A stretch of DNA of 32,840 nucleotides from Thermodesulfobacteriales bacterium (GCA_004525335.1 SPCL01000001.1:1-32840); one strand, 5' to 3'; shown: positions 1 through 32,840, counted from the stretch's first letter. The notes: generated by a model from the letters alone, not told the origin. Program-made: numbers and translations.

Positions 1-61
1 GCTCCGGCGGCGGGTGGCTTGATAATTTATGAAATCCTTTGGCTATACTAAAAAAACTCAT
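1..61 (-). CDS. N-terminal fragment of an unidentified protein (gene runs off the window start)
   Basis: On the minus strand a strong SD (AAGGAGGAGG, complement of 71-80) lies 9 nt upstream of an ATG (complement of 59-61). It is followed by 20 open codons (MSFFSIAKGFHKLSSHPPPE...) to the window edge. Too short to identify. Confidence 0.35.
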   Translation of the reverse strand, partial: MSFFSIAKGFHKLSSHPPPE

Positions 62-388
62 TCAGGGGTACCTCCTCCTTCTAGTTTACCCCCCTATCTC
101 TTTTTCCATACTGTCTCATATGTATATGAACTTTTACAGCAGCTTACAAGGACCAGACCTAAAACCATGGCCCGAAGACTTATTATGCCAAATCAAAAGT
201 GAAACTAAATAATCCTGTTGAATTGGCTCCTATACCAGTTTGAACAACCTGCCCACTGGTATTTTTAAATGATCCTGTGCCACCTGTAACGACCCTATTA
301 AAAGGAAAATTCAGCCCGTTTAACTCTAGCCCTGCTAGTGACTATTCTTGTGGCCGGATTACCTGGGGAGCAGTACAAACAGACCAAA

Positions 389-1270
389 TTATTGTTGGGA
401 TTTGTTATAACCTGAGAGTTGAGAGAGCTCTGGTAAGGATTTTGCTCCCTCATAGAACTTGCCGTTTATCTCCCAAGTTGGGTAGTTAATTATTCCACGC
501 GAGAAACAAAGATTAGACCTGGTATTAGGACCTTCCGGATCGCATTCTACATAATCAACATACTTTGATGCGTCTCCAAATAAGGCCTTCTGAGCGTTGC
601 AGTGAGGACACTTATAAGAGCCGTACATCTTAGCGCCGTTCTGTCTTAAATGCTTTGCCAGCCCAAGCTGAAAACTATTTGCTGTGCTTGTTCCCTCATT
701 TTGAGATTCAAGCCTGTCAGATTGAAAGGCGCTTGATCCAATTACCACAACTCCAAGCACACAAACAGTAAGGACTGCAGTATGTAACGAAGACAGTTTG
801 GGGTAAAACTCGGCTTTTCTAAAAGCAATCATAATAAAAATTGCTGTCATTATTAAAGCTGAAATAACGCAATAAGGACATATCGCCTTTATTACAAAAA
901 GCTCAAGATAAGTTAGATATACAGAGAAAACAAAACCGGCCAAGGATATTATATATAGAAGAAGCCACCTGAGACTCTTGGAAATAGAAACGTATGTAAA
1001 CCAGAAGATTAGTGCATACGCAATAGCTCCGAAAAGAGCTACAGGAACCCCAAAAATTGAAGAGTAACTGCTCTGCCTGACGGCGTCACAATCTGATCCC
1101 TGCGAGCAAAATGCAGTGTGCCCCTCTGTGTAATGCAAATAAGTTAGATAAACAGATAGCAAAAACCCAATTACAGAAAGAATGAGGATCGCTGGTTTAA
1201 AATACTTACTGTTAGTCTTATCTTTAATAGTCTTATCTCTAGAACTTTTGGTCTTATCTTTAGAACTCAT
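389..1270 (-). CDS. Vitamin K epoxide reductase (VKOR)-family membrane protein fused to a C-terminal thioredoxin-like domain
   Basis: The N-terminal half has multiple TM helices, loop cysteines (CSQGSDC) and a CPYC redox motif inside a TM helix, the VKOR pattern. The C-terminal soluble domain has a CPHC thioredoxin-type motif. Start placed at ATG 1270 (MSSKDKTK...). The ORF track starts at TTG 1303, and that alternative cannot be excluded. Confidence 0.8.
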   Translation of the reverse strand: MSSKDKTKSSRDKTIKDKTNSKYFKPAILILSVIGFLLSVYLTYLHYTEGHTAFCSQGSDCDAVRQSSYSSIFGVPVALFGAIAYALIFWFTYVSISKSLRWLLLYIISLAGFVFSVYLTYLELFVIKAICPYCVISALIMTAIFIMIAFRKAEFYPKLSSLHTAVLTVCVLGVVVIGSSAFQSDRLESQNEGTSTANSFQLGLAKHLRQNGAKMYGSYKCPHCNAQKALFGDASKYVDYVECDPEGPNTRSNLCFSRGIINYPTWEINGKFYEGAKSLPELSQLSGYNKSQQ

Positions 1271-1271
1271 A

Positions 1272-1301
1272 GTATTTAAGAACTCCGTATTTAAGAACTC
1301 C
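1272..1301. repeat. Perfect 15-bp tandem direct repeat (GTATTTAAGAACTCC x2) next to the VKOR start region
   Basis: Read directly: 1272-1286 equals 1287-1301. On the coding strand it is GGAGTTCTTAAATAC x2, ending 1 nt upstream of ATG 1270. If TTG 1303 were the start it would encode EFLNT-EFLNT. Confidence 0.9.
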
Positions 1302-1368
1302 AATTTACACGATTATTCGGGCTCGGCAAATAAGAATATTGTCTCTTCACCAATATGCAATAGAATAA

Positions 1369-3525
1369 TTAATTATCATAAAATTTGTTGCCGGAAACAG
1401 ATGCATCTTTAAGAAGAACAGGTGATATGTACCGGGTTCCATATTTAACACTCAGGTTATGGAGTTTCTTTAGAACTTCCCCTGCCCCTTGAGAATCTAC
1501 ATAGTTAAAAGGCCCCCCAATAACCGGGGGGAAGCCAAGTCCAAGGAGCGCCGCAATATCTCCTTCCTGAGGACTGTCGATGATTCCTTCATCAAGACAA
1601 ATAAGCGCTTCATTTACCATTGCCAACATAAGACGTTCTTGTATTTCTTTATTGGTCATGCTCTGAGATTTTTCAGAATGTACAGGGAAAAATTTATAGA
1701 CTGACTTATCAAACCTTCCTTGATCTTTGTGATATTTATAGAAACCTTGTCCGTTTTTTAGGCCTAACCTTTCATTGCTAACTAAGAGGCCAAGAGAGGG
1801 ATGAGGTTTTATTTTATCACCTTGCACTTGATATATTATATTAGATGCTTTCAGCACTAGATCTATCCCTATTCTATCAATAGTCATAAAAGGCCCTTCT
1901 TCAAATCCAAGCCGGGTCATTGAATCTTCTACTGATTCTATGGATACACCCTCGCTAACAAGATTGAGGCTCTCGTTAAAATAAGCCAGCTGCACCCGTG
2001 TAGTGTAGGAGCCGGTTGCCCCGTTTACTACAATTGGGATTTTCCCTAGTCTCTTTAAAAACTCTATCACCTCTGAAAGAGCTTCTTTAGATGTATCGTC
2101 GGTAACAGAAATTTCAACAAATTCAGAGCTGTCGGCATAATTAAAAAAGCGGCCCCCTATAACTCTGCCTGGGAGTATTGAATTTGAAGCAATACCGGCA
2201 ATGGGATAGACAAAAGAGCTTGAGAGATATATAGCATTCATCTGCAAAATCGGCTCTATTTCTTTTAATGCATCAAGCTTAAATTTCAGATCCTCTTCCC
2301 CACATTCAAAAATTATTTGAGCTCTTTTAAAACCTGAATAATCTGCAGTTGCACTAATTAGATCAAACTTCTGTTCAAAGTCCAGTTCTTTTATTTCGTG
2401 ATTGTCATATTTATCTTTGAAGTGATCATAACAATACTTAAGACTCGACCCCACCTCTTCGTCATCCCTTCCCTTCAAGCGGACTTTAACACCGTGATCA
2501 GCAGCTAGAGAACTAATTTCATTGCCTAAATTATTTGCGCCAACAACTGCTATTTTATGAATATCGCCTTTGGCTTTAACGCCTGTTTTAGAAAAGCCTG
2601 ACTCGTCCTTAACTTTTTCTAAAGCCATTTGAGTCCTTATCAAACTTCGTGTCGCAGTGCTTACAACGAGTTCTCCAAAATAAACAGATTCAACATGAAG
2701 CCCCCTGTTAAAGCTGGACATACCAACCTCAAGAGCTTCAATTGCCATTATCGGCGAATTGATTGAGGGCCGCCGGTCTTTATTCGCCTGTTTTCTTACA
2801 TCATTAAAAAGTTTTTTTCGAGCAATCGGATTCTCATTTACAATCGTATGCTGTATGCCCTTAAAGTAACCTCTTTGGGGTTTAAATTCTTTATTTGATA
2901 TCTGCAAGGCGCGTTCAAGGGAAATGTCCAATAGTATTTCAGAAGGAACCACTTCATCTATTAATCCAAGCTTCTTGGCATAAGTTGAATCGATAGTTTC
3001 CCCTGAGAGAATTAGATCAAGCGCTTCTCTTGTACCTATTAACCTTGGAAGCCTTTGCGTACCTCCGGCACATGGGATTAATCCATTTTCGACCTCGTTC
3101 ATTCCAAAATAAGTATTTGAGTTTTCTGAAGCAACTCTGTATGTACAAGCCAAAATTAGCTCAAGCCCCATCCCTAGACAAGATCCACTCACAGCTGCAA
3201 TAAATGGCGCCCTCGAACTCTCTATCTTCTCTGTTACTTCCTGGGCTTTTAAGCTATATCCCCTGCCCTCATCTGCAAGAGTGAAATTGAAGTACTCCCT
3301 TAACTCGGCACCATTAATAAAACTTTTTTCCTTACCGCTATAGAGAACTACAGCCCTTATTTCATCCTCGTTTTCTATCATATCGAGCTGTCTATCAATA
3401 TTGCCTAGGAACTCAAGCATCCAGGCTATATCAATTTGACGCAGCTTGTTTGAGGTGCTCTCAGGGTTATCAAACCTAAGCACTGCTATACCATTTTTAT
3501 CTAATTCAAAAGATATGCTGTTCAT
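1369..3525 (-). CDS. fadJ: Fatty-acid oxidation multifunctional protein (enoyl-CoA hydratase / 3-hydroxyacyl-CoA dehydrogenase), FadJ/FadB-like
   Basis: 718 aa. N-terminal crotonase-fold region (FIAAVSGSCLGMGLELILAC), a central Rossmann glycine motif (KIAVVGANNLG) and a C-terminal 3-hydroxyacyl-CoA dehydrogenase region. It sits immediately downstream of a thiolase gene, the fadI-fadJ order. Confidence 0.9.
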   Translation of the reverse strand: MNSISFELDKNGIAVLRFDNPESTSNKLRQIDIAWMLEFLGNIDRQLDMIENEDEIRAVVLYSGKEKSFINGAELREYFNFTLADEGRGYSLKAQEVTEKIESSRAPFIAAVSGSCLGMGLELILACTYRVASENSNTYFGMNEVENGLIPCAGGTQRLPRLIGTREALDLILSGETIDSTYAKKLGLIDEVVPSEILLDISLERALQISNKEFKPQRGYFKGIQHTIVNENPIARKKLFNDVRKQANKDRRPSINSPIMAIEALEVGMSSFNRGLHVESVYFGELVVSTATRSLIRTQMALEKVKDESGFSKTGVKAKGDIHKIAVVGANNLGNEISSLAADHGVKVRLKGRDDEEVGSSLKYCYDHFKDKYDNHEIKELDFEQKFDLISATADYSGFKRAQIIFECGEEDLKFKLDALKEIEPILQMNAIYLSSSFVYPIAGIASNSILPGRVIGGRFFNYADSSEFVEISVTDDTSKEALSEVIEFLKRLGKIPIVVNGATGSYTTRVQLAYFNESLNLVSEGVSIESVEDSMTRLGFEEGPFMTIDRIGIDLVLKASNIIYQVQGDKIKPHPSLGLLVSNERLGLKNGQGFYKYHKDQGRFDKSVYKFFPVHSEKSQSMTNKEIQERLMLAMVNEALICLDEGIIDSPQEGDIAALLGLGFPPVIGGPFNYVDSQGAGEVLKKLHNLSVKYGTRYISPVLLKDASVSGNKFYDN

Positions 3526-3559
3526 TTGTATTAGTCTTATAAAAAAGTCTTATAAAATA

Positions 3560-4882
3560 TTACTCCCTTTCTAAAATGACAGTCGCACCAAGACCTCCGG
3601 CTGCACAAACAGTGGCGAGGCCAAAATTGGCTTGTCTTCTCTGAAGCGCGTATAGAAGGGTCAAAATTATTCTTCCTCCAGTTGCTCCAAATGGGTGCCC
3701 TATGGCGATTGAGCCTCCGGTTACGTTTACTTTATCCATATCAATCTCTCCGAGAGCTTTAGTCCGAGAGAGCTTTTCCTCAGCAAATTTTTTTGAAGCA
3801 AACGCTCTAATATTTGAAAGCACCTGTGCAGAGAAAGCTTCATGTATTTCAACAAGTTCCATATCTTTAAGTGTAAGCCCCGCTTTGTCTAAGGCTGCCG
3901 GGGTAGAATATGCCGGACCCATAAGCAGCTGATCTCTAGGATCAAGGGCGGAATAGGCATAGGAGCGTACATAGCCTAAAGGTTTAAATCCAAGAGCCTT
4001 GGCTCTTTCTTCAGACATCAGAAGCAGAGCACAAGCGCCGTCTGACAAGGGAGCTGAGTTGCCCGAAGTTACCGTGCCGTATTCTTTATCAAATGCCGGC
4101 TTCAGCTCTGATAGAGTCTCTATAGTTAGGCCGCTTTTTACTGCGTTATCAGTGAATATTGGTTCTTCAAAATCAGGCGGGATAAAAGTCTTTATCATTT
4201 CCCTTCTAAATATTTCCTCTTTCTGGGCTTTTGATGCCAAGGTATGACTACGCAGAGCAAATTCATCCTGGTCTTTTCTTGATATCTGGTTTAGTCGGGC
4301 CATTTTTTCGGCGGACTCGCCCATAGTCAGGCCTGTCGACCGCTCGGCAATTGCCGGTATATCAGGAGCAATGTCCCCTACCCCCATTTTAAAAAAGGGT
4401 TTTGCTTTTTGAAAAATATTTTTACCTTTTGATGAATCAAAGAGCATATTCCTGAAACTTTTTGAAAATAGAACTGGGAAATCAGAGATAGATTCGACTC
4501 CACCAACTACAACTACATTTGAATCACCCGACAAAATACTTTCGACCCCGTTTGTGAAAGCCTGAGTACCTGAAGCGCATGCGCTGGTTACCGTAAAAGC
4601 AGGCACAGTTACAGGAACGCCTGAGCTAAGAGATATTTCTCTTGCTAAATTAGATGTTTTAATTGAAGGAAGAACAGTGCCGAAAATTACTTTGTCTATG
4701 TCTTTAGGATCTATTTCGGTCCGGTTTAAAAGCTCGACAGTTACTATTTTCCCAAGCTCTAAAGACGATAGGTTTCTAAATAGTGTCCCTGATTTTATAA
4801 ATGGCGTTCTTAAACCGTAAACAATAGCAACTCTGTTTCGGTTGTTGACTTGATTCACTATTTCTCCCGATGAGAAACTCAT
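3560..4882 (-). CDS. fadI: Acetyl-CoA C-acyltransferase (3-ketoacyl-CoA thiolase), FadI/FadA-like
   Basis: 440 aa with thiolase signatures: acyl-cysteine VTSACASG, GHPFGATGGR, and the C-terminal CAAGGLG. Confidence 0.92.
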   Translation of the reverse strand: MSFSSGEIVNQVNNRNRVAIVYGLRTPFIKSGTLFRNLSSLELGKIVTVELLNRTEIDPKDIDKVIFGTVLPSIKTSNLAREISLSSGVPVTVPAFTVTSACASGTQAFTNGVESILSGDSNVVVVGGVESISDFPVLFSKSFRNMLFDSSKGKNIFQKAKPFFKMGVGDIAPDIPAIAERSTGLTMGESAEKMARLNQISRKDQDEFALRSHTLASKAQKEEIFRREMIKTFIPPDFEEPIFTDNAVKSGLTIETLSELKPAFDKEYGTVTSGNSAPLSDGACALLLMSEERAKALGFKPLGYVRSYAYSALDPRDQLLMGPAYSTPAALDKAGLTLKDMELVEIHEAFSAQVLSNIRAFASKKFAEEKLSRTKALGEIDMDKVNVTGGSIAIGHPFGATGGRIILTLLYALQRRQANFGLATVCAAGGLGATVILERE

Positions 4883-5003
4883 ATCAAAATTATCCCCGAC
4901 TTTAAGACTAAGATAGATAAATCATAAAGAATACCGCAATTCTAAATTGAGAAGATTACAAAAAAATCACTGGTTACAAATTAACTATAGACACTATCAT
5001 ATA

Positions 5004-5462
5004 CTAGGCCGTTTCAGTCCCGTTCTTAACTTTCAGTTTAAGCTCAATGAATTTCGAACGATCTAGATTAAGCATATTTAGCAGCTTATGCGCTATATAG
5101 TTTTCAAACTTATCAAGGGTCCCGTCTGAGTATATCACTTCCCAAACCAGCTCCATTAAGTTGTACTTTTCTTCATTATTCAAATTTTCATTGATAAGGT
5201 CGGTGAAATACCATAAATCGGTCGAGTTTTTTCTTTCATTTTCGGATTCATCGATCAGTTCTTTGACTGATTCATCATTCATCTGAAACCTTGATTTTAA
5301 TATTTCTATGATTTTTTCTTGCTCTTGTGGAGAAAAGTTAGAGTCAGCAGTAGCTGCTTCTAGTAAAATAACACTAGTTGCAACCCTCAGTTTAAGCTCC
5401 CTATCCTCTGCACTTTCTTCTTTTTTTGATCCGTTGAATATTTTTTTAAATGCTCCGAGCAT
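5004..5462 (-). CDS. TerB-family (tellurite-resistance TerB-like) protein
   Basis: 152 aa. Two-lobed acidic helical pattern typical of the TerB domain (LLEAATADSNFSPQEQEKI ... DLWYFTDLINENL ... LVWEVIYSDGTLDKFENYIAHKL). Confidence 0.75.
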   Translation of the reverse strand: MLGAFKKIFNGSKKEESAEDRELKLRVATSVILLEAATADSNFSPQEQEKIIEILKSRFQMNDESVKELIDESENERKNSTDLWYFTDLINENLNNEEKYNLMELVWEVIYSDGTLDKFENYIAHKLLNMLNLDRSKFIELKLKVKNGTETA

Positions 5463-5698
5463 GACACCTTCCTTTTGTTATTATTATAGATGGCTTACTA
5501 TTCAGCATAATTATGTAACTGTCTACTCTATAGCAAATATTAACTTTTTAGTCTGTATCAAGCTCATATTACAAAATAGACTGTTAGATTATAGCTAATA
5601 AATATTGCTATCAATAGTTCCTGGACAGAAGAACCTTTATTCTTGAGATCAGATTCAAACCATGTAAGATTATCTGAGCTAATTTTGGAGAATATTAA

Positions 5699-6172
5699 AT
5701 GCCTTTTTCTGAAACACTGACAAAGAAATTAAATGCTATTGTTTCTAAATCTGAAACTAAACGATCAGCGCTTATACCGGTGCTTAGAGAAATTCAGAAT
5801 GAGTACGGATACCTGTCTGCGCAATCCATGGAAGAAGCTGCTACTATGCTGGAAATAAGTCCTTCCAGCGTTCAAAACGTCGCCACTTTCTATACTATGT
5901 TTTTTACGGAACCCGCAGGTAAGCACATCGTGTGGGTTTGCAGAACATTGTCATGCGCACTGAGAGGGGCTGAGCACGTAGAGCATTATATGTGTGATAA
6001 ATTGGGCATAAAAACAGGTGAAACAACTCCTGACGGGAAAATTACACTTATGGAAGCTGAATGTCTGGCCTCATGCGGAACAGCGCCTGTAATGCTTGTT
6101 GATAATACGCTTGAGGAAAATCTTACAAAAGCGAGGGTTGATCAAGTAATCCAAGAGCTGAGGGAAGACTAA
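5699..6172 (+). CDS. nuoE: NuoE-like thioredoxin-fold [2Fe-2S] protein (NADH-quinone oxidoreductase subunit E family)
   Basis: 157 aa. Shows KRSALIPVLREIQ, VATFYTMF and the four-Cys pattern VCRTLSC...AECLASCGTAPVM characteristic of NuoE/HoxE. No nuoF or nuoG is adjacent. Confidence 0.85.
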   Translation: MPFSETLTKKLNAIVSKSETKRSALIPVLREIQNEYGYLSAQSMEEAATMLEISPSSVQNVATFYTMFFTEPAGKHIVWVCRTLSCALRGAEHVEHYMCDKLGIKTGETTPDGKITLMEAECLASCGTAPVMLVDNTLEENLTKARVDQVIQELRED

Positions 6173-6240
6173 TCAGTATCGCTTCAAGATTGAAATATAT
6201 GATCAAACAATAAAACAATATATAATAAAACAATAAGACA

Positions 6241-7566
6241 ATGGATACAGATAAAACAAGACAGCATGCGCTTGAAATATACAAAGAGGCCGTAGAAGCG
6301 GCAAATCCTAAAAAATGCGTACTCGACTATTTAAGCCTTGAAGATGAAGTACTCACTATTGAGTCAAAGACTTACGATCTCAAAGAATTTGATTCCATCT
6401 ATGCAATAGCTTTTGGAAAAGCTGCCTCGGCCATGGCTGAGGGTGTCGAAGAAGTGCTTGGTAACAGGCTTAGCGGTGGAATGGTCATATCCAATTCACA
6501 GCCTGAGAGAAAGTTTAACAAATTAGGATTCCATCTTTGCGGCCATCCCGTACCCGATGAGAGAAGTATTCTTGCAGCCAATGATGTTATGTCGATTCTT
6601 GGAACTGCTGGGGAAAAAGACTTAGTCATATTTCTAATCTCAGGAGGCGGAAGCGCCGTGTTATCTATGCCTTCACCCGGGCTCACATTAGACGATACAA
6701 GAAAAGCTACAGAAGCGCTTTTGCGAAGCGGCGTAGACAAAAACGGTTTAAACGCTGTAAGAAAACATATATCACAAATTAAAGGCGGCGGGCTCTTAAA
6801 AAAAGCGCTGCCCGCTCATGTAGTGACATTAATTCTATCAAACGTAGTAAGCGATAAATTAGACGCCATCGCCTCAGGCCCAACTGTGCCCGATTCAACT
6901 ACATACGAAGATGCCTGGCGCGTTATAGAAGCTTTAGGTATAGAGCACCAACTTCCACCTCAAGTGGTCGTGCATCTTGAAGACGGGCGGAAGGGGGAGC
7001 TTGCGGAAACGCTTAAAGAAGGTGAATTCGACCCGGAATTGGTCCAGACTTTAATAGTTGGCAGCAACATTAAATCGCTGATTGCAGCTCAGAAAAAAGC
7101 CGCCGAATTTGGATATAACACACTGATGCTGTCTTCTCAGATTAGTGGAGAAGCAAAGGAAGTAGCTAAAGTAATAGCGGGAATTGCATTTGATATTGAA
7201 AGATCCGACATTCCGGTAAAAACACCAAGCTGCATTATCTTTGGCGGAGAGACCGCCGTCACAGTGCACAGCATGGGCAAAGGCGGCAGAAGCACCGAGA
7301 CTGCTCTATCATTTTGTATGGAAATAACAGATCATAACATCGTTGGATTATTTTGTGATACGGACGGGGTAGATGGGCCAATAGATGCTGCCGGGGCAAT
7401 ATGCGACGGACAGAGCCGGCTTAATGCAAGGAAAATTAATGTGAGCGCTAGAGAGCACCTTGCACAAAATAATTCTTATGACTTTTTTGACAAATTAGGG
7501 GATTTAATTATCACCGGTCCTACAGGCACAAATGTAATGGATATAGGCATTGTAATTGTAGAATAG
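6241..7566 (+). CDS. Glycerate 2-kinase, MOFRL family (historically annotated as 'hydroxypyruvate reductase' TtuD)
   Basis: 441 aa. N-terminal domain with AIAFGKAA..MA and ISGGGSA, and a C-terminal MOFRL-type region with IFGGETAVTV..GKGGRSTE and TDGVDGP. Confidence 0.85.
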   Translation: MDTDKTRQHALEIYKEAVEAANPKKCVLDYLSLEDEVLTIESKTYDLKEFDSIYAIAFGKAASAMAEGVEEVLGNRLSGGMVISNSQPERKFNKLGFHLCGHPVPDERSILAANDVMSILGTAGEKDLVIFLISGGGSAVLSMPSPGLTLDDTRKATEALLRSGVDKNGLNAVRKHISQIKGGGLLKKALPAHVVTLILSNVVSDKLDAIASGPTVPDSTTYEDAWRVIEALGIEHQLPPQVVVHLEDGRKGELAETLKEGEFDPELVQTLIVGSNIKSLIAAQKKAAEFGYNTLMLSSQISGEAKEVAKVIAGIAFDIERSDIPVKTPSCIIFGGETAVTVHSMGKGGRSTETALSFCMEITDHNIVGLFCDTDGVDGPIDAAGAICDGQSRLNARKINVSAREHLAQNNSYDFFDKLGDLIITGPTGTNVMDIGIVIVE

Positions 7567-7635
7567 CAACAATCTCACTTCGAATTAAAAATCAGACATT
7601 GAATTCATAGGGTGGAATGATTTAATATAAAAGTT

Positions 7636-8991
7636 ATGGAAATGCTATCTAGACCACTTCCTCAGAATATTGAAGCCGAGCAGGCAGTTCTTGGCTCAAT
7701 AATATTGGAAAGCACAGTTATTAACCAAGTGCTTGAAATTCTTATAGCTGAGGACTTCTATAAGGACGCCCACCGCAAAATATTCAACGCAATGGTAGAT
7801 CTGGATAGGGACAATAAACCCATAGATCTGCTCACTCTATTTGACAACCTTAAATCAAGAGGAAATTTACTTGAAGAGGTAGGTGAAAGCAGCTATCTCA
7901 CATATCTTACAGAACTCGTGCCGACCACAGAGAATGTCGAGTATTACGCCCAGTTAGTCAAAGAAAAGTCCATCCTCAGAAATATGGTTATCGCAGCGAC
8001 TGACATTGCTCACCGTGGTAACGACAATAATGTTGACTTGGACGAATTTATCGACAGGGCAGAACATACGATACTGGACATTGGTCAGAACAAAATTAAG
8101 CCAAGCTTTTATGACTCAAAATATCTTGCGAATAAAGCGCTTGAAATCATTGAGCAGCTTCACGCTAGAAAAGAATTAATAACGGGTATACCGACAGGCT
8201 TTGAGAAACTTGACTACATGACATCAGGGTTTCAAGCTGGAGACCTTGTAATACTTGCAGCTCGACCTGGCCTTGGAAAAACATCTTTGGCTTTGAATAT
8301 CGCATATCATGCTGCTATTAACGACAATAAGACTGTCGGCATCTTTTCTCTTGAAATGACAAAAGAGCAGCTGATGTTGAGAATGTTTTCCAATAAATCC
8401 AAAGTTAACTACTCCAGTATTAGAAGCGGTTACATAAAGGATGGCGACCTGGAAAAGCTAGTACACGCTGCTGATGAATTAGGTCAGGCAAAGATCTTTA
8501 TTGATGATACCCCGGCGATAAGCGTTATGGAGATACGAGCTAAGTCCAGAAGGCTACAAAAAGATAAGGGCTTGGACTTAATCATTGTGGACTACTTGCA
8601 ACTTATGCGAGGCAGCAGAAAATCGGAATCAAGGGAACGTGAGATCGCTGAGATTTCCGGCTCACTTAAGGCTCTTGCTAAAGAATTGTCACTACCTGTG
8701 TTAGCAATTTCCCAGCTCAGCAGGCAAACCGAAACCCGATCGGACAGGATACCTCAACTCTCTGATTTAAGAGAGAGTGGAGCAATAGAGCAAGATGCTG
8801 ATTTGGTTCTTTTTATACACAGGGCAGATGTTTACAGAAAAGACCCTGAGGAAAAAGACGGTATTGCAGAATTAATTATAGGAAAACAGAGAAACGGCCC
8901 TACCGGCAGTATAAAACTAGCGTTCCTAGAAAAACGAGGCGTCCCGAGTTTTGAGAACTTGGCTCCAGAGTATGAAGACGGTTTTTCTTGA
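7636..8991 (+). CDS. dnaB: Replicative DNA helicase DnaB
   Basis: 451 aa. N-terminal PQNIEAEQAVLGSII, Walker A AARPGLGKTS, Walker B IIVDYLQLM, then QLSR and GKQRNGPTG. No intein-sized insertion. Confidence 0.97.
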   Translation: MEMLSRPLPQNIEAEQAVLGSIILESTVINQVLEILIAEDFYKDAHRKIFNAMVDLDRDNKPIDLLTLFDNLKSRGNLLEEVGESSYLTYLTELVPTTENVEYYAQLVKEKSILRNMVIAATDIAHRGNDNNVDLDEFIDRAEHTILDIGQNKIKPSFYDSKYLANKALEIIEQLHARKELITGIPTGFEKLDYMTSGFQAGDLVILAARPGLGKTSLALNIAYHAAINDNKTVGIFSLEMTKEQLMLRMFSNKSKVNYSSIRSGYIKDGDLEKLVHAADELGQAKIFIDDTPAISVMEIRAKSRRLQKDKGLDLIIVDYLQLMRGSRKSESREREIAEISGSLKALAKELSLPVLAISQLSRQTETRSDRIPQLSDLRESGAIEQDADLVLFIHRADVYRKDPEEKDGIAELIIGKQRNGPTGSIKLAFLEKRGVPSFENLAPEYEDGFS

Positions 8992-9037
8992 TTTGAGCCC
9001 AGCGAAGAAGGATTACTTTATAATAGCCTATAGCCAA

Positions 9038-9676
9038 TTAGACCAGCATTGGTTTAACAATCGCTTTTGACTTAACTTCTTTTTTGTAGAGCTTTTCGTC
9101 ATTCTGCCAGGATTCAAATTTTAAGAAAATCTGATTTAAATTTTCTCTGACAGATGTCCAGAAGAAATCCCAATCATGGCTTTCCTTCCTGTTTTTGAAG
9201 AACATTTTTACAAACAAATCTCTTTCTAAGGGATAACCTTTCTCAGCAATCCATCCTGATCTTGCGCTTCCGTAACCGCTTCCAAATGACATCGCAAATG
9301 ATCCGATCAATCCTAGTCTTTCTCCGGCCTTAGTGGCAAGCTCCACAAAAACGTATAGTGATTCTATCGTACGGTAACCTTCTTTTGCTAGCTGCTTATC
9401 CATAGCTAGCAAATTCTGCACAAAGTACATAGGATAAAATGTTGGTGAGTATCCGGAGACAGATTTTGTCGGGCTCAAGAGTGGTTCACGGATTATGACG
9501 TCCTCTTCAATCACCCCTATCATAAAATCTTCTTTATCAAACTCACCTATATCACCCACAAGCTCTAATGAATATCTCACATGTTCCCATTCTCTTTGGG
9601 CTATGGCTATTGCATCATTAAGTTTTTTTTTGCCCTCATCAAATTCCCTGTCTCTTAAAAGTTCTTCTAATTCCAT
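9038..9676 (-). CDS. Hypothetical protein (no family recognised)
   Basis: Long open frame. Start moved from 9850 to ATG 9676 (MELEELLRD...), preceded by AGGGGCTAAA. The 58-codon upstream extension is Asn/Tyr/Phe/Lys-rich and would fill the divergent promoter region. No signal peptide, TM helix or motif I recognise. Confidence 0.6.
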   Translation of the reverse strand: MELEELLRDREFDEGKKKLNDAIAIAQREWEHVRYSLELVGDIGEFDKEDFMIGVIEEDVIIREPLLSPTKSVSGYSPTFYPMYFVQNLLAMDKQLAKEGYRTIESLYVFVELATKAGERLGLIGSFAMSFGSGYGSARSGWIAEKGYPLERDLFVKMFFKNRKESHDWDFFWTSVRENLNQIFLKFESWQNDEKLYKKEVKSKAIVKPMLV

Positions 9677-9878
9677 TTTAGCCCCTGCTTTGAAGTAGTT
9701 GTAAAAATATACATTGATAAAATTTGAACTCAATGCCTTAAGGATAATTAAATTATTCCAAGACCTTAATTTCTTAAAATATTGCTGATGCAAGTTGGGG
9801 AGCAGATAACAAGCCAAATTGTTTTTCTTTATCTTCCATTGTAATATCAATTCTTAATTCTATTTAGGAGGTTTTCTC

Positions 9879-10865
9879 ATGGCCACTTTAGTAACAGGGG
9901 CAACCGGATTTATAGGCTCTCATATTGCCAAAAAATTAGTAGACAGGGGTGAGCATGCAAAAATCCTTCTAAGAAAATCCAGCCAAACTACAAATATCGA
10001 TGACATCGATGTCGAAAGAGTATATGGAGATGTAATGGACATGGATTCCATAAATGAAGCTTTGACAGGCTGCGATACTTTGTATCACACAGCTGGGGTA
10101 GCTTCATTTAGAAAAGAAGATTATCAGAAGATGGAAGAAATAAATGTAAAAGGGACCTCAAGTATACTAAACGCAGCGCTTGAAGCGGGTATTAAAAAAG
10201 TAGTTCACACTAGCAGCATTGCCGCAATTGGCGTTGCCGCTAACGGTGGTATTGCAGATGAAGAAACTGAGTACAATCTTGATTATTTAGGGGTTAAATA
10301 TCTGGATACAAAGCACAGAGGAGAGCAAATCGCTCTTGATTTTGCAAAACGAGGCTTGCCCCTTGTTGTAGTAAATCCCTCAACTGTAATCGGCACCGGT
10401 GACATCTATTTATCCAGCACAGCATTTATTCTTTGGTTTTACAAAAAGAAGTTTCCGGGCTACATGGACGGCACACTAAATATGGTTGATGTTGAGGATG
10501 TGGCTGAGGGACATATTCTCGCTGCTGAAAAAGGCAGGATTGGCGAAAGGTACATTTTGGGAAATGAGAATTTCACATTGCTTGAGCTTTTCAATTTATT
10601 AGAAGAGGTTACGGGAGTAGCAAAACCTAAGATGAAAATACCTTATTTTATGGCTTTAGCCTCTGGATATATAGTTGAGAGAGTTCTTGGCATGAGTTTT
10701 CCTAATTACTCGACCATGGACTTGGACTCTGTAAAATTGTCAAAGTTAAGATGGCATTTTGATAGCTCAAAGGCTATTAATGAACTAGGCTATCAGCCCT
10801 CAGATATTAGAGAAAGTGTTAAGAACACTTTGAGCTGGTTTAAGGAATACGGTTATTTAGATTAG
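9879..10865 (+). CDS. NAD(P)-dependent epimerase/dehydratase-family (extended SDR) protein, HpnA / dihydroflavonol-reductase-like
   Basis: 328 aa. N-terminal TGATGFIGSHI Rossmann motif and a YxxxK-type region (YLDTKHRGE). Strong SD (TAGGAGG) upstream of the ATG. Confidence 0.85.
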   Translation: MATLVTGATGFIGSHIAKKLVDRGEHAKILLRKSSQTTNIDDIDVERVYGDVMDMDSINEALTGCDTLYHTAGVASFRKEDYQKMEEINVKGTSSILNAALEAGIKKVVHTSSIAAIGVAANGGIADEETEYNLDYLGVKYLDTKHRGEQIALDFAKRGLPLVVVNPSTVIGTGDIYLSSTAFILWFYKKKFPGYMDGTLNMVDVEDVAEGHILAAEKGRIGERYILGNENFTLLELFNLLEEVTGVAKPKMKIPYFMALASGYIVERVLGMSFPNYSTMDLDSVKLSKLRWHFDSSKAINELGYQPSDIRESVKNTLSWFKEYGYLD

Positions 10866-10906
10866 CTGAAATTTGCAACGTATTTCATTTCATATAAAAT
10901 CATCCT

Positions 10907-11977
10907 ATGTCTGGTAACTCATTTGGAACAATTTTCCGCATTACAACCTGGGGAGAGTCTCATGGGCCCGCTGTTGGGGTTGTGTTAGACGGCTGTCCCG
11001 CGGGGCTTGAAATTAGTCCTGAAGAAATTCAATTTGAGCTCGACCGTCGCCGTCCGGGACAAAGTAAAATCACAACTCAGCGAAAAGAGCCCGATACAGT
11101 TGAAATTCTTTCTGGCGTTTTTGAAGGAAAAACTCTCGGCACACCTATTTCTCTAATGGTCAGAAACACGGATGCCATATCAAAATCATATGAGGATATA
11201 AAAGACACGTACCGCCCGGGACATGCTGATTTCACTTACGATGAAAAGTATGGGTTCAGAGACCACAGGGGCGGAGGGAGATCTTCAAACAGAGAAACTG
11301 TGGGACGTGTGGCGGCTGCGGCAATAGCTAAAAAAATTCTAAATTTAAACGGCATTCATACTTATGGATATGTAAAACAGGTTGGCGATATAGTTGCCGA
11401 GAATATTGATTTTAATGAGATAGAGAAAAACATAGTCCGGTGTCCGGATGCAAAGACGGCTGAACAAATGATAGAGCTCATTGATACCGTACGGAAGCAA
11501 GGCGATTCAATAGGAGGTGTAGTGGAGGTTGTCTCAACTGGGCTTCCGACAGGTTTAGGAACTCCTGTTTTTCATAAGGTAGACGCTGAGCTTGCGCAAG
11601 GACTTATGAGTCTTGGTGGAATTAGGGGATTTGAGGTTGGACTTGGATTTGAAGCTGCCAGGATGAAAGGATCACAGGCTAACGACTTAATGATAAAAAA
11701 AGATTCCGGAGAGCTTGGTTTTAAAACCAATAACGCCGGAGGACTCCTTGGCGGAATGACAAACGGCGAAGATTTGGTTGTGAGAATTGCAATAAAGCCA
11801 ACCTCGTCAATTTCAAAAACACAAAATACGGTTGATAAATCGGGAAACCCCAAAGAGCTTAAAGTAAAAGGACGTCACGATCCATGTCTTTGCCCAAGGG
11901 CTGTTCCTATAGCTGAGGCGATGGTAAATCTAGTATTGGTGGATCAGCTTTTGTTATCTAGAACTACTCGTATTTAA
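10907..11977 (+). CDS. aroC: Chorismate synthase
   Basis: 356 aa. Shows [27 protein letters not shown] and GRHDPC motifs. Confidence 0.97.
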
Positions 11978-11995
11978 CCTTAATCGGTATTTCAA

Positions 11996-12352
11996 ATGGA
12001 ACAAAAAACCAATTTTTCTTGTAAGATTTTTGTAGACGATGACGAAATTTACTCAGGTGATCTTAGCGAAATTCCGGAGAAGTTTAGAAACCGTATTATC
12101 TGGGATATCTCAGAATGGGCTGATTCTCTTGGCAAAAGAGGGGTCAATGAACTGCTTTATTCTCATTTAACCTGGTATGACAAAAAGGGGCTATTTTGCG
12201 AAAGCTGCTCGACGATGGTTGAAGATTCAAACGAGCCTCAATGCAACAATTGCGGCACAGAAGTTAAAGAAAGATATCTTCATGAAAGGGATTCTAATAT
12301 AGATAGAATTATGACCTGCATCGGAATGATTTCAAAGATTCAGGTTCTATAA
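11996..12352 (+). CDS. Hypothetical small protein with a 4-Cys zinc-ribbon-like motif
   Basis: 118 aa. CESC...(11 aa)...CNNC arrangement. No family recognised. Lies 18 nt after aroC. Confidence 0.55.
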   Translation: MEQKTNFSCKIFVDDDEIYSGDLSEIPEKFRNRIIWDISEWADSLGKRGVNELLYSHLTWYDKKGLFCESCSTMVEDSNEPQCNNCGTEVKERYLHERDSNIDRIMTCIGMISKIQVL

Positions 12353-12382
12353 TAATCAAAGCAATAAAAACAGAGGACTAAA

Positions 12383-12673
12383 ATGAAACTAAATGTAAAC
12401 GGGCAGATTTTTCCTAAAGCCTGGGAATTAGCAGATAAGGTAACAAAGCTCAGAGAAGAGAGAAAATCGGTCAACCTTGGGGCAGGTACTGTCGGATTCT
12501 CTGTATATGAAGTTGAGCTTTCCGATGAGACCAGAAAAGAGGGAATGTATTATGTTACACCGCAAGGTGTTAAGTTGTATTATTACCCGGGAGATCAGTA
12601 TCAGATCGGTTATTTGATATCAGAGATTGACCGTGATCCGCTTGTAAAAAAGCATTTTGGTAAACTAAATTAA
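12383..12673 (+). CDS. Hypothetical small protein
   Basis: 96 aa, with SD-like AGAGGA 8 nt upstream of the ATG. No family recognised. Co-directional with the preceding small ORF, 30-nt gap. Confidence 0.55.
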   Translation: MKLNVNGQIFPKAWELADKVTKLREERKSVNLGAGTVGFSVYEVELSDETRKEGMYYVTPQGVKLYYYPGDQYQIGYLISEIDRDPLVKKHFGKLN

Positions 12674-12736
12674 TCCGTTCAAATTTAATTCTTAGTTTTC
12701 TTTGCCTAGTGCTTTCAGCAGGTATATTTTATTTAG

Positions 12737-13657
12737 ATGGAACACCAAAACCATAGCCGCAATTTAAAAAACGTAAGGGAAAAAAGAGCGCTTGGCATAG
12801 TTCTCGTACTTACTTTTATCTTTATGATAGTGGAAGCTGGTGCGGGGTTCTACACCGGTAGTCTTGCGCTGTTGTCGGATGCCGGGCATATGCTGGCAGA
12901 TGTATTCGCCATATCGCTCGCCTTCTTTGCAATCTGGTTCACAGAAAAACCCTCAACATCAACTAAAACATTTGGATTCTACAGAGCAGAGATACTGGCT
13001 GCATTTTTTAACAGCCTTTTATTATTTGCAATCTCGGCAGGAATATTAATCGAAGCTTACAAAAGATTAATGACCCCGCATGAAGTTAAAAGCGTTGAAA
13101 TGACGATAGTTGCAGTTGTGGGACTACTTATCAACCTTGCAAGCGCTTATGTTCTTTTTAAATATCAAAGCGGTAATCTAAATATCAAGGGCGCTTTGTA
13201 CCACGTTTTGAGCGATGCTCTTGGATCAGTTGGGGCTATAGTTGCAGGAATCATAATGATCACGACCAAGTGGTACTATGCGGATTCGCTCATTAGTATC
13301 CTGGTGTCGATTCTGATTATTCGCGGCGCTTGGGTGCTGTTTAAAGAATCAAGCCATATACTTCTTGAGGGGACACCTAAAGGGATAGATCTTGACTTAG
13401 TACAAACCTGTATCTGCTCAAAAGATAATGTGATTAGCGTTCATGATCTTCATGCGTGGACATTAACTCAAGGATTTGAAGCGCTTAGCGCTCATGTCGT
13501 AGTACAGAATATGGAAAATAGTGAAGAGATATTAAGTGGACTCAAACAAGAACTGTCAGAGAAGTTCAAAATCAGTCATGTGACCTTACAGCTTGAAATC
13601 GAAGAATGCGATGAAGCCAACGGCCCCTGCTATGATAACGGAATATCCGAAAATTAA
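12737..13657 (+). CDS. Cation diffusion facilitator (CDF) divalent-metal efflux transporter, CzcD/ZitB-like
   Basis: 306 aa with six predicted TM helices. TM2 shows LLSDAGHMLADV, TM5 shows HVLSDALGSVGAI, and the C-terminal cytoplasmic domain has HDLHAW. Confidence 0.92.
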   Translation: MEHQNHSRNLKNVREKRALGIVLVLTFIFMIVEAGAGFYTGSLALLSDAGHMLADVFAISLAFFAIWFTEKPSTSTKTFGFYRAEILAAFFNSLLLFAISAGILIEAYKRLMTPHEVKSVEMTIVAVVGLLINLASAYVLFKYQSGNLNIKGALYHVLSDALGSVGAIVAGIIMITTKWYYADSLISILVSILIIRGAWVLFKESSHILLEGTPKGIDLDLVQTCICSKDNVISVHDLHAWTLTQGFEALSAHVVVQNMENSEEILSGLKQELSEKFKISHVTLQLEIEECDEANGPCYDNGISEN

Positions 13658-14901
13658 TCTTGAGTATTATCAGTATTATCTCTTATAAGCTTCTCAGCAT
13701 ATGATTTCATCTCATCCGCCATGCTTTTTAATTCAGGCTTTGTCTCAATATATTTATCTAGTGCTTCCATAAGCCCCATAGTCTTTGAAAGCCCAGCTTG
13801 TCTCATAACCTTTTCGTGCTTATCAAATACCTTCTCAATCTTAAGACTTTGAGCACTTTCAAAGATTGATTTAATTCTCTTCTCATCGACCTTGTCGCTG
13901 GGACCTGAGACTTTGTATCTGACCCTAACCACTGCATCAGAATAATCATCTTTACTAAAGCGCTTTTCTAAATCCTCTTCTGTCTCCAAATCACTTTGAT
14001 CAAGCTCTACAGTAATAAATTTTCGGGATGGAGTTTCAATAAATTTATATTCACATTTCCAGCCATCTTCAGACTCGAAAATTTCGCCTAGAACAAACCC
14101 CTTGCCCTCTTTCTCTTCTGTGAAATCAATCCTCTCTATGCTCCCTGAATATATAATTGGCGGGGCGTCGTCTTTATTTAAATTTTGAAACCTATGAATA
14201 TGCCCAAGAGCTACATATTGAAATGCTTTATTGTTTAGCTCGCTCACCGGAACAATCGGGTCGGTAGTTGTAAGGGTATCTCGTTCGGTGCCTGAGAGCT
14301 TAGCGTCTCTTGCAGCCAGGTGGGCGAGAAGTATGGCAGGGTCTGATTTATTCGTTTTTAAGGACAAATCGCGAATAATAGCAATTAATCTCTTTTCAAT
14401 TTCTATCTGAATTTCTTGAGAGCTTAGCGACTTATATTCATCCTTTGTAAGCAGACCGCTTCGACCCGCCCACGGCAAACACGCAATTTGGATCGGGCCA
14501 TTTTCAGTGTTCAAGTTAATTAATTTGGGTTTTCTTACTATAGTCACTCGGTTAATATCGAGTGCAGGGAAAATCTCAACAGCAGAAGCCCTGCCGCCGG
14601 CCGAAGGATAGTCATGATTGCCTAGTACCATTACAACTCTGGCATTAGACCCCTGAACTAACTTTAGGACTCTTTTGGAGAACTCTATTTCTTCTGTTGG
14701 TTGCGGGTTTTCTCTGTGGAAGATGTCGCCGGCTATAAGTACAAGATCGACCGACTCTTTTTGAGCATACTCAAATACAAAGTCGAGAGATTTAAGGATA
14801 TCCTCTAACCTTGTATTTTTACCTGTAGCAGCGTTTATCTTTCCGTGCGTCTGTAGGCCGATATGAATATCGGAAAGGTGGATAAATTTTATCTTCCTCA
14901 C
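13654..14901 (-). CDS. sbcD: SbcD/Mre11-family nuclease (calcineurin-like metallophosphoesterase)
   Basis: 415 aa. Phosphoesterase motifs in canonical order: HLSDIHIG, AGDIFH, GNHD, LAH, LGHIH. No sbcC-like ATPase gene is adjacent. Confidence 0.88.
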   Translation of the reverse strand: MRKIKFIHLSDIHIGLQTHGKINAATGKNTRLEDILKSLDFVFEYAQKESVDLVLIAGDIFHRENPQPTEEIEFSKRVLKLVQGSNARVVMVLGNHDYPSAGGRASAVEIFPALDINRVTIVRKPKLINLNTENGPIQIACLPWAGRSGLLTKDEYKSLSSQEIQIEIEKRLIAIIRDLSLKTNKSDPAILLAHLAARDAKLSGTERDTLTTTDPIVPVSELNNKAFQYVALGHIHRFQNLNKDDAPPIIYSGSIERIDFTEEKEGKGFVLGEIFESEDGWKCEYKFIETPSRKFITVELDQSDLETEEDLEKRFSKDDYSDAVVRVRYKVSGPSDKVDEKRIKSIFESAQSLKIEKVFDKHEKVMRQAGLSKTMGLMEALDKYIETKPELKSMADEMKSYAEKLIRDNTDNTQD

Positions 14902-14947
14902 ATAGAGCCAGTCTTTTGCTTAGTATATTGCCTTTAAAAGGCTACAC

Positions 14948-16090
14948 TTATAATTTTGTGCCGAGTATTTCAGATGCTTTTTTAGTAGCTGCGCCAAAAT
15001 TAAACTCATAACCAAGCTGATTAAGGACGCTCTCAATCGCAGCAATGATCGACAAAGTATCTGTTTTACCAATATCACCGATATGAGAGATTCTGAAGAT
15101 CTTACCTTTAGCCTGATCCTGACCACCAGCCACAGTTATTCCGAACTCGTCGCGTAGACCTGCTATAACTTTGCCGGCTCCAATTTCAGGCGGCGCTGTT
15201 ACAATAGTAAGCGCTGAGCTAGGAGTATCCAGCACGAAAGGCTCAAGACCTATAGCGGCCATCGCTTCCCTGGTAGCAAGAGCAAGCCTTGAGTGGCGCT
15301 TGTGCATATTTTCGCGACCCTCTTCTTTGAACCTTTTTAGAACTGCAGCAAGGCCAATTATAAGAGTCACGGCTGGAGTAAATGTTGTAGTATTTTTTTC
15401 AGCGTTTTTCAGTGCCGGTTTAAAGTCAAAGTAAAATTTTGGAAGATCGGAAGTTTCATAAAACTTCCAGGCTTTCTCGCTCATAGCGGCAAATGAAAGC
15501 CCAGGAGGAAGCATAAACGCTTTTTGAGAACCACCAACCAAAACATCGACCCCCCATTCGTCAAAAGCTATCTCAAAAACTCCTACTCCTGTTATTCCAT
15601 CAACTATGTGAATGACGTCGTCTCTTTTGCTTGTAATTTCTGATATTTCTTTAATCGGATGTTTTACACCGGTTGAGGTTTCACTGGCTTGTGTTAGTAC
15701 TGCTTTAATAGAAGGATCGTCGTTTAGAGCTTTTTCAATAACTGAGGGATCAATTTCTCTTCCCCACTCAACCATAATCTCGTTAACCTCTAGATCGTAG
15801 GCACGGCAGATTTTGCCCCATCTCTCGCCAAACTTTCCGCTGTTCACGACTAAAACTTTGTCGCCTCTGCAAAGAGTATTTACAACTGAGGCTTCCATAG
15901 CTCCAGTACCTGATGCGGCTAAGATAAGAACTTCCTGTTTAGTGTTGTATATATATTTAAGTCCTTCTCTAACTTCTGCAAAAATTTCTTCAAACTCTGC
16001 TGTTCTATGATGGATAATAGGCTTAGCCATCTCAATTAATACTTCGCTTGGGACAGGTACGGGACCAGGTGTAAATAGATACTGTTTCAC
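14948..16090 (-). CDS. Class V PLP aminotransferase, serine-pyruvate / alanine(serine)-glyoxylate aminotransferase-like
   Basis: 380 aa. Starts LFTPGPVPVP and has the PLP-lysine context GGSQKAFMLPPG, the class V fold-type I pattern. Confidence 0.85.
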   Translation of the reverse strand: MKQYLFTPGPVPVPSEVLIEMAKPIIHHRTAEFEEIFAEVREGLKYIYNTKQEVLILAASGTGAMEASVVNTLCRGDKVLVVNSGKFGERWGKICRAYDLEVNEIMVEWGREIDPSVIEKALNDDPSIKAVLTQASETSTGVKHPIKEISEITSKRDDVIHIVDGITGVGVFEIAFDEWGVDVLVGGSQKAFMLPPGLSFAAMSEKAWKFYETSDLPKFYFDFKPALKNAEKNTTTFTPAVTLIIGLAAVLKRFKEEGRENMHKRHSRLALATREAMAAIGLEPFVLDTPSSALTIVTAPPEIGAGKVIAGLRDEFGITVAGGQDQAKGKIFRISHIGDIGKTDTLSIIAAIESVLNQLGYEFNFGAATKKASEILGTKL

Positions 16091-16353
16091 TTTAGATTCT
16101 CCTTCATTCTATTAACGTTTTATAATTTTACAATTCCGACTTACAACTACAAATCTTCATATGTACAAATAACTATAGGATAAAGATAGTTGAATCTAAG
16201 TAGTTTAAGTTAATTTGCACTCTTTTAATCAATGAAAATTTGCGACAAGAAAGTCTATATGAATCTACCCAAAACTCTGTATAATTCAACCCGGTTTGCT
16301 TTTGCAAATCAAAAATTTATATTATTTGATTATTTGCAGGAGGTAAGGAATCT

Positions 16354-17452
16354 ATGATAGGCGATAACAAAGAACAAATCCAAGATATAAAGAAAAGATT
16401 AGTAATAATTGGAGACTATCTTTGACCTGCCTGGCAAAGAATCCAGATTAAGCGAGTTAGAAGAAATCACTGGTAAACCCGAATTTTGGGATAACGCAGA
16501 CCTAGCCCAAGAAACACTTAGAGAACAATCGCTAATTAAACAGACTGTTGAGCAGTGGCAGAGCTTAACTTCTGAGCTAGAAGATGTTGAAGTCTTAGAA
16601 GAGCTTTCACTAGAAGAAGGCGATGAGGATGCTTTGGCAGAGGCTAAGGCAAAATTGTCGGAGATCGAGGTAAAGGTAGAGAATCTTGAATTTAAGAGGA
16701 TTCTTGGGGAGCCTGAGGACGCAAGTAACGCAATTGTTTCTATTAATGCGGGAGCGGGCGGAACAGAGGCTCAAGACTGGGCAGATATGCTACTGCGGAT
16801 GTATCTAAGATACGCCGAAAGAAGCGGCTTCAAATCAGAAATAGTAGAATATCAGGAAGGGGACGAAGCCGGGCTTAAAAGCGCGACCTTTCTTGTTAAG
16901 GGAGATTATGCGTTTGGCTATTTAAAGGCTGAGAGCGGCGTACACCGTTTAGTTAGAATCTCCCCCTTTGATTCAAACAAAAGAAGACATACTTCCTTTG
17001 CCTCAGTTTTCATTTCCCCTGAGATTGACGATAGCATTGAAGTCGATATCGACGAAAAAGACTTGAGGATTGACACTTACCGGGCAAGCGGAGCAGGCGG
17101 GCAGCATGTGAATAAAACTGATTCCGCCATCCGAATTACTCACGGCCCTTCAGGAATAGTTGTAAGCTGCCAAAATGAACGCTCCCAACGTCAAAATAAA
17201 GAAACAGCGATGAAGATTCTTCGCGCGAGACTTTATGAACGAGAAAGAGAAAAGCAGAGGGAAAAAATTGATGAGCTTAACTCAACCAAAAAAGAAATAG
17301 GATGGGGTAGTCAAATCCGCTCTTACGTACTTCATCCATATAGAATGATAAAAGACCACAGAACTAATTTTGAAACCGGAAACGTAGACCCCGTGTTAGA
17401 CGGTGATCTGAGTGAGTTTATCAAGAGTTACTTGATTTACGCCTCAAGTTAA
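16354..17452 (+). CDS. prfB: Peptide chain release factor 2, expressed through a programmed +1 frameshift (join 16354..16422, 16424..17452)
   Basis: Frame-0 ORF MIGDNKEQIQDIKKRLVIIGDYL ends at the in-frame TGA at 16423-16425 within CTT TGA C. The +1 frame continues DLPGKESRLSELEE... and carries the RF2 SPF and GGQ motifs (RISPFDS, SGAGGQHVNKT). Confidence 0.95.
16411..16426 (+). promoter_or_regulatory. prfB: prfB autoregulatory +1 frameshift site (internal SD-like GGAG + CTT TGA C)
   Basis: The sequence GGAGAC TAT CTT TGA C matches the conserved RF2 recoding cassette, an SD-like element a few nt upstream of the CUU-UGA-C slippery/stop context. Confidence 0.9.
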
Positions 17453-17579
17453 AACAAAAGCCGGAGGAATATCAAGAATAGATGGAATTCTTTGATTCTT
17501 TAAGCACGGTGGTATATTTATCATTCCATCGAGCCAAATCTAAAGGTTAAGTGTTCGAGCATTTAGGAGGACAAAAATC

Positions 17580-18446
17580 TTGAAAATCGGCATTATAGCT
17601 AAACCTAATATATTAGAGCCCCTAGAAATCACGAAAGATCTTTCAGCATGGCTTAACGAAAGGGATATTGAGGTCTTTGTTGAAAAGGATTTAGGTGATC
17701 AAATCGGTCATTCTAACTCGGTAGACCGGGCAGATATACCCGAGCTTGTTGATATTATCCTGGTTTTCGGTGGAGACGGCACATTTTTAGGGATGGCTAG
17801 GCTTACATGCAAACACGGCACCCCTATTTTAGGAATCAACCTTGGCGGACTAGGGTTTCTAACCGAAGTAACAGTGGATGAGCTCTACCCTATGATGGAA
17901 AGAATTATAGATGGAAATTACGAAGTTGAAGAAAGACAGATGCTGCTCACAACAATCCACCGTGAGAAAAACACCATAGGAACCTATGAAGTACTAAACG
18001 ATGTAGTTATAAATAAGGGCGCTGTAGCTAGAATTATTGATCTGGGAATTTATATAGAGAACTCACATGTTACAACCTATAGAGCAGACGGTATTATACT
18101 TTCGACTCCTACAGGTTCAACCGCTTATTCCCTGTCTGCAGGCGGCCCGATTGTTCATCCAAGAATCCCGGTAACTATTATTACGCCAATTTGTCCCCAT
18201 ACTCTTACAAACAGACCGCTTGTAGTTTCAAGCGATATGAAGGTCGAAATAAAAGTTACAACTCATGAGCCGGATACTTACCTTACACTGGATGGACAAA
18301 TTGGAATAAGACTGAATACAGGGGACATAATTGAAGTAAAAAGAGCTGATAGTACTGTGAAACTTATTAAATCTCCTTACCGAGACTTCTTTGCCATTCT
18401 CAAAGCAAAACTTATGTGGGGGGAAAGGTATGGCAAGATCGACTGA
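17580..18446 (+). CDS. nadK: NAD kinase
   Basis: 288 aa. TTG start 9 nt after AGGAGG. Motifs GGDGTFL, NDVVI and RADGIILSTPTGSTAYSLSAGGPIV. Confidence 0.95.
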   Translation: MKIGIIAKPNILEPLEITKDLSAWLNERDIEVFVEKDLGDQIGHSNSVDRADIPELVDIILVFGGDGTFLGMARLTCKHGTPILGINLGGLGFLTEVTVDELYPMMERIIDGNYEVEERQMLLTTIHREKNTIGTYEVLNDVVINKGAVARIIDLGIYIENSHVTTYRADGIILSTPTGSTAYSLSAGGPIVHPRIPVTIITPICPHTLTNRPLVVSSDMKVEIKVTTHEPDTYLTLDGQIGIRLNTGDIIEVKRADSTVKLIKSPYRDFFAILKAKLMWGERYGKID

Positions 18447-18798
18447 TGAGCAGTTCTTACACGACTGGGTAATAAGAAAAGTACAGGAGAAATATTCGAG
18501 ACAATATAGCAAAGTCCATATAAACCCTGGGGAAGAAAAGAATTATGAATTCGGCGGCGCCTACCCTGACATTATTTTTGAGAATTATGGGCAAATAGTG
18601 CAAGTAGTCGAAGTTGAAACAAAAGAAACAATAAACGAAGAAAGGGCAAAGAAATGGAAGGACCTTTCAGAACTCGGGGCAAAGCTTCATCTCTTAGTAC
18701 CCCAAAATATGCAAAATGCGGCTAGGGATATTTGCTGGAAGAGCGGTTTAATGGCTAAAGTAAAGATCGGCTCTTTTGATGTAAATCTAAATATTTAA
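18430..18798 (+). CDS. Small PD-(D/E)xK (restriction-endonuclease-like fold) protein, function unknown
   Basis: 122 aa from ATG 18430 (MARSTDEQ...). A purine-rich SD (GGGGGGAAAGG) precedes it, and it overlaps the last 17 nt of nadK. Contains P46-D47 ... E61-V-E63-T-K65 (YPDIIF...VVEVETK), the spacing and hydrophobic context of the PD-(D/E)xK nuclease core. Confidence 0.6.
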   Translation: MARSTDEQFLHDWVIRKVQEKYSRQYSKVHINPGEEKNYEFGGAYPDIIFENYGQIVQVVEVETKETINEERAKKWKDLSELGAKLHLLVPQNMQNAARDICWKSGLMAKVKIGSFDVNLNI

Positions 18799-18802
18799 TA
18801 TT

Positions 18803-18831
18803 AAGATTTCTTGCAGTTTCTGAGAAATCTT
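18803..18831 (+). terminator. Weak AT-rich hairpin downstream of the small PD-(D/E)xK ORF (possible terminator)
   Basis: AAGATTTCT (18803-18811) pairs perfectly with AGAAATCTT (18823-18831) around an 11-nt loop. Only a short T run follows. Confidence 0.3.
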
Positions 18832-18981
18832 TTACCTTTATAATCACTTGAGAAGCTAATTAGAATTTTGAAAAACTCGCTGATTGGTTTTTAAAATTAG
18901 ACCCGTAAAGCCTAATACTATCAGCCTGCTAATATCTTGAATATTTAATGCGCTTTTCTCGACTTCACGGAGGTAGTAGAA

Positions 18982-20229
18982 ATGTCTGTTCTTGAAAAAT
19001 TTGACCCGGAAATAGCCCAGATTATAAGATCTGAAACAGAGCGCCAGGAATATAGGCTAGAGCTTATAGCATCTGAGAATTATGTAAGCGAAGCAGTGCT
19101 TGAAGCAGCAGGATCGGTGCTGACCAATAAATATGCAGAAGGACTTCCCAGAAAAAGATATTACGGCGGATGTGAATTTGTAGATATTGCTGAAGACATA
19201 GCTCGTGATAGAGCTAAGGAGCTTTTTGGATGTGAGGCTGTTAATGTGCAGCCGCACTCGGGCTCTCAGGCAAATATGGCTGTTTACTTTGCAGCTATTG
19301 AACCAGGCGACACCGTGCTTGGAATGAATTTAGCACACGGCGGACATTTAACTCATGGAAGTCCGGTAAATTTCTCAGGAAGGCTTTATAATATAGTCCC
19401 ATATGGAGTTACGGAAGATACAAACTTAATTGATTATGATGAAGTCAGAAAACTCGCACAAGAACACAGCCCTAAACTTATAGTAGTCGGCTGGAGCGCA
19501 TATCCCCGCGATATTGATTTTTCAAAATTTAAAGAGATAGCCGATGAATGCGGTGCGCTGTTGATGGCAGATATAGCCCACCCGGCAGGTCTAGTGACTG
19601 CGGGGCTTTATTCAGACCCTGTCCCACATTGTGACTATGTAACTACAACAACTCATAAAACGCTACGTGGCCCCAGAGGCGGCATGATTATGATGAAGGA
19701 AGAGCATGCCAAGAAAGTTAACAGCAGAGTTTTCCCGGGCTCTCAGGGAGGGCCGTTAATGCATATAATAGCTGCTAAGGCTGTCGCTTTTAAGGAAGCG
19801 CTAACTCCGGAGTTTAAAGAATACCAGGCTCAAACAGTCAAGAACGCAAAGCACCTTGGAGAATGTATGCTTGAGCACGGGTTTAATCTTGTCTCTGGCG
19901 GCACAGATAATCACCTAATACTGGTTGATCTACGGGAAACAGATCTTACAGGTAAGATTGCCGAGGACACACTTGAGCTTGCAGGCATAACGGTAAATAA
20001 AAATGCAATCCCGTTTGACCCCAATCCCCCTGCTGTTACAAGCGGCATTAGAATTGGAACCCCTGCTATTACCACAAGAGGAATGAAAGAAGAAGAGATG
20101 GGAATTATCGCAGGATTAATAAAAGAAGCGCTGGATAACATAGAGAATGAAAGGGTTCTATCTAGAATAAAGGACGATGTTGCAGAGCTTTGTAAAAAAT
20201 TCCCAATGTATAGTGATAGGCTCGTATAG
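18982..20229 (+). CDS. glyA: Serine hydroxymethyltransferase
   Basis: 415 aa. Shows LIASENY and the PLP-lysine motif [21 protein letters not shown] upstream. Confidence 0.97.
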
Positions 20230-20766
20230 ATGAAATGTCCATTTTGCACCAGTTTAGAAAGTAAGGTCATAGATTCACGTCTCGGAAAGGAAGAAACATC
20301 CATTAGAAGACGCCGGGAGTGCCTTGATTGCAACAGCCGCTATACAACCTATGAGCGTGTTGAAGAAGTAGAGCTTCTAATAGTAAAAAAAGGCGGCGTA
20401 AGAGAGACGTTTGATAGAAGTAAAATATTAACCGGCATGTTAAAAGCTTGTGAAAAAAGGCCGATAAGCATGGATGTAATTGAAAGCTTTGTCTCTTCCC
20501 TTGAGAGAGAGTTCCAAGAAAGGGGAGATAGAGAAGTAGATAGCGGCGAGATAGGTGAGAGGGTTATCAACAAGCTCTACGAGATAGATGAAGTTGCCTA
20601 TGTGAGATTTGCATCGGTGTATAGATCATTTAAAGATGTAAACCAGTTTATGTCGGAATTGAAAGACCTTTTAAAAGATAAAGAAGAAAACAGCAAAAAT
20701 TTAACTGAAGCTGCCAAGATAAGAGAAGCTTCTTTATCTATAATCAAAGATAAAACCCCAAAATAA
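20230..20766 (+). CDS. nrdR: Transcriptional repressor NrdR (zinc ribbon + ATP-cone)
   Basis: 178 aa. MKCPFC...CLDC zinc ribbon followed by an ATP-cone region (VIKK.G..E.FDR.K). Starts on the base after the glyA stop. Confidence 0.95.
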   Translation: MKCPFCTSLESKVIDSRLGKEETSIRRRRECLDCNSRYTTYERVEEVELLIVKKGGVRETFDRSKILTGMLKACEKRPISMDVIESFVSSLEREFQERGDREVDSGEIGERVINKLYEIDEVAYVRFASVYRSFKDVNQFMSELKDLLKDKEENSKNLTEAAKIREASLSIIKDKTPK

Positions 20767-21521
20767 TGCTAATAGACAGCCACGCACATTTAGTTTCTTT
20801 AGAGAACATCTCAGAAGTCCTACAAAGAGCTAAAGAGAACAATATTACTAAAATCGTTTCCATTTCTTCTGATATACCATCGACTGAAGCTACTATTTCT
20901 CTTGCAGAACAATACGATTTTATCTTTGCGACAACGGGTGTGCACCCCCACTCTGCAGAGCAGACAAACGAAGAGGTACTCAAGGGTCTAGATCGCTATG
21001 CTACTCATGAAAAAGTTGTGGCAATCGGAGAAACCGGCCTAGACTATTTTTATATGAACTCTGAAAAAGAAATTCAAATAAATTCTTTTACCGAGCAAAT
21101 TCGTTTGGGAAGGAAGCACAACCTGCCTATTATTATTCATGTCCGTGATGCGGATGAGGACATGCAGGAAATTTTAAAGAAAGAAACAGCAGCCGATACG
21201 CCCGGAGTGATCCACTGCTTTACGGGCAATTACGATACCGCGGTTAAGTATTTGGATTTGGGATATTATATTTCGTTCTCAGGAATAGTTACTTTTAAGA
21301 AATCTGAAGAATTAAGAGAAGCCGCAAAAAACATACCCTCAGATAAGATACTAATAGAAACAGACTCTCCGTATCTTGCTCCGGTGCCTCATAGAGGGAA
21401 GCCAAACGAGCCTTCATTTGTTAAACATGTTGCCCAGACTGTTGCAGACGTGAGAGGAATTTCAATTGATGAGCTGTCAGAAATAACAAGATCTAACACA
21501 GAGAGACTGTTCAGAATTTAA
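20766..21521 (+). CDS. tatD: TatD-family metal-dependent hydrolase/DNase
   Basis: 251 aa. Shows LIDSHAHL, GETGLDY, IIHVRDA, HCFTG and ETDSPYL motifs. 1-nt overlap with nrdR. Confidence 0.93.
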   Translation: MLIDSHAHLVSLENISEVLQRAKENNITKIVSISSDIPSTEATISLAEQYDFIFATTGVHPHSAEQTNEEVLKGLDRYATHEKVVAIGETGLDYFYMNSEKEIQINSFTEQIRLGRKHNLPIIIHVRDADEDMQEILKKETAADTPGVIHCFTGNYDTAVKYLDLGYYISFSGIVTFKKSEELREAAKNIPSDKILIETDSPYLAPVPHRGKPNEPSFVKHVAQTVADVRGISIDELSEITRSNTERLFRI

Positions 21522-21562
21522 CCGCATTTCTATCATAGTATGGAAATCCAAAGAGAAAACTC

Positions 21563-22513
21563 ATGTCTAAAAAACCTATAATCGGAATAACAATGGGGGA
21601 CCCAAACGGCGTTGGTCCCGAGGTAATTGTAAAAGCAATCTCTTCAAACGAGATAAAGGACTTATGCGAGATAGTAATATTCGGAGATGCCGGAATACTT
21701 CAAAAAGCCGCAAATAATTCCGTTAGTAATATTAAAATTGTTGAATGCTCTGAATTTGGATTAGAAGATTTAAAACCCAGCACTTTGGATAGAAAAGCCG
21801 GGCAGGCTAGCCTCGACTATATAACTACCGCAGTTAAGTCAGCTTTGGAAAATGAGATTGATGCCATTGTGACGGCGCCTATCAGTAAGGAGTCGACCCA
21901 CCTTGCCGGGTCCAAATATCCAGGACATACCGAGATGCTAAAAGATCTGAGTGGATCTAATCAAGCCGTTATGATGTTTGAAGGCCAGAAGTTTAAAGTA
22001 ATGCTCGTAACAATACACGAGGCATTGAGCAATGTTCCGAAGTTAATTAGTAAAGACAGAGTACTATCTACGATTAAGCTTACACACGATTCACTCGTAA
22101 CCCTTTTTAAAATAGATGCTCCGAAAATAGTTGTTTGCGGGCTAAACCCCCATGCGGGAGAATCAGGCGCCTTTGGTAACGAAGAGATTGACCATATAAT
22201 ACCGGCCGTTGAAGAGGCGCTAGAGTTGGGAATTAACATTGAAGGACCACTACCTGCGGACACTTTGTTTTATTATGCCAACCAGGGAAAATGGGACGCA
22301 GTAGTTGCAATGTATCACGACCAGGGATTAATTCCATTTAAAATGGTGTCGTTTAATGACGGGGTAAATATCACGCTTGGGCTTCCAATAATAAGGACCT
22401 CTCCTGATCATGGAACTGCGTTTGATATTGCATGGAAAGGGGTTGCTGATCCTTCAAGCATGATTGCCGCTATAAAAGTAGCTGCACAATTCGCTATCAA
22501 CAAATCAACTTAG
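21563..22513 (+). CDS. pdxA: 4-hydroxythreonine-4-phosphate dehydrogenase
   Basis: 316 aa. Shows GDPNGVGPE, GHTEML, NPHAGE, YHDQG and SPDHGTAFDIA motifs. Confidence 0.95.
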   Translation: MSKKPIIGITMGDPNGVGPEVIVKAISSNEIKDLCEIVIFGDAGILQKAANNSVSNIKIVECSEFGLEDLKPSTLDRKAGQASLDYITTAVKSALENEIDAIVTAPISKESTHLAGSKYPGHTEMLKDLSGSNQAVMMFEGQKFKVMLVTIHEALSNVPKLISKDRVLSTIKLTHDSLVTLFKIDAPKIVVCGLNPHAGESGAFGNEEIDHIIPAVEEALELGINIEGPLPADTLFYYANQGKWDAVVAMYHDQGLIPFKMVSFNDGVNITLGLPIIRTSPDHGTAFDIAWKGVADPSSMIAAIKVAAQFAINKST

Positions 22514-23256
22514 AGTTCTGTTAGAAGTAAATAATAAAGGAAGTATCTCGCCTGACTTCTCTCGGATAACTATATCATAGAGTCCGGCGCTGGGTGTTTC
22601 ATCAAGATTAATTTCAATTACAGTCTTGTTTGCCTGCTTCGCGACTAGACCCATTGAAGCTGCGGGCTCAACCACGCCTGATGTCCCGATAATGAGCATT
22701 ACCTGACACTCTTCAATTGCTTTTAGAATACTATCTATTAATGACATTTCGATCATCTCACCAAACCAAACCACATTTGGCCTACCGATCTCGCCACACT
22801 TCTTGCATTTGGGAGGTAATTCACGCAGCGGCACATCAAAATTTTGTTCAATATCTCCGCATTTGGTGCACATTATCTGCCACAAATTGCCGTGCATCTC
22901 GATAACACCACTACTCCCCGCCATTTGATGGAGACCATCAATATTTTGAGTGACCAGGGTGACTTTTTGGAGGTTGTTCTCTAATTCGGAAAGGGCGTAG
23001 TGACCGGGGTTGGGTTTTGCATCTTTAACAGCATTTCTTCTCCAGTCATACCACTCCCATATGAGCTTCGGGTCTTTCCAAAACGCTTCAGGGTCGCAAG
23101 CTCCTCCGGTCTGTAGTTCTGCCAAAGCCCCTCCTGCCCTCTGAATATTGGTACCCCGCTTTCTGCCGATATCCCCGCCCCTGTGAGAATTACAATGTTC
23201 GAGGCATTCTCTATTTCCTCCCGCGCTTGACTTATTTTATCTTCAGTTTCTGTCAT
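22505..23256 (-). pseudogene. cobB: NAD-dependent protein deacylase (Sir2/CobB class) interrupted by a 1-nt frameshift
   Basis: Two overlapping minus-strand ORFs together make one sirtuin. The N-terminal piece runs from ATG 23256 (MTETEDK...[33 protein letters not shown]). The C-terminal piece continues [19 protein letters not shown]...QNIDGLH...CTKC..CKKC...GTSG. The frames join if one extra C is added in the coding-strand CCC run (plus-strand GGG at 23091-23093). Confidence 0.85.
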
Positions 23257-23302
23257 GACATCCCTCTTTGTTAATATAAGTTTACCATAAAGATTAAATT
23301 TC

Positions 23303-24448
23303 TTATCTGGGATAGAGTATTTTGGTTTGAGCGACAGACTTAGGATAAACAATAACTTTTCCCCCTTCTTGCCACTGCACTACAACCATCTCATGCCCAG
23401 TCTGATTACCGTTGGTATCTGTTTTGAAGGTTCCATAAAATGTTTTGAAATCCGCACTCTTTGCAACACGCCTAAGAGTTAAATCATCCAATGTTCCGGC
23501 CTCCTGAATACATTTTTCTATGATTATTCCGATATTGTATCCCTGGGCAGCCACGTAATCGGGCTCTTTGCCGTATACAGACATAAACTTTGAAAAGAAC
23601 CCCTCAGACGAAGGGCCTATATCTGGGACAATTTGAAGACCTCTTTCCCATTGACTAGCAGATAAGATACCATCAGCTTTGCGACCAAATTTATCTTTAA
23701 ATAATTTAATCGAAGCAACAATAAACCCTGCAGCTTTTGAGTAGACCCCTTGTTTCACAATCTGTTTTGCAAGAGCAAGGTCATCCTCAGCTCGTCCCAT
23801 CCCTAGAATTAAATCAGGCTCATAAGAAGCCAGGTCTTCCAGATGGGCAGAAAAATCCTTTGTGCCTGAAATGAATTTGTACTCTCTTATATCAAAGCCC
23901 AAACTTTGTGCGTAGAACTTGGCCCCGTTTGCGACGCGGGTAGAAAACCCGCTGTTTTGAGCACTAAAAGTGGCTATTTTCATAGCATCAGGATCAGCAT
24001 TTTTTATAGCATCAATAATTCCGCATGAATAATTACTCGCCGGAGTAATGGCATTAATCACACAGGTGAAAGGTCTTTCTAAAATCTCATCTGTTGAACC
24101 ACCGTGATTCCACAATGTCTTATTATATTGCTCAGCAACTTCACAAGCTGCTAAAGCGAGAGAGCTAGAATAGGGACCGAGAAGAATATAGACATTGTCT
24201 TCTTTAATTAACTTTTCTACATTCGAGCTACATTTTTCTACAGAGCTTTCGTCGTCGTAATAAATAAGCTCTATAGGAAACGTCGCACCCAGTTCCCTTA
24301 CGAAAATTCCGCCTCGGCTATTAGTTTCCTGGAGCCAAAGCTTTATACCCTCAAAGCTCTCTACACCTTGGATTGAATAATTGCCTGTGAGTGATATGGA
24401 TAGACCGATCTTGATTTTATTCATAGATTGTTGAAACCCGATCAACAT
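23303..24448 (-). CDS. Type-I periplasmic-binding-protein-fold solute-binding protein (LivJ / branched-chain amino-acid-binding-like) without an evident signal peptide
   Basis: 381 aa. [14 protein letters not shown]...[15 protein letters not shown]...[11 protein letters not shown]...ILLGPYSS is the usual pattern of the Leu/Ile/Val-binding family. An alternative start is ATG 24424 (MNKIKIG...). Neither start gives a hydrophobic leader. No permease or ATPase genes are adjacent. Confidence 0.8.
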
Positions 24449-24487
24449 TTAACTTGCCAGCGGGCGTACCAATCCTATAATGAGCTA

Positions 24488-24521
24488 TAAAAAAAGAAAA
24501 ATCCAGGTGGGCGAAGGCCCA
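24488..24521 (-). terminator. Possible rho-independent terminator after the aspartate aminotransferase gene
   Basis: On the minus strand TGGGC-CTTC-GCCCA (complement of 24508-24521) is followed 7 nt later by ATTTTTCTTTTTTTA. The stem is short and the gap before the T tract is not ideal. Confidence 0.35.
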
Positions 24522-24524
24522 GAA

Positions 24525-25718
24525 CTAAGAGAGCTTCTTAATTGCCTCTGTCATTCTATCGATCCCCTTAACAATGTCATCCATTGACGTCGCATAAGAA
24601 ATTCTGACATGATCATCAGAACCAAATGCAACTCCAGGCACTACGGCGACTTTGGCTTCATCAAGTATAAACTCTGTAAAGTCGAGTGAATCCTTTATAA
24701 TTTTGCCGTTATATTCTTTGCCGTAGCATCCCGATACATTTGGGAATACATAAAATGCCCCTTGTGGGTCGAAGCAATTAATCTGAGGTATATCGTTTAG
24801 CTTTTCTACAATATAATTTTTTCTCTGCTCAAACTCTTTTGTTCTATCATCAATTATCTGATGATCCCCTCTAAGGGCGGCAATAGCGGCCCACTGAGAG
24901 ATAGATGTCGGGTTTGACGTAGATTGCCCTTGCAGCTTACTCATTGCGCTGATCACACCTTTGTCTCCGGCTGCATATCCTATTCTCCAGCCGGTCATTG
25001 AGTAGGTTTTTGATACACCATTTACAAGAATAGTAGCTTTCTTAATATCTTCTCCCAACGAAGCAACGGGTATGTGTTTAATTCCGCCATAAATAATCTT
25101 CTCATATATTTCGTCTGAGATTATTATGAGCCCTGCATCCATTGCAACGTCTACAATTGCCCTTAGCTCCTCTTCGTTATAAGTGGCGCCAGTTGGGTTT
25201 GAAGGATAGTTTAATATAAGAGCTTTAGTGTTGGAATTTATATGCGGCTTAAGTGCTGTAGGTGTTATCTTAAATCCATCAGACTCTTTGGTTTCGAGTA
25301 TTACTGGTGTTGCCTCAGCTAGTTTGATCTGCTCGGGATATGAAACCCAGTAAGGAGCAGGAACTATAACCTCATCCCCTTTATCAAAAAGGACTTGAAT
25401 TACATTGTATAGAGTATGCTTGGCGCCTACTGACGCTATAATTTCAGATTTCTCATACTCAAGATTGTGGTCCTCTTTCAATCTGTAAATAATGGCATCT
25501 TTTAATTCGTCTATACCGCCAACACCAGTGTACTTGGTCATACCCTCATTGATTGCCTTTATAGCAGCTTCTTTCACATGATCAGGGCTGTCAAAATCAG
25601 GCTCGCCCGCTCCAAATCCTATAACATCCACTCCTTGGGATTTAAGGGCTTTTGCTTTTGCTGTAATAGTTAGAGTCGCCGAGGGTTGTAATCTCTCAGC
25701 TCGTGCAGATAATTTCAT
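24525..25718 (-). CDS. Class I PLP aminotransferase, aspartate aminotransferase-like
   Basis: 397 aa. Shows GAGEPDFDSP, NPSNPTG and the PLP-lysine context SKTYSMTGWRIGY. Confidence 0.92.
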   Translation of the reverse strand: MKLSARAERLQPSATLTITAKAKALKSQGVDVIGFGAGEPDFDSPDHVKEAAIKAINEGMTKYTGVGGIDELKDAIIYRLKEDHNLEYEKSEIIASVGAKHTLYNVIQVLFDKGDEVIVPAPYWVSYPEQIKLAEATPVILETKESDGFKITPTALKPHINSNTKALILNYPSNPTGATYNEEELRAIVDVAMDAGLIIISDEIYEKIIYGGIKHIPVASLGEDIKKATILVNGVSKTYSMTGWRIGYAAGDKGVISAMSKLQGQSTSNPTSISQWAAIAALRGDHQIIDDRTKEFEQRKNYIVEKLNDIPQINCFDPQGAFYVFPNVSGCYGKEYNGKIIKDSLDFTEFILDEAKVAVVPGVAFGSDDHVRISYATSMDDIVKGIDRMTEAIKKLS

Positions 25719-25731
25719 TGGGTAAATCCTC

Positions 25732-26214
25732 CTAACTTTTTAAAAGTTTTTCCCTTAACCGTTTTTCTACAATTTCCGGAACCATATGTGACGCTGATCC
25801 GTTTAAGGATACAACCTCTTTTATAACTGAAGAGCTTATATGTGAAAACTCACTGTCAGTTACCATAAATACCGTTTCCAGCTCAGAACTAAGAGTTTTA
25901 TTCGCGAGAGCCATTTGCATCTCGAACTCAAAATCCGACACTGTCCTCATCCCCCTTAAAACAATATTAGTGCCCTTAGTTTTTATATATTCAACAAGTA
26001 ATCCTTCAAAATAATCTACTTTCACGTTGTCCCTATTTTTAAAGACTTCATTTAAAATTTCAACCCTTTCTTCAACAGTAAAAACAGTCTTTTTAGATGT
26101 ATTATGTGCGACAGCCACTATAATCTGATCAAACACTCTGACTCCGCGTTCGATTATGTTCTTGTGCCCATTAGTAAATGGGTCAAATGATCCGGGATAA
26201 ATTGCAACTTTCAT
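25732..26214 (-). CDS. coaD: Phosphopantetheine adenylyltransferase
   Basis: 160 aa. Shows YPGSFDPFTNGH and ISSSVIKE motifs. The ATG overlaps the rsmD stop (TAATG). Confidence 0.96.
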   Translation of the reverse strand: MKVAIYPGSFDPFTNGHKNIIERGVRVFDQIIVAVAHNTSKKTVFTVEERVEILNEVFKNRDNVKVDYFEGLLVEYIKTKGTNIVLRGMRTVSDFEFEMQMALANKTLSSELETVFMVTDSEFSHISSSVIKEVVSLNGSASHMVPEIVEKRLREKLLKS

Positions 26215-26768
26215 TATTGTTCACCCTTCCTAAAATAACTAACCTGAGTCTCTCCAAATGGTTTAGTAAACCTTGCAAAACCCGGGGGGGGGGTATCTTC
26301 TGTTTTGTAGTTGTGCTCTATTACAATAACCCCGTCATCGTCTAATAACTCTTCAACATCTAGAATGAAATCCTTAACTTCTAAGGTACTATAAAGCTTA
26401 TATGGCGGATCGATAAATATTAAGTCAAAAACCTCATTTTTACTTCTTAGCTTTGCTAAAGCGACCTTGTAATCAAAACAAATCAAACTTGCCTTATCTG
26501 TAAAACCGCAGTGCTCGTAATTCTCTTTAATAATCTTAAACACCAAGGGGTCCTTCTCTATCGCAGTCACGTGAGCGGCTCCTCGGCTTATAGATTCTAT
26601 CCCTAAACCTCCTGAACCGGCGAAAATATCCAGGACTTTCATCTCTGATATATCACCCAGGGTATCAAACACAGACTTCTTAACCCTGCTGGTCATAGGA
26701 CGAATCTTCTGCCCTTTAGGAACTTTGAGATTTCTGCCTTTAGCCGTCCCTGTTAATACCCGCAACAT
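26214..26768 (-). CDS. rsmD: 16S rRNA (guanine966-N2)-methyltransferase RsmD
   Basis: 184 aa. SAM-binding motif LDIFAGSGGLGIESISRGA and the DPPY motif. Conserved rsmD-coaD gene pair. Confidence 0.93.
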   Translation of the reverse strand: MLRVLTGTAKGRNLKVPKGQKIRPMTSRVKKSVFDTLGDISEMKVLDIFAGSGGLGIESISRGAAHVTAIEKDPLVFKIIKENYEHCGFTDKASLICFDYKVALAKLRSKNEVFDLIFIDPPYKLYSTLEVKDFILDVEELLDDDGVIVIEHNYKTEDTPPPGFARFTKPFGETQVSYFRKGEQ

Positions 26769-27012
26769 TGGATTGTTATACTACCATGGAGTCTATTTTT
26801 GGCAAAGCAAAATAAAGGTCTATTTTACTATTAGTTTTTCAATTGTGTTTTCTTGCACACACTCTGCTGTACCATATAACCTAAAAACCAATTAACCATT
26901 TACTAAAACTTGACATAACACTTCTACATAATTGTATTTTTCTTATTATATATAAATGGCACACATGTTGCTATTTAATTGGATTAAATACAATTAACAG
27001 GGAGGACGTATC

Positions 27013-28248
27013 ATGACAAAAGCAAGAAGAATTCTTTTTATTACAGTTTTGTGTCTTATTGCAGGCGCTTTTCATATTAGCTGTGACGGTGGAGGTGATA
27101 GCAGTGGTCAAAACACTCAGACAACCACCATTAACGGCACGGTAACAAATATAATAGCCTCAGCACAAAAAGAAGAGAGATCTTTTAAGTTTACAAAAAT
27201 TTTAGATATCATAACCTTCATAAAAGAAGCTAAAGCACAAGGTGGTGTTTTAGTGACGGCTATTATTGACGGAATTACAGTAGATAGCGATGTTACTGAC
27301 CCTGAGGGCGACTTCACACTTACATTAGAGCTGGATTCTGCAACAAATGTATTAATCCTCTTTGATGTAAACGGAGAGGATGTTTCTATTGAGCTCGTTG
27401 TAGAAGAAGGATCTATATTAAATATAAACATAAGTATAGACCTCAACGCACCTCCCGGAGACGAAGTCGAAATAGTGGAGATGGAAGAAGTGAGGGGTCC
27501 GATCCGCTGTGAGAACGGAACCGTAAACATTATCAAGAATGAAAATGAGACACTTGTTATAGACGGTGGTGGAGAAGACTGTATTAAAGCTGAAGGGAAC
27601 TGCACGGTGTTTATCGACCCCGAAGATGTACTTTTAACGAATTGCGAGAGTTGTGTGAAGGCAGAAGGAACATCGATGGTAACTATAGTAAGCCCAAATG
27701 GAGATATAGTTTGCGAAGCGAGTGAAGACGGATATAAAGCAGAAGGTGATGCCGAGATAGTAATTGACGCAGTCGGAGTAATCGATATATCGGCGGGAGA
27801 TAATGGACTAAAGGCGGAAGGCAATTCCATCATCTCACTCGGCGCTGATACGTGTATAATTAATTCCCTAGAAAGCTCGATAGATGTAAGCGGTAATGCC
27901 ACAATCGACACAAGCGGCTGTGGGGAAATAGTAGAAGCCCCATCACCGTCTCCAAGTCCGAGTCCTAATCCATCACCGAGTCCATCTCCTTCACCTAGCC
28001 CGAGTCCTAGTCCATCACCAAGTCCGTCTCCTTCACCAAGTCCACCGCCTCCTCTTGGGGTAGCGCTCTATATAAGCAATTGTCAAAGCTGTCACGGAGT
28101 AGACGGCATGGGTGGCCCTTTTTCTAATGTTGTTGGTAAATCGGCAGGTGCGATTTCGACCGCCATTATGGAGATACCGGCAATGTCGAGTCTTAGTTTC
28201 CTCTCAGCAGCAGAAATTAATGCAATCGCTGTGTTTCTTGCTCCATAA
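27013..28248 (+). CDS. Secreted or lipid-anchored multidomain protein: prealbumin-like N-domain, Cys-rich KAEG repeats, (Pro-Ser)n linker and a C-terminal monoheme c-type cytochrome domain
   Basis: 411 aa. SD AGGGAGGA upstream. N-terminal signal sequence ends in Cys24 (AFHISC, a non-canonical lipobox). Shows INGTVTN...DPEGDFTLTL, four repeats around [IVYL]KAEG, a 38-aa PS-rich linker, then LYISNCQSCHG (CxxCH at 28081-28095) with a downstream Met (IPAMS) and AAEINAIAVFL, typical of small class-I cytochromes c. Confidence 0.85.
   Translation: MTKARRILFITVLCLIAGAFHISCDGGGDSSGQNTQTTTINGTVTNIIASAQKEERSFKFTKILDIITFIKEAKAQGGVLVTAIIDGITVDSDVTDPEGDFTLTLELDSATNVLILFDVNGEDVSIELVVEEGSILNINISIDLNAPPGDEVEIVEMEEVRGPIRCENGTVNIIKNENETLVIDGGGEDCIKAEGNCTVFIDPEDVLLTNCESCVKAEGTSMVTIVSPNGDIVCEASEDGYKAEGDAEIVIDAVGVIDISAGDNGLKAEGNSIISLGADTCIINSLESSIDVSGNATIDTSGCGEIVEAPSPSPSPSPNPSPSPSPSPSPSPSPSPSPSPSPSPPPPLGVALYISNCQSCHGVDGMGGPFSNVVGKSAGAISTAIMEIPAMSSLSFLSAAEINAIAVFLAP
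27940..28053 (+). repeat. Coding low-complexity repeat: (Pro-Ser)n / PPPP linker with a 42-nt higher-order periodicity
   Basis: Read directly: PSPSPSPSPNPSPS...SPPPP (38 aa). Synonymous codons are mixed. CCATCACCGAGTCCATCTCCTTCACC (27970 on) recurs as CCATCACCAAGTCCGTCTCCTTCACC (28012 on). Confidence 0.9.
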
Positions 28249-28280
28249 GACCTGATTTGTACTTATAGTGTAAAATAGCG

Positions 28281-28318
28281 CAAAGGGGGGCTGGCATTGA
28301 GCCTTCGCCCTCCCTTTG
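28281..28318 (+). terminator. GC-rich hairpin 33 nt downstream of the cytochrome-fusion gene (putative terminator or structured element)
   Basis: CAAAGGGGGG (28281-28290) pairs with CCTCCCTTTG (28309-28318), 10 bp including one G-T pair, around an 18-nt loop. Only TT follows, so it is not a textbook intrinsic terminator. Confidence 0.45.
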
Positions 28319-28340
28319 TTCTAAAGATGATATTTGTCTA

Positions 28341-28409
28341 GTCCCGGCCTGGTTAGAGCACTGGGTTGTGGCCCCAGAGATCGGTGGTTCAAGTCCAGCC
28401 AGCGACCCA
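28341..28409 (+). tRNA. tRNA-His(GUG)-like sequence with a defective 5' end (possible pseudo-tRNA or truncated copy)
   Basis: Clean anticodon arm CTGGG-TTGTGGC-CCCAG with anticodon GTG. T-arm GGTGG-TTCAAGT-CCAGC has one G-G mismatch. D-loop-like GCCTGGTTAGAGC. 3' end CAGCGAC-C-CA. Two folds are possible, and neither is complete. GTCCCGG (28341-47) as the 5' acceptor strand pairs only 5 of 7 and leaves too few nucleotides for a D-arm. With TA-GTCC...GAGC as the D-arm, the upstream ATTTGTC does not pair with the 3' acceptor strand. No G-1. Confidence 0.45.
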
Positions 28410-28590
28410 CTTCCATCATAATTAACCTCTATGATCCTGATCGATAGGTTTGAAGTGATACGCTAAAACGGGGCGGAGCACAGAGTGGATCCACCCTTCC
28501 AATTATTGACATAAAAAACCGCTTTGTTTGAGAGAAAATATCGGTTTAAATATATATAATCTTTTCACCCGCTTACGGAGGCGCTCACTG

Positions 28591-28998
28591 ATGACACTTT
28601 CTATAATTAAAAGAGGACTTCATATCACCACCATATTGTTAGTATTAATCACCTTCGTCCCTGTTTCTCTAATATCTACAAGCGCCAAAGCCGCCGTAGC
28701 AGAATCCCAAATGATTGCGCCGGAACAAAATGCATCAACAAAAAGAGAAATTAACGAACTCAAAGTAAAACGCGCCTTGGAAAACAAGATTGTTGCTGAA
28801 AAATTAATGAGTCACGGACTCACCAAAGAAGAAGTTTTTCTCAAAATAAACGAGATGAGTGATGAGCAGGTACATCAAATAGCATCCCTCAGCGACCGTA
28901 TCCCTGCCGGTGGAGATGGCGGGCTCGCTATTGTTATTAGTCTACTTATAATAGCTGCACTAGTGCTCCTAATAATTTATTTATATAAGAGAGTATAA
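28591..28998 (+). CDS. Small exported protein with a C-terminal PAGG-TM-basic tail (resembles what I recall as the 'PA2779 family')
   Basis: 135 aa from ATG 28591, with SD GGAGG 9 nt upstream. The ORF-track start at 28528 looks like an extension. N-terminal signal peptide (...LISTSAKA/AV), an ~80-aa charged helical region, IPAGGDGG (28903-28923), then the hydrophobic helix LAIVISLLIIAALVLLIIYLY and KRV. Confidence 0.75.
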   Translation: MTLSIIKRGLHITTILLVLITFVPVSLISTSAKAAVAESQMIAPEQNASTKREINELKVKRALENKIVAEKLMSHGLTKEEVFLKINEMSDEQVHQIASLSDRIPAGGDGGLAIVISLLIIAALVLLIIYLYKRV

Positions 28999-29016
28999 GC
29001 AGCTACAGCGTCTCTA

Positions 29017-29568
29017 ATGCCCCGACTTTACAATATATTAATTCTGTATTTATTAGTTTTCTTTGTGTCAGGCTGCGCTCAAAATGAACCTGTTATAAAG
29101 TCCTACTCTGAAGTTAATAAGGTTGTAGTTATAGAGAATGTTCCATTTGTAAAACAGAAGGACAAATTCTGCGGTCCGGCTTCTATGGCTTCAGTGATGC
29201 AATTCTATGACGAGGATATAAGCCAAGATGAAATCGCAGAAGAAATTTACATACCGGAATTAAACGGTGCACTTATCTCAGATATGGAAAATTATGCGAA
29301 AGACAGTGGTTACACTACAGAGAGCATAAACGGCAGTATTGAAATCCTCAAATCAAATCTAGATAATAAGCACCCGGTCATACTGCTGGTTGATAAGGGC
29401 AAATGGAAAATTAGTGTTCCGCACTTCTACGTTGCATATGGGTATAATGGTGAGAAAGGAACGATTATCCTGCATACTGGATATAAGCAAAACCAAGAAA
29501 TAAGCTATGATAAGCTGGATCAAGAATGGGGAAAAATGAACAGACTTATGTTAGTAATAACACCGTGA
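29017..29568 (+). CDS. C39-like (papain-fold, double-glycine-type) cysteine peptidase lipoprotein
   Basis: 183 aa. Lipoprotein signal with lipobox VSGC (Cys20). Shows VKQKDKFCGPASMASVMQFY (Gln47 / Cys52-Gly53) and PHFYVAYGY (His), then ...SYDKLDQEWG. The order and spacing match peptidase C39-type domains. Lies 18 nt after the preceding gene. Confidence 0.8.
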   Translation: MPRLYNILILYLLVFFVSGCAQNEPVIKSYSEVNKVVVIENVPFVKQKDKFCGPASMASVMQFYDEDISQDEIAEEIYIPELNGALISDMENYAKDSGYTTESINGSIEILKSNLDNKHPVILLVDKGKWKISVPHFYVAYGYNGEKGTIILHTGYKQNQEISYDKLDQEWGKMNRLMLVITP

Positions 29569-30152
29569 GAAACTCCATAATAGAGTTTTACCCACTGGTT
29601 ATTTTTATTTTAATTTTCTGTGGAAGCTGTGCATCACTAGAGGGATCGCTTTTCATGAAAGATCCACTCAATGCACAAGAGCACAATAATCTTGGCGTGA
29701 TTTATGAAAGGGAAGGCAAAAACGATCTGGCTATTAGAGAATATAAAAGCGCAATTAGCAGCGACAACACCTTGGCAACACCCCTTGTAAATCTAGGGAA
29801 TGTTTACTTTAAAGAAGGTGAATATACAAAAGCAGAGAAGTATTATAAGAGAGCGCTTAACTATGATGAAACAAATTTAGAAGCGGCAAATAATCTTGCC
29901 TCTTTATATATTGAAATAGGCGCGCAATATAAAGAAGGCCTTGAATATATGCTTCAAGCTACAAAAAACCTTGAAATAATCCCGCCATATGCGCTTGATA
30001 CAATTGGGGTATTGTACATAAAACTTGGGGACAACGTCGAAGCTGAAAGAGTTCTTATCCGGGCTTGCAACAATATTAAAGACAATGAATCTCTAAGAGA
30101 AGAAATACGCTCTCACCTTTGGCAATTGGGTATTAATAAAAGATGTGGATAA
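29565..30152 (+). CDS. TPR-repeat protein with an N-terminal signal/anchor sequence
   Basis: Start set at GTG 29565, which overlaps the peptidase stop (GTGA). It gives VRNSIIEFYPLVIFILIFCGSCAS..., a hydrophobic leader. At least three TPR units follow (HNNLGVIYEREGKNDLAIREYKSAI, LVNLGNVYFKEGEYTKAEKYYKRAL, ANNLASLY...). The ORF-track start is 29526. Confidence 0.8.
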   Translation: MRNSIIEFYPLVIFILIFCGSCASLEGSLFMKDPLNAQEHNNLGVIYEREGKNDLAIREYKSAISSDNTLATPLVNLGNVYFKEGEYTKAEKYYKRALNYDETNLEAANNLASLYIEIGAQYKEGLEYMLQATKNLEIIPPYALDTIGVLYIKLGDNVEAERVLIRACNNIKDNESLREEIRSHLWQLGINKRCG

Positions 30153-30158
30153 TCACAG

Positions 30159-31085
30159 TTAGTTTCCTAGTATAGTGCCCTTCTCAATCTTTCTTCCGGC
30201 AAGAAATGATTTCGTGTCCAACCTCTTTCCACCCTCTAATTGCAATTCTAATATTTCAAGGGCACCCTCACCGGTTGAAACTCTAAGTACTCCAGGATCT
30301 GACTCTAGAACTTCGCCAGGACTGCCTTCGCCATCTATTAATGTGGCTTTAAATATTTTAAGAGATTTGTTTCCAAGAGTAGTAAAGGTTCCCGGCCATG
30401 GGTTCATTCCCCTTATCAAATTCCATAATTCTGAAGCTGGGTTCTCCCACTTAATTTCTCCGTCACTTTTCTTTAACATGGGAGCATAAGTGGCAAGTGA
30501 CTCATCCTGTTTGGCTGGGCCTAACTTTCCTTCTTGAAGCTGAGATATTGTTTCTAAAAGCAGCTCTGCGCCCAGTTGAGAAAGCTTCTCAGACAAACTG
30601 CCCGCGTCATCTTCATCCTGGATTTGGATTTCCTTTTTTAGAAGCATATCGCCCGTATCCATACCTTCGTCCATAAGCATAGTAGTTATACCGCTTTGCG
30701 TCTCCCCTCTGACAATTACCCAGTTAATCGGCGCTGCTCCTCTGTATTTAGGAAGCAAGGAAGCATGCACATTAATACAACCGTATGGCGGGACTTCGAG
30801 TATGCTTTTTGGAAGTATTTTGCCGTAAGCAGTAACGCAAATTAGATCAGGAGATAAATTTTGAAGTTGGCTTAGAAACTCTTGTGTTCTAACTTTTTCA
30901 GGCTGCAAAACTGGGATGTTGTGTTGCTCAGCAAGAGCTTTGGTAGGTGGTGGTGCGAGCTTGCGCCCTCTACCCTTTGGCTTATCAGGCTGTGCTACAA
31001 CAGCTACGACATCATGATCTGATTCTATAAGGGCTTTCAAAGAAGATACTGCAAACTCAGGTGTTCCCATAAAAATTATTTTCAT
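30159..31085 (-). CDS. fmt: Methionyl-tRNA formyltransferase
   Basis: 308 aa. Shows MKIIFMGTPEFA and HASLLPKYRGAAPINW motifs, plus the C-terminal OB-like domain. Confidence 0.96.
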   Translation of the reverse strand: MKIIFMGTPEFAVSSLKALIESDHDVVAVVAQPDKPKGRGRKLAPPPTKALAEQHNIPVLQPEKVRTQEFLSQLQNLSPDLICVTAYGKILPKSILEVPPYGCINVHASLLPKYRGAAPINWVIVRGETQSGITTMLMDEGMDTGDMLLKKEIQIQDEDDAGSLSEKLSQLGAELLLETISQLQEGKLGPAKQDESLATYAPMLKKSDGEIKWENPASELWNLIRGMNPWPGTFTTLGNKSLKIFKATLIDGEGSPGEVLESDPGVLRVSTGEGALEILELQLEGGKRLDTKSFLAGRKIEKGTILGN

Positions 31086-31175
31086 ATTAGCTAGGATTAT
31101 ATTCTTAAATCATGGTGTATACAATTTGTTGTGGTTTGAGTGAAAAATTAGTAGATATAAAGTGGGTTTAATGAA

Positions 31176-32504
31176 TTAGCTGTCGTCTTCGGCTTTTTCA
31201 GTTACTGCTTTTGTAAAGATTTCGGTAAGCCATTTCTTTATGTGGACTTGAGATCCTTTTCCTATAGTCTTTCTCACTTTGCTTAAAGGAATAACTGCTT
31301 TGGCAGCGGATCTATGCCCACCGGCACTACCTATTTCCTTAAACAATTCCCTGACAAGACGTCCCGCGCTCTTAACATACCCGACATTTCTAACAGAAAG
31401 AATTAGATGAGACTTACCTATAATTCCAAACGCAACAGACCATTCAACCCCTTTTACCTGAATTCCAAAATCTGATATTTTGGGAATCAAATATTCTCTA
31501 TCTACCCTCCCGACGTTAACGAAGAAAATGCCTTCTTTAATCCAGTGATCAGCAAGCGCCTGTCCAAGTGACTTCATTTCAGACGGCGGCACCTCGGCTC
31601 TCTCAATACGTCTTAAAAGAGCAAGATTTGAATCTGGATACAAGAAAGTAAAAGCTTCCACATCATCAGGATTTGCGTCACGGTTTAGGGTAATAGTATC
31701 TGTTTTTATTCCGTAGAGAAGTGCAGTGGCGAGTCTTTCTGAGATATCAACCTGAGCTGCACGCAAGTATTTGGTTAAAATTGTAGATGTTGCGCCCTCT
31801 TCAGCTCTTATTTCTTTAAATTTAGCATCATAAGAACCAACTAAGGGGTGATGGTCAATCACTGTATCAATTTCAGGAATTTGCATACCACCAAAAAATG
31901 TAGGCTGAACATCAACAAGAGCAATTGAGTCAAAGTCTGTTAATTGTGCCGGTGTAAGGGCCTCCAAATCAATCTCTAGTAGTTCTATCATTGCAACGTT
32001 CTCAGGGCGGGATATCTGTTCCCCTAAATGCCCGATGATAGCAGTCTGTTTATTTCTTTTGAGCAGCGTTCTAAGAGCAAGTGCGCTTGCAATAGAATCA
32101 GGATCAGGGTGATCATGTAGAAGTATTAGAAGCTTCTTTGCTCCCGCATGAACAGCTCTTAATTCCTCAACACGAAGTTCAGTCTTGGCGAGTCTTTCCT
32201 CTCGCTCAATCTGCTCAGATAAAAGTTTATGAAAAGCTACAAATCTTACAGAAGGGGGCGGTTCATCATGCTCATCACCGTTACTAACAATTAATGGGGT
32301 TTGAGGATAATGATCAGCGAGTTTTTTAGATCTTGTGGGAGTGAAAAAACTGTTTTCCAGAATAATAAGCGAGAAATTGCCAGTTTGAGTTAGCGCTTCA
32401 TCTAGAGAACTCACCCATATTACCTCACCGCGCTTAGAGAAGAGTCCAAGGAGGAGAGAATCAAATTCTCCAATAAAAAGATAGCGTTTAAGCTCTTTAT
32501 TCAT
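31176..32504 (-). CDS. DHH/DHHA1-family phosphoesterase (NrnA-like) with an extra ~110-aa N-terminal domain
   Basis: 442 aa. DHH motifs HDHPDPDSIASA, ALVDV and VIDHHP, and DHHA1 GSAGGHRSAAKA. The N-terminal ~110 aa alternates beta and alpha propensity like a receiver domain, but Glu (IILENS) occupies the expected phospho-Asp position. Confidence 0.8.
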   Translation of the reverse strand: MNKELKRYLFIGEFDSLLLGLFSKRGEVIWVSSLDEALTQTGNFSLIILENSFFTPTRSKKLADHYPQTPLIVSNGDEHDEPPPSVRFVAFHKLLSEQIEREERLAKTELRVEELRAVHAGAKKLLILLHDHPDPDSIASALALRTLLKRNKQTAIIGHLGEQISRPENVAMIELLEIDLEALTPAQLTDFDSIALVDVQPTFFGGMQIPEIDTVIDHHPLVGSYDAKFKEIRAEEGATSTILTKYLRAAQVDISERLATALLYGIKTDTITLNRDANPDDVEAFTFLYPDSNLALLRRIERAEVPPSEMKSLGQALADHWIKEGIFFVNVGRVDREYLIPKISDFGIQVKGVEWSVAFGIIGKSHLILSVRNVGYVKSAGRLVRELFKEIGSAGGHRSAAKAVIPLSKVRKTIGKGSQVHIKKWLTEIFTKAVTEKAEDDS

Positions 32505-32508
32505 ACTC

Positions 32509-32840
32509 TTACTTTGCCTTTTCTTTAAGTTCTAACCCGGGCTTGCTGCATGCCCCACTTAAAGTGCCAATAAAACCTGAAAGTTCCTTTAGAAGAACAT
32601 CCTTATCCTTTCCGTGCTGTTCTATGATTCTTACAATTGCACTTCCAACTATTACTGCATCTGCATATCCTGCTATAGTTTCAACCTGTTCAGGAGTTGA
32701 GACTCCAAATCCGACCCCTACAGGAAGACCTGTTGTAGATTTTATCTGGCCTGCTAATGTGTCTAGGGAATAATTTAGCTCCGGCCTAACTCCAGTCACA
32801 CCGGTGACCGAAACGAGATAGACAAATCCGCTAGCATGAC
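32509..32840 (-). CDS. trpA: Tryptophan synthase alpha chain, C-terminal part (gene continues beyond the window end)
   Basis: The frame stays open to the window edge (HASGFVYLVSVTGVTGVR...), so the GTG at 32799 is internal. Shows GVGFGVSTPEQV and ADAVIVGSAIV motifs. Confidence 0.9.
   Translation of the reverse strand, partial: HASGFVYLVSVTGVTGVRPELNYSLDTLAGQIKSTTGLPVGVGFGVSTPEQVETIAGYADAVIVGSAIVRIIEQHGKDKDVLLKELSGFIGTLSGACSKPGLELKEKAK

Follow-up and report, generated by a model that had tools for sequence, protein, structure and literature searches.

Cytochromes c and cupredoxins are the classical interchangeable one-electron carriers, and both types are known in lipid-anchored form. The lipoprotein CccB of Bacillus subtilis, or cytochrome c-551, is a cytochrome c with one haem that is held to the outside of the cytoplasmic membrane by its lipid anchor, and lipid-anchored cupredoxins include halocyanin and amicyanin-like proteins. 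Cytochrome c_y, which is membrane-anchored and carries a flexible linker, is an established carrier between the bc1 complex and the oxidase (PMC7876108). Both c_y of Rhodobacter capsulatus (CycY) and c552 of Paracoccus denitrificans combine an N-terminal membrane anchor and a flexible linker with a class I cytochrome c that binds one haem and carries electrons between the bc complex and the oxidase.

This arrangement recurs in the protein encoded at positions 27013-28248 (+) of the window, by which we mean the whole 32,840-nucleotide stretch analysed here (GCA_004525335.1 SPCL01000001.1:1-32840, from a Thermodesulfobacteriales bacterium). The source is an uncultured bacterium of marine type, assigned to Candidatus Dadabacteria. 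The individual parts of the protein differ, however. Where c_y has a transmembrane helix as its anchor and a long, Pro/Ala-rich linker, the window protein has a putatively lipid-modified cysteine followed by a beta-sandwich and a beta-solenoid, and its linker is Pro/Ser. The haem domain is a PF13442-type module of ~63 aa, shorter than those of c_y and c552, and outside the cytochrome fold the proteins have no sequence relation. CccB, from a monoderm host, possesses neither a folded scaffold nor a long Pro-rich arm. What we describe varies a familiar design, that of a monohaem carrier on a tether, with a scaffold that has not been characterised, and is not a new kind of system or biology; the domain capture from which it arose can be read with unusual clarity, while its function is something that we infer.

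The ORF encodes 411 aa from the ATG at 27013, and the strong Shine-Dalgarno sequence remarked upon in an earlier reading of the DNA made from the sequence alone is present. That sequence-only reading had divided the product into five parts, and all five are found in the order proposed, to an extent beyond chance (Table 1).

Table 1. Features of the gene and of its 3' flank, numbered from the first nucleotide of the window.
Feature	Position	Strand	Basis or remark
Shine-Dalgarno sequence GGGAGGA	27000..27006	+	6 nt ahead of ATG; read off the sequence
Lipoprotein signal peptide, residues 1-24, then Asp25	27013..27084	+	Translation; invariant Cys24
Gly/Ser/Thr-rich tether, residues 25-36, probably disordered	27085..27120	+	AF2 pLDDT <50 for residues 1-34
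Transthyretin / CarboxypepD_reg-like beta-sandwich with inserted helix, residues 37-147	27121..27453	+	AF2, Foldseek, PF13620 in relatives
Cys-rich beta-solenoid, ~5 rungs, residues 161-308, 8 invariant Cys, four KAEG	27493..27936	+	AF2, alignment
Pro/Ser linker APSPSP...PPPP, residues 309-347 (39 aa)	27937..28053	+	Imperfect tandem repeats; left insertion junction inside or at end
Monohaem class I cytochrome c, residues 349-411	28057..28245	+	CQSCH at 28081-28095; putative axial Met391 at 28183-28185
Segment copied from 3' end of a multi-domain cytochrome c gene	28049..28343	+	78% nt to own-genome C302:2403-2107
GC-rich hairpin then UUUGUUCU, likely intrinsic terminator brought by the insert	28276..28323	+	RNAfold -27.3 kcal/mol, z = -3.6
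5'-truncated, degenerate tRNA-His(GUG) pseudogene (63 bp), right end of the insert	28346..28408	+	Rfam tRNA 20.8 bits, cut-off 29
Ancestral gene-end relic TCCATCATAA (..P S stop)	28412..28421	+	Homology with L001 resumes exactly here

The leader, MTKARRILFITVLCLIAGAFHIS followed by Cys24, begins with a basic n-region, continues with a hydrophobic core and reads FHIS immediately before the cysteine. The lipoprotein signal claimed for it holds, Cys24 being invariant in an alignment of 45 homologues, most of which show a canonical lipobox of the form L-x-[GAS]-C, e.g. LSLSC, LLAC or LLGC; in the window protein itself the lipobox is atypical, with His at the -3 position. An Asp at +2, as found here, is a sorting signal only under the rule of E. 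coli type. The tether that follows varies in length between homologues. On this pattern the gene product is predicted to be a lipid-anchored envelope protein.

Behind the tether, the beta-sandwich is modelled with a pLDDT of 70-83 over residues ~77-145 in the full-length AF2 model, and its top Foldseek matches in the PDB are transthyretin-like proteins and 5-hydroxyisourate hydrolase (E ~1e-2, target-normalised TM ~0.6). Pfam family PF13620 (CarboxypepD_reg) is detected in 17 of 45 family members, with a best E of 2e-8 and mostly under the cut-off, and gives no match at E<=0.01 in the window protein itself. The prealbumin-like sandwich proposed earlier is likely to hold.

The second folded unit of the scaffold is modelled with high confidence when taken alone, as an all-beta coil (AF2 pLDDT 94.4, pTM 0.89). 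Four KAEG motifs, at residues 192, 216, 242 and 267, are spaced 24, 26 and 25 residues apart, about one rung each, and a fifth, degenerate rung lies near residue 291. Eight cysteines of the solenoid are invariant in the family (166, 190, 197, 211, 214, 234, 281 and 303; alignment of 45 homologues), of which the distant paralogues retain four, as two apparent pairs; this pattern would suit disulfides, of which four are predicted, better than a metal cluster. The beta-solenoid guessed from the sequence holds. KAEG is private to the window allele and the fragment P0003, and had to be rejected as a family motif. Relatives read CIRTEGNC, CVDARGTS, RARG and KADG at these positions, with a family consensus of CIRTxGNC / CVDARGTS.

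Comparison of the solenoid with solved structures gives little that is close. Foldseek matches to right-handed beta-helix folds are weak, the best being a PL3 pectate lyase (E 0.04, TM<=0.5); no catalytic motif is conserved in the solenoid, Pfam Beta_helix has no match in the window protein, and a sequence search of the PDB with the scaffold returned nothing below E 0.1. On the model, the domain appears to be a solenoid in general shape only and does not join the pectate-lyase type. To our knowledge, no Pfam family covers this part of the protein.

By alignment, residues 1-347, that is, everything up to the end of the linker, are a full-length member, at 50-84% identity, of a lipoprotein family that is uncharacterised and occurs in Candidatus Dadabacteria / Thermodesulfobacteriota. 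A homologue search of 5.8 billion clustered proteins yielded ~55 homologues at 50-83% identity, nearly all of 310-335 aa and terminating in a short Pro-rich tail, and a profile search of 1.84 billion representatives extended the family to 184 clusters at 50% identity. Taxonomically, judged by the species-representative genomes, it belongs to Candidatus Dadabacteria / Thermodesulfobacteriota MAGs. The window's own genome contains three further, distant scaffold paralogues, which are without tails. The MAG protein KAI07_06610 (P0007) illustrates the usual form: it is alike in residues 1-347, including the solenoid, and in genomic position, and the difference is that family members such as this stop at the Pro-rich tail where the window protein adds a cytochrome c. 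A literature search combining Dadabacteria and cytochrome found nothing relevant. The analysis thereby defines an unannotated lipoprotein family in a widespread uncultured phylum, Dadabacteria, with a confidently modelled solenoid that is without a close solved relative.

The cytochrome extension is rare in this family. Among the ~55 homologues it is found in P0002 only (417 aa, 83% identity), which comes from the same species (locus L003), and it is found at none of 16 species-representative loci. Other members have tails such as long acidic Cys-rich repeats or domains without assignment; for one of these, the C-terminal domain of P0159, a GH16 assignment guessed from an EIDFEF motif received no support from Pfam. 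Since most members have no redox domain and others have unrelated tails, the scaffold is not intrinsically a redox device. The domain combination had been called unrecognised in the sequence-only reading, and the searches agree, the cytochrome occurring on this scaffold in the window protein and P0002 only, plus two fusions in a distant branch that are discussed below. The cytochrome does not belong inherently to the family: the domain was added by an insertion at species level, and almost all relatives are without it.

The added domain itself is readily classified. Residues 349-409 match PF13442 (E 3e-7, 31.1 bits against a gathering cut-off of 27) and, just above the cut-off, PF00034 (21.7 bits against 21.3). 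The haem-attachment motif CQSCH occupies residues 357-361, and its two cysteines and histidine, together with Met391, are kept across the 6-7 related cytochrome c domains aligned. In the full-length AF2 model this domain has a pLDDT of <35, because the alignment there is too shallow. By profile, CxxCH and distal Met the domain can be assigned to the class I c-type cytochromes, as had been proposed, and haem attachment is predicted. The Pro/Ser linker that precedes it is likewise present as claimed, at 39 residues (309-347), and its DNA is made up of imperfect 18/24/42-bp tandem repeats.

How the cytochrome was gained can be read from the DNA. Aligned with the cytochrome-less orthologous loci L001 and L004, the window and L003 are longer by ~365 bp, which lie between the Pro/Ser repeats and TCCATCATAA, the sequence that ends the gene in L001 and is stranded 3' of the insert in the window. 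The first 295 bp correspond to the end of a cytochrome c gene that encodes several domains, and cover its last cytochrome c domain, the stop codon, the terminator and ~25 bp beyond. A donor-like paralogue in the window's own genome is on contig C302 (78% nt over ~295-305 bp and 63% aa, by blastn, tblastn and pairwise alignment). Its orthologue P0222 is a lipoprotein in which three cytochrome c domains follow one another, with a Pro/Thr arm carrying the last. These lipoproteins, of a type found in Thermodesulfobacteriota, resemble the window protein (both are annotated 'c-type cytochrome') in having the same terminal mini-cytochrome on a Pro-/Cys-rich linker, and C302 also has the same terminator, whereas their N-terminal part consists of two more cytochrome c domains in place of the sandwich and solenoid. 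The terminator hairpin is conserved in C302 and in G009; a simple consensus scan made no terminator call there in the window.

The remainder of the insert is of another kind. Downstream of the terminator lies a remnant whose stretch from D-loop to anticodon arm is identical to the corresponding part of relatives' true tRNA-His, while its acceptor and T stems have diverged. A functional tRNA 3' of the gene was considered and rejected, as ARAGORN found none and Rfam scores the remnant under its cut-off, leaving a tRNA-His pseudogene. In this species only, an insert of ~365 bp, composed of the terminal cytochrome domain, stop and terminator of a C302/P0222-type gene followed by a truncated tRNA-His, landed in the 3' end of the gene where the Pro/Ser repeats are encoded, and so displaced the old stop codon. 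All more distant relatives are without the insert, so a gain in the window species is the parsimonious direction. With the donor stop and terminator kept, a tRNA pseudogene at one junction and the old stop stranded, this is a clean and datable case of redox-domain gain. We hold the architecture of the protein and its origin by domain capture to be very probable on this sequence evidence.

Such a junction could also have been produced in the computer, by a chimeric assembly, a missed stop or a frameshift in the repetitive Pro/Ser region, and the sequence-only reading had itself named an assembly join or missed stop among the things that might undo it. The junction does lie within tandem repeats, and the genome, a MAG, is broken into 306 contigs. 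Against this stands L003, an 86-kb contig from another sample in an independent JGI metagenome assembly, which has the same structure with the fusion in frame and a different number of repeats; its flanks are 97-99% identical to those of the window, and the two are therefore the same species. Furthermore, an old stop codon stranded downstream is what a genuine insertion leaves behind. Between them, the second assembly, a junction that stays in frame and this remnant of the stop rule out an assembly or annotation artefact, an explanation that we now find scarcely credible.

A captured domain need not have acquired a role, and a second alternative is that the cytochrome is a recent accidental acquisition, neutral or decaying, on a protein that continues to act as the cytochrome-less members of its family do. 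In its favour, the fusion occurs in one species only, with close relatives at 82% identity that have no cytochrome; the insert also brought junk with it in the form of the tRNA pseudogene; and the donor-like C302 gene contains an in-frame TAA. The dN/dS of the captured domain against the C302 paralogue, 0.72, points the same way, and against L003 it is 0.31 on 8 differences only, so that purifying selection on the captured domain is not demonstrated. Against this, two strains keep the frame open and retain CxxCH and Met, comparable scaffold-cytochrome fusions (P0128 and P0218) persist at 70% identity in another branch, and a cupredoxin on the same scaffold argues that there is selection for carrier passengers. 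We consider an accretion without a role of its own unlikely on balance.

These fusions in the distant branch bear directly on function. P0128 and P0218 are scaffolds that carry, after a Pro/Thr linker, a homologous mini-cytochrome c ~53-57% identical to that of the window protein. P0219, the scaffold of which is 79% identical to that of P0128, carries in the corresponding position, again after a Pro/Thr linker, a cupredoxin with type-1 copper (PF00127, 34 bits; cut-off 21), and so shares the design of the lipid-anchored cupredoxins, with copper instead of haem. The P0128 and P0219 loci are on short contigs, their neighbours differ, and their context is uninformative. In its linker and cytochrome, P0128 is similar to the arm at the C-terminus of P0222, the cytochrome with three domains, which suggests that the same kind of capture took place twice. 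PF00127 is absent from the window genome.

The window genome also offers a setting in which a cytochrome c could work. It has CcmF- and CcmC-like genes, so that the cytochrome c maturation system on which the sequence-only reading had made its proposal depend is represented, and at least 12 further PF13442 domains. There are two COX1 genes, encoding haem-copper oxidases, and ahead of each lies an ORF that includes a cytochrome c domain; the subunit II proteins, with a CuA/cytochrome c domain, are encoded on contigs C148 and C145. There is also one cytochrome b, the ORF of which has a C-terminal cytochrome c domain. From the oxidases and the cytochrome b it follows that cytochrome c-dependent respiration exists in this organism. 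The product of the window gene would be a monohaem class I cytochrome c held by a flexible Pro/Ser arm of ~39 residues on a folded, membrane-anchored scaffold, and single electrons might be shuttled by it from the cytochrome b complex, or another donor, to the cytochrome c-dependent haem-copper oxidases of the genome.

By analogy, then, we lean somewhat towards a periplasmic electron carrier that is tethered to the membrane much as c_y, c552 and CccB are, on a novel anchor. Against it count the dN/dS of 0.72 for the captured domain, the restriction of the fusion to a single species-level lineage and the unrelated tails of other family members. This reading is favoured because the scaffold elsewhere holds a cytochrome c or a cupredoxin and because c_y provides a precedent, and the predicted architecture has what is expected of such a carrier, namely a membrane anchor, a flexible linker and a single redox domain; the other expected trait, a genomic association with respiratory genes, is not seen at this locus. 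The swinging electron shuttle imagined in the sequence-only reading gains indirect support in the same way, from the cytochrome c or cupredoxin that follows a Pro/Thr linker in other members. Were the tethered carrier real, the scaffold would represent a new type of anchor for the c_y / CccB / halocyanin class of proteins.

A stronger form of the same idea is that the scaffold is a dedicated docking and anchoring device for interchangeable periplasmic carriers, loaded with a cytochrome c or a cupredoxin independently in different lineages through recombination in the linker repeats, and that it may position the carrier at a respiratory complex. We regard this as rather unlikely. In the plain carrier reading, too, the repetitive Pro-rich linker DNA is probably a recombination target that lets the scaffold acquire different passenger domains, and the case points to Pro-rich linker repeats as hot spots of domain swapping.

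The solenoid invites a different reading, in which the lipoprotein sits in the outer membrane or is exposed at the surface. Its solenoid would then bind an external ligand such as a polysaccharide or mineral, and its haem would serve for sensing or for redox chemistry outside the cell. The weak likeness of the solenoid to carbohydrate-active beta-helices would fit, as would Pro-rich tails, which could span the envelope, and so would the mosaic relationship of the solenoid segment between strains, a pattern that is common for exposed proteins. The structural matches, however, are non-significant (E>=0.04, TM<=0.5) and come with no conserved catalytic motif; one haem on a flexible arm makes a poor extracellular conduit, and there is no porin or multihaem partner nearby. 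The mosaic, moreover, does not have the character that an exposed protein under diversifying selection would give it. Between the window and L003 the solenoid-coding segment is 69-87% identical, with a dS of 0.69 and a dN/dS of 0.24, which is purifying, and the solenoid of L003 is nearer to another species (L001) than the flanks of L003 are. Positive selection in this divergent segment was accordingly rejected as an explanation in favour of imported or recombined alleles, and the mosaic indicates, at the level of sequence comparison, allele exchange by recombination under purifying selection. A surface function of this kind seems distinctly improbable to us, and the tethered periplasmic carrier is the reading that we retain.

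With regard to the neighbourhood, the gene had been described as sitting alone between housekeeping genes, which turns out to be inaccurate. Its neighbours are rsmD, coaD, an aminotransferase, a PA2779/PA2778 cassette and fmt, and respiratory genes are not adjacent. The cassette follows directly downstream on the same strand and comprises a PA2779-family protein, a PA2778-type C39 peptidase and the split-off TPR part of the latter. A functional link between the window gene and the PA2779/PA2778/TPR cassette was considered and set aside, as there is no independent evidence for it: the whole neighbourhood, housekeeping genes included, is syntenic, a terminator-like hairpin lies between gene and cassette, and the gene for the most distant homologue, P0055, is located elsewhere. 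The position of the cassette behind the gene is itself conserved, and the gene order is kept in relatives down to ~52% identity.

The alleles of the scaffold gene differ most in the solenoid-coding segment, where identity between the window and L003, a same-species locus with the same cytochrome fusion, is 69-87% as against 97-99% in the flanks, with a dS of 0.69 and a dN/dS of 0.24. L003 also resembles L001, the cytochrome-free orthologue of another species, more closely in this segment than in the flanks, and together with the island of divergence this suggests recombinational allele exchange.

The solenoid also varies in its arrangement among relatives. P0096 and P0111 carry the module twice in tandem, with a Pro-rich linker between the copies and no sandwich, which shows the solenoid to be an independent, mobile domain. 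Seven other scaffold-family members of 475-594 aa (P0073, P0075, P0076, P0094, P0129, P0130 and P0136) possess an extremely acidic, Cys-rich tail of 150-280 residues C-terminal to the scaffold, composed of CEEVC / CxExC-type repeats. The distant paralogues in the window's own genome share 24-29% identity with the sandwich-solenoid lipoprotein, retain 4 of the 8 Cys and have no Pro-rich tail.

Features within the window and on other contigs of its own genome assembly
Feature	Location	Strand	Remark
Solenoid-coding divergence island	window 27477-27926		comparison with L003
Degenerate tRNA-His(GUG) copy	window 28346-28408		
PA2779-family gene, PA2778-type C39 peptidase gene and separate TPR gene	window 28594-30152		
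Donor-like multi-domain cytochrome c gene	C302, about 2198-3028	-	orthologue of P0222; outside window
Distant sandwich-solenoid lipoprotein paralogue	C278:3921-4562	-	
Distant sandwich-solenoid lipoprotein paralogue	C77:23482-24066	-	
Distant sandwich-solenoid lipoprotein paralogue	C170:693-1382	+	
Cytochrome b ORF, about 500 aa	C148:7795-9093	+	C-terminal PF13442 cytochrome c domain

In the donor-like gene on C302, the middle cytochrome domain is interrupted by an in-frame TAA (LEAFGT*GISL) where P0222, a lipoprotein with three cytochrome c domains, has Glu; the gene may be a pseudogene, or the stop codon may be a variant of this strain or an error of sequencing. Besides the degenerate copy at the right end of the cytochrome-bearing insert, no intact tRNA-His was found in the whole assembly (92% complete; 29 tRNAs called), and in genomes of the same genus the genuine tRNA-His often lies at contig ends.

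Further along the window, the separate TPR gene corresponds to the C-terminal portion of the PA2778 model, which makes the three genes a split version of the PA2779/PA2778 pair. On C148, a COX1 gene is situated ~2.6 kb upstream of the cytochrome b ORF, so that this contig apparently carries a gene cluster for both a bc-type complex and an oxidase.

What the first reader, a model, noticed from the sequence alone, without database searches (positions are those of the whole stretch)
28591..30152. Three-gene envelope cassette: PAGG-TM-basic tailed protein, C39-like cysteine-peptidase lipoprotein and TPR protein, a candidate uncharacterised processing or sorting module
**Seen in the sequence:**
- Three co-directional genes are packed as one unit. 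There is an 18-nt gap, then a GTGA stop/start overlap.
- Gene 1 encodes a 135-aa protein. It has a Sec-type signal peptide, a charged helical region and a C-terminus with three parts: IPAGGDGG, a ~21-residue hydrophobic helix, and KRV.
- That layout (short motif, TM helix, basic cluster) is the architecture of C-terminal sorting signals such as LPXTG, PEP-CTERM and GlyGly-CTERM.
- Gene 2 is a lipoprotein (lipobox VSGC). It carries Gln...Cys-Gly and His signatures in the order found in peptidase family C39.
- Gene 3 is a TPR protein with its own hydrophobic leader.

**Established knowledge:** C39 peptidases cleave after Gly-Gly, normally in N-terminal bacteriocin leaders.

**From memory, unverified:**
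- The pair resembles the Pseudomonas aeruginosa PA2779 family plus the PA2778 family cysteine peptidase. In PA2778 the peptidase and TPR parts are fused.
- As far as I know these are named families with no experimentally assigned function.

**Inference:**
- The lipoprotein peptidase, with the TPR protein as substrate adaptor, may cleave gene 1's product at the conserved GG next to the membrane anchor.
- That would release or re-anchor the helical domain.
- It would place a double-glycine cleavage site at the C-terminal side of a periplasmic protein, which is not the described C39 mode.
Basis: partly seen in the sequence, partly recalled or inferred. Interest (0 to 1): 0.72.

Follow-up and report, generated by a model that had tools for sequence, protein, structure and literature searches.

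The report
Split PA2779/PA2778 envelope peptidase cassette
This is a real three-gene operon encoding a small membrane-anchored periplasmic protein, a C39-type cysteine-peptidase lipoprotein and a TPR lipoprotein. It is a split-gene copy of the catalogued but functionally untested PA2779/PA2778 family pair, and the idea that the peptidase cuts the small protein at its conserved Gly-Gly is plausible but unproven.

Summary
**Observation: confirmed.**
- Gene 1 (28591-28998) passes the NCBIfam PA2779-family cut-off and Pfam DUF6627.
- Gene 2 (29017-29568) matches the peptidase half of the PA2778-family model, and gene 3 (GTG 29565-30152) matches its TPR half. The window therefore carries a split PA2778.

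**Supporting results**
- A model of gene 2 (pLDDT 87) matches the ComA double-glycine peptidase domain (TM 0.87).
- Gln47, Cys52 and His136 are invariant in 133/133 relatives.
- In C39-seeded genome loci, a PA2779-family gene lies directly upstream in 37/37 loci with upstream DNA.
- In PA2779-seeded loci, a C39 gene is adjacent or within about 1 kb in 8 of 9 informative loci.
- The TPR part is fused, split or absent depending on lineage, so the core is two genes.
- In gene-1 relatives the conserved motif is [GA]-G-D, not PAGG. It follows an amphipathic helix and precedes the membrane helix.

**Interpretation**
- Cleavage at this motif is consistent with the topology and conservation I found, but it could not be tested here.
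- No functional study was found. The only phenotype is a Pseudomonas aeruginosa transposon-screen hit for PA2779.
- It is not a general sorting signal, because the motif occurs on this one protein family only.

**Verdict:** a new member of a named, uncharacterised kind, of moderate interest.

The parts
28577..28581 (+). Shine-Dalgarno-like GGAGG, 9 nt upstream of the gene 1 ATG
   Evidence: Read directly. It supports ATG 28591 over the upstream TTG 28528. All close homologues also start at this Met.
28591..28998 (+). Gene 1: PA2779-family / DUF6627 protein, 135 aa
   Evidence: NF033919 scores 77.2 bits (cut-off 40). PF20332 scores 35 bits (gathering score 27). 935 representative clusters at 50% identity match at E<=1e-3.
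28591..28692 (+). Gene 1 signal peptide (aa 1-34), predicted signal peptidase I cleavage after A32-K33-A34
   Evidence: Hydrophobic core at residues 9-31. Ala34 is conserved in 79/84 relatives, position -3 (Ala32) is A, V or S in 63 of 84, and Pro is common at position 29. Cleavage itself is inferred.
28693..28908 (+). Gene 1 periplasmic helical domain (aa 35-106). Its C-terminal part (aa 86-104) is a conserved amphipathic helix.
   Evidence: The most conserved columns are R52, L63, E64, L72, G76, E81, H95 and A98. Hydrophobic columns lie at -5, -8, -12, -15, -20 and -23 relative to G108. No PDB relative was found.
28909..28917 (+). G107-G108-D109: the family-conserved [GA]-G-D motif and candidate peptidase cleavage site
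   Evidence: In 119 representatives, position -2 is G in 97 and A in 20, position -1 is G in 107, and position +1 is D in 83. These are among the most informative columns of the family. Cleavage is untested.
28918..28986 (+). Gene 1 C-terminal transmembrane helix (aa 110-132)
   Evidence: Kyte-Doolittle 19-residue windows reach up to 3.28. L119, L124 and V125 are conserved across the family.
28987..28995 (+). Gene 1 cytoplasmic K-R-V tail
   Evidence: Read from the sequence. This short basic end occurs in 18 of 119 representatives. The others have longer tails of the form x-K-[ED]-I-V-V-[KR].
29017..29568 (+). Gene 2: C39-type cysteine-peptidase lipoprotein, 183 aa. It corresponds to the peptidase half of a PA2778-family protein.
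   Evidence: NF033920 positions 2-146 of 255, 105.8 bits. PF13529 scores 54.8 bits and PF03412 scores 51.2 bits. The AF2 model has pLDDT 87.4. The best structural match is ComA peptidase domain 3k8u, TM 0.87, rmsd 2.1 A.
29065..29076 (+). Gene 2 lipobox V-S-G-C (Cys20)
   Evidence: Cys is present at this column in 111 of 133 relatives. Aquificae relatives instead have a short Cys-less signal peptide.
29170..29172 (+). Gene 2 catalytic Cys52 codon (TGC)
   Evidence: Cys is present in 133/133 relatives. It aligns with the nucleophilic Cys of ComA in the CGPA motif.
29422..29424 (+). Gene 2 catalytic His136 codon (CAC)
   Evidence: His is present in 133/133 relatives. It aligns with the ComA His in the 'HYYVVYG' motif.
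29565..30152 (+). Gene 3: TPR lipoprotein, 195 aa from GTG. It corresponds to the TPR half of a PA2778-family protein and is translationally coupled to gene 2 (GTGA overlap).
   Evidence: TPR_2, TPR_1 and TPR_8 hits. NF033920 positions 166-240, 32 bits. Homologues follow the C39 gene in all Dadabacteria-type loci and in Hydrogenothermaceae-type loci.
29628..29630 (+). Gene 3 lipobox cysteine (Cys22 counted from the GTG)
   Evidence: It aligns with the Cys of L-x-[GSA]-C in all 20 homologues. A conserved D-P-L-[ST]-x-x-E-H-x-x-L-G-V-x-Y-E segment follows.

Best explanation
The cassette is a dedicated periplasmic protease-substrate pair plus an accessory scaffold.

**Proposed steps**
1. Gene 1's product is exported by Sec.
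2. It loses its signal peptide at the A-x-A site.
3. It then sits in the inner membrane as a type I protein. A roughly 8-kDa helical domain faces the periplasm, held by a single C-terminal helix.
4. The gene 2 product is a lipid-anchored C39 (double-glycine type) cysteine peptidase in the same compartment.
5. It docks on the conserved amphipathic helix that ends just before [GA]-G-D, and cuts after the Gly pair at the membrane surface.
6. This frees the helical domain into the periplasm and leaves a 27-residue membrane stub.
7. The TPR lipoprotein binds the peptidase. The evidence is translational coupling here and fusion to the peptidase in other lineages. It tunes or positions the peptidase but is not essential to the chemistry.

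**Shown**
- Family membership.
- Strict gene pairing.
- Conservation of the motif and of the catalytic residues.
- The ComA-like fold.
- Export signals on all three proteins.

**Inferred**
- Signal-peptide cleavage.
- Membrane topology.
- Docking of the peptidase on the helix.
- The cleavage itself and its position.
- The role of the TPR protein.

The biological purpose of the released domain is unknown.
For: **Gene pairing**
- A PA2779-family ORF lies directly upstream and co-directional in 37/37 C39-seeded genome loci that have upstream DNA.
- A C39 gene lies adjacent, or within about 1 kb and divergent, in 8 of 9 informative PA2779-seeded loci.
- Junctions between the two genes range from -4 to about +30 nt in most loci. 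These span Thermodesulfobacteriota/Dadabacteria, Aquificota, Humidesulfovibrio and unnamed metagenome lineages.

**Peptidase is active-type**
- Gln47, Cys52 and His136 are present in 133/133 relatives. The third triad position is His in 123 and Asn in 10.
- This argues for an active enzyme rather than a degenerate binding module.

**Fold**
- The model has pLDDT 87.4.
- Its best PDB matches are double-glycine peptidase domains: ComA, PCAT1 and LahT150. The profile alignment to ComA has E=1e-9.

**Motif in gene 1**
- [GA]-G is among the top-conserved columns.
- Conserved hydrophobic positions precede it at -5, -8, -12 and -15.
- LahT150 docks leader residues -4, -7 and -12 of a helix in a hydrophobic groove before a Gly-Gly site (PMC6363468).

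**Tandem paralogues**
- Gene-1 paralogues occur in tandem upstream of a single peptidase in L028, L030, L032 and L047.
- The helix and GGD are retained while the tails diverge. Several substrates for one enzyme would give this pattern.

**Export**
- All three proteins carry export signals.
Against: - No experiment or complex model supports cleavage.
- The hydrophobic register before Gly-Gly differs by one residue from classical leaders (-5/-8 versus -4/-7).
- The third triad residue is His or Asn, not Asp.
- Conservation of Gly-Gly-Asp at a helix-membrane junction could be purely structural.
- The membrane helix and the cytoplasmic tail are themselves well conserved. That is odd for a stub destined to be discarded.
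- By the Escherichia coli +2 rule, the peptidase and TPR lipoproteins (Cys-Ala) would go to the outer membrane, far from an inner-membrane-proximal site. The rule may not hold in this phylum.
- One family member (L046) has no C39 gene within 4 kb.
- The P. aeruginosa transposon screen found PA2779 insertions depleted. A protective or inhibitory partner would explain that equally well.
Confidence: 0.45

Rival explanations
1. Gene 1's product is not cleaved. It is a membrane-anchored partner of the peptidase: a tether, pseudo-substrate inhibitor or regulator. The real substrates lie elsewhere in the envelope, either other exported proteins or peptidoglycan peptides. The TPR lipoprotein then acts as an adaptor, in the way NlpI serves the papain-fold endopeptidase MepS in Escherichia coli (own knowledge).
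For: - The gene-1 membrane helix and tail are conserved.
- Tight stoichiometric-looking coupling links the genes.
- PA2779 insertions are depleted in a P. aeruginosa transposon screen (logFC -5.69, q=0.0024). Loss of a restraining partner of an active peptidase would give this result.
- Peptidase_C39_2 domains also occur in phage cell-wall lysins (titles).
- The pseudomurein endoisopeptidase PeiR is among the structural matches.
Against: - The closest sequence and structure relatives are true double-glycine leader peptidases, not cell-wall enzymes.
- A non-substrate tether would not obviously need a near-invariant [GA]-G pair preceded by a leader-like helix.
- The NlpI model scores 15.9 bits against a cut-off of 250, and no NlpC/P60 match was found.
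Confidence: 0.28
2. The mechanism is sortase-like. The cysteine peptidase forms a thioacyl intermediate at the Gly-Gly carboxyl. It then transfers the helical domain to another acceptor, a lipid head group or a peptidoglycan amine, re-anchoring it rather than simply releasing it.
For: - The layout is tripartite: motif, membrane helix and basic tail.
- Papain-fold enzymes that work through acyl-enzyme transfer appear among the distant structural matches, for example the phytochelatin synthase acyl intermediate 2bu3.
- Rhombosortase substrates with a Gly-rich C-terminal signal remain cell-surface-associated after processing (abstracts of PMC6219818 and PMC13393428). That they acquire a lipid-type modification is from my own knowledge.
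Against: - No acceptor-related gene is conserved next to the pair. Flanks differ between lineages.
- The motif is on one protein family only.
- C39 enzymes are known as hydrolases.
- Nothing here tests transfer.
Confidence: 0.1
3. The useful product is the C-terminal hydrophobic cationic peptide (27 residues here). It would be released from a long leader as in class II bacteriocins or NHLP/Nif11-type precursors.
For: - The layout is a long N-terminal region, then Gly-Gly, then a short hydrophobic peptide ending in Lys-Arg.
- The membrane segment is well conserved.
- Tandem precursor-like paralogues occur.
Against: - The N-terminal domain is more conserved than the C-terminal peptide, the reverse of bacteriocin precursors.
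- No transporter, immunity or modification genes are linked.
- The peptide would insert into the producer's own membrane as a stop-transfer anchor.
- The module sits in a housekeeping context and is vertically inherited within Dadabacteria.
Confidence: 0.05
4. The pair is a type VI secretion toxin-immunity pair, as floated for PA2778 and its small neighbour in the P. aeruginosa transposon study.
For: The preprint lists the C39 protein as a possible toxin. PA2779 insertions are depleted when the H1 system is active.
Against: - Both proteins carry Sec-type export or lipoprotein signals.
- The pair sits in housekeeping contexts in Aquificota and Dadabacteria, with no secretion-system genes nearby.
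- No PADLOC match and no toxin-family match were found.
Confidence: 0.02

Closest known systems
PA2779 family protein (NCBIfam NF033919; Pfam DUF6627, PF20332) with PA2778 family cysteine peptidase (NF033920) of Pseudomonas aeruginosa
   Same: - Gene 1 passes the NF033919 cut-off.
- Genes 2 and 3 together cover the NF033920 model.
- Gene order and tight linkage are the same. In the fused example L050, the peptidase passes the cut-off at 169.8 bits.
   Different: - The peptidase and TPR parts are separate, translationally coupled genes here.
- Neither reaches the 150-bit equivalog cut-off alone.
- Both halves carry their own lipoprotein signal.
- The families are names only. I found no functional study.
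C39 double-glycine peptidase domains of peptidase-containing ABC transporters (ComA, PCAT1, LahT)
   Same: - The fold matches (TM 0.87 to 3k8u).
- The Gln...Cys-Gly-Pro-Ala...His signature is shared.
- The candidate substrate has a helix followed by Gly-Gly.
   Different: - It is a stand-alone lipoprotein in the periplasm, not the cytoplasmic N-terminal domain of an exporter.
- The third triad residue is His or Asn, not Asp.
- The putative substrate is Sec-exported and membrane-anchored.
- The hydrophobic register is shifted by one residue.
- No transporter is linked.
GlyGly-CTERM / rhombosortase and other tripartite C-terminal sorting signals (LPXTG, PEP-CTERM, MYXO-CTERM)
   Same: The layout is a short Gly-containing motif, a membrane helix and a basic end at the extreme C-terminus, with a linked cysteine or serine processing enzyme as the idea.
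   Different: - Sorting signals tag many unrelated cargo proteins for one sortase (title and abstract of PMC3237569). This motif occurs on a single roughly 130-residue family.
- The candidate enzyme is a soluble-domain papain-fold lipoprotein, not an intramembrane protease.
- No CTERM model matches at E<=1.
- Most family members have a longer patterned tail.
NlpI-MepS of Escherichia coli: a TPR lipoprotein adaptor with a papain-fold cysteine endopeptidase lipoprotein (own knowledge)
   Same: A TPR lipoprotein is paired with a papain-fold cysteine-peptidase lipoprotein in the periplasm.
   Different: - No NlpC/P60 domain is present.
- The NlpI model scores far below its cut-off (15.9 versus 250 bits).
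- NlpI-MepS has no PA2779-like third partner and is not a conserved operon of this form.

Membership tests
PA2779 family protein (NF033919) / DUF6627 (PF20332) | Profile score above the curated cut-off | tested here: met
   77.2 bits against a cut-off of 40. 35 bits against a gathering score of 27.
PA2779 family protein (NF033919) / DUF6627 (PF20332) | About 125-140 residues with an N-terminal signal peptide, a helical middle and a C-terminal membrane helix | tested here: met
   135 aa. Hydrophobic segments at residues 9-31 and 110-132. Relatives share the same layout.
PA2779 family protein (NF033919) / DUF6627 (PF20332) | Encoded next to a PA2778-type C39 peptidase | tested here: met
   An 18-nt gap separates it from gene 2. 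Pairing holds in 37/37 C39-seeded loci and 8/9 PA2779-seeded loci.
PA2778 family cysteine peptidase (NF033920, equivalog) | Whole-protein score of at least 150 bits | tested here: not met
   Gene 2 scores 105.8 bits and gene 3 scores 32.2 bits. The fused homologue in L050 scores 169.8 bits. The shortfall arises because the model spans two genes here.
PA2778 family cysteine peptidase (NF033920, equivalog) | C39 peptidase domain followed by TPR repeats in one polypeptide | tested here: not met
   The two parts are separate ORFs with a GTGA overlap. They match model positions 2-146 and 166-240 respectively.
Peptidase family C39 (Pfam PF03412 / PF13529) | Profile match above the gathering score, and a papain-like fold | tested here: met
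   PF03412 scores 51.2 bits (gathering score 22). PF13529 scores 54.8 bits (gathering score 24). Foldseek TM is 0.87 to ComA 3k8u.
Peptidase family C39 (Pfam PF03412 / PF13529) | Conserved Gln, nucleophilic Cys and His | tested here: met
   Q47, C52 and H136 are present in 133/133 relatives and align with ComA.
Peptidase family C39 (Pfam PF03412 / PF13529) | Asp as the third triad residue (Asp117 in LahT; PMC6363468) | tested here: not met
   The equivalent strand position holds His153 in 123 relatives and Asn in 10. The sequence alignment there is accurate only to within one residue.
Peptidase family C39 (Pfam PF03412 / PF13529) | Cleavage after a Gly-Gly (or Gly-Ala / Gly-Ser) site | not testable with these tools
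   This needs biochemistry.
Peptidase family C39 (Pfam PF03412 / PF13529) | N-terminal domain of an ABC exporter | tested here: not met
   Gene 2 is a 183-aa stand-alone lipoprotein. No ABC transporter lies in the window or in related loci.
Tripartite C-terminal sorting signals (GlyGly-CTERM and similar) | Signature motif, membrane helix and basic cluster at the extreme C-terminus | tested here: met
   GGD, a helix at residues 110-132, then KRV. This short end is the minority form in the family (18 of 119).
Tripartite C-terminal sorting signals (GlyGly-CTERM and similar) | The signal is appended to many unrelated cargo proteins (many-to-one with the sortase) | tested here: not met
   Profile hits are almost all proteins of about 130 aa with one architecture. 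The one long hit (P0295) matches only the helical module and has no C-terminal membrane helix.
Tripartite C-terminal sorting signals (GlyGly-CTERM and similar) | Match to a curated CTERM domain model, and a cognate intramembrane sortase | tested here: not met
   No CTERM model matches at E<=1. No rhombosortase- or exosortase-like family was found among the window ORFs scanned.
NlpI-type TPR lipoprotein adaptor | Score above the NlpI model cut-off | tested here: not met
   NF008391 scores 15.9 bits against a cut-off of 250. The similarity is generic TPR.

The most novel reading that the evidence does not exclude
The PA2779/C39 pair is a previously unrecognised envelope maturation system of diderm bacteria. 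A periplasmic papain-fold lipoprotein acts as a dedicated 'sortase' for one abundant small protein. It cuts at [GA]-G-D on the membrane surface and transfers the helical domain to another envelope acceptor (lipid or peptidoglycan) rather than merely releasing it.
Probability: 0.1. Interest if true: 0.8.

Novelty: new member of a known kind. Interest (0 to 1): 0.5.

Why it matters
**Breadth**
- 935 sequence clusters at 50% identity match the family.
- Members occur in Thermodesulfobacteriota/Dadabacteria, Aquificota and Desulfovibrio relatives.
- By its family name and the literature, it also occurs in Pseudomonas.

**Functional knowledge**
- No function is assigned.
- In Pseudomonas stutzeri the small gene appears in a table of a screen for strong constitutive promoters.
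- In P. aeruginosa it gave a strong signal in a transposon screen.

**If cleavage is real**
- C39 peptidases would not be confined to exporter-coupled leader removal.
- A periplasmic double-glycine protease with a built-in membrane-anchored substrate would be a new envelope processing route.
- A handful of simple experiments in a tractable organism could test this.

**If it is not real**
- The pair is still a conserved envelope module worth a knockout study.

Tried and rejected
- **Genome scan with gene-1 alignments:** I used the C39 alignment instead.
- **Single-sequence structure prediction of gene 2:** useless (pLDDT 46). I repeated it with a 50-sequence alignment.
- **PDB profile searches for gene 1:** only chance-level hits to helical proteins.
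- **Rfam and tRNA scans of the region:** only a sub-threshold tRNA-like hit at 28346-28399 (E=0.41), and ARAGORN found no tRNA anywhere in the window.
- **Promoter and terminator scan:** nothing above shuffled expectation.
- **PADLOC:** no defence-system match.
- **Literature searches** for PA2778, PA2779, DUF6627, the NCBIfam and Pfam accessions, and periplasmic C39 plus TPR: no functional study.
- **Short contigs:** two contig look-ups landed on contigs too short to show neighbours (L001, L051).
- **Type VI toxin-immunity reading:** considered and rejected because of the export signals and the housekeeping context.
- **Covariation** between the -2 residue (Gly or Ala) and peptidase pocket residues: considered, but with about 45 pairs, mostly Gly-Gly, there was no power.
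Full report
**1. What is in the sequence**

Three co-directional ORFs lie at 28591-28998, 29017-29568 and 29565-30152.
- Gene 1 is preceded by GGAGG, 9 nt upstream of its ATG.
- Genes 1 and 2 are 18 nt apart.
- Gene 3 starts at a GTG that overlaps the TGA of gene 2 (GTGA).
- The upstream in-frame ATG 29526 is a less likely start for gene 3. In many homologues the ORF begins only at the position aligned with the GTG.
- The cassette is bounded upstream by a 343-nt spacer and an unrelated cytochrome-c-domain gene. Downstream lies the convergent methionyl-tRNA formyltransferase gene.
- The whole window is ordinary chromosomal housekeeping DNA: dnaB, aroC, prfB, glyA, nrdR, pdxA, coaD, rsmD and fmt.

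**2. Family identity**

- Gene 1 scores 77.2 bits against NCBIfam NF033919 'PA2779 family protein' (cut-off 40). It also passes Pfam DUF6627.
- Gene 2 matches positions 2-146 of the 255-position NF033920 'PA2778 family cysteine peptidase' model (105.8 bits).
- Gene 3 matches positions 166-240 of the same model (32 bits).
- So the window holds a PA2778 equivalent split into two translationally coupled genes. Neither half reaches the 150-bit cut-off alone.
- A fused 333-residue peptidase-TPR protein next to a PA2779-family gene was recovered in locus L050. It scores 169.8 bits over the whole model.

**3. Source organism**

The nearest genome locus is a Thermodesulfobacteriota MAG (92% identity on gene 2). 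Other close loci are labelled Candidatus Dadabacteria.

**4. Gene 1 anatomy**

- There is an N-terminal signal peptide. Its hydrophobic core spans residues 9-31.
- The A-x-A site is conserved: Ala34 in 79/84 relatives, and A, V or S in 63 of 84 at position -3 (Ala32).
- A 74-residue acidic helical region follows (8.2 kDa, pI 5.7).
- Then come G107-G108-D109, a hydrophobic helix (residues 110-132) and K-R-V.
- Across 119 representatives at 50% identity:
  - the residue aligned with G107 is Gly in 97 and Ala in 20;
  - G108 is Gly in 107;
  - D109 is Asp in 83.
- These columns rank with the most conserved of the family. The Pro and Ala of 'PAGG' do not.
- Upstream of the Gly pair, conserved hydrophobic columns fall at -5, -8, -12, -15, -20 and -23. 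This is an amphipathic helix running almost up to the motif.
- Only 18 of 119 representatives end in the short basic x-[KR]-[VILT]. Most carry a longer patterned tail such as K-L-x-x-K-[ED]-I-V-V-[KR].
- No solved structure is related.

**5. Gene 2 anatomy**

- The lipobox is V-S-G-C. Cys20 is present in 111/133 relatives. Aquificae relatives instead have a short Cys-less signal peptide.
- The first, single-sequence model was poor. With a 50-sequence alignment the model reached pLDDT 87.4.
- Its best PDB matches are:
  - the ComA peptidase domain (3k8u: TM 0.87, rmsd 2.1 A, 27% identity);
  - PCAT1 and LahT150;
  - more distant papain-fold enzymes.
- Gln47, Cys52 and His136 align with the ComA Gln, Cys and His. 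They are present in 133/133 relatives.
- At the strand position of the classical third residue (Asp117 in LahT, PMC6363468), this family has His (123) or Asn (10).
- I could not measure Cys-His geometry because model coordinates are not exposed.

**6. Gene 3 anatomy**

- It is a TPR protein.
- It has a conserved lipobox Cys.
- A strongly conserved D-P-L-[ST]-x-x-E-H-x-x-L-G-V-x-Y-E segment follows immediately.

**7. Co-occurrence**

*C39-seeded scan.* A scan of species-representative genomes returned 39 loci. I searched them with my own profiles.
- A PA2779-family ORF lies directly upstream on the same strand in all 37 loci that have upstream DNA. The other two are cut at the contig edge.

*PA2779-seeded look-ups.* Nine were informative.
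- Thermocrinis albus and one other MAG have the pair without a TPR gene.
- Humidesulfovibrio and three metagenome lineages have the split three-gene form.
- One lineage has the peptidase and TPR genes divergently placed about 1 kb away.
- One has the fused form.
- One (L046) has no peptidase within 4 kb and lies close to a transposase.

*Conclusions from the loci.*
- The conserved core is two genes. The TPR part is fused, split or absent.
- Four loci carry two tandem gene-1 paralogues before one peptidase. The helix and GGD are retained, and the tails differ.
- Within Dadabacteria the cassette sits in a fixed rsmD/coaD...fmt neighbourhood. Elsewhere the flanks differ, so the cassette behaves as a self-contained module.
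- The gene-1 profile finds 935 clusters at 50% identity.

**8. Most likely mechanism**

- All three products are exported.
- The gene-1 protein should sit in the inner membrane, with its helical domain in the periplasm and the Gly pair a few residues above the bilayer.
- The peptidase is of the double-glycine type and is under strict selection for its catalytic residues.
- LahT150 recognises its substrates through a helix whose residues -4, -7 and -12 fill a hydrophobic groove ahead of Gly-Gly (PMC6363468). The gene-1 family offers a similar helix, with the proximal register shifted by one.
- The best reading is therefore a dedicated protease-substrate pair. The peptidase would cut after the Gly pair and release the 8-kDa domain, with the TPR protein as a non-essential scaffold. 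I put this at about 0.45.
- Seen from the enzyme, this is the usual C39 logic: helix, Gly-Gly, then a C-terminal peptide. The novelty would lie in three things:
  - the compartment;
  - the stand-alone lipoprotein enzyme;
  - the 'core' being a membrane anchor.

**9. Rival explanations**

| Rival | Main support | Main objection | Confidence |
|---|---|---|---|
| Non-cleaved partner or inhibitor | Conserved membrane helix and tail; transposon-screen result | Closest relatives are true leader peptidases | 0.28 |
| Sortase-like transfer | Tripartite layout | No linked acceptor genes; nothing tests transfer | 0.10 |
| C-terminal peptide as the product | Long leader, Gly-Gly, short cationic peptide | N-terminal domain is the more conserved part; no transporter or immunity genes | 0.05 |
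| Type VI toxin-immunity pair | Preprint suggestion; screen result | Sec and lipoprotein signals; housekeeping context; no defence or toxin family match | 0.02 |

- The transposon result comes from P. aeruginosa PAK. Insertions in PA2779 (399 bp) were depleted with log fold change -5.69 and q=0.0024 when the H1 secretion system was active (bioRxiv 10.1101/733030 supplement).

**10. Comparison with known systems**

- The locus belongs to the named PA2779/PA2778 pair, for which I found no functional study.
- The only other mentions were:
  - a P. stutzeri table from a screen for strong constitutive promoters, which lists a PA2779-family gene (PMC10155442);
  - a P. aeruginosa mutant with a transposon between PA2779 and PA2780, where the phenotype was ascribed to PA2780 (PMC3985676).
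- It is not a member of the known C-terminal sorting-signal families:
  - the motif is not appended to diverse cargo;
  - no CTERM model matches;
  - no intramembrane sortase is nearby.
- It resembles NlpI-MepS only in pairing a TPR lipoprotein with a papain-fold lipoprotein.

**11. Verdict**

- The locus is a new member (split form) of a catalogued, uncharacterised kind.
- Interest is moderate (0.5). The family is broad and conserved, and a few simple experiments would test the idea. Against that, the hypothesis follows the family pairing already encoded in curated models, and nothing here shows chemistry outside what C39 enzymes are known to do.

Noticed in passing
window 16355-16430 (site CTTTGAC at 16420-16426), continuing into the ORF 16409-17452: This is the classic programmed +1 frameshift site of the release factor 2 gene (prfB). 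A short ORF starting at ATG 16355 ends in CTT TGA C, preceded by GGAG. The PCRF/RF-1 domains continue in the +1 frame.
   Followed up: partly
P0295 (1234-aa protein from the representative search; not in the window): The helical module of gene 1 (profile positions 68-110) matches eight or more tandem repeats in a large FecR-domain protein. That protein has no C-terminal membrane helix. The module may therefore be an independent helix-hairpin unit used elsewhere.
   Followed up: partly
L028 4051-4955; L030 3904-5004; L032 4052-4958; L047 3580-4429: Tandem duplicated PA2779-family genes lie upstream of a single C39 peptidase. In L030 the two copies are nearly identical up to the GGD motif, and then diverge completely in the membrane helix and tail.
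   Followed up: partly
window 27013-28248 (+): This 411-aa predicted lipoprotein has a long Pro-Ser repeat linker (SPSPSP...) and a C-terminal cbb3-type cytochrome c domain. A 264-aa antisense ORF (27117-27911) is probably an artefact of the repeat-rich sequence. The gene is present upstream of the cassette in only some Dadabacteria loci.
   Followed up: partly
window 28346-28399 (+): A weak tRNA-like Rfam hit (20.8 bits, gathering score 29, E=0.41) lies in the spacer upstream of gene 1. ARAGORN finds no tRNA anywhere in the window, so it is probably chance.
   Followed up: yes
bioRxiv 10.1101/733030, main text versus supplementary table: The main text calls PAKAF_02301 'PA2778, C39 peptidase'. 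The supplementary table maps PAKAF_02301 to PA2780 (a helix-turn-helix regulator) and PAKAF_02302 to PA2779. The strongly depleted small gene is therefore PA2779 itself.
   Followed up: partly
L046 4001-4423: An orphan PA2779-family gene has an intact GGD motif and membrane helix but no C39 peptidase within 4 kb. It lies about 2 kb from a DDE transposase.
   Followed up: partly
L044 4349-4940: In one Aquificales MAG an unrelated gene is inserted between the PA2779-family gene and the C39 gene. From motifs in its translation, and from memory only, it looks like a fumarylacetoacetate-hydrolase-type enzyme. This is the only same-strand locus seen where the pair is not contiguous.
   Followed up: no
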